Source: an uncultured Granulosicoccaceae bacterium
GTDB taxonomy: Bacteria > Pseudomonadota > Gammaproteobacteria > Granulosicoccales > Granulosicoccaceae
Length of the DNA stretch: 64,000 nucleotides
Assembly (NCBI GenBank): GCA_937951215.1
Contig: CALFCE010000205.1
Span: 51 to 64,050 of the forward strand
Direction of reading: 5' to 3'
Positions within the stretch are counted from its first letter, which is position 1. Every line of letters begins with the position of its first letter. Below the pieces are notes generated by a model, which was not told the origin of the DNA, did no database searches, and was given only the letters and a program-made list of their open reading frames with translations. Below, one piece after another: positions 1 through 64,000 of this stretch. A program made the translations under genes and the position numbers.

Positions 1-1
1 C

Positions 2-814
2 TACTTGCTGATGATTACGCTGTATCCGGGCGGTTACGCGCTGGTGCAGAGTTTTCATGCAGTCAAATTCGGTCCATGGCGCCCCATCGGATTTGAAAAC
101 TACACCACGCTGATGGGTGACTATCAGTTCTGGGGAGCACTCCTCAATACCTTGATCATCGGCTCTATTGCGCTGGCATTGCAGTGCGTAATCGCATTGA
201 CCCTGGCCTTTCACGCCTACCGGGATCCGTGGGTCCGTGGCTGGAGAATTATTTTTTTATTGCCGATGCTCTTTATGCCGTCGGCAGTCGCGTTTATTTA
301 CAAACTTGCTTTTCTGGATGCACGGGTATTCTCGGACCTGTTAATGAGAATTGGCTTGATCGACGCCAACCTGGCGATTCAGTCTTCGGTATGGATGAGC
401 CGTGGCTTGCTGATTCTGGCGGATGTCTGGCAATGGACACCCTTTTTGTTCATCATTTTTGTTGCAGCTCTGCAGGGCCAGGATCCTGAAGTTGAAGAGG
501 CAGCGAGACTCGATGGCGCGTCGTGGGGGAAGATTTTCTGGAATATATCCCTGCCGTTGATGCGTCCGGTTATTGCGGTAGCGCTGGTGTTGAGAGGAAT
601 TGACATCACAACCATGTTTGCCAACGTATTTATTATCACCAAAGGCGGGCCGGCCTTTGGCACCGAAACCATCAGTTATTTTATCTACCGGACTGGTTTC
701 AAATTTTTCAATTTTGGCTATGCCTCTGCGGCATCGGTGATCATGCTAATACTGACAATCATTATCGCGCAAGTGGTCGTGAAGCGCGCCTTTGTCTCCC
801 AACGGGAAGCATGA
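2..814 (+). CDS. ABC carbohydrate transporter permease, MalF/UgpA type (5' end outside window)
   Basis: The frame is open to the window edge. Polytopic membrane protein with the EAA loop EEAARLDGASWGKIFWNISLPLMRP. Its stop overlaps the next permease start. Confidence 0.88.
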   Translation, partial: YLLMITLYPGGYALVQSFHAVKFGPWRPIGFENYTTLMGDYQFWGALLNTLIIGSIALALQCVIALTLAFHAYRDPWVRGWRIIFLLPMLFMPSAVAFIYKLAFLDARVFSDLLMRIGLIDANLAIQSSVWMSRGLLILADVWQWTPFLFIIFVAALQGQDPEVEEAARLDGASWGKIFWNISLPLMRPVIAVALVLRGIDITTMFANVFIITKGGPAFGTETISYFIYRTGFKFFNFGYASAASVIMLILTIIIAQVVVKRAFVSQREA

Positions 815-1659
815 CGATGGCTGGCAAATCCGGACGCCGTTCCGAAAACCGCTTTATCCGCTATCTGATTTTATTCACCTGGGCACTGTTCTGCCTGATG
901 CCGATCCTGTGGTTTTTGTCGATAGGGCTGCGACCACGCATTGAAATTATCACACCCCAACCAATTTACTGGCCCAGCTTCTCGCTCGATGCCTGGAAGA
1001 TGATCTGGCAGGATTGGCCTATGGCCAAATACCTGTTTAACTCGGTCGCCGCCATTTTTGGCTCGGTGTTGATCGATCTGGTACTTGCAATTCCGGCGGC
1101 ATATGCACTGTCGCGATTTACATTCCGCGGCCGCGATGATATCGCTTTCTATATATTGTCAACGCGCATGATGGCGCCTGCCATTGTTGCCATCCCGATC
1201 TTTTTCCTGTTTCGCAATCTGGGTTTGCTCGACACCATATACGCGCTGATGCTGGTGTACGCAGCTATCAACTTGTCTATCGTCACCTGGATCATACGCT
1301 CTTACATGCTGGATATTCCAAAGGAGCTGGAAGATGCCGCTCGCACTGATGGCGCAGGTGACTTGAGAATTTTATGGGAGATCATCATCCCGGCGGTTCT
1401 GCCCGGCATCATTACCGCAGCAGTGATAGCAATGATTTTTGCAATCAATGAATTTCTCTTCACTTTGCTGATCGCATCCACACCCAATGCGTACACCATG
1501 TCAGTTGCGCTGGCAAACTTCACTGGTGGTTCGGACGGTGTTATTTACAACGCAATTGCCCTGGTCTCCTTTATCGCCATGGTCCCGGTCTTTATTGTGG
1601 TGCTGGCAATCCAGAAGCATTTGTCCCGCGGGCTGACCATGGGTGCAGTAAAAGGGTAA
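811..1659 (+). CDS. ABC carbohydrate transporter permease, MalG/UgpE type
   Basis: Six-TM-like protein with the EAA loop EDAARTDGAGDLRILWEIIIPAVLPG. It has a 4-nt overlap with the upstream permease. Confidence 0.9.
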   Translation: MTMAGKSGRRSENRFIRYLILFTWALFCLMPILWFLSIGLRPRIEIITPQPIYWPSFSLDAWKMIWQDWPMAKYLFNSVAAIFGSVLIDLVLAIPAAYALSRFTFRGRDDIAFYILSTRMMAPAIVAIPIFFLFRNLGLLDTIYALMLVYAAINLSIVTWIIRSYMLDIPKELEDAARTDGAGDLRILWEIIIPAVLPGIITAAVIAMIFAINEFLFTLLIASTPNAYTMSVALANFTGGSDGVIYNAIALVSFIAMVPVFIVVLAIQKHLSRGLTMGAVKG

Positions 1660-1662
1660 CTG

Positions 1663-2721
1663 ATGGCAAGAATTGAACTCATTGATGTACAAAAGCGCTG
1701 GGGACACTCCGTTGGCGTCAGAGACATCAACCTCGATATTGGCGATCAGGAGCTGCTGGTACTGCTGGGCCCGTCCGGCTGCGGTAAAACCACGACCATG
1801 CGGATGATTGCCGGGCTGGAAGAATTATCCGCTGGCGAGATTCTGATGGACGGGCAGCCGGTAACAGACGTTGATGCCAGAGACCGCGATGTTGCGATGG
1901 TTTTTCAGGGTTATGCGCTCTACCCGAACATGACCGTTTACGAGAACATCAGGTTTCCACTTCGCATGCGCAATGTACCCAAAAGCGAGCATCGCCACAG
2001 AGTACGCGAGGCTGCCGCCATGGTGGAGATGGAACCCTATCTGGACCGTAAACCTGCTGCACTATCCGGAGGACAACGACAACGTGCGGCGTTGGCGAGA
2101 GCGGTGGTACGTTCACCCCAGGTTTTTTTGATGGATGAACCACTATCCAACCTTGATGCAAAATTGCGACAATCCATGCGCATCCAGATCAAACAGCTAC
2201 AGCGCAAACTCAAGATCACCACGGTGTATGTCACCCACGACCAGATAGAAGCAATGACGCTGGCGGATCGCATTGTCGTGATGCATGAAGGCTCCTGCCA
2301 ACAAGTTGGAACACCCGATGAGATTTACTCTGACCCCGCCAATACCTTCGTCGCCTCGTTCATCGGCTCGCCTCCGATGAATCTGATACCGGGGGTAGTC
2401 GACGGCGGCGTGTTCGAATGTCAGAATGTCAGAGTCACTGGCATACCGGATTCGGTGACAGGCTCGGTCACTTTGGGCATACGGCCTGAAGACTGCTCGG
2501 TCGCAGGAAACAACAGCACACAGCACGCTCAGGGGACGGTCTATGGCGTCGAACCCACAGGCGACCTGACCTACCTGTCGGTCCAGGCCGGCGACAACAC
2601 TCTGGATATAAAAGCCAACAGAGATTACCGTTCAGAACTCGGAGAAATCGAAGCGATCGAATTTGATACACAACGGCTTTACTTTTTTGATTCAGCCAAT
2701 GGCATGCGTATTCGCGCTTAA
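1663..2721 (+). CDS. ABC transporter ATP-binding protein, MalK/UgpC type
   Basis: Walker A GPSGCGKTT, signature LSGGQRQR and Walker B FLMDEPLS, plus a C-terminal MalK-like regulatory/TOBE region. Confidence 0.93.
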   Translation: MARIELIDVQKRWGHSVGVRDINLDIGDQELLVLLGPSGCGKTTTMRMIAGLEELSAGEILMDGQPVTDVDARDRDVAMVFQGYALYPNMTVYENIRFPLRMRNVPKSEHRHRVREAAAMVEMEPYLDRKPAALSGGQRQRAALARAVVRSPQVFLMDEPLSNLDAKLRQSMRIQIKQLQRKLKITTVYVTHDQIEAMTLADRIVVMHEGSCQQVGTPDEIYSDPANTFVASFIGSPPMNLIPGVVDGGVFECQNVRVTGIPDSVTGSVTLGIRPEDCSVAGNNSTQHAQGTVYGVEPTGDLTYLSVQAGDNTLDIKANRDYRSELGEIEAIEFDTQRLYFFDSANGMRIRA

Positions 2722-2736
2722 AGATCAGGGGTAACC

Positions 2737-3693
2737 ATGACCACAAAACAATTTGACTATACCTCTGTCGGTTTTTACACCTTTGATTGTCTGGGTCGCC
2801 CGGTCAATCAAATACCGCCTGGCGCAGATACCTATTTTATCGACGAGCTGACACTGGCAGTATCCGGAGCTGCCGGTTCAGCCGCAATCGTAGCCGCCAA
2901 GCACGGATTGAAAGTACAGGCCGTGGGGGGTGTTGGCAAAGACGATATGGGTGACTGGGTCATACAGAAGCTATCGCACTTTGGAGTCGATACCCGGCAC
3001 ATGCAAGTCTGCCCGGATGTGTCTACCTCATCATCGATTGTGACAACACGCCCCAACGGGGATCGTCCGGCCCTGCACAAGAAGGGAGCTACCGGGGCAT
3101 TCTATGTCAACGATGAGCAGATCGAACAAGTGATTGATACCCGGATTCTGCACATCGGGGGCGTCGGTTTGATGGATGCAATGGATAGCGGTCGAACACT
3201 TGAATTGATGCAGGCAGCCAAGCAGGCGGACTGTCTCACTACGCTCGATGTCTTTGCTGCCACCCGTGATGATTTCAATCTGATCGAACCCCTGTTGCCC
3301 TACACCGACTATTTCATGCCTTCTGAAGAAGAGGCCAGAGCGCTGTCCGGGATGCAGGATCTCGGCGCGATTGCAGATTTTCTGCTCGACAAGGGTACTG
3401 GTGCCGTAGTGCTGACCCTCGGAGCAGACGGTGCTCGTTACAAAGACAATCAAGGCCGGGAATTCGCGGCACCCGCATTCAACATTGATGTTGTCTGCAC
3501 ATGCGGTTGTGGAGATTGCTTCAATGCAGGTTTTGCCACCGGTCTTCACCTCCAGCGCCCGGCTCGGGATTGCGTCATGCTGGGACAGGCTGCATCTGCG
3601 CAGAACGCCATGGGTCTGGGCTCTCAAGCTGTGGTATCCTCGCTTGAAGCGACGGTGAAGTTTATGGATAGTACTGCTCACCGTGCAGGTTGA
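2737..3693 (+). CDS. PfkB-family carbohydrate kinase
   Basis: Ribokinase-like layout with N-terminal GG (VGGVGKDDMG) and a C-terminal anion-hole motif CGCGDCFNAGFATGL. It sits directly downstream of the ABC importer. Confidence 0.85.
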   Translation: MTTKQFDYTSVGFYTFDCLGRPVNQIPPGADTYFIDELTLAVSGAAGSAAIVAAKHGLKVQAVGGVGKDDMGDWVIQKLSHFGVDTRHMQVCPDVSTSSSIVTTRPNGDRPALHKKGATGAFYVNDEQIEQVIDTRILHIGGVGLMDAMDSGRTLELMQAAKQADCLTTLDVFAATRDDFNLIEPLLPYTDYFMPSEEEARALSGMQDLGAIADFLLDKGTGAVVLTLGADGARYKDNQGREFAAPAFNIDVVCTCGCGDCFNAGFATGLHLQRPARDCVMLGQAASAQNAMGLGSQAVVSSLEATVKFMDSTAHRAG

Positions 3694-3705
3694 GACTCCC
3701 ATGCA

Positions 3706-4464
3706 ATGACCGCGTCGGCACTGAAGGCACCGTTGATTCGTACACTGGTATTGTCCGTAAAAGATGGTTTGCGAGGCATCAGGCATATATTGCTGTCGCT
3801 ACGTAACCGTTTTGCCAGAGTCGCCAGACGCTCACCGGCACCCATGCGACAGTTTGGTAAAGTGCTGGTCAGCCACTTTGACCGTATCGCCGACCGGGTT
3901 GATCGCAACACTTCCAGTATCGTTCACCGGTACCTTGATCCCGAAATTTCGCGCAAGGCAGATGTCGCCGTTCTCTCCAGGATAACGTCACTGGACGAGG
4001 CCAGTGCCTCAGTCATCTTTGCCAAAATCTCCTACGACAACCTTAAATCCGTTATTGCCTACCTCTGTGATCGGCTGGATCATGAAGGTCACTTCTTTGT
4101 CAGCGAAGCACTGGGTGCAGTAGCGTATGGCCGTGCAGCAGGCAGCTTTCAAGACACCGCCTGCGAAAGCACAAAAGCTGCAATGTTGCTGCAGGCACTG
4201 CTGCGTGTTGGCATGGTCAGAACAGGTAGCAGCGGCAATGCCGCAACTTCATCGGATGCGGATACTCAAAAAATTGCTCAAATGAGTGTTTTCTCTGCCA
4301 TTCTCTGGCTGATCATCGAGCGTGAATCGACTCCCGAAAGTGAAGATGAACTGCTGATTGATTGTTGCGATCTGGCTCTGGCCCAGGCCGAATCGATTTA
4401 CCAGGCACTTGAGGACGTGCAGGCAATGGCTGACTTGATGGCGTTCTCCAGGGAAAGTGTCTGA
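3706..4464 (+). CDS. hypothetical protein (252 aa), no family recognised
   Basis: Long ORF with no competing frame. Its TGA stop overlaps the ATG of the next ORF (TGATG), which implies translational coupling. Confidence 0.6.
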   Translation: MTASALKAPLIRTLVLSVKDGLRGIRHILLSLRNRFARVARRSPAPMRQFGKVLVSHFDRIADRVDRNTSSIVHRYLDPEISRKADVAVLSRITSLDEASASVIFAKISYDNLKSVIAYLCDRLDHEGHFFVSEALGAVAYGRAAGSFQDTACESTKAAMLLQALLRVGMVRTGSSGNAATSSDADTQKIAQMSVFSAILWLIIERESTPESEDELLIDCCDLALAQAESIYQALEDVQAMADLMAFSRESV

Positions 4465-5903
4465 TGAATGCGCTCGAATCACGCCCTCCAGTCGTCTTTA
4501 ACAATCTGGGCGATGAACCCGTTCACCGCGCCATTCGTCGGCTGCGCTGGTTTAAATCCAGCTTTATCTCGCAGGTCAACTCGGTCTCTGAACAGACCGA
4601 CATCCAGTTTGAAACCAACACTGAAATACTGGCCCGTTGTTTCCTCGCATGGTTAAAGGAGTTTGAAGCCAGCAAACCCGATGATCCGGCAGAACGCGAA
4701 TCATTTCTGGGCTATGCGTCCGGCATGATGCTTCGCCGCCTGATAGAACTTGAGCCAGTGCGCCATCTTTCGATGCCGGAGGAATTCGATAAATCGGACC
4801 CGGCGATGTTTTGGCCTGAAGGCTATGTTTACGTCATGTACTGCCTCAATATTCGCAAGCTGGTCGCTGATGAGGCATTCGACGCCGGACTGGAATTCAG
4901 CCCGGCAGTCGCTGATATCAGCACTTGGTGGTCATTCCGGGAAAATGTCGGAGAGATGTCATCTTATGCCATCGCTTTCCTTGATCTCTTTGCAGGAAAA
5001 AAACCCGACTTTGTCACTCCGTATATTTTCAAACCGGAAGACTCCGCGCAAAGTCTGCCCCCGTCATCGCCGTCACAAACAAACCAGGCAACGACTCGGA
5101 CTGCGTCTCGGGCCGCCTCTCGGTTAGCCACTCGGTTAGCCACTGGGGCCGAGACCCAGGCTACGACAGCAGGCTTGTCCTGCGGGTTGCAGATAGGAGA
5201 GCAAAATTGCCGTGCAGTATTGGTCGATAACAGTGGCAGCTTGCTTTTCGAACGTAACACCGAGATTGCCATCCAGCCCGACTCGCAGCTGGCGACCACT
5301 CACTCTGCGGTGATCAATGAATTGCTGAGCGCGGCTCGGGATATCAATGTCACCCTGGAGGGTTCAAGCCTGCAAGGTCTGTTTGTATCAGTACCCGACA
5401 GTCTGCTGACGGACAGCGCCGAGATACAGAGTGCTATCAGCGCGAACACCGGGGTGGCGGTATCAGTGATGAGCACTTCAACCGCAGCTGCTGTCGCGGA
5501 GATAACCCTCGGTGCGGAGCTTCCCGATCGTAATTTCCTGTTGGTCTGGATGGCCTCACCTATCGAATATCGTATGGTTGTCGATGGCAAGGTAATTAAC
5601 GACACAGCATCAACACGCGGCAATACACCCGCTGTTACAGACCCTGCGACCCTCGCTGAGGAGTTGGCAGCAACGGTAAGCGTACTTCACAATGTAATGG
5701 GGTTACGTCAGGTGGTATTGGCACCGGCCAGCACCGAGCCCGATTATCCGCAACTGTTGGGCGAACTCAAGAATCGGCTGCCGGCCATCGATTTCCGTTA
5801 CAGTGAAGTACCCCAGACACCCGAGGCTTTCGGTGCCGTGTGTTTGCAGTTTATTGATATCGTCACAACCACCGGCGCAGACAGAACCCGGCTCGACAGC
5901 TAG
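4464..5903 (+). CDS. hypothetical protein (479 aa): unknown N-terminal domain, S/T/A-rich linker and a degenerate ROK/ASKHA-like C-terminal domain
   Basis: The C-terminal half parallels the ROK layout. LQIGEQNCRAVLVDNSG sits where DxGGT would be. VSVPDSLL sits where VPGxVD would be. STSTAAAVAEITLGAE sits where NDANAAALAE would be. WMASPIEYRMVVDGKV sits where GTGIGAGxxxxG would be. The catalytic and Gly motifs are lost. Confidence 0.6.
   Translation: MNALESRPPVVFNNLGDEPVHRAIRRLRWFKSSFISQVNSVSEQTDIQFETNTEILARCFLAWLKEFEASKPDDPAERESFLGYASGMMLRRLIELEPVRHLSMPEEFDKSDPAMFWPEGYVYVMYCLNIRKLVADEAFDAGLEFSPAVADISTWWSFRENVGEMSSYAIAFLDLFAGKKPDFVTPYIFKPEDSAQSLPPSSPSQTNQATTRTASRAASRLATRLATGAETQATTAGLSCGLQIGEQNCRAVLVDNSGSLLFERNTEIAIQPDSQLATTHSAVINELLSAARDINVTLEGSSLQGLFVSVPDSLLTDSAEIQSAISANTGVAVSVMSTSTAAAVAEITLGAELPDRNFLLVWMASPIEYRMVVDGKVINDTASTRGNTPAVTDPATLAEELAATVSVLHNVMGLRQVVLAPASTEPDYPQLLGELKNRLPAIDFRYSEVPQTPEAFGAVCLQFIDIVTTTGADRTRLDS
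5119..5142 (+). repeat. in-frame 12-bp x2 tandem duplication inside ORF 4464-5903
   Basis: CTCGGTTAGCCA occurs twice in tandem and encodes SRLATRLAT. Confidence 0.9.
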
Positions 5904-5923
5904 CTCGCAGTTTTGTCCCGGCT

Positions 5924-6013
5924 GGTTATCGGCCGGGTTTATCGACTGGGTTTATCGACTGGGTTTATCCGCTGGGTTTATCGATTGGGGTGATGGTTAT
6001 CGGCTGGGGTGAT
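5924..6013 (-). repeat. 13-bp tandem repeat array (about 6 copies) containing the stop codon of the DUF3391-like gene
   Basis: Plus-strand units are GGTTATCGGCCGG, GTTTATCGACTGG x2, GTTTATCCGCTGG, GTTTATCGATTGG, then GGTGAT, GGTTATCGGCTGG, GGTGAT. On the minus strand every unit reads ..CGATAA.., and the TAA at 5997-5999 ends the ORF. Confidence 0.9.
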
Positions 6014-6302
6014 CCCAAACCAGTTTGGTCTTGCCCTTGACAAAACCGCATAAGCGTAGCGGATTGTCGCGATTAACCTTGGCTACCTTCTCTGATTGAA
6101 TCAGTGCGTATTCGCATTCCTGCTGCACTTGTCTTAACTGCTCAGCGGAATCAATCCTGAATCCCTGAAACATAAAACTGGTTTGCTCCCAAGGCACATC
6201 CAGCTCGACAACCAGCATACCCATGCTGAGTTCGTTGCGATGAATCCACTGTCTGTCGGTAACGATGCGGGTTGCTGTCTGATCTGCGCTAACGTATTTC
6301 AT
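5997..6302 (-). CDS. stand-alone DUF3391-like domain protein (the N-terminal module usually fused to HD-GYP phosphodiesterases)
   Basis: The pattern ELSMGMLVVELDVPWEQTSFMFQGFRIDSAEQLRQVQQ matches the DUF3391 signature (L.vGMyV..LD..W..tpF...GF.i.s.eqi..L). No HD-GYP domain follows. Confidence 0.65.
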   Translation of the reverse strand: MKYVSADQTATRIVTDRQWIHRNELSMGMLVVELDVPWEQTSFMFQGFRIDSAEQLRQVQQECEYALIQSEKVAKVNRDNPLRLCGFVKGKTKLVWDHPSR

Positions 6303-6735
6303 GTTGACTTCTCCGGCAGGTGACCTGCTCTTGTTGTTTTGTTGGAGGAGACTTTACTGCTTCGATCCTCCACCACCAAACGATTTTTAGCAAAATGTTG
6401 AAACCAATCCAGAAACCCCGCCACCAGCTACCGGTTTCTGCCAGATAGTTCACATCCACAACTTATCAACAGCTTTTACGCAGGATAAAACCGCCGAATC
6501 CACAGCATGTAGTGGTTTAGATTATTTTTTTACACATTTTGTGGGATTTTGATTGACCCGATTCGGGCCTCGGTACTACCATTGTGTGCGCTAATTCACA
6601 CCGTCACTGAAAAAGCGCCCATTGCGGTCATATAGCACAGGCATAACGTAGTCAGTGTTTAGTCAAAGTGCACAGTCATAGTGCAGACACATGGCGACCA
6701 GTAATAAAAAAAGCGCTAAATCGAAAAAACGATCT

Positions 6736-6751
6736 ACACTATATCTTGTAG
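6736..6751 (+). promoter_or_regulatory. NrdR-box-like palindrome 1
   Basis: ACACTATATCTTGTAG matches 13 of 16 positions of the consensus acaCwAtATaTwgtgt. It overlaps the candidate -35. Confidence 0.6.
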
Positions 6752-6774
6752 GTTGCACTTGTTGAGCATACAAT
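6746..6774 (+). promoter_or_regulatory. candidate sigma70 promoter of nrdJab
   Basis: TTGTAG-N17-TACAAT. The -35 and -10 are each covered by an NrdR-like box, which is the classic repressor arrangement. It implies a 5' leader of about 245 nt. Confidence 0.4.
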
Positions 6775-6783
6775 ATGTAGTTC
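6768..6783 (+). promoter_or_regulatory. NrdR-box-like palindrome 2
   Basis: ATACAATATGTAGTTC. Its centre lies 32 bp from box 1 and it overlaps the candidate -10 TACAAT. Confidence 0.55.
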
Positions 6784-6799
6784 TTCTGGTAGCTTCTTC

Positions 6800-6815
6800 C
6801 GACTATATAGATGTA
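6800..6815 (+). promoter_or_regulatory. NrdR-box-like palindrome 3
   Basis: CGACTATATAGATGTA with the core CTATATAG. Its centre lies 32 bp from box 2. Confidence 0.45.
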
Positions 6816-6907
6816 TACCCTTATTAGTAGATTGACACCGCTCTAGCCGGTTCACGCCACTACCGACAGGTACACACCTCTGGTAGGCGTCAATACCAGT
6901 GGTGTGT

Positions 6908-6923
6908 GCAAGATATAGTGTGC
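6908..6923 (+). promoter_or_regulatory. NrdR-box-like palindrome 4
   Basis: GCAAGATATAGTGTGC with a good right half ATATAGTGTG. It sits immediately 3' of a hairpin at 6872-6907 (ACACACC..TGGTA/TACCA..GGTGTGT). Confidence 0.5.
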
Positions 6924-7026
6924 AAGTTATTTAGCGATCGGATGCAACCACAACAACAAATCGGATAGCCAGCGACTCAAAGTCCCTGGTTTTAAAAAAA
7001 CTCGCGCCGGAGAAAATTGAGAAATA

Positions 7027-9315
7027 ATGGGTAATTTGAATGTATACGCAGTGGATGGGAAATCGGCCAAAAAGGAGGCACCAGGCAAGTCAGGAAAACA
7101 ATCTTCCAAACAGCAGACCAAAAAGATAACCACCGCCACACAAACCGCCACCCAGGCCACCGCCCAGGCAACAGGAGCAGCCTCAACCGCCCAGTCTCCG
7201 CTGGTGGGCATACCCCTGCAAGATGCCTCGCTGGATATTTGGGATAAAAAATACCGGCTTAAATCCAAGGAAGGCGAAAATGTCGACGCCTCTGTTGAAG
7301 ATACTTACCTGCGTGTAGCGGGTGCGATAGCACAAGTCGAAGCCGAGGCTGATCGAGACCACTGGATGCAGCAATTCGTCTGGGCCTTGCAGCAAGGGGC
7401 AATTCCTGCCGGCAGAATCACATCCAATGCGGGTGCACTGGATCACAAACCGGCGACCTCCACTATCAACTGTACTGTCTCTGGCACCATAACCGACTCT
7501 ATGGATGACATCCTGGGCAAGGTCCATGAAGCCGGGCTGACACTGAAAGCCGGTTGCGGCATCGGCTATGACTTTTCAACCCTCAGGCCCCGGGGAGCCT
7601 ATGTCTCGGGTGCTGGCGCCTACACATCAGGTCCGCTGTCCTTTATGGATATTTTCGACAAAATGTGTTTCACCGTGTCATCTGCAGGTGGCCGGCGTGG
7701 TGCGCAAATGGGTACTTTTGATGTGCGTCATCCAGACGTACTGGAGTTCATCAAGGCCAAGCGTGAGAACGGCCGTCTCCGACAATTCAATTTGTCTTTG
7801 CTGATCACAGAAGATTTTATTCAAGCGGTCAAGGCAGACGCACCCTGGCAGCTGGCATTTCCGATAAGAGAAAAGGAAATACAGGAAGAGAAACTTGATC
7901 TTAACGACAAGGACACTGTTGTCTGGCGCGACTGGCCAACCCAGCAGGATCTGGTTGCTGACGAAGAAGGTCTCGTTGCCTGCCGCATTTTCAAAACCAT
8001 CCCGGCCAGACGCCTGTGGGATCTGATCATGGCATCAACCTATGATTTCGCAGAGCCCGGATTCATTCTTATTGACAAGGTCAACGAGATGAACAACAAC
8101 TGGTTTGACGAAACCATTCGTGCGACCAACCCTTGCGGTGAACAACCACTTCCACCGTACGGTGCCTGCTTACTGGGTTCGGTAAACCTGACCCGCTTCG
8201 TCATTGACCCTTTCACCGACGAGGCTAGCTTTGACTGGCCACGGTTCAATAAAACCGTCGCCATCTTTACCCGTATGCTGGATAACGTTGTTGAAATAAA
8301 TGGCTTGCCACTTGCTCAACAGCAGCAGGAAATCGTTCGCAAGCGTCGTCATGGTATGGGATACCTTGGACTTGGTTCGACTCTGACCCTGCTCGGCATC
8401 AAATACGGTTCCGATGAATCGCTCGAGTTCACCGAAAATGTCACTCGCGAGCTGGCGATCACCGGATGGCGCACCGGCCTGGAACTTTCTCTCGAGAAAG
8501 GCCCGGCGCCGATTATGCAAGAAGAGTTTACAGTCACTGGTGCCATGTTGAGGCAGCGGCCGGAAATGGTCAGCGACGGTTACAAGGTTGGCGACACTGT
8601 TACCGGCAAGGTGCTACACGCCAAATACAGCCGCTACATGCAAAAAATAGCTGAAGTCGATGCTGATCTGGTTGAGTCACTGGCTCATCATGGCGCACGT
8701 TTTACGCACCATAGCTCGATTGCACCGACGGGCACTATTTCATTATCTCTGGCAAATAATGCCAGTAATGGCATTGAGCCGAGCTTTGCGCATCTGTATT
8801 CCCGCAATGTTATTAGAGAAGGCAAAAAGACCAAAGAGAAGGTAGACGTTCTGTCCTTTGAGTTACTCGCCTACCGTGAGCTGGTCAATTCACAGGCCAA
8901 GCCCTTTAGCGAAGAACCGGAAAACAGCTTGCCCGATTATTTTATTGCCGCGGATGATATCCGGCCCAGGGATCACGTTGCGGTACAGGCTGCCGCGCAA
9001 CGCTGGATTGATTCTTCGATTTCCAAAACCGCCAACGTACCGACTGATTTCCCGTTTGAAGAGTTCAAGGACATCTATCTGTATGCCTACGACCAGGGGC
9101 TCAAGGGTTGTACGACGTTCCGTTTTAATCCGGAAGCCTTTCAGGGAGTTCTGGTCAAGGAAGAAGACCTGGAAAACACCGAATACACCTTCACTCTCGA
9201 TGACGGCACAGAAGTGAATTGCAAAGGTAACGAAGAGATAGAGTATGACGGCGAAACCCATACCGCTGCCAACCTCTACGATGCATTGAAAGAAGGTTAC
9301 TACGGAAAGTTCTGA
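7027..9315 (+). CDS. nrdJ: class II (adenosylcobalamin-dependent) ribonucleotide reductase, large fragment NrdJa
   Basis: Active-site finger NPCGEQPLPPYGACLLGSVNL, TSNAGA, SSIAPTGTISL and KTANVP. It stops before the usual C-terminal domain, which is encoded by the next ORF. It has a K/Q/T-rich N-terminal extension of about 60 aa. Confidence 0.92.
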   Translation: MGNLNVYAVDGKSAKKEAPGKSGKQSSKQQTKKITTATQTATQATAQATGAASTAQSPLVGIPLQDASLDIWDKKYRLKSKEGENVDASVEDTYLRVAGAIAQVEAEADRDHWMQQFVWALQQGAIPAGRITSNAGALDHKPATSTINCTVSGTITDSMDDILGKVHEAGLTLKAGCGIGYDFSTLRPRGAYVSGAGAYTSGPLSFMDIFDKMCFTVSSAGGRRGAQMGTFDVRHPDVLEFIKAKRENGRLRQFNLSLLITEDFIQAVKADAPWQLAFPIREKEIQEEKLDLNDKDTVVWRDWPTQQDLVADEEGLVACRIFKTIPARRLWDLIMASTYDFAEPGFILIDKVNEMNNNWFDETIRATNPCGEQPLPPYGACLLGSVNLTRFVIDPFTDEASFDWPRFNKTVAIFTRMLDNVVEINGLPLAQQQQEIVRKRRHGMGYLGLGSTLTLLGIKYGSDESLEFTENVTRELAITGWRTGLELSLEKGPAPIMQEEFTVTGAMLRQRPEMVSDGYKVGDTVTGKVLHAKYSRYMQKIAEVDADLVESLAHHGARFTHHSSIAPTGTISLSLANNASNGIEPSFAHLYSRNVIREGKKTKEKVDVLSFELLAYRELVNSQAKPFSEEPENSLPDYFIAADDIRPRDHVAVQAAAQRWIDSSISKTANVPTDFPFEEFKDIYLYAYDQGLKGCTTFRFNPEAFQGVLVKEEDLENTEYTFTLDDGTEVNCKGNEEIEYDGETHTAANLYDALKEGYYGKF
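7132..7167 (+). repeat. in-frame 12-bp x3 tandem repeat in the nrdJa N-terminal extension
   Basis: ACCGCCACACAA, ACCGCCACCCAG, GCCACCGCCCAG, encoding TATQ TATQ ATAQ. Confidence 0.85.
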
Positions 9316-9339
9316 GGAAAGTTCTGGGGAAAGTTCTGA
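9304..9339 (+). repeat. 12-bp x3 tandem repeat spanning the nrdJa stop codon
   Basis: GGAAAGTTCTGA, GGAAAGTTCTGG, GGAAAGTTCTGA. This reads GKF* GKFW GKF*, and the first TGA (9313-9315) is the nrdJa stop. Confidence 0.92.
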
Positions 9340-9410
9340 GACAAGCCCTGATGCAGTTCGGGGTCAAACTGAGCTTCAGGTCAAACTAAAGTTATTTGAA
9401 GAGTAATACC

Positions 9411-10151
9411 ATGGCAATCAAGATAGAACGGAAAATCACCAACTACAGGGTTAACGAAAACGAGGTGGCCGGTCAGGAGTCAGCAGCTGAAAAAACAGCT
9501 GCTGTAGAGACCGACAATGTAATTCATATGCACGAAACGCTGCAAAGACCGGAAGAACTGATCGGCAGCACCTACAAACTCAAGGTGCCCGAGCATGTGT
9601 CCGAACATGCCATGTATATCACCATCAACGATATTGTACTTAACGAGGGCACCGAGCACGAACTCAGACGTCCGTTCGAAGTATTTATCAATACGAAAAA
9701 TCTGGATCACTTTCAATGGATTGTGGCACTCACCGTCATTATGTCTGCGGTGTTCCGGAAAGGTGGTGACATCACTTTTCTGGTAGATGAACTGCGCTCG
9801 GTGTTTGATCCCCGCGGCGGTTACTGGTCAAAAGGTAAATACAAGGCATCTATCATTGCCGAAATCGGTGATGTGATAGAGCGTCACCTGATCAAAATAG
9901 GGATGCTCAAGTCCATTGAGCTTGATAACTCTCAGCAGGATATGATCAACCAGAAACGCGAAGAGTTTGAACGTTCCCAAGGTCGCGATACGGCCCGCCG
10001 CTCTCCAGAGCAGGGTGCACAGGAAAACACTCCTCCCGATGATGGCTTCCCGACTGAAGCCGCGCAATGCAAAAAGTGTAATGCACGAGCGGCCATCATG
10101 ATGGACGGTTGTATTACTTGCCTCAGTTGTGGCGATTCCAAATGCGGCTAG
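9411..10151 (+). CDS. nrdJ: class II ribonucleotide reductase small fragment NrdJb (TSCPD-type C-terminal domain plus Cys-rich tail)
   Basis: STYKLKVP..AMYITINDIVLNEG...PFEVFINTKNLDHFQWIVALTVIMSAVFRKGGD is typical of the C-terminal domain of unsplit NrdJ. The C-terminal tail is CKKCN..GCITCLSCGDSKCG. I take the ATG at 9411, although the ORF opens at TTG 9396. Confidence 0.85.
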   Translation: MAIKIERKITNYRVNENEVAGQESAAEKTAAVETDNVIHMHETLQRPEELIGSTYKLKVPEHVSEHAMYITINDIVLNEGTEHELRRPFEVFINTKNLDHFQWIVALTVIMSAVFRKGGDITFLVDELRSVFDPRGGYWSKGKYKASIIAEIGDVIERHLIKIGMLKSIELDNSQQDMINQKREEFERSQGRDTARRSPEQGAQENTPPDDGFPTEAAQCKKCNARAAIMMDGCITCLSCGDSKCG

Positions 10152-10172
10152 AAAATAAAGGCTGACCCGAAC

Positions 10173-10421
10173 ATGAAATGTAACCGCTGTGGTACCCACA
10201 TGTATGTCAATCGTTCCGAAACATCAGTGGGCTCTAGTACCCGTTGGCATAAATGCCCTCTTTGCAATACGGTCCGGCTCACCAGCACCCCCATCTACAA
10301 CCCGGTCACCACACCGCTGACTGCTGAACCCTACCCTCTTTCGCTACAGGCAGATGCACACTCCGCAGAGGGTTTGTACCCTGACACCATGGGCCACGAA
10401 CTTGAGCTGACAGAAGCCTGA
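10173..10421 (+). CDS. small zinc-ribbon protein (82 aa), NrdR-N-terminus-like, no ATP-cone
   Basis: CxxC-x21-CxxC (MKCNRCG...SVGSSTRWHKCPLCNTVRLTS). It starts 22 nt after the nrdJb stop on the same strand. Confidence 0.55.
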   Translation: MKCNRCGTHMYVNRSETSVGSSTRWHKCPLCNTVRLTSTPIYNPVTTPLTAEPYPLSLQADAHSAEGLYPDTMGHELELTEA

Positions 10422-10460
10422 AGTTTCACCCAGACCGGAAGCAACATGTATAATTGACCG

Positions 10461-10757
10461 ATGAGTGAATTACAGCTTTCTGCACAATTGGTGCAACAGG
10501 TCCGAAAAGTTCTGCAAGAACACGATGAAGCGGCACAAGATCCAGGTGTGGCATCACAATACCTGTGTGCCGTCACCGGTTTTTTGCTTGGCCAGCAAGA
10601 CATGCCTTCAGACCAGAAAGCCGAGCTACATGACCAACTCGCCGCATTTATGCTGCATGTTATGCAAGATGTCGATCAGCAACGACAACAGCCTGCAGCA
10701 CCCGCAGCTCCACCACCACAACAGGCTTTTGGTATCTGGAAACCGGGCATGTCCTGA
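10461..10757 (+). CDS. hypothetical protein (98 aa) with a Q/P/A-rich C-terminus
   Basis: The ORF has helical acidic composition. The overlapping alternative frame 10465-10818 is C/H/N-rich and less protein-like. Confidence 0.45.
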   Translation: MSELQLSAQLVQQVRKVLQEHDEAAQDPGVASQYLCAVTGFLLGQQDMPSDQKAELHDQLAAFMLHVMQDVDQQRQQPAAPAAPPPQQAFGIWKPGMS

Positions 10758-10835
10758 TTACCACCGGCATTATTCCCCAGCACTATCCCCCTGCATTATA
10801 TACGGGACAAACCACTAACTATTCATGAGAACAGC

Positions 10836-11114
10836 ATGGCTCAAGCATCCGCAAGACATATCCTGGTAGAAACAGAAGAACAGTGTAATCAATTGGTTAC
10901 TGACTTACAGGGCGGAGGTGATTTTGCAGCCCTTGCAAAGTCACATTCAAAATGCCCTTCAGGCGCGCAAGGTGGGGATCTCGGCAGCTTTGGACCCGGC
11001 CAAATGGTCAAGGAGTTCGACGATGCTGTTTTTAATGGCGAAGTAGGTGCAGTTCAAGGCCCTATAAAAACTCAATTCGGGTACCACGTATTGCAGGTTA
11101 CCGAGCGTAGTTAA
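10836..11114 (+). CDS. ppiC: peptidyl-prolyl cis-trans isomerase C (parvulin)
   Basis: 92 aa. Motifs ARHILV...FAALAKSHSKCPSGAQGGDLGSFGPGQMVKEFD...TQFGYHVLQV. Confidence 0.93.
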   Translation: MAQASARHILVETEEQCNQLVTDLQGGGDFAALAKSHSKCPSGAQGGDLGSFGPGQMVKEFDDAVFNGEVGAVQGPIKTQFGYHVLQVTERS

Positions 11115-11135
11115 GCCAGTTTATCGACAACTTTC

Positions 11136-11165
11136 GAGAACGGCGGCAATCGGCGTTCTCGTTTT
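11136..11165. terminator. hairpin between convergent ppiC and bolA
   Basis: GAGAACG-N11-CGTTCTC followed by GTTTTA. Confidence 0.45.
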
Positions 11166-11493
11166 AACCACCGGCACGACCATCACCGCCAAGGCAATCA
11201 GGGGTTTCACCAACAACGCCGTTCTTTTTTAACCATTCATCTGGCGTGTGGGTCTGCAAAGACAGCGCATGCACCCCGGCAGCCAACTGCTCTGCCAACA
11301 ATTTATTGATGATCCTGTGCCTTGCCACCAGCGATTGCTCAATAAACTGCTCACTCACCACAACCAGCTTGAAATGAGTCTCGGAGTTGGGTGGAACATT
11401 ATGTTTATCGCTTTCATTAATCACCTGCAACTCTGTTGGAGCCAGGTTTTCACGGATGATCGATTCTATGGTGGTGGCCGTCTGCATAAACAC
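11164..11493 (-). CDS. bolA: BolA-family protein
   Basis: LQVINESDKHNVPPNSETHFKLVVVSEQF...RHRIINKLL...VHALSLQTHTPDEW and a C-terminal PDCLGG, as in E. coli BolA. The start is GTG 11493 or ATG 11487. Confidence 0.88.
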   Translation of the reverse strand: MFMQTATTIESIIRENLAPTELQVINESDKHNVPPNSETHFKLVVVSEQFIEQSLVARHRIINKLLAEQLAAGVHALSLQTHTPDEWLKKNGVVGETPDCLGGDGRAGG

Positions 11494-11522
11494 AGTTTAT
11501 CGGTAAATCAGTATTGAAAACA

Positions 11523-11554
11523 CAAAAAAAAGCCCCTCGGAAGAGGGGCTTTTA
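11523..11554 (-). terminator. rho-independent terminator of the porin gene
   Basis: Stem AGCCCCTC-GGAA-GAGGGGCT. On the minus strand it is followed by a T8 run. Confidence 0.85.
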
Positions 11555-11579
11555 GTATTACAGCATTTGTAATTGGTTT

Positions 11580-12515
11580 TTAGAACGATTTGGTCAGCAT
11601 AACGCGGTAGTCGGTTACGCCTTCGCCTTGATCAGGCTCGGTTGAGTTCAGACGGAAGCTTGCGTCCATTCCGCCACCCAGGCCGTAACCTGCATCTATA
11701 CGAAATTTTGCATCGTCTTCATTCACGTCACCGGTGAATACTTCATAGGTGAGAGCCAGAGAGACACCAGCTATTCCGTAACCCACTTTTACACCAAGGG
11801 TTTCTTGATCGTTATCGAAGTCCTTGAAAGCAACAGCAACGGAAGCTCCTGCGAAACTGAATGAAGCACCCGCTGAAGTGGCGGTGTCACCATCGATGTC
11901 TGCGCCACCGATACCGATTGCAAATCCACCCAGGCTGAATTTGATACCAGCTGCAGTCTTGTCACTGTTGTTCTGTGGAGACCAGTTCAGACCCAGTGCA
12001 ACCGGACCGAAAGTACCGGTGTAGCTGATACCAGCGTTTTCACCACCGATATCTGTCAGGATATCACCGGCTACCTGACCGTATTCACTGGCATCAGGTA
12101 CTTCACCAACACGGATGTCACCGAAACCACCTTTGATACCAACCCAAACGTTGTCACCAGCCGGGGTTGAACCGGTCAGCGCACTATCCAGACGGTAGTT
12201 ACCATATGCAGTCAGACCGCTGTTCATGGTGTGTGAAGCAGAGATATTCAGTGTGGAATCATCACCGTTCAGGGTTGGGTCACCGGGGCGCACTTCAGGG
12301 GTTGCTGCAACTGCTTCTGAGACAATAGTCAGTTCGCCAGTTGCTGGGTCAATTGTCGCGATTGCTGGTGAAGCAGGAACCGGATCGACATCATCGGCAT
12401 CGCTCATGTCCAACTTGATAGCCACCTGGCCAGACAAGGTAACGTCTGCCATGGCAACTGGTGCAACAGCAATACCTGCGATTGCTACTGCCACTGCGGT
12501 CTTTGTGAATTTCAT
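11580..12515 (-). CDS. outer-membrane porin (Gram-negative porin family)
   Basis: Signal peptide MKFTKTAVAVAIAGIAVAPVAMA, alternating beta-strand pattern rich in G/D/Y, and a C-terminal ...YRVMLTKSF ending in Phe. Confidence 0.85.
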   Translation of the reverse strand: MKFTKTAVAVAIAGIAVAPVAMADVTLSGQVAIKLDMSDADDVDPVPASPAIATIDPATGELTIVSEAVAATPEVRPGDPTLNGDDSTLNISASHTMNSGLTAYGNYRLDSALTGSTPAGDNVWVGIKGGFGDIRVGEVPDASEYGQVAGDILTDIGGENAGISYTGTFGPVALGLNWSPQNNSDKTAAGIKFSLGGFAIGIGGADIDGDTATSAGASFSFAGASVAVAFKDFDNDQETLGVKVGYGIAGVSLALTYEVFTGDVNEDDAKFRIDAGYGLGGGMDASFRLNSTEPDQGEGVTDYRVMLTKSF

Positions 12516-12962
12516 TATTTATTCTCCAATCAGATATTTGCTGTTTTACAGAGTGTCGCTGAGTGTTTCTTTTAGGAACTTTAGTCTGCGTGTCTGAATA
12601 ATGCAACAGTCTATAACATTTTTGCAAGACTCAGAGGCGCAGCCACCTAAAACACCTGAATAAGTGTAGACAATAACTGCACAAGTGCCAAAAATATTCG
12701 CAATAAATCAGGGTTTCAAGGAAATAGTGGTTTTTTTGCCACAAACAGTCGGCTAAAACCTGAGTATTACTGAAAGGAAAGCTGAGCTGAGCAAAAATGC
12801 ACAAAGCTGTTGTAAACTTGACACACGGGTAACAATGAAGATATTTTTGAAGTGTTTTTCTTTGGATGGCCGATTCTGGTCGGGTTTCCTGCGCTTGATC
12901 TGCTGGAGTAGGCCGTGCAATCACAGCTGGCAATCATTGCCAGCACTCATATGACGGGTACC

Positions 12963-12991
12963 CAAATAAACCGGTATCAAATAACCGGGGA
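12963..12991. repeat. imperfect 15/14-bp x2 direct repeat just downstream of minE
   Basis: CAAATAAACCGGTAT followed by CAAATAACCGGGGA. Confidence 0.6.
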
Positions 12992-12997
12992 TTGTTC

Positions 12998-13396
12998 TCA
13001 GACTACCTTGTTCCCACCGCGACTACGTTTTTTATCTTGTTTCTTGCTTGCTGCTGCCACCTGAGCCGCCCGTGTCTGGTTGGCCTTGGTTCGAGCTGAA
13101 CGGCTGCGAGCGCTGGCCTTGGTCCGGCTCCCACTGTCAGACGTGTCCTCCGGCAGGGTAATGTTCAGTTCAAGCACTTCACAGTCATCTTGTGAATCCA
13201 GCTGCACAACAACCTGCTCCTCTCCGATATCGACATACTTTTTGATGACAGCCAGAATGTCCTTCTTCAATAGTGGCAGATAGTCCGGCCCATCACGATC
13301 AGTACGCTCGTGTGCGATCAGGACTTGCAGCCGGTCCTTGGCAGTCACGGCACTGCTGTCCTTGGGACGGCTTCGAAAGAAATTGAATATGCCCAT
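12998..13396 (-). CDS. minE: cell-division topological specificity factor MinE with a basic C-terminal tail of about 45 aa
   Basis: MGIFNFFRSR...AKDRLQVLIAHER...LKKDILAVIKKYV...VLELNITLP is canonical MinE (about 88 aa). It is followed by SGSRTKASARSRSARTKANQTRAAQVAAASKKQDKKRSRGGNKVV. Confidence 0.9.
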   Translation of the reverse strand: MGIFNFFRSRPKDSSAVTAKDRLQVLIAHERTDRDGPDYLPLLKKDILAVIKKYVDIGEEQVVVQLDSQDDCEVLELNITLPEDTSDSGSRTKASARSRSARTKANQTRAAQVAAASKKQDKKRSRGGNKVV

Positions 13397-13402
13397 AGCG
13401 CG

Positions 13403-14212
13403 TTACCCGAATAGTCTTGCGAGAAAACCTTTCTTGCGGGTTTCCATAAAGCGATGAGGTTTGTCTTCTCCGAGCAGACGGTCAATGGCATCACTGTAGG
13501 CCTGCCCTGCCTCACTCTCCTCCTCGAGAATGACGGGCTTACCCGCATTCGATGAATCCAGCACGCTCGGGGATTCCGGAATGATGCCGAGAAGCGGGAT
13601 AGCCAGCAATTCAACAATATCGTCGACACTCAACATCTGCCCTTCCTTGACGCGCCCCGGGTTATAGCGTGTGATCAACAAGTGCTCTTTTACCGGGTCC
13701 TCATTCATTTTTGCCCGTTTTGATTCACTCTGCAAAATACCGAGGATGCGATCAGAATCCCGTACCGAAGAAACTTCAGGGTTCGTCGTTATGATCGCTT
13801 CATCGGCGAAATACAAGGCCATTTTTGCGCCCTTTTCAATGCCGGCCGGCGAATCACAGATAATGTAATCAAATTCGCTTTTTTTAAGCTTGTGCATGAC
13901 GCGCGCGATGCCTTCGATGGTCAGTGCATCCTTGTCCCTTGTTTGAGACGCCGGGAGGATGTACAAATTCTCGACTCTTTTGTCCTTGATCAGGGTTTGG
14001 TGCAGACTGGATTCCTGGTTTACCAGGTTAACCAGATCATAAACAACTCTTCTTTCACACCCCATGATCAGGTCAAGGTTGCGCAGGCCAACGTCAAAAT
14101 CAATGACAACAGTTTTATAACCCTTGCGGGCAAGGCCGGTAGCAATCGAAGCACTGGTGGTTGTTTTGCCAACACCCCCTTTGCCGGATGTCACAACGAT
14201 CGTCTTGGTCAA
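13403..14212 (-). CDS. minD: septum site-determining ATPase MinD
   Basis: Deviant Walker A TSGKGGVGKTT. I take the TTG at 14212, which lies 7 nt after the GGGAG SD and gives 269 aa like E. coli MinD. The ORF opens at 14242. Confidence 0.93.
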   Translation of the reverse strand: MTKTIVVTSGKGGVGKTTTSASIATGLARKGYKTVVIDFDVGLRNLDLIMGCERRVVYDLVNLVNQESSLHQTLIKDKRVENLYILPASQTRDKDALTIEGIARVMHKLKKSEFDYIICDSPAGIEKGAKMALYFADEAIITTNPEVSSVRDSDRILGILQSESKRAKMNEDPVKEHLLITRYNPGRVKEGQMLSVDDIVELLAIPLLGIIPESPSVLDSSNAGKPVILEEESEAGQAYSDAIDRLLGEDKPHRFMETRKKGFLARLFG

Positions 14213-14318
14213 TCTATCACTCCCAATGTCTAAAGGTGACACGTTTTTCGTGCACCCGGTTCTGTTTACTCTTGTTTTGATCCTTCAAAGGAACCCTGAC
14301 TCGAGTCGAATAAATCGA

Positions 14319-15266
14319 CTAAAGCGGGTCTATATTGATGCGCCCTTCCTGGTACCAGATCTGAGCCGGTTTGCCGCGCAATTCTTCCGGGATTTCTTCC
14401 AATACTTTGTAATTGCCAGCCACTGAGACCAATTCTGCTTCCAGTGACTGACAGAAAATTCGGCTTTCAGTGTTGCCGGTGACGCCACAAAGCGCTCGTC
14501 CCCGCAACGGACCATACACGTGAACATTGTTATCAGCGATAATCTCGGCGCCAGGCCCGACATGCGCCATCACGATCAAATCAGCATCCCTGGCGTACAG
14601 CTGCTGACCCGAGCGAACCGGCCTCGACACCATCATCGGCCGGGCTGGGACATATTCCACCGACTTACCCAGGCCCAGACTTTTATCCAGTGTGGAATCG
14701 AGACTCACAGCGTCGACGGTGTTGCTGTCGGCCGCTCCAGTTGATCCGGCCTCCCCTTTCTTGGAGCTGTCTTGCTGATCATCGCCAGAGACCCCGTTCT
14801 TTGAAACCTTGCCACCAGAGATCTTGCCACCAGAGACCAGAGAGGGTTTATGCCCGGAGCCTGCGTCGTGCTTGTCAGTGTCTATTCGGGTATCCGCTGC
14901 GGCTGATCTGGCTGATTTGTCCCTGTTGGCCGCAGCAGGGTTGATAGAAGAGGAGCGCTTGGTGGTTTCTACCAACGGTAACTCGATTGCCGTCGCCACC
15001 GGCGATTGTTTGTCGACAACGCTCGCCAGAACGGGAACCAGCTTGTGGCCCCGGATCTTTTCAAGCAGCAGGACGGGGTCGAACTCACTGTTGCCTTCAA
15101 TCTCGGACAAATCGACAACGACCGGGGTTTGGCTGAAAAATCCTGGAGCCTGCTGCACCTTGTCGGCAAGACTATTGTCGATGTCGGCGATATTACTGGA
15201 ATGCAGCCGCAGTGACATCAGTGTGTACATGCCGCCTTTCAACTCTACAACTGCGTTGCTGGACAA
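14319..15266 (-). CDS. minC: septum site-determining protein MinC with a long S/G/D/K-rich interdomain linker
   Basis: The N-terminal domain is FELKG-like (VVELKGGMYTLMSLRL). The C-terminal beta-helix reads VRSGQQLYARDADLIVMAHVGPGAEIIADNNVHVYGPLRGRALCG. It forms minCDE with the two downstream genes. Confidence 0.88.
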   Translation of the reverse strand: MSSNAVVELKGGMYTLMSLRLHSSNIADIDNSLADKVQQAPGFFSQTPVVVDLSEIEGNSEFDPVLLLEKIRGHKLVPVLASVVDKQSPVATAIELPLVETTKRSSSINPAAANRDKSARSAAADTRIDTDKHDAGSGHKPSLVSGGKISGGKVSKNGVSGDDQQDSSKKGEAGSTGAADSNTVDAVSLDSTLDKSLGLGKSVEYVPARPMMVSRPVRSGQQLYARDADLIVMAHVGPGAEIIADNNVHVYGPLRGRALCGVTGNTESRIFCQSLEAELVSVAGNYKVLEEIPEELRGKPAQIWYQEGRINIDPL

Positions 15267-15661
15267 GAACCCTGCTCCGTTTGCGTCGGGTATTGGTGCA
15301 AAGTGACTGCAAGATGACTGGCAGTATGCAATTCACCACATTGTCACCACCGCTATCCGTTCGACGCAGTAACTGCTTCGCTCAGGTTGTGGTCGTGGGT
15401 GATAGTGGCCGCTTTAAAAAGCCGACTTTATGGTTTCGCATTGTAATCTATTATGCGCGCGGATACTAAGACTCAAGACCTGCGTTTTGCAATGTTAAAC
15501 GATGAAGTACCGGCAAGGTCCGATCACAGGTTGATCACGTGACCACAATTGTGTCGTCGCGCGTTGACAACAAGTGAGAGATGAAGAGCAAGCTGCGTGA
15601 TTGTGCACGATGGCTGCAGCCGAGTGGCAGGTTACAACACCTGCCGAAATGAAAAGTATCG

Positions 15662-18010
15662 CTATAGAGCGACTGTCGCGTCGAACTGATTATCTGATTC
15701 CTGATTCCCTCCGAGACAGACGTCCGGAAAGGTAGTCGCACTCATCGGCTCACACAGGAAATAGCCCTGGGCTCGGTGGCACCCCAGTGCCTTCACCATC
15801 TCAAACTGCTGGCGGGTCTCGATCCCTTCGGCCACAACCTCGGCTCCTATCGACGCGGCAACAGCGACCGTGGCTTTAATGATCTGCCGACTTTGCTCGC
15901 AGGTACTCAAATCGCTGACAAAGGTCCGGTCAATTTTGACTTCATCGATGGGAAAATCCCTCAGCTCCAGAAAAGACGAATACCCGACACCAAAGTCATC
16001 AATGGAAAGGCTGACACCCAAGTCATGTAGCGACCCCAGTAATTTCGCCGCGCGGTCGCGATCATCGAGTATGGCGGTTTCGGTAATCTCCAGCGTAATC
16101 AGCGAAGGATCGATATCACTGGACTCTATGATCCGTTTGATGTTGCCTATCAATTCGTCATTGTCGAACTGACGACGGGAAATATTAATGGACAAGGTAG
16201 CTGGTGACATGCCGAATCTGGCGAGGTTCTTGTAATCCGCGATAGACTGCACCAGCACCCACTCGCCAATCTCGACGATCAGGTCAGATCGCTCGGCACG
16301 CGGAATGAATTCAGCCGGAGAGACGCTACCGAGTGACTGACTGTCCCAGCGCAGTAATGCCTCCATGCCACAAGTCAGGTTGGTTTTGATATCAATCTGG
16401 GGCTGATACTGCAGCTGGAACTCGTTGTTGGCCAATGCCTTACCGAGGCCAATGTCGAGCTGATGCCCCCTGTCAGCGACTTGTTGCCAGCGCCTGCTAT
16501 AACTCGCGATCGAATTTTTCCCGACTGATTTTGCTCGGGCACAGGCACTGTCAGCAGCACTTTTCAGCTCCCCGACCGTCGTCCCGTCCTGCGGGGAATA
16601 GGAAATCCCCATACTCGCTCGAATCGGCAAGGTTCGGGCACCGACTGCAAGCCCGGCTCCCATTGCCTCCAGAAAATCCTGCGCTCGACGTTCCAGTTGC
16701 TGGTGATCATCTGCCTCGTCCACCAGCACTGCAAATTCATCACCGGCCAGTCTGGCAACAATCGCCTGTTCCGGCATTGCGGCTTGCAAGCGTTGGCCGG
16801 TTTCCACCAGCAGGCGATCTCCAAATTGTTGACCATAAGAATCGTTTACCTGTCGGAAGTCCCGGAGGTCACAGATCATCAGTGCAAACTTTGCGTTGGG
16901 CTTTCTGACCAAATCTCGCAGGTGCGACATAAACAGAGCTCGATTGGGCAAGCCTGTGAGCAAATCATAGTCATTGGCGTACACCAGCTGCTGCTGAGTC
17001 AAACGCTGTTCACTGACATCTCTGACAGTGGCTGCAACCACGCCGTTTTCTACCGGGCGCTCTCTGATCAGCAACTGGCGATTGGATCGGTCCGGCAACT
17101 CGATCGAGGAAGTTCTGTCACCCGGCAAATTGGCAAGCCAATTATCCAGTTTATGCAATACCTGGGTGCTGTCATCACACAGCTGGGTGTAGAGAGTGCG
17201 GGCTGTCGCCCCGGACACCGGTAGCTGTTGATCTTGCGGCAGCAGCTTTTCCAGCCGCTTGTTATGCGCTGAGACGCGACGCTGCTTGTCAAAGACTGCA
17301 AAGCCGTCTGTAACACCCTCTATCAGCTGATCGGAAGGCTTTTCATTTGCATTTCGGGCTTTGCGACGACTGAGAGCCACCATCAGAACAGAGAGCATTG
17401 CCAGACTCAGCAGAATAACCAACATCGACACCGCAGCTTGCGACGTCCACAACGAGGAAATCGCAAGTGAAGACCCGGTTAACAACGCTGTTAATGTGGC
17501 AACTGCCGGCAGTTGCAAGACCTCAGACCAAACCGTGGCTGCCCGGCTGGTCGCGGTTTGAAATAACGATGTCTGATTAGATGCTGTTTGATCGGGCGCT
17601 GTTTGGTCCCGGACTATTTGATTGGGGACTATTTGATTGGGGCCAGACTGACTCAGCAATGCCAGCTCGTACTCGAGATCGACCAGACGCAAACGACTAT
17701 CAAGACCCAATTCTGCCGTGGACGAAACGTCAGGAGATGCTGGTGGGTTGGACGAGAACAGACCCGCTGCTTGCTGGCCTTTAAACAGCGTTGACAGCGA
17801 TTGCGGCAAAAGCTGCGGGAAGTTCAAGTGAGCGACCAAAAGCAAAAGTGGAGTCAACAGAAGCAAACCCAACAGGGTGGGCAGCAGGCTGCTCCCCTTT
17901 TTGTTGCTGGCTGCGGGTTCGCTGTTATTTTCCCCATCAGCGTAACCGGGCTCGAGAGTGCTCATAGCGTGTTTCTGACTTTGACTGTCTTGCTGGTAGG
18001 CTCGCACCAA
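15662..18010 (-). CDS. membrane-bound PAS/GGDEF/EAL c-di-GMP signalling protein
   Basis: TM segments, a degenerate GGDEF (RLAGDEFAVLV), and EAL-domain motifs EALLRW, DDFGVGYSS and KIDRTFV. It probably acts mainly as a phosphodiesterase. Confidence 0.9.
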   Translation of the reverse strand: MVRAYQQDSQSQKHAMSTLEPGYADGENNSEPAASNKKGSSLLPTLLGLLLLTPLLLLVAHLNFPQLLPQSLSTLFKGQQAAGLFSSNPPASPDVSSTAELGLDSRLRLVDLEYELALLSQSGPNQIVPNQIVRDQTAPDQTASNQTSLFQTATSRAATVWSEVLQLPAVATLTALLTGSSLAISSLWTSQAAVSMLVILLSLAMLSVLMVALSRRKARNANEKPSDQLIEGVTDGFAVFDKQRRVSAHNKRLEKLLPQDQQLPVSGATARTLYTQLCDDSTQVLHKLDNWLANLPGDRTSSIELPDRSNRQLLIRERPVENGVVAATVRDVSEQRLTQQQLVYANDYDLLTGLPNRALFMSHLRDLVRKPNAKFALMICDLRDFRQVNDSYGQQFGDRLLVETGQRLQAAMPEQAIVARLAGDEFAVLVDEADDHQQLERRAQDFLEAMGAGLAVGARTLPIRASMGISYSPQDGTTVGELKSAADSACARAKSVGKNSIASYSRRWQQVADRGHQLDIGLGKALANNEFQLQYQPQIDIKTNLTCGMEALLRWDSQSLGSVSPAEFIPRAERSDLIVEIGEWVLVQSIADYKNLARFGMSPATLSINISRRQFDNDELIGNIKRIIESSDIDPSLITLEITETAILDDRDRAAKLLGSLHDLGVSLSIDDFGVGYSSFLELRDFPIDEVKIDRTFVSDLSTCEQSRQIIKATVAVAASIGAEVVAEGIETRQQFEMVKALGCHRAQGYFLCEPMSATTFPDVCLGGNQESDNQFDATVAL
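17611..17640 (-). repeat. in-frame 15-bp x2 tandem duplication in the GGDEF/EAL gene
   Basis: GGACTATTTGATTGG occurs twice and encodes PNQIVPNQIV. Degenerate further copies flank it (RDQTAPDQTASNQTS). Confidence 0.9.
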
Positions 18011-18114
18011 TGCGAGAACTCGTTTTCTTTATGAAAAATAGCAGAACATTGAGCTAAGTGCACAATCTTTAAAGTAAAAGTTACACTTCTAACTCCACTG
18101 AGTCAATTTTGTTG

Positions 18115-18165
18115 CCCAGAGGAATTTATTACCCAGAGGAATTTACTGCCCAAAGGAATTTATTG
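18115..18165 (-). repeat. 17-bp x3 tandem repeat containing the slt stop codon
   Basis: CCCAGAGGAATTTATTA, CCCAGAGGAATTTACTG, CCCAAAGGAATTTATTG. The minus-strand TAA triplets are 17 nt apart, and the first (18160-18162) ends slt. Confidence 0.92.
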
Positions 18166-20310
18166 TGAAGAGGAACCACTCGCATCGGCCTCGACTTCTA
18201 CTGCGTCTATCTGATCACCAATGCGGGCAAGGATACGCGTCATTCCATTTTGCAAGCGCCATTCGAATATGACCCCGTAGGCAAGTACCGCCCTGACGTA
18301 TCGCCGCGTTTCAGTGAACGGAATCGTATCGATCCAGACATCTGCCGGCATCGGTTCAAGTTGTGGCAACCAGGAACGGGTGCGATGAGGGCCTGCGTTA
18401 TAGGAAGACGCTGCCAGTGCAGGGTGGTCGGAAAACTGATCCATCACGTGACGCAGATAAAAGCTGCCGAACTCGATACTGATACCAGGATCAGTCAGTT
18501 CATAGGGCTGTTTACCTCGCCCCATGAGCCCCGACACATATTTTGCGGTTTTGGGCATAAGCTGCATCAGGCCAACCGCTCCGGCTGACGATCGGATATC
18601 TTCGATAAACGCGCTTTCACGGCGAATCACGCCATAGATTAAAGTAGGCTCAAGAGAATACTTGTCAGCCGCCTCCATCACCCTCTGTTCAAAGACGATC
18701 GGAAAGCGCATCGCCAATGCCGCTTTTTCTTTTGCTGCATTGGCGCTGGCGATGGCCCGGTCGGGTAAATTCCAGCGCGTAGCCAATAACGCTGATGCGG
18801 CTTTGTCTGCCTGATCCAGTTCTTCAATTGCTGCCGACCATTCACGCCGACCTTCCGGCAGAAGTCCAGTCAACAAATACTCCCGGGCCCGGATCAGACC
18901 CTCATTCTGAGCCAGACGAGCGAGCGTAGACTTCTCGGCTGCAATGCCACTGTCCACAATGCGATAGTTCAAACCCAATCGATCCGCTGCCAGAAACCCA
19001 TGGTAGGTCGGTAACAAGGCTATTTCCTGATAGATTTGTTCAGCTTTGTCGGTATTGCCCAACTCGGCCTCGGCACGAGCCTCCCAATAAGCCCAATGAT
19101 CTTCCTTCTGCTCGGCAAGCGGAAGTTCTGCAAGGCTTTTAAGTACCTTTTGCCAATCCTGCTCACGCAAGGCAGTGCGCACGCGCCACTCCCTGACTTC
19201 AAGGTCCTCATCTCTGACCTCAAAGGAATAGAGCCATTCGTGGGCATCGGGCAGCACACGCCAGCCACCGCGCAAGGCCAACTCTCTTGCCACCTCATAA
19301 CGCTCATCATCAAAGAACGAATACTTCCCGTGTTTCTGTAGCCAATAACCGTGAGCGGCTTCAGGATCAAGCCATGACCAGCGGATGACCAGATCCAGCA
19401 AAATGCGGCGATTCAGCAGATCATCTTTGGCGACAGCATCGCTCTGCAAAAAAGCCGAGGGTTCGGCCCTGGCCCCCACCCAATCGAGGACACGTTTTCT
19501 GTCCGCCGAAGACAGCCAGGTGGCCATCTCGCGAGCAACATCCAGCTTGCCCTTGTCGATACTGGTGTAAATGCGCTCCCAAATTGCCGCTATCGGAGGT
19601 GATTTCTGTTCTCGCAGTTGCTCAAACAGTGCTGCGCACAGTTCTGGCAGCACCGGGGTACGCTGCCAGTAAGACAACAGCGAGTCGTCCCACTGACTGA
19701 TCTTGCCATCAACCACTGAGCGCGCTTGTGCCAGGGCGCAGGGTTGTTTTGCTGCCAGATCACTCGCTGACACATCAAGATAAATCGGCCAACTCTCTTC
19801 CTCGATCAAACGTTTTTGTAAAAAACGGGTCAGATTGCGACTTAGCGCCTTGTCATTGTGGGTCTGCTCAAACAGGCCCAACAACTTGACGACGCTTTGA
19901 TCAGGAATTTGATCAATCAAGGCGCGGATACGTCGATAATCCAGATATCGAATCAACGGATAACCTGACCCATTGAGGCGCTCATACATTTGATCAAAGG
20001 CGGTGCGGTCGTCGCCGTCCAAGGCCAGCAGCGCAAGCTTGAACAATTCACGTTGCTGCAACAAACTCAAATCGGCTTGGCTCAACAAGTCCTGTCCTGC
20101 CTGACCGGGGTATCGTTGATCCGGGTATCGTTGATCTGGGGCTGACTGAACAACATCGGCCTCGGCAGGTTCGTCATCGACTGGTGGATTGTCCAGCGCC
20201 AACAACACTGGCGCGGTGAGGAGTAGCAAAGTACAAAGTAGAGGTCGAAGCAGGCCGCGGCCAACTGTCACAGTGGCCGGACCACGATAGGGATTGGTAC
20301 TAACATTCAT
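18160..20310 (-). CDS. slt: soluble lytic murein transglycosylase (Slt70-like)
   Basis: Superhelical U-domain, then a C-terminal goose-lysozyme-type domain (IRRESAFIEDIRSSAGAVGLMQLMP...AASSYNAGP). I take the ATG at 20310 before the signal peptide LLCTLLLLTAPVLLA. The ORF opens at 20403. Confidence 0.9.
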   Translation of the reverse strand: MNVSTNPYRGPATVTVGRGLLRPLLCTLLLLTAPVLLALDNPPVDDEPAEADVVQSAPDQRYPDQRYPGQAGQDLLSQADLSLLQQRELFKLALLALDGDDRTAFDQMYERLNGSGYPLIRYLDYRRIRALIDQIPDQSVVKLLGLFEQTHNDKALSRNLTRFLQKRLIEEESWPIYLDVSASDLAAKQPCALAQARSVVDGKISQWDDSLLSYWQRTPVLPELCAALFEQLREQKSPPIAAIWERIYTSIDKGKLDVAREMATWLSSADRKRVLDWVGARAEPSAFLQSDAVAKDDLLNRRILLDLVIRWSWLDPEAAHGYWLQKHGKYSFFDDERYEVARELALRGGWRVLPDAHEWLYSFEVRDEDLEVREWRVRTALREQDWQKVLKSLAELPLAEQKEDHWAYWEARAEAELGNTDKAEQIYQEIALLPTYHGFLAADRLGLNYRIVDSGIAAEKSTLARLAQNEGLIRAREYLLTGLLPEGRREWSAAIEELDQADKAASALLATRWNLPDRAIASANAAKEKAALAMRFPIVFEQRVMEAADKYSLEPTLIYGVIRRESAFIEDIRSSAGAVGLMQLMPKTAKYVSGLMGRGKQPYELTDPGISIEFGSFYLRHVMDQFSDHPALAASSYNAGPHRTRSWLPQLEPMPADVWIDTIPFTETRRYVRAVLAYGVIFEWRLQNGMTRILARIGDQIDAVEVEADASGSSSQ
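20109..20138 (-). repeat. in-frame 15-bp x2 tandem duplication in slt
   Basis: GGTATCGTTGATCCG followed by GGTATCGTTGATCTG, encoding DQRYPDQRYP. Confidence 0.9.
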
Positions 20311-20524
20311 TGGAATTGAATAGTGTCTCACACCCGTTGATGGAGGCTGGTGCCGAAGGCAATCTGCACAAACCGCCACTGTATCCTGTTTGGTAGCTGC
20401 CACTGACTCGAATCAGCTTGTCTACTCTGGTTTTTATCTGGATTTATCCTTATACCAAAAAGTGTAGTACAGTCTTTGGCAGATGCCAGTTTTTTTTCGG
20501 CAACTGTTTCCACGATACAAAGCC

Positions 20525-21391
20525 ATGACCACAGTCGCCGATCAATACCTCAATATTTCCGGTTATCAGTTCATTACATTGGAACACTTACCCTTGCTGC
20601 AGGCTGATCTTTCAGTGTTTTTACAGCAACAACAAGTCAAGGGCACGGTGCTGATTGCCGAGGAGGGTATCAACGTGGCACTTTGTGGCAGCCCCAACGC
20701 CATCGAAAATTGCCAGAACTGGTTTCAACAAACCCCACCTTTTGCCGATTTACATTTCAAGTCAAGCTATTCGAGCTTTCTGCCTTTTTCCAAACTGAAA
20801 GTTAAAATCCGGCACGAGATAATCAGTTTCGGGCAAGCCGGGCTCGACCCGGAGCATGACGCAGCTCCTCGCCTGTCTGCTCTGGAGTTGAAAAGCTGGC
20901 TGGATCAAGGACGTCGTTTTACCTTGCTCGATACCCGAAATAACTACGAGATCGAATCGGGAACCTTCAAACAAGCCAGCAACGTCGATATCGATAATTT
21001 CCGCGAATTTGCCGAGGCTGCCGAAAAGTCGGATTCCATCGACAAAGCAGCCCCCATTGTTACCTTCTGTACCGGTGGTGTTCGCTGCGAAAAAGCCGCT
21101 CCCTGGTTGTTGCAGAACGGGTTCGAGAATGTACTGCAACTTGACGGAGGCATTCTCGCCTATTTTGCAGCCTGCGGTGGTGCTCACTGGGAAGGCAACT
21201 GCTTTGTATTTGACGATCGCGTGGAGATTGACTCCAATGCTTTCGAGACCGGAGCGGTTCTCTGCAAAGCATGTCACCGTGCGGTCAGCATCGAGCACCA
21301 GCAGTCTGGCGAATTTGTCGACGGAGAATCCTGCCCGGCTTGTTTTGTCAAGCCAGCTGCCCAACCATCTCCCGAGCCATCTGCAGATTAA
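20525..21391 (+). CDS. trhO: rhodanese-domain protein, UPF0176/TrhO (YceA) family
   Basis: YLNISGYQF start, rhodanese loop FCTGGVRCEKA, and a C-terminal Cys cluster CKACH...CPACF. Confidence 0.85.
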   Translation: MTTVADQYLNISGYQFITLEHLPLLQADLSVFLQQQQVKGTVLIAEEGINVALCGSPNAIENCQNWFQQTPPFADLHFKSSYSSFLPFSKLKVKIRHEIISFGQAGLDPEHDAAPRLSALELKSWLDQGRRFTLLDTRNNYEIESGTFKQASNVDIDNFREFAEAAEKSDSIDKAAPIVTFCTGGVRCEKAAPWLLQNGFENVLQLDGGILAYFAACGGAHWEGNCFVFDDRVEIDSNAFETGAVLCKACHRAVSIEHQQSGEFVDGESCPACFVKPAAQPSPEPSAD

Positions 21392-21397
21392 TTTCTG

Positions 21398-21997
21398 TCA
21401 GGCGTCGCGATAGGCAACAGACACCGTGTAGTTGCTGCCTTGCTTGAGTTTTTTGTAGTTTCCAAAAACTTCGGTGAAGCTGCGCTTGATAAACTGCCTG
21501 AGCCCGTTGATGGTCACCACGTAAAACGCAGCGCCCGGGTTCATACGATCCAGCGCGTCATAGAAATATAGATAAAAGAGCTCTTTGCCGGCCTTTGCCG
21601 GCAGATTGGAGACGACGATGTCAAATCGGCTCTCGATCGACACGGCATCCAGACCATTGCTCAGATACACGTTCACATTATCCAATTTATTAAGCATGGC
21701 GTTTTTTCGAGTGAAATCGACCGCGACAAAGTCCTTGTCCACCAAATGGGTCACTCCACCGGGCGCTTCGGCAGCCATGGTCAGCCCAAGCGGGCCATAA
21801 CCACAACCCAGATCAAGACAATCGTCATCACGATCGATTTTCATCAGTTCGAGCAGCAACAGACTTCCCTCGTCCACAGCTCTGGGAGAAAAGACACCCC
21901 AGGTACTATGGAAGGTCAGCGGGTGCCCTCGCAACGTGGCATCAAAAACAATGTCCTCGCGAAGTTTGGCCAGATCAGCCCGGGAAAATTGTGCCAT
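21398..21997 (-). CDS. class I SAM-dependent methyltransferase (MTS / RsmC-RsmD-like small domain)
   Basis: VFSPRAVDEGSLLLLE, DLGCGYGPLGL, and a variant SNLPAK of the NPPFH substrate motif. Confidence 0.8.
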   Translation of the reverse strand: MAQFSRADLAKLREDIVFDATLRGHPLTFHSTWGVFSPRAVDEGSLLLLELMKIDRDDDCLDLGCGYGPLGLTMAAEAPGGVTHLVDKDFVAVDFTRKNAMLNKLDNVNVYLSNGLDAVSIESRFDIVVSNLPAKAGKELFYLYFYDALDRMNPGAAFYVVTINGLRQFIKRSFTEVFGNYKKLKQGSNYTVSVAYRDA

Positions 21998-22018
21998 TAA
22001 ATTAGCGCTCTTGTGTGA

Positions 22019-22054
22019 GACTCGGAATGCGACTTGGAATGAGACTTAGATTCT
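22019..22054. repeat. 12-bp x3 degenerate tandem repeat upstream of the methyltransferase gene
   Basis: GACTCGGAATGC, GACTTGGAATGA, GACTTAGATTCT. Confidence 0.75.
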
Positions 22055-22368
22055 CATTATGACCTGAAGGAGGTTTCCAGCCAATCCATCACCGGTTCAA
22101 CCTTGAAAATATTGAAAGAATGTAAAAGCCGGACGGCGACGAGAACCCAGCATTGGAAAATGCCACCAACAGCACTGTTTTCGACAGATTAACCCTGTTG
22201 TAGTGTCAGATAAAGCCGATACAGTTGTGTGCCACCGTTAAATTTCCGAGTTTTGATGACACGCCCCAGCCTAAACGTAATATCATTGCCAGCATTTGCT
22301 TTGAACGCACCCTGACAGATAAAAAATATCTGCAGTGCAATCTCTAAAATTCCAAGGAAAAACTACTC

Positions 22369-23040
22369 ATGCGATTCATCTTGCTCGGGGCGCCCGGTGC
22401 TGGAAAAGGCACGCAGGCCAAGTACCTGACCGAACGCTATGCGATACCCCAAATTTCAACTGGAGATATGCTCAGAGCGGCCATTTCGGCCAAAACTCCT
22501 GTGGGTGTCCTGGCCAAGGAAGTGATCGATCGTGGTGAGCTCGTGTCCGACGAAGTCATGATTGGTTTGATTCAGGACCGTATCGCACTGGACGATTGCA
22601 AAGACGGGTATCTGCTGGACGGGTTTCCAAGAACCTTGCCCCAGGCTCATGCTCTCAGGGATATGCAGGTGCGGGTCGATGCGGTAGTGGAAATCGACGT
22701 CGAGCACAGCGAAATAATTCGCCGGATTAGCGGACGACGAGTCCATGAGGAATCTGGCCGCACTTACCATATCGAGAGCAAACCACCCTTGAAGGACGGG
22801 ATCGACGATGCGACCGGGGACCCTCTGGTACAACGCGAGGATGACCGGGAAGAAACTGTCAAACGCCGGCTCGATATTTACGAGAAACAGACATCACCGC
22901 TGAAAGCGTATTATTCGGAGTGGGCTGCATCTGACGATGCCGCTGCACCCGGTTATGTGTATATCAAGGGTGTTGGCAGTGTCGATGATATTCGCGACAA
23001 GATTTTCAGCGAGCTGGACGCACTGAACAAGACATCCTGA
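22369..23040 (+). CDS. adk: adenylate kinase
   Basis: [24 protein letters not shown] and the lid region [12 protein letters not shown]. Confidence 0.96.
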
Positions 23041-23077
23041 TTGCCTGATTGCCTGATTGCCATATTGCCTGATTGCA
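23038..23077 (+). repeat. 8-bp x5 tandem repeat starting with the adk stop codon
   Basis: TGATTGCC x3, then ATATTGCC, then TGATTGCA. The first TGA is the adk stop. Confidence 0.92.
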
Positions 23078-23118
23078 GGTAGCTCGATCGGCAGGGCTTT
23101 CCACCAAACGGTGAGCCC

Positions 23119-23188
23119 TTCCAATCAACCCCGGTAAATCAACCCCCAGGCAATCAACCCAGGCAAATCAGTCCTGCCAAATCAGCCC
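23119..23188 (-). repeat. degenerate 14/15-bp x5 repeat containing the hydrolase stop codon, with the same TGATT(T)GCC core as the adk array but on the opposite strand
   Basis: The plus-strand AATCA cores have their TCA triplets starting at 23125, 23139, 23154, 23168 and 23182. The reverse complements read TGATTGGA, TGATTTACC, TGATTGCC, TGATTTGCC and TGATTTGGC. The TGA at 23182-23184 is the stop. Confidence 0.8.
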
Positions 23189-24000
23189 TTGCTGGACTTT
23201 GATTCTGGCTCAGGGGCAAATGCACGCAACATGGCCTGCAAGGTAGCTTCCGGCTGTTCAGCCATCATCATATGGCCACATCCTGCCAGAATATCCACCC
23301 GTGCAGAAAGCGCTTCTGCAAGTTCCCCGGCGCCGCGCGGTGGTGTCATCATGTCGCGCTCTCCCAGTAACAAGCTGCAACCAGCCGTCACACGCTGGGC
23401 GGATTGAATGCCGGCTGTGTACTCGTTACAGGCATTCAGTCCCGCATGCATCACACCGGGGCCTGCCATCCCCATCAAGGTCTTGGCTGTCTGCATGATA
23501 TTGATCCCAGCCACCGGATTTCCACCGAGTTGGGAACTGTAAGCATGACCATACACAGACACCATATCGATAGCTGCCGGGTGGTTGTCAAACGCGGCCG
23601 ACAGCAGTGGCTCGCCTACCGCCATCGGATACGCTGTTCCCAGCAATTGCAGACGCTGGTAGCGGTCCGGTGTGGTGGCGGCCGCCTCCAATGCCACCAG
23701 CGACCCCATGCTGTGCCCGGCCAGATGCACAGCAGTGGCGTTCATCTGCTCCAGTAATCGGTCAACCCAGGCACCCATCAGTTCAATAGTGGGCAGAGGT
23801 TTGCCGGCAGAACGCCCATGTCCGGGCAAATCCGGCGCTGCCACATTGTAGCCGTGACGGGCAAAGTACCGGCTGTACAGCATCCACACCGAGTGATCCA
23901 GGGATGCACCATGCACCAGACACATCACCGGCAACCCATCCTGCCAGGTCATGCCACCAGTATTGACGTAAGCTGCTTGACCGTCGATTGAAATGTCCAC
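23182..24000 (-). CDS. alpha/beta-fold hydrolase
   Basis: HG oxyanion motif (LVHGASLDH), nucleophile elbow GHSMG and a C-terminal GCGHMMM. Its start overlaps the metY stop. Confidence 0.85.
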   Translation of the reverse strand: MDISIDGQAAYVNTGGMTWQDGLPVMCLVHGASLDHSVWMLYSRYFARHGYNVAAPDLPGHGRSAGKPLPTIELMGAWVDRLLEQMNATAVHLAGHSMGSLVALEAAATTPDRYQRLQLLGTAYPMAVGEPLLSAAFDNHPAAIDMVSVYGHAYSSQLGGNPVAGINIMQTAKTLMGMAGPGVMHAGLNACNEYTAGIQSAQRVTAGCSLLLGERDMMTPPRGAGELAEALSARVDILAGCGHMMMAEQPEATLQAMLRAFAPEPESKSSKG

Positions 24001-25367
24001 TACGCGACTCCTTTGGCAGCTGCACGCAACGCTGTTTTCAGATCAGCCAGTAAGTCCTGCACGTCTTCTATACCGATGGACAACCGCACCAACCCCTCTG
24101 AAATGCCGGATGCCAGCAAGTCCTCCGGGCCCATTCTCGAATGTGTTGTACTGGCAGGGTGAATCACCAGCGATTTGGCATCACCGACATTGGCCAAGTG
24201 CGAAAACAACTGCAGCGCATCGATAAAACGTCGACCGGCTTCACGCCCTCCCTTGAGCTCGAAACTGAACACGGCTCCACAACCGGCTGGCAACAACTCA
24301 CTGGCCAACTGATGATCAGGATGGGAACTCAAGCGCGGGTGCAACACCCTCTCAACCGCGTCATGCCCGGCAAGAAAATCAACGATAACCTCAGTGTTAC
24401 TGACGTGGCGCTGCATGCGCATCGGCAGCGTCTCCAGCCCTTGCAAAATCTGAAAGGCGTTGGCCGCTGTCATGCTGGCACCAAAATCGCGCAAACCTTC
24501 TTTGCGCGCGCGCAGGATAAACGCAGCCGGCCCGAACTCTTCGACAAAGTCCATTCCGTGGAAACCGGCATAAGGCTCGGTCAGCTCGGTAAATCTACCG
24601 GACCCTTCCCAATCGAAGCGACCCGAATCGATCAATACACCGCCGACTGCCACGCCGTGCCCACCCATAAATTTGGTCAAGGAATGCATCACAATATCTG
24701 CTCCCAATTCCATTGGCTTCATCAGATACGGAGTCGTCAGCGTGGCATCGACCAACAGCGGCAGCCCTGCATCATGTGCGATGCTCGACACCTCGGGAAT
24801 ATTCAGCACTTCCATGCGCGGATTGGACACCGTTTCACCAAACAGCATGCGGGTATTGGGACGGATCGCATCAGCAAATGCCTGCGGATCACAGGGATCC
24901 ACAAAAGTGGTTTCAACACCAAAACGTGGCAGCGTGTAGGACAGTAAATTGTGCGTACCGCCATACAACGATCTCGACGCCACGATGTGACTGCCAGCCG
25001 CGGCCAGGGTTGCAATACCCAGATGGATCGCAGCCATTCCGCTAGCGGTGCAAACAGCACCCACCCCACCTTCCAGCGCTGCAACACGTTCTTCCAGCAC
25101 CCCGACCGTAGGATTTGAAATACGCGAATAAACATGACCGCTGCGGCCCACATCAAAAAGCGATGCAGCATGATCGCTGCTGCGAAACACAAAGGACGTT
25201 GTCTGGTAAATTGGGGTTGCGCGCGCCCCGGTCTCTGCATCAGGTCGCTGACCGGCATGCAGACTAAGGGTATCAAACCCGATCTGTCTCGGGCCTCGAT
25301 GTGTCGTTGACCGACTGGAACTGGTCGAGTCAGCAGTGTTTTTATCGGATGAATCGTCAGCAGACAT
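24000..25367 (-). CDS. metY: O-acetylhomoserine sulfhydrylase (PLP-dependent)
   Basis: Cys/Met-metabolism PLP family with SLTKFMGGHG (PLP Lys) and NPTVGVLEERVAALEGG. It has an S/T/D-rich N-terminal extension of about 25 aa. Confidence 0.9.
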   Translation of the reverse strand: MSADDSSDKNTADSTSSSRSTTHRGPRQIGFDTLSLHAGQRPDAETGARATPIYQTTSFVFRSSDHAASLFDVGRSGHVYSRISNPTVGVLEERVAALEGGVGAVCTASGMAAIHLGIATLAAAGSHIVASRSLYGGTHNLLSYTLPRFGVETTFVDPCDPQAFADAIRPNTRMLFGETVSNPRMEVLNIPEVSSIAHDAGLPLLVDATLTTPYLMKPMELGADIVMHSLTKFMGGHGVAVGGVLIDSGRFDWEGSGRFTELTEPYAGFHGMDFVEEFGPAAFILRARKEGLRDFGASMTAANAFQILQGLETLPMRMQRHVSNTEVIVDFLAGHDAVERVLHPRLSSHPDHQLASELLPAGCGAVFSFELKGGREAGRRFIDALQLFSHLANVGDAKSLVIHPASTTHSRMGPEDLLASGISEGLVRLSIGIEDVQDLLADLKTALRAAAKGVA

Positions 25368-25490
25368 GGTGAGTCAATTTGATGCAGGCCAGCTTAGATT
25401 CTATACTGCAACGCTGCCGCACACACTATCTGCTGCAATTAACATTTCTTCAGCCGCAGACCACTCTGCCAATAATTTACTGAAACTGAT

Positions 25491-26798
25491 ATGACCAGAA
25501 AAATTGAAAAGGTAGCCGTTATCGGCTCAGGCACCATGGGCGCCGGGATCGCCGGTGTATGTGCAGCTGCGGGAACTCCTGTAGTGCTGCTGGATCTCGA
25601 AAAAGAAACCTCGCAGCAGGCAATAGAACGACTGACTGGAGGGCGCAAACCGGTGCTTGATGCCAGTCAGGCTGCACTGATTGAGGCAGGGTCAATCGCT
25701 GACGATATGAACAATATCAGCGACTGTGACTGGATTTGTGAAGTGATTGTTGAAAACCTGCAGGCCAAACGGGATCTGTTCACTCGGGTTGAAGCACTTC
25801 GCAAGGATGGCTCCATTGTGACCAGCAACACCTCTGGCATACCGCTCAGAGATATCTGCGAAGGTATGCCGCAGCGCTTCCAGCGAGACGTCGCGGTGAC
25901 TCACTTTTTCAACCCTGTCCACATCATGCGTTTGCTTGAGCTGGTTGCCGGTGAGCAGACAGAACAGGAAGTGATCGATGCCCTGGTGGCTTATTTGTCA
26001 GGCCCGCTTTCCAAAGGGGTGGTCTACGCCAAAGACACCGTTAATTTTATCGGCAACCGGATTGGCTGCTTCTGGATACTGGCCGGCTTGCACAAAGGGA
26101 TCGAGGCACAAAAAGCCGGTATCACCCTGGAAACCGTTGATGCACTTTTGTCCAAACCTCTGGGATTGCCACCCACCGGTCTGTACGGACTGATAGATCT
26201 GATCGGTCTCGACGTCATGGATCTTGTTGCCAAAAATCTCCGAACCAATCTCAGTGATAGTGATGTTTGCCGATCCTACCTCGACTTCCCACCTGCCGAG
26301 CAGGCCATGATCAAAAGTGGGCAACTGGGCCGTAAAACAGGTGGCGGTTATTACAAGATGAATCGCGACGCGGACGGCAACAAGAGCATGGAGGTGTTTG
26401 ATTTAATCAACAGTGAATGGCGAGCGGCCTCACCCGCGCAGGACATCCAGCATTTGACCGGTCCCAAAAGTCTGCTTTTCAGTGACGGGCCAGAAAGTGC
26501 GTTTGCGTGGGACCTGATGAGTGTCACGCTGAGCTATGCAGCTGACCTGGTACCGGAAATCGCTGATGATATTGTGAATGTAGATCGTGCGATGCGCTGG
26601 GGCTTCAGTTGGTCACATGGCCCATTCGAACTGCTGGATTTAATCGGCCCGGCTCAATTCACCGAACGATTGCGTGCTGAACATCGTGAAGTTCCCAAAA
26701 TGCTGGCCTTGCTGGAAGCATCAGGCAGCTCAAGCTTCTACCAGGACGACACCTTTTTTGGCACTGACAGCCAGTACCATCAGATACCACCAGAGTGA
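25491..26798 (+). CDS. 3-hydroxyacyl-CoA dehydrogenase family protein
   Basis: Rossmann motif VAVIGSGTMGAGIA, NTSGIP, HFFNPV, and the C-terminal dimerisation domain. Confidence 0.85.
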   Translation: MTRKIEKVAVIGSGTMGAGIAGVCAAAGTPVVLLDLEKETSQQAIERLTGGRKPVLDASQAALIEAGSIADDMNNISDCDWICEVIVENLQAKRDLFTRVEALRKDGSIVTSNTSGIPLRDICEGMPQRFQRDVAVTHFFNPVHIMRLLELVAGEQTEQEVIDALVAYLSGPLSKGVVYAKDTVNFIGNRIGCFWILAGLHKGIEAQKAGITLETVDALLSKPLGLPPTGLYGLIDLIGLDVMDLVAKNLRTNLSDSDVCRSYLDFPPAEQAMIKSGQLGRKTGGGYYKMNRDADGNKSMEVFDLINSEWRAASPAQDIQHLTGPKSLLFSDGPESAFAWDLMSVTLSYAADLVPEIADDIVNVDRAMRWGFSWSHGPFELLDLIGPAQFTERLRAEHREVPKMLALLEASGSSSFYQDDTFFGTDSQYHQIPPE

Positions 26799-26819
26799 TA
26801 TCTGCGATAAGTCTGCCGT

Positions 26820-28595
26820 CTAGTTGACGCCAAACTCCTCATCGCGGGCCCTGCGCAGCACAGAATAATGTTCTGCCAGCAGGTCCGCCTTGAAAATCAC
26901 CCCGAGGAATTCACGTTTCTCCTCCAGCTTTTCAGTCAGCACCGGCAAGTAATCAATATCGCTGTCTGCCATTAATTGCAATGCGCCAACCAGATTCGAC
27001 GAGGCTGTCACTGACACTGTTGCATCACGAACAACATCAGCAACGACCGTCATATTCGGTACATCACTCAAGGCAGCTTCCCGCGATCGGGCAACCAACT
27101 CGCGTAACTCGACACTGCCGATAAATTGCTGCTCGGCATCCAGCACAATGGCGATTCGCTTGCGAGCAACTCCAAGTTGAGATTCAACTTCACGCAAACT
27201 GCTTTGCGCATCAACGCGGGTGCAACGTTGCGAGATCAATTTTTCTACGGTGTGGGTACGCAGCAAACTAACATCACGCCCAGCTGAAATATTGACACCA
27301 CGAGTGGCCAGCTGCCATCGGAAAAACGAGGTATGTTTGCTTAACTGCATCGTGGTACTGGCAAAAGCTGCAGCGGTCATGACCGCCAGCGTCAGCCCAT
27401 AGTCACGAGTCAGTTCGAACACGATAATAGTGGTGGAAATCGGAGCTCCCAGCATTGCCGAGGACACAGCCGCCATACCGGCAACCGAGTAGATGCCCTG
27501 CACTGCCCCCGACCAGAAAACAGAGGAAAACGCGAGGATAAAAACACCACCAAGCATAGCGCCCAGAAACACAGAGGGACTGAAAACGCCGCCGGCAAAC
27601 CCGCTCGACAAGGCCGCTGCGGTACCGAAGGTTTTCAACACCAACAGCACCAACAAGTCACTGAACGGCAGTGTCTGCTGCAATGCGGCCTTGGTCGGCT
27701 CATAGCCTATGCTCAATATCATTGGGTACTTAATCGCGATCAGACCGATCAGCAGACCGGTAATACCGGGCCGCGCCCAAACGGGTATCGACGTTCGATC
27801 CCAACCCTGTTGCAACACAGCCACCAACTTGATAAACCCGCACACCAGAAAAGCAGAACAAATACCCAGCAACGCAAACAACGGGATTTCCCAGGCTGAG
27901 TGCTGGCTGAATGTGTCGATAACAAAGAGAGGTTCGGCGCCGTAAAACCGTGTGCGAATCAGCACCGCCGCGACCGACGCAATAACCACCGGTGCGAAAA
28001 CACTGAGCGTGTAGTACCCGACAATAACTTCCAACGCGAATAAAACCCCGGCAATCGGGGCGTTGAAAGATGTTGTGACCGCAGCAGCGGCACCACAACC
28101 CAGTAAAGCCAATGATTGACTTCGATCCAGGCCGAGATGCTCGGCAAGCCAGGCACTAATGGAAGCCCCGATATGTACAGCCGGACCCTCACGCCCCAGA
28201 GGCGCACCAACACCAAGAGAGACAGCCGCTGCCAATGCCGCACTGAGGCCCGACCTCACTCCCATACGACCGCTGTTAAATGCACAGGCTTCCATCACGT
28301 CGGCTATGCCGTGATAGCGCTTAGCAGGCAGCGTGTGAATAATAAAACCCACAATTAGTCCGCCCACCATTGGAGCCAACAACAAGCGCCACCAGGGTTG
28401 CTGGGCCGCAATCGTCGCGAACTGGGATTCGGAGCGCCCGGAATAGCTGAACCACTGCACCAGCAATATCAGCTCGATCAGCAGAATCGTCGCCAACGCA
28501 ACAACGACACCGATGATCGCAGCCAGCAGAAAAAAAACCAGCCGACGAGCTAGCGGATTATCCAGCGTGGCTGACGAAAGACGACCGGGAGACAT
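26820..28595 (-). CDS. ClC-family chloride channel/antiporter with a C-terminal CBS pair
   Basis: Selectivity motifs GREGP, GVFSPS and GxFxP-like (GVLFALE). There are two CBS domains in the last 140 aa or so. Confidence 0.9.
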   Translation of the reverse strand: MSPGRLSSATLDNPLARRLVFFLLAAIIGVVVALATILLIELILLVQWFSYSGRSESQFATIAAQQPWWRLLLAPMVGGLIVGFIIHTLPAKRYHGIADVMEACAFNSGRMGVRSGLSAALAAAVSLGVGAPLGREGPAVHIGASISAWLAEHLGLDRSQSLALLGCGAAAAVTTSFNAPIAGVLFALEVIVGYYTLSVFAPVVIASVAAVLIRTRFYGAEPLFVIDTFSQHSAWEIPLFALLGICSAFLVCGFIKLVAVLQQGWDRTSIPVWARPGITGLLIGLIAIKYPMILSIGYEPTKAALQQTLPFSDLLVLLVLKTFGTAAALSSGFAGGVFSPSVFLGAMLGGVFILAFSSVFWSGAVQGIYSVAGMAAVSSAMLGAPISTTIIVFELTRDYGLTLAVMTAAAFASTTMQLSKHTSFFRWQLATRGVNISAGRDVSLLRTHTVEKLISQRCTRVDAQSSLREVESQLGVARKRIAIVLDAEQQFIGSVELRELVARSREAALSDVPNMTVVADVVRDATVSVTASSNLVGALQLMADSDIDYLPVLTEKLEEKREFLGVIFKADLLAEHYSVLRRARDEEFGVN

Positions 28596-28617
28596 GCTAA
28601 ACCGGGGGCATGCTGAA

Positions 28618-29040
28618 TCAGAGCCGGTTGTTTTTCAGCAGATCGCGAATTTCTCCGAGCAGGACCACTTCATCAGACGGCGTATCGGCTGTGTCGGAAT
28701 TTTTCCGCATCTTGTTCAAGGCACGAACCACAACGAAAATAGCCGCAGCCACAATAAGAAAACTGATCAGGGTATTGATAAAACTACCCCAATTGATGGT
28801 GATGGCACCCGCATCGGCAGCAGCCTGCAAAGACACATAAGGTGCCGGACTGCTGCCTTCTTTCAAGACGGTGTAGATGTTGGAAAAATCAACCCCGCCC
28901 AGCAACAAACCGATGGGCGGCATAATGATATCCGACACCAGGCTGGTCACAATGGTGCCAAAAGCTGCGCCGATAACAATCCCGACGGCCATATCAACAA
29001 CGTTTCCACCCAGTGCAAATTCTTTAAAATCATCAAGCAT
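28618..29040 (-). CDS. mscL: large-conductance mechanosensitive channel
   Basis: MLDDFKEFALGGNVVDMAVGIVIGAAFG...PPIG is canonical MscL. Confidence 0.95.
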   Translation of the reverse strand: MLDDFKEFALGGNVVDMAVGIVIGAAFGTIVTSLVSDIIMPPIGLLLGGVDFSNIYTVLKEGSSPAPYVSLQAAADAGAITINWGSFINTLISFLIVAAAIFVVVRALNKMRKNSDTADTPSDEVVLLGEIRDLLKNNRL

Positions 29041-29058
29041 CGTTGTCTCCAGAAAATT

Positions 29059-30318
29059 TCAAGGTTGAGCCATCAAGCCCATCGCCCGACGCGAAAACTG
29101 TCGCTGCAACGGAGGCGTATATTCGAGACCTGCCAGACCCAACGCACGCAGATGAGACAAAGCGGGGTTGGAGCCGCGAAAAACCCGGGCCAGTGCGTCG
29201 GTCAGGCGCACGGTTCGCTGTTGATCAGGCCGCCTGAGTTCCTGGAAGGCCGTCAGAAAGGCTTGCGCACCTGGATCATTCCCGCTGTCCGGCTGCAAAT
29301 CCCGGCCGGCATCCTGGCGCTTTCCCAGCAATTCCAGCAAGCCAGAAATATCGCGCAATGCCAGATTAAAGCCCTGCCCTGCAACCGGGTGCAAAGTGCG
29401 GGCCGCGTTTCCCATCAACAGCACTCGCTCTGCTATTTGAGAGCTGGACTCTACCAACCTCAGCGGCATCAATGTGCGCTCGCCACAGCGATAAAAACGC
29501 CCCAGACGATAGCCGAACTGTTGCTGCAAATGATCCAGAAAAAGCCGTTCATCGAGTTGGCACAGGGTTTCGCCCTGCTCTGGCTCGACACTGTAAACCA
29601 CCGAGTTAAGCTTGCCACCCAACGGCAGAACAGCCAAAGGGCCGGATGGCGTAAAACGCTCGTAGGCAACTCCCGGGTTAGGCTTCTGGGTCTCGATATT
29701 CAGCAAAATAGCGCTTTGCTGGTAATCAGTTGTCTGCAGAGACAGACCACTCAATTCCCGAATCGATGAATTCACCCCGTCCACAGCGACCAGCAGCCTG
29801 GATTGCACCCGGTAATGCTGTTCACCACGACAGACAGCAACTCGGATAGCGCTGCCACCACATTGCTCCAGCCCTTCGATGCGGATCAGATCATGTGTCT
29901 CGATCAAGGGGTGCTCGCGAACACGTTGCAATAGCAGATTGTTGTAAACCTGATTGGGCAGGATGGCTCCCAACATGTCCAGTTTTTCATCACTTGCAGA
30001 CAACCGCACACTGCCAAAGTGGCCCGACTGCGAGACATGTACCTGCTGTATGGCTTGCGCGTGAGCGTTCAGCCCGGGTGACTGCCACAACCCCAGCGAG
30101 CTCAGAATTTGCAATGATGATCGCGACAGCGCGGTGCTACGGGTATCAAGCGCCAGCACAGATTCTGCCGGCAGCGTATCTTCGGTCGATGGTAATGAGC
30201 GTTGCTCGAGCAGCGCGACTCGCCACCCGGCTTGTGCAAGTGCATAGGCCAATGTAGATCCTGCCATGGCAGCACCCACGATGGTGATGTCGACTTCGTC
30301 AGTTCTGCCGATCATCAA
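29059..30318 (-). CDS. ubiH: FAD-dependent ubiquinone-biosynthesis hydroxylase (UbiH/UbiF/VisC family)
   Basis: GxGxxG (IVGAAMAG), LLVAVDGVNS and GNAARTLHPVAGQGFNL. Its position directly after pepP matches the E. coli pepP-ubiH order. Confidence 0.8.
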   Translation of the reverse strand: MMIGRTDEVDITIVGAAMAGSTLAYALAQAGWRVALLEQRSLPSTEDTLPAESVLALDTRSTALSRSSLQILSSLGLWQSPGLNAHAQAIQQVHVSQSGHFGSVRLSASDEKLDMLGAILPNQVYNNLLLQRVREHPLIETHDLIRIEGLEQCGGSAIRVAVCRGEQHYRVQSRLLVAVDGVNSSIRELSGLSLQTTDYQQSAILLNIETQKPNPGVAYERFTPSGPLAVLPLGGKLNSVVYSVEPEQGETLCQLDERLFLDHLQQQFGYRLGRFYRCGERTLMPLRLVESSSQIAERVLLMGNAARTLHPVAGQGFNLALRDISGLLELLGKRQDAGRDLQPDSGNDPGAQAFLTAFQELRRPDQQRTVRLTDALARVFRGSNPALSHLRALGLAGLEYTPPLQRQFSRRAMGLMAQP

Positions 30319-30360
30319 CCTTACCCGTCAGCAAGCACTCTTTGCAGCTACACCAATCTC

Positions 30361-31692
30361 TCATGCCATGATGTTTTCAATTTCGGAGATGGACTTTGCT
30401 ACCTGCGAGGTTAATACCTCATGACCGGTTTTGGTCACCAAAACATCATCTTCAATCCGCACACCGATACCCCCATAGCGTCGAGGTACGCCACGCCCGG
30501 CATTGATGTACAAGCCCGGCTCTATTGTCAGTACCATACCCGGTTCAAGTACTCTCCAATCATCATCGACCTTGTACTCTCCGACATCATGGACATCAAG
30601 CCCCAGCCAGTGGCTGGTGCGATGCATAAAAAATTTGCGATAGCCTTGTTCCTTTATCTCCCGCGCAAAAGTACCCTTTAACATGCCTAGGCTGATCAGA
30701 CCTTTGGTCAACACATTAACCGCAGCGGTATGCGGCGCATTCCAGCTATTGCCGGGTTTGACTTCATCGATTGCCGCCAGCTCTGCGTCCAGCACCAGTG
30801 AATAGATATCTTTTTGAGGCTCAGTAAATCGGCCATTTACCGGAAAGGTGCGCGTAATATCACCAGCATAGCCCGCAAACTCGGCTCCTGAATCGATCAG
30901 GACCATTGAACCATCCTCCAGCACATCCGTGTTTTCGGTGTAGTGCAGAATGCAGGCGTTGACACCTCCTCCTACAATAGGCAGAAAAGAGTGCGTAGCA
31001 CCGTGGGATTTATAGGTGGATATTAATTCCGCCTCTAATTGATATTCATACACACCCGGCTGACAGGCACGCATGGCTGCCAGATGTCCTTCTGCGCTGA
31101 TTTTAGCGGCTTTACGCATTAACCCGAGTTCTGAGCGGCTTTTATGGACACGCATTTCATGCAGGTGATAATCAAGCGAGACAAAAGACGACGGAACCTG
31201 ACTGGCTACTCGAGTCGTGGCGCGAACACGGTTCAGCCATTCCATTAATTGCTGATCGAAATCCGCATCTTTACCGAGGGAGTAGTAAATCTTCTCTCGC
31301 CCCTCCAACAAACCGGGAAGTATTTCATCAATATCGCCGATCGGAAAAGCATCATCCGCCTGTAACACGTCAGGTGCTTTTTCCACACCCAGACGCCGGC
31401 CATGCCATGTTTCTTTTTCTTCATCACGTTCACGACAAAAAACAATATACTCACCAGACTTGCGCCCGGGTAACAAGACGATGATGGACTCCGGTTCATT
31501 GAATCCACTGAGATAATAGAAATCGCTGTCTTGTCGATAGCGATATTCGGTATCTCTGCTGCGGACGCGAACGGGAGCTGCCGGCAAGATGGCGATGGTA
31601 TTGTTCCCCATCGTTTTCATCAGATTTTTCCGGCGACGCAGGCATTCTCGCATCAGGGTTTTATCGTTCAAGGTATCAGTTGTCATTTCCAT
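30361..31692 (-). CDS. pepP: Xaa-Pro aminopeptidase
   Basis: M24B family with YRQDSDFYYLSGF, DSGAEFAGYAGDITRTFP, HWLGLDVHD and IEPG...IRIEDD. Confidence 0.93.
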   Translation of the reverse strand: MEMTTDTLNDKTLMRECLRRRKNLMKTMGNNTIAILPAAPVRVRSRDTEYRYRQDSDFYYLSGFNEPESIIVLLPGRKSGEYIVFCRERDEEKETWHGRRLGVEKAPDVLQADDAFPIGDIDEILPGLLEGREKIYYSLGKDADFDQQLMEWLNRVRATTRVASQVPSSFVSLDYHLHEMRVHKSRSELGLMRKAAKISAEGHLAAMRACQPGVYEYQLEAELISTYKSHGATHSFLPIVGGGVNACILHYTENTDVLEDGSMVLIDSGAEFAGYAGDITRTFPVNGRFTEPQKDIYSLVLDAELAAIDEVKPGNSWNAPHTAAVNVLTKGLISLGMLKGTFAREIKEQGYRKFFMHRTSHWLGLDVHDVGEYKVDDDWRVLEPGMVLTIEPGLYINAGRGVPRRYGGIGVRIEDDVLVTKTGHEVLTSQVAKSISEIENIMA

Positions 31693-31774
31693 TCCCGAAT
31701 AGCTGACCGGCCAGGATCACCACTCACGCAATTGCCCCGGATCACGATGTAGACTCGTCGCGAAACATTGCCGT

Positions 31775-32377
31775 TTAATGCAGTGTATTACCGGTTGCAG
31801 ACGAAACTGCGGTTTTGGTCACAGGCTGTAGTTCTTCGTTGATAATCATCACTCCCACCCGGACATATTCCTCCAGCTCTACGAAATCCTGTTCAGTCTG
31901 TTCATAATCAATCTCATCCTCAGCGGATGATCCAGCCTGAAAATCTTCGTGAGACGGGGTTTCAGAACGGGCAATATGCTGGAAATCCTCGAGCAACTCC
32001 GCTGTATCCGCCGGCAACTTATTGGCTGAGCTACCAAGCTCACCCAGCCCGATACCCAGATTAAAGCCACTGCACCAATTTGCCAACGAATTGATACGAT
32101 TCTCGATCGACGCTGACTCCTCTTCGAGCAACAGATGAAATTCAAACTGCGAATCGTTGAGTCGCGATACTGTCTCGCCAAAAAATGCATCCAGCTCCTT
32201 GATTTCGTCGGCTCGCTGGGCAACAAGCTGAGGCTGCGTCTGCATCGCCGACAACACCTCCTTGAACCATTTGAGCTTGGCTTTTTCCACAGAAAGAGTG
32301 CACAACAAGCCGCACAACAATCCATGGGTTTCGGTAGCAGGCCGCTCGCATTGCACGGCCTCGAGTATTTGTGTCAT
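31775..32377 (-). CDS. UPF0149 (YgfB-like) protein
   Basis: ETHGLLCGLLC near the N-terminus, an acidic C-terminus, and synteny upstream of pepP. I take the ATG at 32377. The ORF opens at 32494. Confidence 0.75.
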   Translation of the reverse strand: MTQILEAVQCERPATETHGLLCGLLCTLSVEKAKLKWFKEVLSAMQTQPQLVAQRADEIKELDAFFGETVSRLNDSQFEFHLLLEEESASIENRINSLANWCSGFNLGIGLGELGSSANKLPADTAELLEDFQHIARSETPSHEDFQAGSSAEDEIDYEQTEQDFVELEEYVRVGVMIINEELQPVTKTAVSSATGNTLH

Positions 32378-32680
32378 TTCTGAAGAATCCACGATCAGGT
32401 TTCCGGCATACGACTTGTAACGATTTGGGGACGGTGCAGGCGAGAAGGGCCCGCACAAGAACCCTTTATGATAGCAATTGCCTGAGACCAGCAACAGCGA
32501 TAAGCCACTGATTTATGCATTATATTCTGGCTATCGATCACGGCAGCATCACCCCGAAAGCCCTGCAGCAGAGTCCCGTTGCGCGAGAACACCACTTCCA
32601 GCCGACGGTACTTGACTTTTTTCTTCTACGCCCATGCTAATGCGGTATACAATACTGCTGCATCCAATGCGGGTAGTTTC

Positions 32681-32902
32681 ATGAGCGATCCAAAATTAGA
32701 ACAAAATATCAAACAGCTCAACGAGCAGTTGACTGAGCTGGTGTCTTTTTGTGAAAAGCTGAAAGTCGAAAACAAGTCGTTGAGAGAACAGCAAGAGACG
32801 CTGGTAGAAGAGCGCGCGAAATTGATCGAGAAAAACGAAATGGCGCGAACCAAGGTCGAATCAATGATTACCCGGCTGAAATCGATGGAGGCAGGACAAT
32901 GA
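32681..32902 (+). CDS. small coiled-coil protein (ZapB-like / TIGR02449-like) preceding zapA
   Basis: 73-aa heptad-rich sequence (LNEQLTELVSFCEKLKVENKSLREQQETLVEERAKLIEKNE). Its stop overlaps the zapA start. Confidence 0.65.
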   Translation: MSDPKLEQNIKQLNEQLTELVSFCEKLKVENKSLREQQETLVEERAKLIEKNEMARTKVESMITRLKSMEAGQ

Positions 32903-33207
32903 GCGTTGTCAGCGAAAACAAAACCGTCAAGGTTCGAATTCTGGAAAAGGACGTACAAGTCGGTTGTGCTGCGGACGATGAGGACGATCTGACCCGTGCG
33001 GCCCGGTATGTAGACAAATCCATGAATGAATTCAGGAACCGAAACAACGCTGCCTCTGTTGAAAAAATCGCCATTGTGACCGCTATCAATATCGCCAATG
33101 AGCTGCTGAAGCGAAAAGGCGATAGCTCAACAGATGAAAAACTGGTGCAACAGTTGGCCAGTATGCAGACTCTGGTTCAAGGTGCACTCAGCGACTCCCA
33201 AAACTAG
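32899..33207 (+). CDS. zapA: cell-division protein ZapA
   Basis: VKVRILEKDVQVGCAADDEDDLTRAARYVDKSMNEFR...IAIVTAINIANELL, plus the zapA-ssrS-ygfA synteny. Confidence 0.88.
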   Translation: MSVVSENKTVKVRILEKDVQVGCAADDEDDLTRAARYVDKSMNEFRNRNNAASVEKIAIVTAINIANELLKRKGDSSTDEKLVQQLASMQTLVQGALSDSQN

Positions 33208-33398
33208 GGAAATCGCATGGGCAAATACAAGGGTAATCCCAGCACCCATCACAACAATACTCCCCGCTGATACACGCCTGGTTTCATAACCGATCGCTAC
33301 CGTCGTGCTGGTATAGTGCTGGTAAACTGCAATCAAGATTGCGTGCAAAGTGCTACAGCATCGCAATGATTTTCTTCAACGATCGTGCTACAGTCTTG

Positions 33399-33590
33399 GT
33401 GTATCTTCTGCGCGGTTTGTTATTTGGCTGGGTATATCCCTTGAGCCTAATTTCACACCCCGGGGATCTGTTGGTAGCCGTTGTTGAGCATGTCCGCCAC
33501 GGCGGAAAGCCTGAAGCGGTTCCAATGGTCCCCACCTGAACCGATTGGTTCAAGGTAGCACACCAGAAACGGCTGTCGTGGTTGATACAC
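33399..33590 (+). ncRNA. ssrS: 6S RNA
   Basis: Blocks align by eye to E. coli 6S. CCCUUGAGCCUAAUUUCACACC aligns with CCCUGAGCCGAUAUUUCAUACC. GAGCAUGUCCGCCACGGCGGAAAGCCUGAAG aligns with GAGCAUGCUCGGUCCGUCCGAGAAGCCUUAAA. CCUGAACCGAUUGGUUCAAGG aligns with CCUUGAACCAAGGGUUCAAGG. The closing stem is GUGUAUC/GAUACAC. It lies between zapA and the 5-FCL gene, as in other gammaproteobacteria. The ends are approximate (plus or minus 10 nt). Confidence 0.85.
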
Positions 33591-33681
33591 TCTCCCGATT
33601 ATTCCCATCACCTGTCCAACCACTCCAGACGCGCTTGGGCGAACAACCGGGTCAAGCGATACGAACAACGGGTGAAAATCG

Positions 33682-34449
33682 GTGAATAAAAGCGGAAAAG
33701 ACTTAGACAAAAAAGAACGCGAAGCCAGCAGGCTTGCGATGCGTGCTGCCGTGCTGGAGAAAAGAAAAGCTTTGTCGGTTTCCGCCATGCGCGCTGCCGA
33801 AACAACACTGCAACATCAGTTGGTCGACGCGCTGCAACAACTCTACCAGCAAGCCCCAAACATCAAAAATCCCCCAAACATCAAAAATCCTGGGCGCTGC
33901 CTGCAAATTGGTGGCTATCTGGCGGTACGGGGTGAGATGGGCCTCGGCAGCAGCCTGCGTTGGTTACGCCAGCAGGGGCACAGTACCTGCCTTCCCATCG
34001 TTTGTGACCAAATGCTGGTATTCGCCTCTGTTGATGACGACACACACTACAAGAAAGGCAAGTTCAATATCGACATTCCTGTTGTTGATACAAGGCAACA
34101 TGTTGAGCCGCTCGAACTCGATATGGTGTTGGTACCGCTGGTAAGCTTTGATCTGGAAGGCAACAGGCTGGGTATGGGTGGAGGCTTCTATGACAGAACC
34201 TTTTCCTACCGTCTGCCTGCTGCAGATACTACCGTTGGGGCAGTTAAATCTGCCAAGTCTCTGGCTGCCGAGTCTCTGGCTGCCAAGCGTGGGGCTGCCA
34301 ACGCTTCAAGCTCGGCGAAAACACAATTTTTTATTGGCATAGCTTACGAATTTCAGCGCGTTGACAGCGTGCCAGCTGAAAGCTGGGACGTCCCTCTGGA
34401 TATGGTAATCACAGAGAAGAATGTTTACCATTGTGTCAGTACGCATTAG
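33682..34449 (+). CDS. 5-formyltetrahydrofolate cyclo-ligase
   Basis: LRxxxLxxRxAL start, VPLVSFDLEGNRLGMGGGFYDRT motif, and position downstream of 6S RNA. It is longer than usual because of two internal tandem duplications. Confidence 0.85.
   Translation: MNKSGKDLDKKEREASRLAMRAAVLEKRKALSVSAMRAAETTLQHQLVDALQQLYQQAPNIKNPPNIKNPGRCLQIGGYLAVRGEMGLGSSLRWLRQQGHSTCLPIVCDQMLVFASVDDDTHYKKGKFNIDIPVVDTRQHVEPLELDMVLVPLVSFDLEGNRLGMGGGFYDRTFSYRLPAADTTVGAVKSAKSLAAESLAAKRGAANASSSAKTQFFIGIAYEFQRVDSVPAESWDVPLDMVITEKNVYHCVSTH
33854..33889 (+). repeat. in-frame 18-bp x2 tandem duplication in the 5-FCL gene
   Basis: CCCCAAACATCAAAAATC occurs twice and encodes PNIKNPPNIKNP. Confidence 0.92.
34255..34284 (+). repeat. 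in-frame 15-bp x2 tandem duplication in the 5-FCL gene
   Basis: AAGTCTCTGGCTGCC followed by GAGTCTCTGGCTGCC, encoding KSLAAESLAA. Confidence 0.9.
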
Positions 34450-34495
34450 TTCAAGTAGCGATAGTTGACCAGACCAACCCGGCAAAGATAAGCGT

Positions 34496-34972
34496 ATGAG
34501 CAAACGCGCAACCCAATACTGGCTGTTTAAATCAGAACCCGATGCATTCAGCATCGACGATCTTGCCAATATGCCAGGAAAAAGAGATCACTGGGACGGT
34601 ATCAGAAATTACCAGGTTCGCAACATGATGCGAGACGTCATGAAAAAAGGTGACCTCGGCTTTTTTTACCATTCAAGTTGTGCCGTTCCAGGCATCGTCG
34701 GCACTGTGTCTATTGTCAAAGAAAGTTATCCCGATCACACGGCGTTTGACAAGAAAGAGAAATACTACGATCCGAAATCAGATTCAGAAAACCCTCGCTG
34801 GCTGATGGTGGATGTTAAATTGCAAAAAAAATTCAGCGAAATTCTCAGCCTGGAATTTTTGAAAACACGAAAACCTCTGCAAGATATGCAGCTACTGCGC
34901 AAGGGCAACCGATTGTCGGTGATGCCGGTATCCAAAAAGGACTGGGACTACATCAACAAGCTGGCCAAGTAA
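34496..34972 (+). CDS. EVE (PUA-like) domain protein
   Basis: YWLFKSEPDAFSIDDL...WDGIRNYQVRNMMRD.MKKGDLGFFYHS...W..VDV is the typical EVE signature. Confidence 0.85.
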   Translation: MSKRATQYWLFKSEPDAFSIDDLANMPGKRDHWDGIRNYQVRNMMRDVMKKGDLGFFYHSSCAVPGIVGTVSIVKESYPDHTAFDKKEKYYDPKSDSENPRWLMVDVKLQKKFSEILSLEFLKTRKPLQDMQLLRKGNRLSVMPVSKKDWDYINKLAK

Positions 34973-34979
34973 ACCCAAA

Positions 34980-36506
34980 TTACTTTAGAAAACGAGTGTA
35001 GGCCGGGTTTTCTGTTTCGTTCTCGTAGGGGTAGCCGAGATCTTGTAAAAATGTTGAGAAGGCGGCCTCCTCGTCTTCCGGTATTTGCATGGCGACCAGT
35101 ACGCGACCATAAGCTGCACCGTGGTTGCGATAATGGAAAAGCGTAATATTCCACTTTGCACCCATGCTGGAAAGAAACCCCAACAAAGCTCCCGGTCGCT
35201 CTGGAAAACGAAAGCGATACAACCGTTCCTGCGTTCCCGGGCTGGCGTGCCCGCCTATCATGTGTCTGACATGCAACTTGGCGGTATCGTTTTCCGACAT
35301 ATCCAGCACCGAATACCCTTCACTTTCCAATTGCGATTTCAAGTCACATCGCTCTTGACCACCGGCCGGCAGCTCAACGCCGACAAACACCTCGGCCTCG
35401 GTCTGTTCCGGATTAACACCCTTCACCCGGTAGTTGAATTCGGTGATACTGCGGCGACCCAGGGCATCACAAAATCGCAAAAAGCTGCCCGGTTTTTCGG
35501 GAATCGCCACCGCATACAGAGCTTCTCGGCTCTCACCGATGTCAGCACGCTCTGCCACATGCCGAAGTCGATCAAAGTTGATATTGGCACCGCTACTGAT
35601 TGCGATTAATGTCTGCTTTTCAATTTTATTGGCAGCAACATATTTCTTCATACCGGCAATTGCCAATGCGCCTGCAGGCTCCACCAGGGTGCGGGTTTCG
35701 TTAAACATGTCCTTAATCGCCGACGACATTTCATCAACACTGACCAGAATGACATGATCAAGAGTCTCCTTGCAGACCTTGAAAGTCTCCTGGCCTGCCT
35801 TTCTGACCGCCACACCATCAGCAAAAAGCCCCACCTGCTGAAGTTCAACCGGCTCTCCGGCCTGAAGCGCATCGTGCATGCAGGCAGCATCAACGGGTTC
35901 CACACCAATCACCTTGACCTGTGGGCGCAGATACTTGAGGTAGGCCGAAACACCCGCGGCCAGACCGCCGCCACCGACCGGAACAAAAATAGCATCCAGC
36001 TGCCCGGGATGTTGCTGGCAAATTTCCATTCCGATAGTCCCCTGGCCGGCAATAGTGTCAGGATCATCAAAGGGGTGAATAAATGGAAAACCGCGCTCTT
36101 CGCCAATCGCCAGCGCATGCGCCAGAGCACTATCAAAATCATCACCATGCAAAATGGCCTGTGCACCGTGTGAACGCACCGCATCGACTTTTATCGGTGG
36201 CGTGGTTACCGGCATGACGATAATGGCTTCCAGACCCAGGCGACTGGCTGTCAGGGCCACGCCCTGTGCATGGTTACCGGCCGATGCTGCAACCACCCCT
36301 GCCAACTCACGTGTTTGCGCGAGGCGGAATATCTTGTTGAATGCACCCCGACATTTGAACGAAAATATAGGCTGTTCGTCCTCGCGCTTGAGCAAAACGG
36401 TGTTTTTGAGCCGGTTCGACAGCAAAGGTGCATCATGCAAACGGCTTTGAATGGACACGTCGTAGACGCGAGCATCCAGTATGCGTTTAATATAGTGTTC
36501 GGTCAC
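34980..36506 (-). CDS. ilvA: biosynthetic threonine dehydratase
   Basis: PLP site FSFKCRGAF, GGGGL, and two C-terminal ACT-like regulatory repeats. 508 aa. Confidence 0.94.
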   Translation of the reverse strand: MTEHYIKRILDARVYDVSIQSRLHDAPLLSNRLKNTVLLKREDEQPIFSFKCRGAFNKIFRLAQTRELAGVVAASAGNHAQGVALTASRLGLEAIIVMPVTTPPIKVDAVRSHGAQAILHGDDFDSALAHALAIGEERGFPFIHPFDDPDTIAGQGTIGMEICQQHPGQLDAIFVPVGGGGLAAGVSAYLKYLRPQVKVIGVEPVDAACMHDALQAGEPVELQQVGLFADGVAVRKAGQETFKVCKETLDHVILVSVDEMSSAIKDMFNETRTLVEPAGALAIAGMKKYVAANKIEKQTLIAISSGANINFDRLRHVAERADIGESREALYAVAIPEKPGSFLRFCDALGRRSITEFNYRVKGVNPEQTEAEVFVGVELPAGGQERCDLKSQLESEGYSVLDMSENDTAKLHVRHMIGGHASPGTQERLYRFRFPERPGALLGFLSSMGAKWNITLFHYRNHGAAYGRVLVAMQIPEDEEAAFSTFLQDLGYPYENETENPAYTRFLK

Positions 36507-36671
36507 GCTTGAATTGATTGAGAGGATGGCATCAGGCTCGACAATGTACCTAAATTACCTGCAAAGGGAAACCATAGCGGTTCACAATTAGCTCATCCAT
36601 TGGCACCGAGTCTGATCCTCGGAACACGAACACTGACCCCAACCTCCCAACCAACAACTGAATCCCGGCTT

Positions 36672-37355
36672 ATGGCAACGACCCAACCCTCAACTCAAGC
36701 TCTGAAACAGGCTGTGGCTGCCGCTGCCATCGAAATCATGCCAAAGGATTGTGTGATAGGTGTAGGCACCGGCAGTACCGCCAATTGCTTTATCGATCTC
36801 CTGGGAGAGATAGCACCACGTATTGAAGGTGCTGTGGCAAGTTCAGAGGCAAGCGCGGAAAGACTGCGCCAAAACGGTATTGATGTGCTTGATCTGAACT
36901 CAGCCGGCCCCTTGCCGGTCTATGTCGATGGTGCCGATGAAGCCAATCCGCAACTGCACCTGATCAAAGGAGGGGGAGGTGCTCTGACTCGCGAGAAAAT
37001 CGTCGCAGCTGCCAGTGAACAATTTATCTGTGTGGTTGATGAGAGCAAGCTGGTCAAGGTACTGGGAGAGTATCCATTGCCGATAGAAGTGATCCCCATG
37101 GCCAGGAGCTACGTGGCTCGACAAATAGTGGTTATGGGAGGAGATCCTGAACTGCGTGAGGGTACCGTCACTGACAATGGCAACCTGATACTCGATATTT
37201 ACAACATGGAACTGATCGATCCAGTTACCAGTGAGCTTCACCTGAATCAAATAGCCGGGGTTGTCAGCGTCGGATTGTTCGCGGCCAGACCAGCGGATGT
37301 TTTACTGGTGGCCAAGTCAGACGGCTCCATTGAGAAACATATGGCAGGTAATTGA
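36672..37355 (+). CDS. rpiA: ribose-5-phosphate isomerase A
   Basis: [25 protein letters not shown] take the ATG at 36672. The ORF opens at TTG 36600. Confidence 0.93.
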
Positions 37356-37394
37356 GTATCAGGTTTAAGCAATCAGGGTGTAAGCCTATTGGGG

Positions 37395-37416
37395 GCAGCG
37401 GGCCAATACCCGCTGC
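37395..37416. terminator. GC-rich hairpin between convergent rpiA and the comEA-like gene
   Basis: GCAGCGGG-CCAATA-CCCGCTGC. No strong T-tract on either side. Confidence 0.4.
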
Positions 37417-37429
37417 TTCCAACTTGAAC

Positions 37430-37459
37430 TTAACTGGCAGGTTTTTAACTGGCAGGTTT
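37430..37459 (-). repeat. 15-bp x2 tandem repeat containing the comEA-like stop codon
   Basis: TTAACTGGCAGGTTT occurs twice. On the minus strand this reads AAACCTGCCAGTTAA twice (KPAS* KPAS*), giving two in-frame TAA codons. Confidence 0.92.
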
Positions 37460-38050
37460 GTTTTTGGAGGTACTTTTCTTTTTAGAGGAGCTTTTCTTTT
37501 TGCTCTTCGATTTGGAAGACTTCGCAGCTTTCTTCTTGCAGTCTTTGGACACTTTGCCACTGGCATTCTTCTTACAATCTTTGCTGGCTGATGTCGAGTT
37601 GCTGCTTTTCTTTTTGGTGGAACTTTTCTGATCGGACTTTGCAGCCTTGCCAGCTACCGATTTGCTTTTCGTTGTTTTCTTGCTGGAAGCTGACGACGTA
37701 GATGAACTCCCGGAGCCACTTTTGGACTTGGCCTGTTTTTTCGCCGCCGCGTAGGCTTTGGCATCACCTTTGACAGCACCTTTGCTTAGGGACAGGTACT
37801 TCTTGTTCTTTTTTATCAGCGCGGGTCCGATGCCTTTGACACCGCCAAGATCATCGAGACTTGAAAACTTACCGTTCTTCTTCCGGTAGCTGACAATAGC
37901 TTCTGCTTTGACTGGACCGATGCCGACCAGATTCTGCTGAATCGCCGCAGCATCAGCCTTGTTGATATTGACTATTTCTGCCGCCACAGCAAAGCCGGAA
38001 AACAACATCAAAAGCAATGTTGAAACAAACAGGCTGTTTCGAAAACTCAT
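37445..38050 (-). CDS. ComEA-like helix-hairpin-helix DNA-binding protein with a secretion signal and a K/S-rich tail of about 110 aa
   Basis: Signal peptide ...LFSGFAVAAE, then INKADAAAIQQNLVGIGPVKAEAIVSYRKKNGKFSSLDDLGGVKGIGPALIKKN (two HhH motifs). The histone-H1-like tail carries two KDCKK motifs. Confidence 0.85.
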   Translation of the reverse strand: MSFRNSLFVSTLLLMLFSGFAVAAEIVNINKADAAAIQQNLVGIGPVKAEAIVSYRKKNGKFSSLDDLGGVKGIGPALIKKNKKYLSLSKGAVKGDAKAYAAAKKQAKSKSGSGSSSTSSASSKKTTKSKSVAGKAAKSDQKSSTKKKSSNSTSASKDCKKNASGKVSKDCKKKAAKSSKSKSKKKSSSKKKSTSKNKPAS

Positions 38051-38075
38051 AGTATTAACTCCAGATTTTTATCAG

Positions 38076-40712
38076 TTAATCAATCTCGTCATCAATGACT
38101 GCCAATGGCAATTCAACGGAAATCCTGGTTCCGCGGCCTGGACTCGAGGCCCACACTCGCCCACCATGCTGGGTGACAACTCTTGAAACCAGTGCAAGCC
38201 CCAAGCCGATTCCTTTAAATTGTTTGGAAATATTGGCATCTCGTTTGAAACGCTGAAACAGGTTTTCCATCATTTCAGGGGCAATTCCAATCCCCTGATC
38301 CTCTACATCGAGAAAAATTTTATCTCCCTCAACCCGATACAAAATTTTAATGACAGTCTTTTCCGGAGAGTACTTTATCGCGTTGCTAACAATGTTGACG
38401 ACCGCACGTTCGAGCAATGAAGCGTCGGCATTGACCCAGATTTCATCCTCTTGCGGATCAATCTCAAAAACGATTTCCTTATTTCGAGCTTGCGGAGCCA
38501 ATTGCGCTACAGCGTTGTCCACTATCGAATCAAACAGTGACAATGAAAATTGCTCGGCACTGAGATTATCCGCCCGTGCCAGTGTCAGCAAGTCATCCAT
38601 CATAGTGAGGCTGAGATTGATATTGGATTCAATACGCTCTATTTTTTCATCATTTTTAGCTTCGGAAACTCTGAGATCATCTCCCAACAGGTACAGTGAA
38701 GATATCAGGGGGGAACGTAAATCATGTGACAGAAAGTCGATCAATTCTGCTCTGGAGCGTTCACTGCGCCGAATCTCGGACACATCGACAATACTTGCCG
38801 AAATCAATCTTTCTGCCAGAGTGTCTCCTACTGCTTTGAAATTGATAACCAATTCATTGTCATCCTGTACCCGATTGATTTGCCAGGATTCAGAATTCAA
38901 AATCAATCGCTGCAATCGCTCTTGATCCCTACTGTCCGGATCCCGGCCGATCCTTTTTAGAAAATCGTGCAGGGAAATTTCCTTGTCAAGAACCATTGGC
39001 AAAACCTGTTGCGCCAACTCATTGATTCTGACTGTTTCACCAGCAGCACTCCAGACCACCAACCCGGCCGAGCTGCCTTCGAAAATACTTTCACTCAATC
39101 CATTGAGCTGCCGCAATCGCTCCATCTGGGAACTCAAACGATACGTATTCACCTGTAGCCGTTCGATCGAACCACTCATACGCGCAGGCGCCTGACGCTC
39201 ACGGACTCGGGAGAGACTGTCTATATAACTGGCAAATTCTTCAGCAAATTCAGCGTCATCACTATGGAAAGCGATGGTCAGGTTACCGGGTGTGGCGTAG
39301 CGTTTTCGATAGGTACCTTCATCGTTGATCCACAACTCCAGGCCAGGTTCAAGTTTACGCCCGGGTATTGCTTTTCCATTCGAAAATTCCTGTCCCGCGG
39401 CTTCAAAGTGCCACGAGTTGACAGGTAAATGCTGTTGGGCGTTTTCAAAAAAATTCACCAATAAAACATCGTTGGTATTGTCAATGGAACCGATTTCTCG
39501 ACTGAGTTTATCGCTCTCCTGGCGCAAGAATTCAGATACAAAATCCAGACGATGCCAACTCCAGATAAAATAGCTGACCAACATGGGCAAACTGGCGACC
39601 AAAGGTGGGTACCACAATTTGTAGACAGCGTATAAAAAGTAGCTTAGCAGAATTGGAATCATCGCAAAGACGCCAGCACCAATCAGTCCCCATAGCGGCG
39701 ATAATCTCGAATAAAGCAAGAGAATAAAAAACAGTAGCACTGCTGCTACGACGAAATTCAAGTGGTGATTTATTTCCGTAATCAGACTGCCGTCACGCAG
39801 AGCTGAAAAAATATTGGCATGAATTTCAACACCCGGCATTGGCGTATCAATCGAAGACACTGCAGTAGGCAGTACATCACCCATCCCGGTTGCGGTGGTG
39901 CCGATAAACACAATTTTTCCAGCCAGCGCGTTCGGGTCAACACGACCACTGATCACATCTTCAATGGGAATATTGACGAATGTGCGAGCCGGACCATAGA
40001 AGGGGATCAACACCTCTCTGTCTTCAACCCAGGTATTCAACGGAGAAGGTTCAAGCTGTCTGCCAGGAATATTATCGGCAATCAATTCATCACCGGTACC
40101 AGCACTGAGGGCATTGAAGGTTGCCAGGCTCAGTGCAGGCCAATGCGCCGACCTGAAACCTGCCATCAAATTTACCCTGCGCACAATGCCATCGGCATCA
40201 ATTGGTAAAAATATGTGCCCGAGATCTGTGATATCACGGGTGATAACAGGGAGAGGAAGCTTCTCCGCCTGATCGGTGTAGGAACCACGCCCTTCGGTAA
40301 GAACAGGTAAAATCGAAACCGGCAAACTGGCTATGGCTTTCGCCAGGGCAACATCATTCGCGGGGAAATTATCAGGCTCGACGTACAATATATCGATAAC
40401 CGCTGCACGTACTTCCAATGATGCGAGCTTTTGAAAGAAAGCCGCTTGCAGATCTCGCGACCACGGCCAACGACCGATACTGGCCAGACTTGCCGAATCG
40501 ATTCCGATGACAACCACATCCTCGGGCGCTTCACGTTGCTGCAACCTGACCCAACCATCATGCAGCAGCGTATCGAGATTTCGCGTGAACTGCCCCTCGT
40601 GCAAGGCATAGGTAATAGAGAGGAGCAACAGGTAGAATCCCAGCAGTGACAGATAGCTGAAATGACTTTGAAGGTGGCTCGCGGCCTGGGGCCGGTTGCT
40701 ATTGCGAGCCAT
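38076..40712 (-). CDS. CHASE2-domain sensor histidine kinase
   Basis: N-terminal TM, then a CHASE2 pattern (VVIGIDSASL..IGRWPWSRD...VIDILY). Three TM segments follow, then H-box FLSHDLRSPL and an HATPase region (N, G1 DQGIGI, G2 GIGLGL). Confidence 0.88.
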   Translation of the reverse strand: MARNSNRPQAASHLQSHFSYLSLLGFYLLLLSITYALHEGQFTRNLDTLLHDGWVRLQQREAPEDVVVIGIDSASLASIGRWPWSRDLQAAFFQKLASLEVRAAVIDILYVEPDNFPANDVALAKAIASLPVSILPVLTEGRGSYTDQAEKLPLPVITRDITDLGHIFLPIDADGIVRRVNLMAGFRSAHWPALSLATFNALSAGTGDELIADNIPGRQLEPSPLNTWVEDREVLIPFYGPARTFVNIPIEDVISGRVDPNALAGKIVFIGTTATGMGDVLPTAVSSIDTPMPGVEIHANIFSALRDGSLITEINHHLNFVVAAVLLFFILLLYSRLSPLWGLIGAGVFAMIPILLSYFLYAVYKLWYPPLVASLPMLVSYFIWSWHRLDFVSEFLRQESDKLSREIGSIDNTNDVLLVNFFENAQQHLPVNSWHFEAAGQEFSNGKAIPGRKLEPGLELWINDEGTYRKRYATPGNLTIAFHSDDAEFAEEFASYIDSLSRVRERQAPARMSGSIERLQVNTYRLSSQMERLRQLNGLSESIFEGSSAGLVVWSAAGETVRINELAQQVLPMVLDKEISLHDFLKRIGRDPDSRDQERLQRLILNSESWQINRVQDDNELVINFKAVGDTLAERLISASIVDVSEIRRSERSRAELIDFLSHDLRSPLISSLYLLGDDLRVSEAKNDEKIERIESNINLSLTMMDDLLTLARADNLSAEQFSLSLFDSIVDNAVAQLAPQARNKEIVFEIDPQEDEIWVNADASLLERAVVNIVSNAIKYSPEKTVIKILYRVEGDKIFLDVEDQGIGIAPEMMENLFQRFKRDANISKQFKGIGLGLALVSRVVTQHGGRVWASSPGRGTRISVELPLAVIDDEID

Positions 40713-40760
40713 GGTCAGGAGTTAAGCCGGTTAAAACGCGAAATGCTTGCTGAGTAAAGA

Positions 40761-42089
40761 TTAATTGGCAGCGATTTCAAGTACTGGCCCAAAACGAGAG
40801 ACTTCAGTCTCGGAAAGCACCGCCCTTGCTCTGGCAAAGTATCGCTCACCCTCAAAACCTGCGACAGCCCCGCCCCCCGAGGGAACATCCACACTGACAA
40901 TACCCGCAAAGTCGGGTGAAGTTGAAAATTGAATTTCAAACAGTTCAAGTTCCGAGTCAGCTGAAACAAGCTCAACGTAGCGCTGATTTGTATCAGCATC
41001 GTCCAGTGCCAGATTCGGGCCCGCAACGTTAGTATTCATGGTGACTACATTGAGCTCTGTAGAGGAGGCATAGCCTTTGAAGCCTTCTGAATCCAGGCCT
41101 CTGACATTCAGGAAATAAGCGCCAGATTCTGTTTGCTGAATACTGTGTGTCGTACTGCTTGTAGACTCTCTGTATTGCTCGCGGTTACCCAAAGGCTGCT
41201 CTGTCAAGGAAAGCAGATATCCGGCGGCCTTTGGATCGGCACCCCAGGTGATTGTGTCTTCAGGTGTGATACGAGAGGCGTAATTGGCAAACCGCGGTCC
41301 CACCAATAGGGGAACTGGATCCTGCGGCCCTTCGTCTTTGACTGTCTTGACCCCAAGACCAGTCGGCAAGCTGACTTCACCTACCGTGGACTGGATATCC
41401 ACTGAACCTTCGGTGACTCCCACCAGCATTTCGGTTTCACTGACATCAAAGTCAAACACAGTGCCGCGGACCGCCGCCGACGCATAGGGTGTGTTGATAA
41501 TGAACTGTGTCGGTTGCTTTTCACGGTTTTCAACATCAACATAAACACCACCCGCTTTGGCGTCCAGATCAACCACACATTGATCATCTTTATCAAGACA
41601 GCTGAGCTTGTTAACCACTACCTGACTCATTGGCTGTATATTGACTATGGTGCCACTGGAAAATCGCAAACTGACAAAGCCCACATCACCGGTTTTAATC
41701 AAATCGTTTACGTGGACCTTGAACGGCAAAGTGATATCGATTGCCGCTTGTTGACTGCCTCCCGGATAGACAAGTACCTCGCCCTTTTTGAAAACGGCTT
41801 CAGCAAAGTCATCACGTGGCTTGAAGCTGATTGGCACTTTGATTTCCACGCCTTTGGCGAATACCGTTTTGTAAGGCATTTCATTGTATTCAGCCAGTTG
41901 CCTGCCTAGACCGTTGATGCCAAATTCGCGCGCGGCGATGCGCTCGAAGTTGTCACTTTCTTGCGTGGTAACAACTTTCTCGATACTGGAATCAACCAGT
42001 GGGGAAAAATCGGGTGAACGGGCTTGCGCGGAAAAAGCCGCCATTGACAGAAGCAGGCATAACCAGCACAACACAGGCCTGCAAGCCAT
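40761..42089 (-). CDS. secreted LysM + FecR-domain protein
   Basis: Signal peptide LCLLLSMAAFSAQA, a LysM-like segment (FERIAAREFGINGLGRQLAEYNEM), and the FecR signature ASAAVRGTVFDFDV. I take the ATG at 42089. Confidence 0.8.
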   Translation of the reverse strand: MACRPVLCWLCLLLSMAAFSAQARSPDFSPLVDSSIEKVVTTQESDNFERIAAREFGINGLGRQLAEYNEMPYKTVFAKGVEIKVPISFKPRDDFAEAVFKKGEVLVYPGGSQQAAIDITLPFKVHVNDLIKTGDVGFVSLRFSSGTIVNIQPMSQVVVNKLSCLDKDDQCVVDLDAKAGGVYVDVENREKQPTQFIINTPYASAAVRGTVFDFDVSETEMLVGVTEGSVDIQSTVGEVSLPTGLGVKTVKDEGPQDPVPLLVGPRFANYASRITPEDTITWGADPKAAGYLLSLTEQPLGNREQYRESTSSTTHSIQQTESGAYFLNVRGLDSEGFKGYASSTELNVVTMNTNVAGPNLALDDADTNQRYVELVSADSELELFEIQFSTSPDFAGIVSVDVPSGGGAVAGFEGERYFARARAVLSETEVSRFGPVLEIAAN

Positions 42090-42373
42090 GTTCAAGGTGT
42101 CAATCCTGAGGAAAGCACTGGCTTCTCGCTGCAGCAGGGTAACTTTGTCTAGTACGTCGGATACTGTCACGTCACACCTCCAAGGGCGCCGGGTAATATG
42201 AACAAACAACAAGTATCGTTCCAGAAACTGTCTGGACCTCTAAAGAACAACCACTACATTATAGTTTGCCATAGGCGGTGACCAGCAAACTTATGCAACA
42301 TCGAGCACCATAGAGACCTTCCAGAGCCTGCTGTGCAGTCAAATCACCCTGAACCGCTGCTGGGAATGGCTTA

Positions 42374-43081
42374 TCAAGCGCTGGTGGTGTGCTCCTCCAG
42401 ACGATAACCATGCTGGTATATAGACGTGAGTTTCCAGCGTTCAGAAGCCAGCAACTTCAGTTTTTTGCGCAGACGGCTGGCATGGGTGTCCACTGTTCTG
42501 GTATTGAGTTCGGCGGAGGTGCCCCAGACTGAAGTTAACAAATGTTGCCGGGACAGCACCCGACCACGATTTCGGAACAGGAATACTGCCAGCTCATACT
42601 CCTTTTCGGTCAGGCGCACCGGTTCACCATCAATCAACACCTGCCTGTTGGCGGTATCGAACGTGTAGGGTGGGCACTCCAGAACTTCTGTTTCAGGCTG
42701 GGCACGTCTGGCAAGTGCTTGCAAACGTGCGAGTAACTCATGCTGGCGTACCGGCTTTGCAAGATAATCATCGGCACCTGCCTGCAAGGCGGTGACAATG
42801 TCTTCTTCTGCCTGTCGCGCGGTGACGAAAATAATCGGAATATCGCTGGTCAGAGTTTTACGAATCCAGTGCAACACTTCCAGCCCGGAACTGCCTGTTT
42901 CCAGCGTCCAGTCGAGAACCACTACATCGAAACTGGTTTTGCGAAATGCACGCTGAAATTCATCAGCTGCATTAAAGACGCTGCATTGATACCCTTTGTC
43001 AATAATCCACGATGACACCCGTTCTGCCTGATCTTCATCGTCTTCCAAGAGCGCAATGCGCAAAGTCTGGAATTCAGCCAT
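42374..43081 (-). CDS. OmpR-family response regulator
   Basis: Receiver domain (LLEDDED..., DVVVLDWTL, a TAR segment, K in LAKP) plus a winged-helix region (LTEKEYELAVFLF...TVDTHASRLRKKL...GYRL). I take the ATG at 43081. Confidence 0.9.
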   Translation of the reverse strand: MAEFQTLRIALLEDDEDQAERVSSWIIDKGYQCSVFNAADEFQRAFRKTSFDVVVLDWTLETGSSGLEVLHWIRKTLTSDIPIIFVTARQAEEDIVTALQAGADDYLAKPVRQHELLARLQALARRAQPETEVLECPPYTFDTANRQVLIDGEPVRLTEKEYELAVFLFRNRGRVLSRQHLLTSVWGTSAELNTRTVDTHASRLRKKLKLLASERWKLTSIYQHGYRLEEHTTSA

Positions 43082-43304
43082 TACTGTCGATTTCTCCAAA
43101 TCGGAAGGTGTTGAGCGGACATGCCCGGAAAAAAACACCCTCGAACTGCATGAGAGACACAGGTACGGAAACTACAAATGATGCACCATATGTCAGAAAC
43201 GAGGATTATACCAAAATGCAACTGCCACCGGCGGAACGATTGCCCGTTTCAGGTATCAGTTGGCCGATAAAGAAAAGGCATTTTTATTCTTTATTTACAA
43301 ATAG

Positions 43305-43943
43305 TTACAGTGATTCAGCGATGGGATTCAGAAAATGCCTGCCCGCTTTGATCTCTTGAATGTGTTGTAACAACGACTGGTAATCAGTCTCACTGTCGGC
43401 CAGATTGATTTCCGATGCATTGATAACCAGCAGCGGTGTGTCAGTGTAGTTGTGAAAATAGCTCTCATAGCTATCAGCAAGGCTTTGCAGGTAACGGCTG
43501 TCGACGCGTTGCTCAAAGCGCAGCCCTCGCTTCTCGATTCGCTTGATTAAAATCTCCACAGGCGCTTGCAAGTACACCACCAGATCCGGCTTTGGGCCTA
43601 CCCGCAGCTCCGCATCAAATAGCTGGTTGTACATCCACAGCTCGGTGTCGTCCAGAGTCAATTCGGCAAACAGGCGATCCTTGGCAAACAGAAAATCACT
43701 GACCAGCGGACGATCCGACAGCATGGTCTGCTTCAGCAACTGAGATCGGGTCAATAGAAAATGTAATTGGGTATGCAAGGCATGATTGCGCGGGCTTTTG
43801 TAAAATTTTTCCAGATACGGATTTTCAGCTTCGGTATCACTAAGAAAATCCGCCTCCAGAGATTTTGCCAGACGCACGGCGAGAGTGGTTTTACCTACCC
43901 CGATGGGGCCTTCGATGGCAATAAAGTTATGCTTCAAATCCAA
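43305..43943 (-). CDS. deoxynucleoside kinase family protein
   Basis: P-loop IEGPIGVGKTT, an ERS-like segment and a DR motif. The start is uncertain (TTG 43943 or 43937). The ATG at 43991 would overlap folK by 65 nt. Confidence 0.8.
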   Translation of the reverse strand: MDLKHNFIAIEGPIGVGKTTLAVRLAKSLEADFLSDTEAENPYLEKFYKSPRNHALHTQLHFLLTRSQLLKQTMLSDRPLVSDFLFAKDRLFAELTLDDTELWMYNQLFDAELRVGPKPDLVVYLQAPVEILIKRIEKRGLRFEQRVDSRYLQSLADSYESYFHNYTDTPLLVINASEINLADSETDYQSLLQHIQEIKAGRHFLNPIAESL

Positions 43944-44463
43944 ACTCCATTTTCGACAGCCCCAACATAGGCACTGTCGCTTGGTAATCACTGGCCAGCC
44001 CCAGGCCCGGAAGACTGATCTCGGGAGCTATCTCCAGCAAGGGTAACAATACAAACGAACGTTGGGTAATGCCAGGATGAGGTACACACAGTCGCGGGTG
44101 GTCAACCAGGTGATCGGCATAGAGCAGGAGGTCGAGGTCCAGGGTGCGTGGTCCCCATCGCTGCCCGTCACGAACTCGACCTTGTGCCGATTCCATCGCC
44201 TGCAAGGTATCGAGCAGCGCAAGCGGCGAGAGACAAGTCAGCACCATGCAAACCGCATTGATATAAGCAGGCTGGTCAGCCGGCCCCATCGGATCACTGC
44301 CGTAAAGCGATGACTGCCGTTTTAAATCCAGATCAGGATGGCCTTGTATGGCAATCAAGGCATCATGAAGTTGCTGTGCCGGGTTCTGCAAATTGGCCCC
44401 GAGAGCAATAAATGCGCTGACCGGGTTTTCTGGCGCTTGCAGCGCCGGCCATTCAACCGCCAT
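43927..44463 (-). CDS. folK: 2-amino-4-hydroxy-6-hydroxymethyldihydropteridine pyrophosphokinase
   Basis: AFIALGANL, WGPRTLDLDLLLY, PHPGITQRSFVLLPL. It overlaps the pcnB 3' end, matching the pcnB-folK operon. Confidence 0.93.
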   Translation of the reverse strand: MAVEWPALQAPENPVSAFIALGANLQNPAQQLHDALIAIQGHPDLDLKRQSSLYGSDPMGPADQPAYINAVCMVLTCLSPLALLDTLQAMESAQGRVRDGQRWGPRTLDLDLLLYADHLVDHPRLCVPHPGITQRSFVLLPLLEIAPEISLPGLGLASDYQATVPMLGLSKMEFGFEA

Positions 44464-45820
44464 TGTCGCCTGTCTTGGTCATGGAACTTGCGCCATCGCC
44501 GGCAGTTTTGGTTTTTTTAGGTGAACGTCGGCGCTTGCGACGCTTGCGCCCTTTTGTCTTGTTTCGCCCTTCAGTGCCCCAGTATTTGCGGACGCTTTGT
44601 TTGTTCTCACAAAAATCCGGCTGGTCTTCCGGATCCAGTTCCTGTACCTCAGTCCACCAATCTGCACATTCCTGCAAATCACTGTCGAAGCGCGCGCGTA
44701 AACAGAGAAAATCATAGGCTGCACGAAACCTTCGGCTCTCAAGCAGCGACAAGGCTCGTTTGCCAACATACAGTTCGAGCTGCGGTTGCATCAACCAGAT
44801 TTCCCGCATTGGCCCGGAGAAGCGCTTTGGTATCGACGTCACTCGCAGCTGCGAAGGCAATACCCGATCACTGGCCTGCCACAACGATTCCGACGGAGAT
44901 TGCCCCTGCTTCATTGCTGCCTGTGCAATCTCGAAAATATCACCCCACAACATAAATGCCAGCAAATAATACGGAGTTACCGGTTTGCCCTCGGCAATTC
45001 GCACATCTGTGTTGTGTAACGCAGCATGCAGGATTTCCAATTCGTTTTCAGCCTGATTCTTCAGGCGTGCATCCGTTGCCGGAAACAGATAGCACAACAA
45101 ATCCAGTTCTCGCAGCCGCTCAAAACTCTTCAGGGCGTAGCCACCCTGAAACAGTTTCAGCACTTCCTCGAAAAGCCTTGCGGGTGGGACAGATCTGAGC
45201 TCTGGTGCAACCTCATGCATGGCATCGAGAGTTGGCTCATCAATAAAAAAATCGAGCTTTGCCGACAGCCGGGCAGCACGCAGCACTCTGACAGGATCTT
45301 CCTCACAACGCTGTCGAGGCTCACCGATAAGGCGAAACAGACGTTGCTCAAGATCCGCCATGGCACCGACAAAATCCACAATGGAATCGTCAGCGATATT
45401 GTAATAAAGCGCGTTGACAGTGAAGTCGCGTCTGAATGCATCATCTTCTATGCTGCCAAACACATTATCCCTGACAATGCGCCCACCATCAGCAACTTCA
45501 CCACCAGCTCCGCTGGCATGATCTGCACGGAAGGTAGCTACCTCTATCATTTCCCGGCCAAATAACACGTGCACCAACCGGAAGCGTCTACCGATAATGC
45601 GGGAATTGCGTGGGAACAATGACTTGACTTCTTCCGGGCTGGCATTGGTCGCCACATCAAAGTCTTTCGGAGAGAGCCCAAGCAAGGCATCGCGTACGCC
45701 GCCACCGACCAGATAGCTGGCAAACCCAGCATCATGCAGACGCTGCAATACTTTCAGAGCATTGTTGCTAAGATCTTCGCGCGATACGCTGTGCGCGGAA
45801 CGGGGGATTATGTCAGGAAT
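44453..45820 (-). CDS. pcnB: poly(A) polymerase I, probable non-canonical (AUU/AUA/AUC) start
   Basis: LVGGGVRDALLG..PKDFDVATNA..RRFRLVHV. The conserved IIPRSAHSVSREDLSNNALKVLQRL lies upstream of the first TTG (45748). It is bounded by an in-frame TAG at 45827-45829 and contains no ATG, GTG or TTG. Confidence 0.88.
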   Translation of the reverse strand: MPDIIPRSAHSVSREDLSNNALKVLQRLHDAGFASYLVGGGVRDALLGLSPKDFDVATNASPEEVKSLFPRNSRIIGRRFRLVHVLFGREMIEVATFRADHASGAGGEVADGGRIVRDNVFGSIEDDAFRRDFTVNALYYNIADDSIVDFVGAMADLEQRLFRLIGEPRQRCEEDPVRVLRAARLSAKLDFFIDEPTLDAMHEVAPELRSVPPARLFEEVLKLFQGGYALKSFERLRELDLLCYLFPATDARLKNQAENELEILHAALHNTDVRIAEGKPVTPYYLLAFMLWGDIFEIAQAAMKQGQSPSESLWQASDRVLPSQLRVTSIPKRFSGPMREIWLMQPQLELYVGKRALSLLESRRFRAAYDFLCLRARFDSDLQECADWWTEVQELDPEDQPDFCENKQSVRKYWGTEGRNKTKGRKRRKRRRSPKKTKTAGDGASSMTKTGDNGG

Positions 45821-45985
45821 GGCCTTCTAACCTGGAATTGAACACCGGATTGGTGCGGCAAACACCTTGCAGCGAGTGCCGCTGTGGCGTTGAACTATAG
45901 AGTGCTGGTAGCCGTTTCGCAAGTTCCTGCGCTGCACCAACCATCACTCCCGAGATCAGGAGTGACAGCCCCCAAAAGCTTGCTG

Positions 45986-46372
<387 letters not shown>

Positions 46373-47563
46373 CTATTTTGGAGTAGAAGAGATACGGTGA
46401 ATACTAAGATCTGCTCCAGCATATTCTTCTTCTTCGTTAAGACGTATTCCTATCGTCAACTTTAGCAGGCCATAGATCACAAGACCTGCTATCAACGCAT
46501 ACAGAATACCAATAAGTGTCCCAATCAGCTGGGAAGCGAGCGTCACACCGCCCATACCACCGAGTTTTTCAAGGCCGAAAATTCCAGCCGCGATGCCACC
46601 CCATGCTCCACACAAACCATGCAGAGGCCATACGCCAAGAACATCGTCAACTCTCCAGCGATTTTGTGCAAGCGTGAAGGTTACAACAAACAGAACACCA
46701 GCCACGGAACCGGTGGCCAGCGCCCCGAGCGGATGCATAATGTCTGAGCCAGCACAGACTGCTACCAGGCCAGCCAGCGGACCGTTATGCAAAAAGCCGG
46801 GATCATTCTTGCCGGCAAACAGCGCAGCCAACAATCCACCGACCATCGCCATCAGCGAGTTCATCGCCACCAGACCGCTGACAGCTTCAACTGCCTGCGC
46901 TGACATCACGTTAAACCCAAACCAGCCAACCGTCAGTATCCATGCACCCAGGGCCAGAAAAGGAATGCTCGATGGCGGATGAGCCATTTTTACCTTGCCA
47001 TCCGCGGTGTATCGACCGTTGCGTGCTCCCAGCATCAAGACTGCGCCCAAGGCAAGCCAGCCTCCGACGCCGTGTACAACAATGGAACCGGCGAAGTCGT
47101 GGAATTCAGCTCCACCCAGCTTGGCAATTTGATCCTGCAGACCAAACCTGCCGTTCCAGACTGCCCCTTCGAATACAGGGTAAATAAAGGCGACGATCAA
47201 AAGGGACGCAAACAACTGGGGATAAAACCGAGCCCGTTCGGCGATTCCTCCGGAAATAATGGCCGGGATCGCTGCTGCAAAGGTCAGTAAAAAGAAAAAT
47301 TTGACCAGCTCGTAGCCACTGTTAACGTTCAGTTCTGCTGCCGGCTGCAGGAAGCCCGTGCCATAGGCAATTTGATAACCAATAAAAAAGTAGGCAATTG
47401 TTGAAACCCCGAAATCGGAGAAAATTTTCGACAAGGCATTTACCTGATTTTTTTCTCGCACCGTGCCCACCTCAAGAAAGGCAAACCCGGCATGCATCCA
47501 AAGCACCAAAATGGCGCCCATCAACACAAATAAAACATCAACACCTGACTGCAACGATTCCAT
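46373..47563 (-). CDS. amt: ammonium transporter
   Basis: Eleven-TM Amt/MEP family with AGFAFLEVG, DFAGSIVVHGVGGW and VWPLHGLCGAWGG. Confidence 0.93.
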   Translation of the reverse strand: MESLQSGVDVLFVLMGAILVLWMHAGFAFLEVGTVREKNQVNALSKIFSDFGVSTIAYFFIGYQIAYGTGFLQPAAELNVNSGYELVKFFFLLTFAAAIPAIISGGIAERARFYPQLFASLLIVAFIYPVFEGAVWNGRFGLQDQIAKLGGAEFHDFAGSIVVHGVGGWLALGAVLMLGARNGRYTADGKVKMAHPPSSIPFLALGAWILTVGWFGFNVMSAQAVEAVSGLVAMNSLMAMVGGLLAALFAGKNDPGFLHNGPLAGLVAVCAGSDIMHPLGALATGSVAGVLFVVTFTLAQNRWRVDDVLGVWPLHGLCGAWGGIAAGIFGLEKLGGMGGVTLASQLIGTLIGILYALIAGLVIYGLLKLTIGIRLNEEEEYAGADLSIHRISSTPK

Positions 47564-47587
47564 TAAGCCCCCTTATAGAGCGTTTTT

Positions 47588-47604
47588 TGCACTTTTTTAG
47601 TGCA
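47588..47604. promoter_or_regulatory. 17-bp palindrome TGCACT-N5-AGTGCA (NtrC-half-site-like) just upstream of the amt SD
   Basis: The perfect inverted repeat resembles the NtrC consensus TGCACC-N5-GGTGCA. Its position (25-41 nt before the ATG) is atypical for an enhancer. Confidence 0.3.
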
Positions 47605-47702
47605 GTTATACTAGAAACAGGATTTGAGAGAAAATTAATCTTATATTTATCAATAAGATAAAATCTTACTCATCAAGGCTGGATACTAACTCACTATAAT
47701 GG

Positions 47703-47718
47703 GGCAATTGATGTACCG
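47703..47718 (-). promoter_or_regulatory. candidate sigma54 promoter for amt-glnK
   Basis: The minus strand reads CGGTAC-ATCAA-TTGCC, against TGGCAC-N5-TTGCA. GG and GC fall at the correct spacing. It lies about 140 nt upstream of the amt ATG. Confidence 0.35.
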
Positions 47719-47725
47719 ACTTGAT

Positions 47726-48148
47726 TCAACTGTCTTCCTGACCTGAATCCCGGTCTGTTCTGAAACGAATAATTTGCCGTCTCTGGCGCTTGCTGGGCCT
47801 GCCCTCACCACGCAGCCCACTATTGATGCTGCGCTCGGCTCGAAGCGTCTGGCTGACCTCATTCCGTTTTTCAATACTTTCGGCCGTCTCTTCATAAAGC
47901 AGGCGTGCGGTGGACGCAGGACCACGCTGATCACTCAGGCCAAGCACGATCAATTCAAACCGGTAAGGGTGTTTGGTCACCGTGAGCCTGTCCCCGACCT
48001 GCAGCTGACGGGCGGGCTTAACCCGTTGTTCATTAACTGTCACCCGACCTTTCTGGATCTCGGATGAAGCCAGCGATCGTGTCTTGTGGAATCGGGCAGC
48101 CCACAACCATTTATCCACTCGAACAGAGGAAATTTCTTTGTCTGTCAT
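47726..48148 (-). CDS. hslR: heat-shock protein 15 (S4-domain ribosome-associated protein)
   Basis: VRVDKWLWAARFHKTRSLASSEIQKGRVTVN...VKPARQLQVGD. Confidence 0.9.
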   Translation of the reverse strand: MTDKEISSVRVDKWLWAARFHKTRSLASSEIQKGRVTVNEQRVKPARQLQVGDRLTVTKHPYRFELIVLGLSDQRGPASTARLLYEETAESIEKRNEVSQTLRAERSINSGLRGEGRPSKRQRRQIIRFRTDRDSGQEDS

Positions 48149-48276
48149 GCAGCCCCCCTCAACGCTTTAACGATGTAAAATTACAGCATCAGCTTTCATG
48201 TTGTTGCACTGACACCGCTGGAAACAGGTGTAACAGATAAAAGCCTCCAGTGTTCACAAACCGGTCACCCAAACCA

Positions 48277-48564
48277 ATGCAGTGTTACGTTTATCGGAGT
48301 TCAAAGGAAGAGGGCTTGTACGTCTATGTGAAGGATAAAAACGCGCTGGAGTCTCTACCCCAACCCGTTTTACACAAGCTCGGTGAACCCGAGCTGGCAC
48401 TGGAATTTGAACTGTCCCCCGAACGCAAATTAGGACAGGAAAATGCTGCTGACATCATTGCCAGCCTGGAGACCCAGGGCTTCCACATTCAGATGCCACG
48501 CAATATCGAGGAATTGCTTACCCGTGTGTCAAACTCGACAACGGGATCTGACAGCAGCAGCTAG
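48277..48564 (+). CDS. YcgL-domain protein
   Basis: MQCYVYRSSKEEGLYVYV.....LPQPVLHKLGEP...EL.....L...NAADIIASLETQGFHIQMP. Confidence 0.8.
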   Translation: MQCYVYRSSKEEGLYVYVKDKNALESLPQPVLHKLGEPELALEFELSPERKLGQENAADIIASLETQGFHIQMPRNIEELLTRVSNSTTGSDSSS

Positions 48565-48579
48565 AGGGCCTGAAGCGCC

Positions 48580-48645
48580 CCTGGGTCGCACCGGGGCCGT
48601 CCTTGGGCCGCAACTGGGTCGCCCTTGGGCCAACCCTTGGGCCGG
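48580..48645. repeat. GC-rich degenerate direct repeats (CCTTGGGCC core) between convergent ycgL and cytochrome c4
   Basis: CCTGGGTCGCACCGGGGCCGT, CCTTGGGCCGCAACTGGGTCGC, CCTTGGGCCAAC, CCTTGGGCCGG. Confidence 0.7.
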
Positions 48646-48662
48646 AAAACAAGCAGTGTGGC

Positions 48663-49277
48663 CTACGGAGTTGTTGCTGTTCTTAGCCCGCTTTTCTGTG
48701 AGGCAAAATACTCTGCGAGGTCTTTTATGTCCTTTTTGCTCAGCTGGGCTGCAAAACCGCTCATTATCGCGTTTTCACGCGTGCCGTCTTTGTAAGATGT
48801 CAAAGCCTGACGCAGATAGCTTTTATACTGTCCTGCCAGCCTGGGGTTGGTTGGCTGGTTGGAATTTCCGTCAGCTCCGTGACAGGCAGCGCAAGTAGCA
48901 GCAGCATCAAGCGCTGGCGCTCCGGTAGCAGGTTCGGGGTTATCCCCACCTTCGCTGGCAAAGTACTTGGCGATATCAGCAATGTCCTGATCAGAAAGCA
49001 GTGCGGCATTTGCCTGCATTGACTGGTGGCTGCGTGTTTTGCTGCGGTAGGCTTTCAATGCCGACACCAGATACGCCTCATGTTGCCCTGCAATACGGGG
49101 TACATGATAGGTCGGGTAGGTGTTGACATAGTGTTTGACACCATGGCAACCAAGACAGGTATAAGCTTTCTGCGCACCTGCAGCTGCATCGCCTTCGGCA
49201 TGCACATTGAGCGAGAACAGCGATACAGCTATTGCACCCAGTACGAGCTTAACGAGTAGGGTCGGTCTCATGGTCAA
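48663..49277 (-). CDS. dihaem cytochrome c4
   Basis: Signal peptide, two CxxCH sites (CLGCH, CAACH) and a duplicated domain layout. Confidence 0.9.
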   Translation of the reverse strand: MTMRPTLLVKLVLGAIAVSLFSLNVHAEGDAAAGAQKAYTCLGCHGVKHYVNTYPTYHVPRIAGQHEAYLVSALKAYRSKTRSHQSMQANAALLSDQDIADIAKYFASEGGDNPEPATGAPALDAAATCAACHGADGNSNQPTNPRLAGQYKSYLRQALTSYKDGTRENAIMSGFAAQLSKKDIKDLAEYFASQKSGLRTATTP

Positions 49278-49292
49278 ATTCCCAATTATTGC

Positions 49293-49369
49293 CTAGAAGC
49301 CATCTCAAAATCGATCCTGCACGCAATCTTGATCTTGCGCACATGCTCTGATTTTGAGATGGCTTCTAG
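49293..49369. repeat. perfect 20-bp inverted repeat with a 37-nt spacer
   Basis: CTAGAAGCCATCTCAAAATC (49293-49312) and GATTTTGAGATGGCTTCTAG (49350-49369). On the plus strand it is followed by the T-rich TTGTTTCTGTTGTTGTTTTTCG. Confidence 0.9.
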
Positions 49370-49514
49370 TTGTTTCTGTTGTTGTTTTTCGAATACCGGC
49401 CCGCAGAGACCGGAACAATGGTTATATTCTAGCCTGTGAACAGCCCAAGCAACAGCCCGAACACCGATTATCTCGCCCGCTTATCCGGGCGCAGGGAATT
49501 CATTCAAGCCAGGG

Positions 49515-51434
49515 TCAATCAGCGTGCAGTGCCAAAAACATCTCGTTCATCCTTTTAACAAAGCCTGCTCCGTCATCCAGCTGCCCACCATCAGCCAACA
49601 TAGCCTGATCCAGCAACAACTCTGACCAGTTGCCGAACTTGTCTTCGTCAGCTTCCCGATCAAGCAATTGCAATATCGGGTGGGAGGGATTAATTTCCAG
49701 TATCGGACGGCTGTCAGGTACTTCGTGTCCGGCCTGTTTCATCAACTGCTGCATATGCAAAGCCATTTCCTGCTCCCCCAGTACCACACAAGCGGGAGAG
49801 GACGTCAGGCGTTTGGATACCCTGACATCACTGGTTTTTTCACTCAACACCTCTTTGATACGTTTGACCAGGCTGGCCGACGCATCATCATCCTCGGTAC
49901 TGTCTTCGTCATCAGCCTTGCCGTCTTTATCAAGCCCCACTCCCTTCAAGTCGAGCTCACCCTTGGCAACCGAGACCAGACTCTTGCCTTCAAACTCATT
50001 CAGGTAAGACATCATCCACTCATCAACACGGTCGTGCATTAACAAGACTTCAATGGATTTCTCACGGAACACTTCCAGATGCGGGCTGTTGCTCGCGGCC
50101 TGATAGCTGTCTGCTGTGATGTAATAGATTTTTTCCTGACCCGGCTGCATGCGCGCGATGTAATCCTGCAATCCGACCAGCTCACCTTCTTTGTCAGCCT
50201 TTGTGGAATCAAACCTGTAGAGCTTGGCAACCTGCTCGCGATTGGCAAAATCTTCACCCGGCGCTTCCTTCAGGCAGCGACCAAATTCTTTCCAGAAATC
50301 CTTGTACTTTTCCGGCTCCTTGTCGGCCAGATTTTCCAGCAATGACAGAACTTTTTTAACAGACCCGGAACGGATGCTGTCGATCACCTTGTTGTTTTGC
50401 AGAATTTCGCGTGACACATTGAGCGGCAAATCATTGGAGTCAACGATCCCCTTAACAAACCGCAAGTAGCGAGGCATGAGCTTTTCAGCCTCGTCCATAA
50501 TAAACACCCGCTGCACAAACAACTTTATCCCGTGCTGGTTTTGCGCATCATACAAATCGAAGGGGGCATTGCCCGGGATGAACAGTAACGAGGTGTATTC
50601 CTGCGTGCCCTCAACCCGATTGTGAGTCCAGGCCAATGGATCCTGATAGTCGTGACACACCTGCTTGTAAAAGTCTTTGTAGTCTTCATCGCTGATATCG
50701 CTCTTCGGGCGGGACCACAGCGCAGAGGCTGCATTGACCTGTTCGAGCTCGGGTGCTGCTGGCTCTTCACCTTCTGCGGCAGGCGCAGGATCGCCCAGCA
50801 TCATGATCGGGAAGGTAATATGATCCGAGTACTTCTTGATAATGCTTTTCAGACGCCAGCTGCTGAGAAACTCGCTGCAGTCTGGCTTGATGTGCAAAAT
50901 GACTTCGGTGCCCCGCTCCGGCATCTCGATTTTTTCAAGTGTATAACCACTGGCGCCATCGGATTCCCATTGCGTCCCCTCCGATGCGGCCTGCCCGGCA
51001 CGGCGAGTGCGCAAGGTTACCTTGTCCGCGACCACAAAGGCCGAATAGAAACCAACACCGAACTGGCCAATCATGCGAGCATCCGTTTTCTGGTCACCGG
51101 TCAGGGACTCAAGAAACTGACGTGTGCCGGAATTGGCTATGGTACCGATGTTGGCCACAACATCATCACGCGACATACCAATGCCATTGTCAGCAATGGA
51201 AATGGTTTTATTGTCTTCATCAAGCGATATGGTTACCGCAAGATCGCTGGCGTCCTGCAGACTATCGTCCGCCAACGACTCAAAACGCAGCTTGTCACAG
51301 GCATCGGAGGCGTTCGATATCAACTCACGCAGGAAGATTTCCTGATTGGAATAAAGTGAATGAATCATGAGCTTGAGCAGCTGGTTAACTTCAGCTTCAA
51401 AAGCCATATTCTGGGTGTCTGATGCGGTATTCAT
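49515..51434 (-). CDS. htpG: molecular chaperone HtpG (Hsp90)
   Basis: FEAEVNQLLKLMIHSLYSNQEIFLRELISNASDA, GQFGVGFYS. I take the ATG at 51434, which is preceded by GGAGG. The ORF opens at 51470. Confidence 0.95.
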   Translation of the reverse strand: MNTASDTQNMAFEAEVNQLLKLMIHSLYSNQEIFLRELISNASDACDKLRFESLADDSLQDASDLAVTISLDEDNKTISIADNGIGMSRDDVVANIGTIANSGTRQFLESLTGDQKTDARMIGQFGVGFYSAFVVADKVTLRTRRAGQAASEGTQWESDGASGYTLEKIEMPERGTEVILHIKPDCSEFLSSWRLKSIIKKYSDHITFPIMMLGDPAPAAEGEEPAAPELEQVNAASALWSRPKSDISDEDYKDFYKQVCHDYQDPLAWTHNRVEGTQEYTSLLFIPGNAPFDLYDAQNQHGIKLFVQRVFIMDEAEKLMPRYLRFVKGIVDSNDLPLNVSREILQNNKVIDSIRSGSVKKVLSLLENLADKEPEKYKDFWKEFGRCLKEAPGEDFANREQVAKLYRFDSTKADKEGELVGLQDYIARMQPGQEKIYYITADSYQAASNSPHLEVFREKSIEVLLMHDRVDEWMMSYLNEFEGKSLVSVAKGELDLKGVGLDKDGKADDEDSTEDDDASASLVKRIKEVLSEKTSDVRVSKRLTSSPACVVLGEQEMALHMQQLMKQAGHEVPDSRPILEINPSHPILQLLDREADEDKFGNWSELLLDQAMLADGGQLDDGAGFVKRMNEMFLALHAD

Positions 51435-51472
51435 ATCTGCCTCCCCTGTTGACACATGATTTGATTGCACAC

Positions 51473-51509
51473 TATTTACTGACTGCTTTGTATTTAGTGA
51501 CTGCTTTTG
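51473..51509. repeat. 18/19-bp x2 direct repeat upstream of htpG
   Basis: TATTTACTGACTGCTTTG followed by TATTTAGTGACTGCTTTTG. Confidence 0.8.
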
Positions 51510-51772
51510 TTCAGAATGTTACGAACGCGGTAGTCCCTTGATCAGCGCAGATGTATGGGCTTTACCCGGAAAAACAACATCCCCAGCGGCAATTAGGTAT
51601 GTCTGTAGCATCTGGATCAAATCGGGCGCACAACTAAACGGGCGAGTTTAAACGACTGGATTCATACGACTTAAGAGCCGGGAGCCGGCTCACGTCACCA
51701 GACTCTGCCGATTGGCTTGTCGAGTCTGGCTTGTGTGGGTCACCGAGAGTCAGTGCTGACGGTGACAGATAG

Positions 51773-52129
51773 TCAGAGCTTTTCCTTGATCCGTGCAGCA
51801 CGCCCGGTCAGACCACGCAGGTAGTAAAGCTTCGCACGCCGAACGTCACCGCGCCTTTTCACTTCAATTTCAGCAACGTTCGGGCTGTAGGTTTGAAATA
51901 CACGCTCCACGCCCTCGCCATGAGAAATTTTGCGAACCGTAAAAGCCGAGTTCAAGCCGCGGTTGCGCTTTGCTATCACGACACCCTCAAAGGCCTGCAG
52001 ACGTTCGCGATTGCCTTCCTTGACCCGAACCTGGACGACGACTGAATCACCGGATGAAAAATCCGGGATTTTCTTGTCCATCTGTTCCGCGTTGATCTGG
52101 TCGATGATCTTGCTCATGTCTGCCTTCAC
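51773..52129 (-). CDS. rplS: 50S ribosomal protein L19
   Basis: [46 protein letters not shown]. Confidence 0.96.
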
Positions 52130-52170
52130 CTATTCAAAATTCTGTAGTCAATATTGCTGATCGTGACCAG

Positions 52171-52944
52171 CTATTCCTGATCACGGTCACAAGCCGCTTC
52201 ACGTTGAAGCTGCTCCAAAAAAAGTCTGTCACTGTCTGTCAACACGGCCTCGTCCAGAAGATCCGGCCTGCGCTGCATGGTTCTCTGCAGTGCCTGTTGT
52301 CGGCGCCATTGCCTGATACGCGCATGATCACCGCTAAGAAGCACTTCCGGTACTTGCCGTTCATCCAGCAACTCCGGTCTTGTGTAGTGAGGATGGTCCA
52401 ACAGGCCTTCCTCACCAAACGAATCCTGCTGCACCGATTCTGCACAACCGAGTACGTCGGGCAGCAGTCTCGATAAACTGTCCAGTAACACCATCGCAGC
52501 GGCCTCACCGCCACTGAGCACATAGTCGCCAATCGACAGCTCGCGATCTATTTCATGCCCAAGCAATCGCTCATCGATGCCTTCATACCGCCCCGCGAGC
52601 AACACCAGGGAAGGCCTGGTCGCAAGGTCACGCACCAGTGCCTGATTCAGACGCTCACCCTGTGGACTCAGGTAGATGACCTCGGGAGGTGCTGTTTCCT
52701 CCTCTGCCACTGCCCACTCACGAGCAGCAGTCAGTGCAGCAGTCAGCGGCTCGACCTTCATGACCATGCCAGGGCCGCCACCGAAAGGCCTGTCATCTAC
52801 TGTGCGATGAGCATCAGTAGTGAAATCTCGCGGATTGATGGCCTGAACCTGCATTTGCTGCACGGCAACCGCTTTACGAGGAATGCCGTATTGCATAAAC
52901 GTGTCGATCAGCTCAGGGAACAGACTGACTACGCCGACTTTCAC
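52171..52944 (-). CDS. trmD: tRNA (guanine37-N1)-methyltransferase
   Basis: VVSLFPE, DDRPFGGGPGMVM, LLAGRYEGIDERL, SIGDYVLSGGE. Confidence 0.95.
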   Translation of the reverse strand: MKVGVVSLFPELIDTFMQYGIPRKAVAVQQMQVQAINPRDFTTDAHRTVDDRPFGGGPGMVMKVEPLTAALTAAREWAVAEEETAPPEVIYLSPQGERLNQALVRDLATRPSLVLLAGRYEGIDERLLGHEIDRELSIGDYVLSGGEAAAMVLLDSLSRLLPDVLGCAESVQQDSFGEEGLLDHPHYTRPELLDERQVPEVLLSGDHARIRQWRRQQALQRTMQRRPDLLDEAVLTDSDRLFLEQLQREAACDRDQE

Positions 52945-52974
52945 TGTATGCTCTCGCGCTGTATCGGCGCAGCG

Positions 52975-53640
52975 TTAATAATCAGGGTCCCAGTCGACCA
53001 CTATTTTGCGTTGCTGCATCAGCACTTCCTGCACAACCGAGCCTTTTATCCAGGGAATCAGGATTTCCGACTCCGTTCCCGTGACTGTGCCCTCGCTGCC
53101 AGCACCTGACGCAACATCTGACACAGCACTCACGACCATGACATCGTTGGCCCCGGTCTCAAACATTCTCTCCAGGGTTCCAAAAGCCCGACCATCTGTC
53201 GCGACAACTTCGAACCCCAGCAAATCCGACCAATAGTATTCATCGTCAGGCAACGGCGGCAATTGATCACGCTCGACCGCAATTGTGCAACCTACCAGCT
53301 CTCTGGCAGCATCGCGATCAGTCACACCGGCCAGCTGTACGACAACATTTTTGCCTTGTTCTCGCCCCTTGACGACCTCATAGCGTTTCCACGGCCCGCC
53401 TTTGCGGGACAGATACCACTGCTGGTATTTAACTATGTTGACGCGAGGAGCTGTTTCTGAGAACACCTTGTTCCAGCCGTGCACGCCAAATACACCGTTT
53501 ACCTCGCCCAGCACCAGCTTGGTTGTTGCTGATTCAGTGGATCCAGACTCGGACCCAAACTCCGACTCAAATTCGGACCCAAATTCAGACCCAGGCTCGC
53601 TGGACTCTGTGCTGGACACAAGCCCGGAAGACGGTATCAA
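52975..53640 (-). CDS. rimM: 16S rRNA processing protein RimM (an acidic S/E/F/G repeat leader of about 40 aa if the TTG at 53640 is used)
   Basis: The core is [20 protein letters not shown]...[12 protein letters not shown]. An alternative GTG start at 53514 would place the repeat in the rpsP-rimM spacer. Confidence 0.85.
53540..53599 (-). repeat. 12-bp x5 tandem repeat at the rimM 5' end
   Basis: Plus-strand units are GATCCAGACTCG, GACCCAAACTCC, GACTCAAATTCG, GACCCAAATTCA, GACCCAGGCTCG. If translated they encode [21 protein letters not shown]. Confidence 0.88.
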
Positions 53641-53897
53641 GCCTCGGCTGAAGCTTCTTTGCGATACGCTTTGACTATATTCTTTACCCTGGCACTGAGC
53701 TGTGCGCCGTGCCCGACCCAGTGATCGACCCTTTCGAGATCCATTTTTACCGGAGTTGAACTACCGCGTGCAACCGGGTTGTAGTACCCGAGCCTCTCAA
53801 TGTACCGGCCATCACGACGAGCACGACTGTCCGTCGCCACGATGTGGTAGAAGGGCTGTTTTTTAGCGCCGCTGCGCGAAAGACGAATTGTGACCAT
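53637..53897 (-). CDS. rpsP: 30S ribosomal protein S16
   Basis: [41 protein letters not shown]. Confidence 0.96.
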
Positions 53898-54037
53898 AAC
53901 TTGGCGATCCAGAATCGGATGACATCCCGATCAATTTCGATGCGGGAAAACCGTTAATTGTACCTGAGAATTCTCAGTTGTGAAGAGTTCAGCAGAGGTT
54001 TTAGGCAAATTTCCTGTCAGACGACTCAGTTTGCAAG

Positions 54038-55396
54038 CTAGAACCCCATCCCTGGTGGCATTTTACCCTGCATACCGCGCATCATTTTGGCCAGTCCGCC
54101 CTTGGACATTTTCTTCATCATTTTGCTCATCTGGGCATGCTGTTTCAGGAGCCGGTTGACGTCCTGAACCTGCAGTCCACTGCCGGCTGCCACCCGCTTC
54201 TTGCGCGAGCCTTTCAATACCGCCGGGAATTTGCGTTCATGCGGAGTCATCGAATTAATCAATGCAATCATACGCTTGACTTCGGTATCACCGGCCTGCG
54301 CCTTGACTCCCGGTGGCAGGTTGCCAGCACCTGGCATTTTGTCCAGCAGCGCCGCCATCCCCCCCATATTGGCCATCTGTTCCAGCTGGTCGCGCATATC
54401 GCCAAGATCAAAGTTCTTTCCCTTGCGAATCTTCTTGGCCAGCTTTTCAGCCTTGCCATGATCGACCTTGGCCTGCACTTCTTCAACCAGACTGACAACA
54501 TCGCCCATGCCGAGAATGCGTGAGGCAATGCGGTCCGGGTGGAACGGCTCAAGAGCGTCGGTTTTCTCTCCCGAGCCAATAAACTTGATCGGCTTGCCGG
54601 TGACCATACGCACTGACAGCGCCGCCCCACCGCGGGCATCACCATCGGTTTTTGTCAGCACAACACCTGTCAGCGGCAGCGCTTCACCAAAGGCTTTTGC
54701 CGTATTGGCCGCGTCTTGCCCGGTCATGCTGTCGACCACGAACAAGGTTTCAATCGGGTTTAGCGTGGAATGAAGCTGACGAATCTCATCCATCATGTCC
54801 TGATCAATGGCAAGCCGACCCGCGGTATCGACCAACAATACATCCATGTACTGCTTTTTCGCAGCCGCCAGCGCGCCGTTCGCTATCTGAACCGGGGTTT
54901 GCTGCAAATCACTGGGATGGAAAGTGGCATCAACTGAATCTGCCAGCGTTGACAGCTGTTGAATCGCCGCCGGCCGGTAGACGTCACAGCTGACCACCAT
55001 GACTTTTTTCTTCTGGGTTTCTGCCAGCAGTTTTGCAAGCTTGCCAACGGTTGTTGTTTTACCCGCACCCTGCAGGCCTGCCATCAGAATCACGGCGGGA
55101 GGTTGCTGCGCAAGATCGAGCCCGCTCCCGGTTTCGCCCATCAAGGCCACCAGCTCATCATTAACGACCTTGATCAGCGCCTGGCCGGGCGACAGACTAC
55201 CCAGCACTTCCTGACCCATGGCCTTGTCGGTGACACTGTCGATAAATTGTTTGACCACCGGCAACGCAACGTCAGCTTCCAGCAACGCCATGCGGACTTC
55301 CCGCAATGTTTCCTTGACGTTGTCTTCAGTCAACCGTCCCTGACCGCGGAGGTTTTTAATCGTGCGGCCGAGTTTGTCGCTTAGTGAATCAAACAT
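54038..55396 (-). CDS. ffh: signal recognition particle protein Ffh
   Basis: MFDSLSDKL start, GLQGAGKTTT, DTAGRL, and a Met-rich M domain ending in PPGMGF. Confidence 0.96.
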   Translation of the reverse strand: MFDSLSDKLGRTIKNLRGQGRLTEDNVKETLREVRMALLEADVALPVVKQFIDSVTDKAMGQEVLGSLSPGQALIKVVNDELVALMGETGSGLDLAQQPPAVILMAGLQGAGKTTTVGKLAKLLAETQKKKVMVVSCDVYRPAAIQQLSTLADSVDATFHPSDLQQTPVQIANGALAAAKKQYMDVLLVDTAGRLAIDQDMMDEIRQLHSTLNPIETLFVVDSMTGQDAANTAKAFGEALPLTGVVLTKTDGDARGGAALSVRMVTGKPIKFIGSGEKTDALEPFHPDRIASRILGMGDVVSLVEEVQAKVDHGKAEKLAKKIRKGKNFDLGDMRDQLEQMANMGGMAALLDKMPGAGNLPPGVKAQAGDTEVKRMIALINSMTPHERKFPAVLKGSRKKRVAAGSGLQVQDVNRLLKQHAQMSKMMKKMSKGGLAKMMRGMQGKMPPGMGF

Positions 55397-55605
55397 GATC
55401 ACCCCTCAATGCAAAAAAGATGGCAGTATAATGTGTAAAACCGAGAACCGGCCGGGGAGCAAACCCGGCAAAGTAACGGATCAGTATACCGCTTAATCGG
55501 GGATTTCGGCGCATTCAGACCAAATGTCGACAATAAAGTCTTGACAGCACCCCGACAGACCTTTATTCAGTTAGGTGTCATAGCCATACGAGGTCCAGAC
55601 CCTTC

Positions 55606-56931
55606 TTGAACACCATCCCACTCAGCGTGCTTTTCGGCTCGCTGGTACTACTGATTCTGATGTCCGGTTTTTTCTCGGGCTCGGAAACGGCTCTGATGTC
55701 CCTCAACCGCTACCGGTTGCGACACCTGGCAAAAAACGGCCACAAAGGCGCTATCCGGACTGCCAAACTGTTACAAACACCCGACAGGCTGATCAGTTTG
55801 ATCCTGCTGGGCAATAATTTTGTCAACATTCTCGCTTCGGCAATTGCCACGGTTATCGCCCTCCGATTGTTGGGTGAAGCAGGAATCGCGGTTGCAACCG
55901 GAATTTTAACGCTGGTTATTTTAGTATTTGCCGAAGTCACACCAAAAACGCTGGCAACCTTGCGCGCCGAAAAAATCGCCTTCTTTGCCTCCCACATTTA
56001 CACCCCGCTGATGGTGATTGCGTGGCCGGTTGTACGGGTGATCAACTGGATCGCCAAAGCACTACTGGGCCTTTTTAACGTGAGTTCCGCGCAAGACCAC
56101 CTTGAAGAAAATTTAAGCAGCGCCGAATTCGCCACTGTTGTCAATGAAGCAGGCGGGTTGATCCCCGAGCGACACCGGGAAATGCTGTTAAATATCCTCG
56201 ATCTCGAGCAAGTCAGCGTGGATGACATTATGGTGCCGCGCAATGACATTATGGCTATCGACCTTGACGACAGCTGGGACGAGATTCTGCAACAGATCAC
56301 CAACAGCAGCCACGGCCGGCTGCTGGTCTACCGGGAAAATATCGATAACGTGGTCGGCTTTATCTACCTGCGCAAGATGCTGGACGCAATGCGCTCGGGT
56401 AATTTCGATCGCAAGGCACTCGAGTCCCGAATCAGGGACGCCTATTTTATTCCCGAAGGCACCAGTTTGACGGTGCAATTGCTGAACTATCAGCGCGAGA
56501 AGCGCCGCATTGGCCTGGTGGTTGACGAATATGGCGATATTCTCGGTTTGCTGACACTGGAAGACATCCTTGAAGAGATCGTTGGTGAATTCAACAACGA
56601 CCCTGCCGCAGCCCCCGACGAAATCAGGCCACAACCCGATGGCAGTTTTCTGGTCGACGGCACGACCCAGATCAGGAACCTTAACCGGGTATTGAAGTGG
56701 TCATTGTCCAACAATGGACCAAAAACACTGAATGGCATCGTGCTGGAGCACCTGGAGTCTTTTCCAGAACAAGGCTCGATGTTCCGATTGCACGATCACA
56801 CCATTGAAATACTGGACGTGGAAGAAAATCGGGTCAGTCAACTGCGTGTTACCCCGCTGTCAGGCAACGGGGCAGATGCAACTGAATCCGAAGGTTTCGA
56901 TGGCGAACAAGCTGCAGGTGGACGTCGCTAA
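55606..56931 (+). CDS. CNNM/CorB-type transporter (DUF21 + CBS pair + CorC_HlyC)
   Basis: The DUF21 TM region carries SGSETALMS. A CBS pair follows, then a C-terminal transporter-associated domain. It is divergent from ffh as in enterobacteria. TTG start. Confidence 0.85.
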   Translation: MNTIPLSVLFGSLVLLILMSGFFSGSETALMSLNRYRLRHLAKNGHKGAIRTAKLLQTPDRLISLILLGNNFVNILASAIATVIALRLLGEAGIAVATGILTLVILVFAEVTPKTLATLRAEKIAFFASHIYTPLMVIAWPVVRVINWIAKALLGLFNVSSAQDHLEENLSSAEFATVVNEAGGLIPERHREMLLNILDLEQVSVDDIMVPRNDIMAIDLDDSWDEILQQITNSSHGRLLVYRENIDNVVGFIYLRKMLDAMRSGNFDRKALESRIRDAYFIPEGTSLTVQLLNYQREKRRIGLVVDEYGDILGLLTLEDILEEIVGEFNNDPAAAPDEIRPQPDGSFLVDGTTQIRNLNRVLKWSLSNNGPKTLNGIVLEHLESFPEQGSMFRLHDHTIEILDVEENRVSQLRVTPLSGNGADATESEGFDGEQAAGGRR

Positions 56932-56934
56932 CCT

Positions 56935-58290
56935 GTGGCTAAAGCCAAAACCCAATACCAATGTCGCGAATGTGGTGCACTTTCCAGCAAATGGAACGGG
57001 CAGTGCGCGGACTGTCAGGCCTGGAACACTCTGGAAGAAGTTGCGATAGCAGAGAGCCCGGCTGGCAAAGCCCGTTTTGAAGGCTATGGCGGCAACGCCA
57101 AGGTGACGCTGGCAAGCGATATTTCTCTAGATGAAGCCCCACGCAGCACCACCGGCCTGAGTGAACTCGACCGAGTGTTGGGAGGGGGTTTGGTTGCTGG
57201 TTCCGTCACCTTGCTCGGGGGTGACCCGGGCATCGGCAAATCAACGCTACTGGTTCAATGCATCGCGTTTTTGAGCCAACATTGCAAAACACTCTACATC
57301 ACCGGCGAAGAATCCTTGCAGCAGGTTAGTGCCCGGGCGCAGCGTCTGGAATTACCACAAACCGCCCTGCGCTTGCTGGCCGAGACCAGAGTCGAGCAAA
57401 TTATCAATGTTCTGGCCAAGGAAAAACCGCAGGTCCTGGTCATCGATTCGATACAAACCATGTACACCGACACGCTCAACTCGGCACCGGGAGCGGTGGC
57501 GCAAGTGAGGGAAAGTGCTGCTCGACTGGTGCGTTATGCCAAACACACTGGAACCTCGATTTTTCTGGTTGGGCACGTTACCAAAGAAGGTGCGCTGGCC
57601 GGTCCTCGCGTGCTGGAACATATGGTGGATACCGTGTTGTATTTCGAAGGTGATCCCGGCAATCGCTTCCGCGTCATTCGGGCAGTCAAAAACCGTTTTG
57701 GAGCGGTCAATGAACTCGGTGTCTTTGCGATGACTGAAAGAGGCTTGCAGGTGGTTAAAAATCCATCAGCCATCTTCCTGTCACGGCACCCGGAACCGGT
57801 CAGTGGCAGCGTTATCATGGTTACCCGCGAGGGTACGCGACCGATGCTGGTCGAGGCCCAGGCACTTGTTGATGAAGGCGGCTCCCACCCCCGACGCATA
57901 ACTCTTGGCCTGGAACAGAACCGTCTGGCCATGCTTTTGGCTGTTATGCATCGACATGCAGGAATCGCGATGTTCGACCAGGACGTTTACGTTAATGTGG
58001 TAGGCGGTGTGCGCATCAGTGAGACGGCAGCTGATCTGCCGGTATTGCTGGCAGCCCTGTCATCGTTTCGGGATCGTCCACTGCCCAACGATCTGGTCGT
58101 ATTTGGAGAAATCGGCCTGGCTGGTGAAGTCAGACCGGTACCCAATGGTGAAGAGCGTCTGACTGAAGCTGCGAAGCATGGATTCAAACGCGCCATCGTT
58201 GCTTCTCGTAACGTCCCAAAATCAAAAAATCCGGATTTCAGGGTTGATGGAATCGACCGTCTGTCTCAAGCGCTGGATTTGATAGACTAA
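56935..58290 (+). CDS. radA: DNA repair protein RadA/Sms
   Basis: Zn finger YQCRECGA..CADCQAWN, Walker A GDPGIGKST, KNRFG and a Lon-like C-terminal domain. GTG start. Confidence 0.95.
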   Translation: MAKAKTQYQCRECGALSSKWNGQCADCQAWNTLEEVAIAESPAGKARFEGYGGNAKVTLASDISLDEAPRSTTGLSELDRVLGGGLVAGSVTLLGGDPGIGKSTLLVQCIAFLSQHCKTLYITGEESLQQVSARAQRLELPQTALRLLAETRVEQIINVLAKEKPQVLVIDSIQTMYTDTLNSAPGAVAQVRESAARLVRYAKHTGTSIFLVGHVTKEGALAGPRVLEHMVDTVLYFEGDPGNRFRVIRAVKNRFGAVNELGVFAMTERGLQVVKNPSAIFLSRHPEPVSGSVIMVTREGTRPMLVEAQALVDEGGSHPRRITLGLEQNRLAMLLAVMHRHAGIAMFDQDVYVNVVGGVRISETAADLPVLLAALSSFRDRPLPNDLVVFGEIGLAGEVRPVPNGEERLTEAAKHGFKRAIVASRNVPKSKNPDFRVDGIDRLSQALDLID

Positions 58291-58322
58291 CAACTGCGTA
58301 AAGGTTTTATGCGAAATCAGCC

Positions 58323-59264
58323 ATGGGTAACCGTCCGGTGAACGAAGTATGCGACTGTCTCGAGATCTATCGTCAACGAGCCAATCAGGCTCTGGATAGA
58401 TGTCTGCCGGTATTCGACGCACCGAGCCAGGGAGCCAACCCGGACAGCAGCAATAATTTAACCGTGCTACCCGAAGCCATGCGCTATTGCGTGACCAATG
58501 GCGGCAAGCGCATCCGGCCGGCACTGACCTATGCCACCGGCAGCGGTATGGGCATTGACCTTGACCGGCTCGATATCCCTGCCTGCAGCCTCGAACTCAT
58601 GCATGCTTATTCGCTGGTTCACGATGATCTGCCGGCTATGGACAACGATGATCTTCGACGTGGTCTACCCACCTGTCATCGCAAGTACGATGAAGCAACT
58701 GCCATTCTGGCCGGGGATGCCTTGCAGGCGCTGGCGTTTACCATGTTGGCCAGCAACGACGATGCTGCCATCAGTGCGGAAAACAAGACTGCCATGATCC
58801 AGCTATTAGGCGATGCCAGTGGTGCCTCTGGCATGGCGGCCGGTCAGGCCATCGATCTGGCCAGCGTTGGGAAAAATCTGAGCTTGCAGCAACTGGAGGA
58901 AATGCATCGCTACAAAACGGGTGCGCTAATCAATGCAAGCATCATGATGGCAACCTGCGCAGCGCCTGCCAGGGACGATGAGTTCAACCAACACCTCAGC
59001 CAGTTTGCAGATGAGCTGGGTCTGCTCTTTCAGATTGTTGATGATATTCTGGATGTCGTTTCCGACACCCAGACACTGGGAAAACCTCAGGGGGCTGACA
59101 AAGCCTTGAACAAACCGACCTACCCGGCACTATTGGGTCTCGAAGGCGCCAGGCAACATGCCAGTGACATCCATTCCCAAGCGCTTTCACATCTCGACCA
59201 ACTCGGTTCAGGATTCAGTGAACTCCGTGATATTTCGAACTTTGTGATAAAACGCAGCCACTGA
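58323..59264 (+). CDS. ispA: farnesyl diphosphate synthase
   Basis: FARM LVHDDLPAMDNDDLRRG, SARM FQIVDDILD. It lies directly upstream of dxs. Confidence 0.92.
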   Translation: MGNRPVNEVCDCLEIYRQRANQALDRCLPVFDAPSQGANPDSSNNLTVLPEAMRYCVTNGGKRIRPALTYATGSGMGIDLDRLDIPACSLELMHAYSLVHDDLPAMDNDDLRRGLPTCHRKYDEATAILAGDALQALAFTMLASNDDAAISAENKTAMIQLLGDASGASGMAAGQAIDLASVGKNLSLQQLEEMHRYKTGALINASIMMATCAAPARDDEFNQHLSQFADELGLLFQIVDDILDVVSDTQTLGKPQGADKALNKPTYPALLGLEGARQHASDIHSQALSHLDQLGSGFSELRDISNFVIKRSH

Positions 59265-59487
59265 AAAACTTCTGTACAGCTGTTCCGGTACCACTGCCCC
59301 CAGATAACAACCTCACAGATGACCACATCACAGTGCATCAAACTTATGTGCAGGCTTTTAAACAGATGTGCAAAAACGAGCTTGATTCCAATACCACACG
59401 GTCATCTCTGACAAGCTGGAACTCCTTGCCTGTTTCAGGCAGGACAAACGATAATCGGCCTTCGTTGAATAACAGCCATTCAAATTA

Positions 59488-61434
59488 ATGCCTGATATAG
59501 ATCAATTCCAGACGCTGAAACATATCGATTCACCAACCGATCTTCGACAGCTCAGCACTGATCAACTGCCGGAGCTTTGTGCGGAATTGCGAGAGTTTCT
59601 GATCCAGTCGGTGGCTGAAACCGGCGGGCACCTGGGTGCCAGTTTGGGCACAGTGGAATTGACAGCGGCTTTGCATTACGTCTACCAGACACCGGATGAT
59701 TTACTGGTGTGGGATGTCGGACACCAAACCTACCCTCATAAAATCCTGACTGGTCGTCGCGACAGAATGAACACGATGCGCAAACGTGGTGGGCTTGCCG
59801 GTTTTCCGAGTCGTCAGGAAAGTGAGTACGACACGTTCGGAGTTGGCCACTCAAGCACGTCGATCAGCGCGTCCATCGGTATGGCCCTGGGAAAAAATAT
59901 GGGTCTGGATAGTGAAAACCGCGATGACAACAATGCAGCCAAGGTGGTCGCTGTTATAGGTGATGGCGCATTAACCGCCGGCCTCGCTTATGAAGCGCTC
60001 AATCATGGCGGAACATGTGCCAGGGATTTGTTGGTCATTCTTAATGACAACGATATGTCAATTTCTCCCAATGTGGGAGCAATGAACAAGTACCTTGCAC
60101 GAATACTGACCGGAAAGATTTATGCTGGTGCAAGGGAAGGCAGTAAAAAAGTACTAAGCAAAGTTCCTCCGATACTGGAATTTGCCCGACGTACCGAGGA
60201 ACATGTCAAAGGCATGGTGGTGCCATGCACTTTGTTCGAAGAACTCGGCTTCAACTATTTCGGCCCTGTTGACGGCCACGACGTGGAAAGCCTGGTTGAC
60301 ATCCTGACCAATCTACGCGAGCTCAATGGCCCACAGTTTCTGCATGTGGTTACCAAAAAAGGCAAAGGCTACCCATTTGCAGAACAGGATGCGTTGGCGC
60401 TACACGCGGTAAACCCGTTCAATCCGCAAACCGGAAAACCAATCAAAACGGTCAAAGCAGGCGCCAAGCCCAAGCCCACCTACACGCAAGTGTTCAGCCA
60501 ATGGCTGTGCGATCAGGCTCAACAGGACCAGCGACTGGTCGGCATCACTCCCGCAATGCGCGAAGGCTCTGGCCTGATTGAATTTGAAAAGCAGTTCCCG
60601 GAGCGGTATTTTGATGTAGGGATTGCCGAACAGCACGCAGTGACTTTGGCGGCGGGCATGGCTTGCGTTGGCAAAAAGCCGGTGGTTGCGATTTATTCGA
60701 CTTTCCTGCAGCGAGCCTACGACCAACTGGTCCACGATGTCGCCATTCAAAACCTGCCAGTGCTTTTTGCCATTGACAGAGCGGGCCTGGTTGGGCCAGA
60801 TGGCGCAACGCACGCTGGCAGTTTCGATTTCAGTTTTATGCGCTGCCTGCCCAATATGGTCGTTATGGCGCCAGCGGATGAAAACGAATGCCGGCAAATG
60901 CTGCACACAGGATTTCAGCTGGATGGCCCCAGCTCAGTGCGCTATCCACGCGGCAGTGGCCCCGGAGTGCCAATATCCGAACAGCTCACTGCCATCGACG
61001 TTGGCAAGGCCGAAGTGCGGTGCAAGGGTGAAAATATCGCTTTATTGGCCTTTGGATCCATGGTGGAACCGGCGCACAAAATTGGCCTTGAGCTGGGCTT
61101 AAGCGTAGTAAACATGCGGTTTGTGAAGCCACTCGACATGGAAACCCTCAAGAAGATGGCACAAACCCATGACTTGCTGATCACATTGGAGGAGAATGCA
61201 GTGGCAGGCGGTGCCGGATCGGCAGTGCTTGAAGCGCTTTCAGCCGCGGGCATCCATACGCCAGTTAAAATAATGGGCCTTCCGGACGAGTTTGTCGAAC
61301 ACGGCAGCCGGGAGGAACTACTGTCTTACTGCAAACTCGATGAGGCCGGCCTGCGCACCAGACTATCGGAGATCCAGTCAGGCTGGGACCGTGTACAGGA
61401 AAGTCAACAGCAAAAAGTATTGCGTGTGAGGTAA
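59488..61434 (+). CDS. dxs: 1-deoxy-D-xylulose-5-phosphate synthase
   Basis: [40 protein letters not shown]. Confidence 0.96.
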
Positions 61435-61470
61435 CACGCAAACGAGTCATAGAGGCAAATACAGTAAGCA

Positions 61471-62283
61471 ATGAGTAACAGCTCGTCTACAACAAACCAA
61501 TCGATTCCAGATGTGCAATCCTACGATGACAGTCGCCGTATCGCGATTTCCCGCGTAGGCATCAAGGATATCAAATACCCGGTCACGGTGATTGATCGCC
61601 TGCAGCAACCCCAGGCGGTGATCGGCAACTTTACGATGACTGTCGCATTGCCTGAAGATCGCAAGGGCACTCACATGTCACGCTTTACGCAATTGCTTAA
61701 CGAGCATGCGCAGACCGTTCACTCACTCGCTAATTTCGTCGAGTTGTTTCGGGAAATGAACCGCCGGCTGGAGAGTACGGAAGGCACGATCGAAATGTCC
61801 TTCGTTTATTTCATCAATAAAACAGCCCCGGTCAGTGGTGTGTCCGGCATGCTCGACTATCAGGTATCGCTGCGAGCTGATATCACCCGTGGCAAAGAAG
61901 CTGCCTCATCGGTAAAAGTGGTGGTACCAGTCACGACCTTATGCCCTTGCTCCAAAGAAATTTCGGAATACGGAGCGCATAACCAGCGCTCCCATGTCAC
62001 CATCGATGCCACCCCGAAACAGGACTCGTCCTTTTTCTGGGAAGATCTGATCGACTATGCCGAAAGTGAAGCATCAAGCCAGCTTTACAGTCAGCTAAAA
62101 CGCAGTGATGAAAAGCTGGTCACCGAAAAAGCCTATGAAAACCCGAAATTCGTGGAAGACCTGATAAGGGATATCGCACTGAAACTCAATGCCGACGATC
62201 GCATTGACTGTTACACACTTGAGGTAGAAAATTTTGAATCGATACACAATCATTCAGCGTACGCGATTATAGAATCATCCTGA
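61471..62283 (+). CDS. folE2: GTP cyclohydrolase FolE2 (type IB)
   Basis: IAISRVGIKDIKYPV, KGTHMSRF, TLCPCSKEIS..GAHNQRS. Confidence 0.88.
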   Translation: MSNSSSTTNQSIPDVQSYDDSRRIAISRVGIKDIKYPVTVIDRLQQPQAVIGNFTMTVALPEDRKGTHMSRFTQLLNEHAQTVHSLANFVELFREMNRRLESTEGTIEMSFVYFINKTAPVSGVSGMLDYQVSLRADITRGKEAASSVKVVVPVTTLCPCSKEISEYGAHNQRSHVTIDATPKQDSSFFWEDLIDYAESEASSQLYSQLKRSDEKLVTEKAYENPKFVEDLIRDIALKLNADDRIDCYTLEVENFESIHNHSAYAIIESS

Positions 62284-62314
62284 TACAACACACATAAATC
62301 ACAAGGAGAAGCAC

Positions 62315-63331
62315 ATGAAGCAATTGAATCGACGACAGGTGTTGACACTACTCGGAGGCACAGCTGTTGCTCTGGGCTTCGGTGCTCCAGTGTTGGCAGA
62401 AAAACGTAAAATTCGCGTGGGCGCACTACGGTTCACGTCTCACTCAGCCAGCTTTATCGCGCAGGAACGTGGATACTTCGCTGAAGCGGGGCTGGATGTT
62501 GAATTGGTCTTTTTCCAGGCGGCTCAGCCCATGGCGGTTGCCATTGCATCCGGAGATATTGACTACGCGGTTACGGCTGTCTCCGGTGGCCTGATCTCCC
62601 TGGCTCAAAAGGGCGCAATCAAAGTCATCGGGGGCGCACTGTCAGAAGAGGCCGGGATCGACGGACAGCAAATCCTGGTTTCTGATGCTGCATTCAAAGC
62701 CGGTGTCACTACACCGTCCATGCTGGATGGCAAAAGTTTCGGCGTTACACAAACCGGATCCTCTTTCCACTATATGGGCTCACAGATAGCCGCTGCCGAA
62801 AACATTTCGCTCAGCTTCAAGCCGCTGCAGAAAGTCGGAGCCGTCATCGGTGCCTTGAAGTCCGGTCAGATAGATGCCTGGACGATCGTCCCGCACATAG
62901 CGAAGCCTTTAGCCAAGTCTGGCACCATTCATATCATTGGCGCGGTCAAGGATTACGTCCCCGATTACCAAATCACCACCGTTTTCACATCAGCGAAAAA
63001 TGCGTCGTCCGAGCAGGAGCTGACCAAGAGCTTTCTGGCAGCGTTCTCTCGCGGTGTCGATGACTACACCAACGCGATGATCGACCAGGCGGATGGAGAA
63101 GACGGCATGAACGAGATGGTAGACCTCATCCACAAATACGTTTACACCGACCGCCCAAGAGAGAAAGCCGCACCTTCGATCATCAACGGCACGATGCGTT
63201 TGAACAAGGGTGCCGCACTGAATATTGCATCGATCCAGAATCAACTCGACTGGTTTCAGGCTGAAGACCTTGTCGACAAATCAATTTCCATCGACGATCT
63301 GGTTGATCAGTCTTACGTTGATATTCTTTGA
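62315..63331 (+). CDS. ABC transporter substrate-binding protein (NMT1/THI5-like, nitrate/sulfonate/taurine class)
   Basis: Tat-like signal NRRQVLTLLGGTAVALGFGAPVLA. It has a two-lobed SBP pattern and is followed by a matching ATPase. Confidence 0.8.
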   Translation: MKQLNRRQVLTLLGGTAVALGFGAPVLAEKRKIRVGALRFTSHSASFIAQERGYFAEAGLDVELVFFQAAQPMAVAIASGDIDYAVTAVSGGLISLAQKGAIKVIGGALSEEAGIDGQQILVSDAAFKAGVTTPSMLDGKSFGVTQTGSSFHYMGSQIAAAENISLSFKPLQKVGAVIGALKSGQIDAWTIVPHIAKPLAKSGTIHIIGAVKDYVPDYQITTVFTSAKNASSEQELTKSFLAAFSRGVDDYTNAMIDQADGEDGMNEMVDLIHKYVYTDRPREKAAPSIINGTMRLNKGAALNIASIQNQLDWFQAEDLVDKSISIDDLVDQSYVDIL

Positions 63332-63364
63332 TATCAATCCCTGAGGGGTCAATAATACAAACGG

Positions 63365-64000
63365 GTGGATATCCAACTTCAGAATATCGGTCATCACTAT
63401 GGTGACCTTTCTATTCTTGACGATATCTCTCTGTCCATTCCGAACGGCAAAATAGTTTGTATTGTCGGCCCTTCAGGCTGCGGAAAATCGACCTTGTTAC
63501 GGTTTATCGGTGGCCTCGAAGAACCATCCTCAGGGTCGGTTATTCAGCTCGGCACTCCGGCAGCTGATTGCCTCAATCCTCTGACCTATATTTTCCAGGA
63601 CTTTGCATTGCTGCCATGGCGTAGTGTTTATGACAACATTTCACTGGTACTCGAAGATCACAAACTCACCAAACAATCGATCAGGCAAATTGTAGACGAT
63701 GTGCTGGGCAGAACCGGGCTGACCGATTTTGCCAAAGCCCTGCCCAAACAATTATCCGGCGGCATGAAACAACGCGTCGCCATAGCACGAGCGCTGGCAG
63801 TAAACCCGGCAGTCCTGCTGATGGACGAACCCTTGTCGGCCCTCGATAGCCAGACTCGCGAACTCTTGATGAATGATCTCGTTGGCTTATGGCTTCGCAC
63901 ACCCTTCACAGCGGTTTATGTCACACACAATCTCGCGGAAGCTGTGCGGCTGGGTCACCGCATTGTGGTTTTGTCCCGCCGCCCGGGAAAAATCAGGAAA
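63365..64000 (+). CDS. ABC transporter ATP-binding protein (nitrate/sulfonate/taurine class), 3' end outside window
   Basis: GTG start. Translation gives VDIQLQNIGHHYGD...VGPSGCGKSTLLR (Walker A), LSGGMKQRVAIARAL and LLMDEPLSALD. The frame is open to the window end and is absent from the ORF track for that reason. Confidence 0.9.
   Translation, partial: MDIQLQNIGHHYGDLSILDDISLSIPNGKIVCIVGPSGCGKSTLLRFIGGLEEPSSGSVIQLGTPAADCLNPLTYIFQDFALLPWRSVYDNISLVLEDHKLTKQSIRQIVDDVLGRTGLTDFAKALPKQLSGGMKQRVAIARALAVNPAVLLMDEPLSALDSQTRELLMNDLVGLWLRTPFTAVYVTHNLAEAVRLGHRIVVLSRRPGKIRK

Follow-up and report, generated by a model that had tools for sequence, protein, structure and literature searches.

What do two genes without a family name do at the end of a sugar-uptake operon, and why does the second carry what resembles a disabled sugar kinase? 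The question is posed by a pair of adjoining reading frames in a 64,000-nucleotide stretch of DNA from an uncultured Granulosicoccaceae bacterium, which we analysed as a whole and call the window. An earlier note on this DNA had read the second product as a pseudo-kinase, fused to a novel module, that might serve the uptake locus as a regulator or adaptor. We refer to the two proteins as A and B.

The gene pair and its island

Reading the sequence directly, we find both frames where the earlier note had placed them. The gene for protein A (3706..4464, + strand) encodes 252 residues, and the gene for protein B (4464..5903, + strand) encodes 479, divided into an N-terminal domain, a disordered linker and a ROK-like pseudo-kinase domain. 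The stop codon of A overlaps the start codon of B within ...GTCTGATGAAT..., and this TGATG overlap (4461..4467, + strand), itself read off the sequence, suggests translational coupling. A candidate start for B lies between -8 and +20 nt from the stop of A in 74 of 77 related loci. Both are real genes, and that they are translated together is part of the explanation favoured below.

The order of genes in the window is permease-permease-ATPase-PfkB-A-B, all on the same strand, so that the pair does follow an ABC importer and a PfkB kinase, as had been claimed. Permease 1 (2..814, + strand; BPD_transp_1, E 1e-10) is the first island gene in the window; its 5' end is cut by the contig start, which lies 50 bp ahead of the window and inside this gene. 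With the permease that holds this position in locus L007 it shares 88% identity. Permease 2 (811..1659, + strand; BPD_transp_1, E 5e-18) is 87% identical to its counterpart in L064, and the MalK-type ABC ATPase (1663..2721, + strand; ABC_tran, OB_MalK, TOBE_2) is 72% identical to that of L072. The PfkB-family sugar or polyol kinase (2737..3693, + strand; PF00294, E 3e-41) has 76% identity to its counterpart in L078, and its closest solved relatives are YdjH, ribokinase and sulfofructose kinase.

The same arrangement recurs widely. Among the 80 species-level loci that have B, a profile search detects A just upstream in 78; DRL and E1 alpha are present in 69, PfkB in 60 and the ABC parts in 56-66, and the order P1-P2-ATPase-PfkB-A-B is the same in most. 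Across these loci, then, the pair is tightly linked to ABC and PfkB genes rather than scattered through unrelated contexts. Plasmid A of Sinorhizobium americanum has the same annotated order, with A and B both labelled 'hypothetical protein', and three proteins (P0035, P0043, P0045) are fusions of A with B. The two families co-occur in many marine and plant-associated bacteria, culturable carriers among them being Marivita cryptomonadis, Pelagibius litoralis, Paracoccus versutus and Sinorhizobium americanum. Of 121 genomes sampled from one family, 7 have B and 9 have a DRL orthologue, with 6 having both; where DRL occurs without B (three genomes), it stands alone, without the island.

In relatives the island also includes a 525-aa solute-binding protein, a true DXR-II/DRL oxidoreductase (637 bits, E 1e-190, against the Brucella DRL 3UPL/3UPY), acetoin-dehydrogenase-like E1 alpha and beta subunits, an AcoC-like lipoyl E2 and a SorC regulator. 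The half that holds DRL, E1/E2 and the solute-binding protein is not assembled in the genome studied here, where the contig opens within permease 1; elsewhere the assembly, which is 84.7% complete, contains only a DRL paralogue at 36% identity and solute-binding proteins at 25-26%. In the GC content there is nothing to suggest a recent transfer. One further locus (L096), with a PfkB-A-B-IspD-like arrangement, was set aside as evidence: its PfkB gene is a frameshifted fragment, and PF01128, the family of its IspD-like gene, also covers ribitol-phosphate cytidylyltransferases.

Protein A and the N-terminal domain of protein B

Protein A matches no Pfam or NCBIfam family at E <= 1, in keeping with the earlier statement that it has no recognisable family. 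It has nine close homologues; its invariant polar residues are R23, S133, E134 and R206, and a profile search with the alignment of A found no annotated relatives. Its structure model is all-helical at moderate confidence (pLDDT 67), and fold searches with it returned generic helical hairpins only, with no fold match. We considered a Fic/Doc fold and rejected it: the match to Doc (3DD7) has a VIA Z of 8.8 over 113 residues, a value within the noise for helical proteins, the Foldseek E-value is 0.97, and the motif HxFx(D/E)GNGRxxR is absent, the histidine of HFFVSE being variable (SFFISE and NFFISE in homologues).

The conserved core of the B family is its N-terminal helical domain (residues 17-192; 4512..5039, + strand), modelled at a pLDDT of about 95 against 83 for B overall. 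When B (P0002) is used as the query, 149 cluster representatives match it, nearly all through this domain alone, and most of them are stand-alone proteins of about 200 residues. Near-invariant positions are F30, F60, W63, G87, W117, P118, G120, W155, S157, E160, N161, G178 and P181. The earlier note had recognised no family in the first 200 or so residues, and the domain belongs to no described one: residues 1-200 match nothing in Pfam or NCBIfam, and none of 65 family members tested matches a Pfam family. Nor does any helix-turn-helix family of Pfam or NCBIfam match residues 1-233 at E <= 1, in a scan that recovers HTH_24/MarR together with ROK from the true ROK repressor of locus L045. For the B protein of Marivita there are weak leads only, to DUF1266 (0.80), DUF3806 and DUF6278, and we do not use them as evidence. 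The fold searches for A and B used whole-protein models, and novelty of the N-domain fold is no part of our claims.

Behind this domain comes a low-complexity linker (residues 199-233; 5058..5162, + strand) that contains 12-bp tandem repeats (TRF arrays at 5095-5123 and 5115-5144), has a pLDDT below 50, and varies among homologues in both length and sequence. We conclude that the conserved unit is A together with the N-terminal helical domain of B, of about 190 residues.

A degenerate ROK-like domain on protein B

The ROK family comprises sugar kinases of the glucokinase/NanK type and repressors of the Mlc/NagC type. The earlier note had assigned the C-terminal 230 or so residues of B to this ROK/ASKHA fold, and profile and structure searches agree, for a domain of 240 residues (234-473; 5163..5882, + strand). 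Its model, predicted from a shallow alignment, has a pLDDT of about 85-90, and by DSSP it has the two lobes of an ASKHA protein, at residues 238-349 and 358-470. VIA aligns it with many ASKHA chains over about 210-235 residues (Z 11.5-18.2); the best 18 matches are all ROK proteins (Z 18.2-14.8), the first of them with an rmsd of 3.3 A over 232 residues. Foldseek gives 2hoe as the best match (E 4e-10), and ROK entries make up most of its top rows, EutJ standing at rank 7. ROK chains are better structural matches than Glk, hexokinase, actin or FtsA.

Sequence comparison points the same way. A profile of the seven fused homologues finds ROK chains as its best matches in the PDB (E 6e-4), and the ROK family PF00480 matches these homologues with a best E of 0.0011. 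Against B itself PF00480 scores 12.6 bits over residues 240-364 (E 0.095; 13.7 bits in the genome search), below the cut-off of 22.9 bits, and the Mlc model NF049930 is likewise sub-threshold (E 0.009). Among 1.84 billion representatives, the sole match to residues 238-394 from outside the family is a genuine ROK protein (P0151). Because hhalign aligns the fused family to this single protein weakly (7.7% probability, E 0.0045), the fold assignment relies on the fold searches; on the predicted model, residues 234-473 form a ROK-derived ASKHA domain.

The sequence blocks on which the earlier note had based its comparison can all be located: LQIGEQN at 242, VSVPDSLL at 308, STSTAAAVAE at 337 and ASPIEYRMVVDGKV at 364. 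By HMMER and hhalign three of them do stand opposite DxGxT, NDAN and GTGIG, but VSVPDSLL falls opposite the strand-4 block and not the block that had been named. The note was right that the phosphate-binding glycines, the catalytic aspartate and the zinc-binding cysteines are missing, as alignments and a count of residues both indicate. In place of the phosphate-1 motif DxGxT, B has QIGEQ (243-247), and across the seven homologues the position reads QIGLT, GIGWT, GIGWS, QLDTH or ALQSD. The catalytic aspartate of NDAN is absent from the block MSTSTAAAVAE, where T339 or S340 stands opposite it, and every homologue lacks an aspartate there. ASPIEYR (364-370) stands opposite GTGIGGG of 4HTL and GTGISCG of P0151, so that the phosphate-2 motif GTGxGxG is lost too. 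The adenosine motif GG is replaced by VVLAPAST at 417, a position assigned by strand order in the model and not by alignment. Since the only cysteines of the domain are Cys240, Cys249 and Cys460 and its only histidines His280 and His409, neither ExGH nor the zinc motif CxCGxxGC can be present; the region from a hairpin at 376-378 to a helix at 394 is short in the model and variable among homologues. The invariant columns are almost all hydrophobic, the conserved polar exceptions being S447 and C460, and hence there is no sign of a conserved ligand pocket. With every catalytic motif lost, we regard the domain as a non-enzymatic add-on.

It is also a rare one. The ROK-like domain occurs on B in the genome studied here and in six metagenomic proteins only (P0005-P0010). 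Metagenome scans with P0006 and with alignment A1 revealed no further fused forms, the latter finding three loci with the N-domain only. Identity among homologues is 24-44% in the ROK-like domain and roughly 60-70% in the N-domain, the latter estimated by eye from the alignment. In other lineages a mostly degenerate HAD domain sits at the same place on the B N-domain; of 12 such fusions 11 have a non-canonical motif I, and one (P0037) keeps the canonical DxD. The earlier picture of a ROK core whose wHTH had been replaced by a novel module therefore has to be turned around: the widespread, conserved unit is the N-domain protein of about 200 residues, and the ROK-like domain is a rare, fast-evolving, lineage-specific appendage. 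A ROK repressor gene about 1.5 kb from B in two loci (L045, L035) was considered as the source of the fusion and discarded, as it is part of a neighbouring sugar operon. As a side observation, the contigs of a ROK-fused protein (P0008) and of an A homologue (P0017) are both 34,763 long, which only hints at co-location.

Rare as it is, the appendage is genuine and maintained. A contig from a second sample, assembled independently, bridges 4485-6100 and spans the junction, which shows that the fusion is not an assembly chimera. Other metagenome assemblies contain ten SNPs, all synonymous and in third positions, of which three fall in A and seven in the ROK-like domain. The domain is kept under purifying selection.

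Possible functions and relation to known systems

The reading we favour, to which we give about an even chance (roughly 0.5), is that A and B form a non-catalytic accessory complex of a probable methylerythritol-catabolic island. Judging from gene content only, the island most likely degrades 2-C-methyl-D-erythritol: the polyol would be taken up by the ABC importer and phosphorylated by the PfkB kinase to MEP, DRL would run in reverse to yield DXP, and E1/E2 would cleave DXP to acetyl-CoA and glyceraldehyde 3-phosphate. A and B would be the conserved two-protein accessory module that closes this mobile catabolic island, acting as a non-enzymatic adaptor or regulator on the kinase step or on the polyol phosphate that this step yields, and the dead ROK domain would provide oligomerisation, docking or perhaps effector binding, but not catalysis. 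Identity to the best relatives is 87-88% for the permeases and 76% for the kinase, compared with 45% for A and 52% for the B N-domain; such a gradient within the island is the pattern typical of non-catalytic partners.

Two other accounts of the pair deserve discussion, and we hold both to be unlikely. According to the first, B is a pseudo-kinase ligand sensor, with an effector domain like that of a ROK repressor on a novel output module, and together with A it regulates the transcription or the activity of the uptake locus, with the imported sugar or its phosphate as the signal. The non-catalytic ROK-like fold speaks for this account, as do the ROK repressors and MecR2 (4ija) among the top structural matches and the place of the pair at the end of the operon. 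The HAD-like alternative add-on, moreover, is also mostly degenerate, and ROK and HAD folds both typically bind phosphosugars. However, neither A nor B has a DNA-binding domain in Pfam or NCBIfam, and the ExGH sugar-binding and zinc blocks that ROK repressors keep are deleted in B, where S447 and C460 are the only conserved polar residues of the ROK-like domain. Most carriers, furthermore, have no add-on domain at all, so that a general mechanism cannot depend on sensing through it. Given the rarity of the add-on, its hydrophobic invariant residues and the SorC regulator that related islands already possess, a sensor or regulator role for B is no more than possible.

According to the second account, A, the B N-domain or both are novel enzymes of the pathway, whose substrate might be, for example, a derivative or stereoisomer of the polyol or of the polyol phosphate, with the ROK-like or HAD-like appendage only holding the substrate. 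We doubt this about equally. Strict conservation within a catabolic operon favours it, as do the intact DxD of one HAD fusion and the invariant polar residues R23, S133, E134 and R206 of A and S157, E160 and N161 of B; to judge from conservation, the S-E pair of A and the S, E and N of B could be catalytic. Yet there is no conserved cluster of His, Asp or Cys of the kind typical of metal or covalent catalysis, Pfam, NCBIfam and whole-protein fold searches detect no similarity to an enzyme family or fold, and the sequences of A and B change far more quickly than those of the adjoining enzymes. The route that we infer, besides, covers every chemical step without them.

It is very improbable that a ROK gene became fused to B through loss of a stop codon and that the ROK-like domain is merely what is left of it, decaying and without function. 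All its motifs are indeed gone, it evolves fast, the linker is low-complexity with repeats, and most of the B family does without it; but the frame is intact in seven proteins at only 24-44% identity, the fold is confidently predicted even from a shallow alignment, and all seven SNPs in the domain are synonymous. That the domain is still an active kinase for a sugar or polyol, its motifs being non-canonical, and serves as a second one beside PfkB, can be dismissed almost entirely: both lobes of the predicted ASKHA fold are complete, but the phosphate-1, phosphate-2 and adenosine motifs and the catalytic aspartate are all replaced, by residues that vary even among the seven homologues.

The accessory-complex reading can be carried further, into what we offer as a speculative and rather improbable scheme. 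Here A and B would be the gatekeeper complex of a 'reverse MEP' pathway that burns 2-C-methyl-D-erythritol, controlling the kinase or the DXP-cleaving E1/E2 such that the essential DXP/MEP pool is spared, and the dead ROK and HAD domains would be interchangeable phosphosugar-sensing or docking modules derived from former enzymes.

Two families of 'hypothetical protein' with no Pfam entry are thus near-obligate members of a widespread gene island, one in which DXR-II, the 'alternative' enzyme of isoprenoid synthesis, is joined with an acetoin-dehydrogenase-like complex, a kinase and an importer. The literature on DRL that we consulted, including the family survey of DXR-II/DRL (PMC3847144), treats it as a biosynthetic enzyme of the MEP pathway and mentions neither the island nor the A and B genes, and a literature search found no paper on a catabolic route for methylerythritol. 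If the island does degrade methylerythritol, this would account for the persistence of DXR-II beside DXR-I, a question posed in PMC3847144, and every part of the route other than A and B would then have a chemical step assigned to it. A dead enzyme domain, be it ROK as here or HAD as in other lineages, has been placed repeatedly on the same carrier domain, which makes the family a clean natural example of pseudo-enzyme recruitment.

Among known systems, the closest to the island as a whole is the DXR-II/DRL gene island (DRL of Brucella abortus, 3UPL/3UPY) in combination with an E1/E2 of the acetoin-dehydrogenase type (AcoABC-like); an orthologue of DRL clusters with A-B and AcoA/B/C-like genes in 69 of the 80 loci. 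With the ROK family (PF00480; 2HOE, 1Z05, 4HTL, 1Z6R), residues 234-473 of B share the two-lobe ASKHA fold and sequence blocks in the same order. Compared with ROK kinases, however, the domain is about 50 residues shorter, and unlike ROK repressors B has no wHTH, its ROK-like domain lying behind an unrelated helical domain. TsaB/YeaZ, in which a degenerate ASKHA domain serves as a structural partner and not as an ATPase, provides an analogy only: it is not among the fold matches listed for B, and no specific relationship in sequence or structure was found. Another parallel is MecR2 of Staphylococcus aureus (PDB 4IJA). This anti-repressor, derived from the ROK family, works by contacting proteins without being a kinase, and it is among the best structural matches of the B C-terminal domain (Foldseek rank 3, VIA Z 16.2). 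MecR2 keeps the wHTH-like N-domain of a ROK repressor and belongs to the mec regulon, whereas B has a different N-domain and belongs to a catabolic operon.

The gene pair and its genomic neighbourhood

Two open reading frames on the + strand, A (P0001, 3706-4464, 252 aa) and B (P0002, 4464-5903, 479 aa), meet at ...GTCTGATGAAT..., where the TGA of A shares bases with the ATG of B, as read from the sequence. Located 5' of the pair, on the same strand, are genes that Pfam assigns to two binding-protein-dependent permeases, a MalK-type ATPase and a PfkB kinase. The earlier note had described overlapping frames that follow ABC-importer and PfkB genes, and the ORF coordinates, the overlap and the domain scan bear out that description as written.

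The window stretch is present in marine metagenome runs, and a contig from a second sample spans 4485-6100, that is, the N-terminal domain, linker and ROK-like domain of B, without indels. Other assemblies show ten single-base differences (A has three, the ROK-like domain seven), and all ten are synonymous third-position changes. Therefore, the frames of A and B are translated and purifying selection acts on both, including the ‘dead’ domain. Beginning 23 nt past the stop of B, a 13-bp tandem repeat (5926-5989; TTATCGACTGGGT, 4.9 copies) fills the spacer up to a convergent 101-aa ORF (5997-6302).

We scanned the neighbourhood of the pair using one genome per species, for a total of 80 loci, all found through B. 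These loci belong mostly to marine Alphaproteobacteria (Stappia, Pelagibius, Marivita, Hoeflea, Paracoccaceae), and one belongs to a Granulosicoccus MAG. A is found at 78 of the 80 loci, accompanied by a DRL-type oxidoreductase (69), E1 alpha (69), E1 beta (67), PfkB (60), and the SBP, permeases and ATPase (56-66); the counts of an AcoC-like E2 (39) and a SorC regulator (18) are limited by the 10-kb flanks. By Pfam, the partner genes encode a DRL_cat oxidoreductase, E1_dh, Transket_pyr plus Transketolase_C, an AcoC-like protein with lipoyl, E3-binding and alpha/beta-hydrolase domains, a SorC-type regulator, and a 525-aa SBP_bac_1 protein. A candidate start of B lies -8 to +20 nt from the stop of A at 74 of 77 loci. 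Thus the association with ABC/PfkB loci, which the earlier note had proposed to check, clearly holds at most of the 80 loci, and the pair is not scattered among unrelated contexts.

The conserved island is seen at loci L020 (17-10657), L041 and L048 (both 1-10600), and L092, on plasmid A of Sinorhizobium americanum, where the gene order is identical and A and B are annotated as two overlapping ‘hypothetical protein’ genes. Homologues of B occur in 31 plasmid or chromid records from Rhizobium, Sinorhizobium, Shinella, Aminobacter and Paracoccus.

When each window protein is compared with its best relative, identity is 87-88% for the permeases, 72% for the ATPase and 76% for PfkB, versus 45% for A and 52% for the N-terminal domain of B; therefore, the pair evolves much faster than the adjoining enzymes. 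P0002 was not found in three genomes of the same genus (91-95% complete), and so the island is accessory. A sample of 121 Marivita-family genomes contains B in 7 cases, a DRL orthologue in 9, and the two together in 6. Where DRL occurs without B (three genomes), no E1, ABC or PfkB genes lie nearby, which indicates that A-B follow the island rather than DRL itself.

Domains of A and B

An exhaustive search with B returned 149 representatives, nearly all aligning only over residues ~17-195, and most of them are stand-alone proteins of ~200 aa. The conserved part of B is therefore its N-terminal half, not the ROK-like domain. The model of this half (pLDDT about 95) is helical with a small two-stranded sheet, and hardly any variation is seen at F30, F60, W63, G87, W117-P118-G120, W155, S157, E160, N161, G178 and P181. 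None of 65 family members matches any Pfam family, and those looked up at NCBI are labelled ‘hypothetical protein’. Distant stand-alone homologues (27-35% identity, open frames of 199-250 aa) are found at L002-L004, in three larger genomes (G013, G020, G024) of a sister genus within the window genome's family.

Other proteins combine these parts differently. P0035, P0043 and P0045 are natural fusions, single proteins whose N-terminal half belongs to the A family and whose C-terminal half belongs to the B family. In twelve others (P0011, P0012, P0014, P0027, P0033, P0037, P0038, P0040, P0044, P0049, P0070, P0094) a HAD-like domain is fused to the B-type N-terminal domain. Motif I of this domain, the DxD nucleophile, is non-canonical in 11 of the 12 (GLH, GLD, EFD, DLA, DIE, DLR, DLC, DLS, AFE), and P0037 alone has DLD. 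The HAD-like appendage is a second, independent dead-enzyme add-on, and it sits where the ROK-like domain is attached in other B proteins. The disordered linker of B contains two overlapping 12-bp tandem repeats (5095-5144), encoding ...SRLATRLAT.... Since the length and sequence of the linker vary in every homologue, replication slippage may shape it.

The C-terminal domain of B is a ROK-derived ASKHA domain, yet on every sequence criterion it falls outside the ROK family. Pfam ROK (PF00480) scores 12.6 bits over residues 240-364, below the cut-off of 22.9, and the NCBIfam match to Mlc (E 0.009) is likewise sub-threshold. For a profile of seven full-length homologues, the best PDB matches are ROK proteins (1Z05, E 6e-4; 4HTL, 2.5e-3); the GNE and NanK kinases and Mlc also match, and all the ROK matches fall on residues 247-390. 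Of 1.84 billion representatives searched exhaustively, P0151 alone matched residues 238-394 from outside the family, and it is a true ROK protein according to Pfam (E 2e-29). The AlphaFold model of B (pLDDT 83 overall, about 85-90 in the ROK-like domain) has two complete beta-beta-beta-alpha-beta-alpha-beta-alpha lobes in this domain. Foldseek places ROK entries on top (2HOE, E 4e-10), and VIA-align superimposes the model on 2HOE with Z 18.2 and rmsd 3.3 A over 232 residues. ROK chains occupy the whole of its first 18 rows, with Glk, hexokinases, FtsA and actins lower.

In the alignments, QIGEQ replaces the phosphate 1 motif DIGGT, STST replaces NDAN with its catalytic Asp, and ASPIE replaces the phosphate 2 motif GTGIG. 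VVLAPAST stands for the GG adenosine block, going by the order of strands in the model, and the ExGH and CxCGxxGC region is a short, variable loop in a domain with only three Cys and two His. The degenerate ROK/ASKHA fold that had been read from the sequence is thus supported by profile, Foldseek and VIA-align, with the phosphate, catalytic Asp and Zn-Cys motifs gone. The motif positions differ even among the seven homologues, and the columns that never vary are nearly all occupied by hydrophobic residues (L288, P311, A343, F358, L359, V372, G375, L401, L408, L414, P440, S447, C460); both features argue against catalysis. Apart from B, the ROK-like domain is confined to six proteins (P0005-P0010, four representatives). 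Identity among these ROK-fused homologues is 24-44% in that domain and, by visual estimate from the alignment, roughly 60-70% in the N-terminal domain.

Protein A has no match in Pfam or NCBIfam at E <= 1. It has nine close homologues, and a profile search extends its family to the ~230-265-aa gene immediately 5' of B in alphaproteobacterial loci. Only R23, S133-E134, W201, R206 and L217 are (nearly) invariant among 15-52 diverse members. The all-helical model (pLDDT 67) retrieves nothing with Foldseek (best E 0.19) and only generic helical hairpins with VIA. A weak alignment to Doc/Fic (Z 8.8) was rejected, as homologues do not keep the His that the motif would need. A and the N-terminal domain of B are unnamed families.

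Chemistry of the island

The island oxidoreductase aligns with Brucella abortus DRL (3UPL/3UPY) over 433 residues, with 637 bits and E 1e-190, and that enzyme is an experimentally established DXR-II (PMC3847144). With this enzyme encoded beside an importer, a kinase and an acetoin-dehydrogenase-type ThDP/lipoyl complex, a methylerythritol route would be the simplest chemistry. That is, the gene content suggests that the island probably degrades methylerythritol by a ‘reverse MEP’ route: 2-C-methyl-D-erythritol would be taken up and phosphorylated to MEP, DRL running in reverse would convert MEP to DXP, and DXP, a methyl-ketol, would be oxidatively cleaved to acetyl-CoA and glyceraldehyde 3-phosphate. 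Older work cited in a passage of PMC3424233 concerns 1-deoxyketose formation by acetoin dehydrogenase; our literature searches found no paper describing such a methylerythritol route.

In the window genome, permease 1 is cut by the start of the contig, which lies 50 bp ahead of the window, and so the SBP, DRL and E1/E2 half is missing from this 84.7%-complete assembly. A search for DRL and SBP in the rest of the assembly found nothing closer than paralogues, of 36% and 25% identity.

At locus L096 (G121:C8, 8915-13583), A and B come after a C-terminal fragment of PfkB that carries a frameshift. Seven nt past the stop of B lies an IspD-family cytidylyltransferase gene (PF01128, E 8e-56), and after it a Capsule_synth gene. 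A connection of A-B with MEP or a CDP-polyol is one possible meaning of this arrangement, and a scar left by rearrangement is an equally possible one.

Role of the pair

Our reading of A-B is based on strict adjacency and coupling, natural A-B fusions, fast divergence, and optional C-terminal pseudo-enzyme domains on B. We are highly confident of the architecture (adjacency, coupling, fusions, optional pseudo-enzyme domains), and only tentative about function. A and B would form a complex with an accessory role, as adaptor or regulator, acting at the kinase step or on the phospho-polyol product; the dead ROK domain would add oligomerisation, docking or possibly effector binding. Taking architecture and function jointly, we assign this best explanation a probability of about 0.5.

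The earlier note had suggested a ligand sensor that could regulate the uptake locus, for which the ROK ancestry and the place of the pair at the end of the operon speak; the invariant columns of the seven homologues give no sign of a conserved ligand pocket in the ROK-like domain, and we regard this reading as unlikely. Just as doubtful is a novel enzyme pair, which two unnamed families beside catabolic genes might suggest: searches by family, fold and conservation found no enzyme-like family, fold or residue pattern in A-B. A decaying remnant would suit the lost motifs of the ROK-like domain, and is highly improbable for a domain whose seven single-base differences are all synonymous. An unorthodox active kinase, despite the intact fold, is less probable still.

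The C-terminal domain of B would work in the manner of other pseudo-enzymes of ROK or ASKHA descent, although by sequence criteria it has no ROK membership. MecR2, which acts as an anti-repressor, is among its top structural matches.
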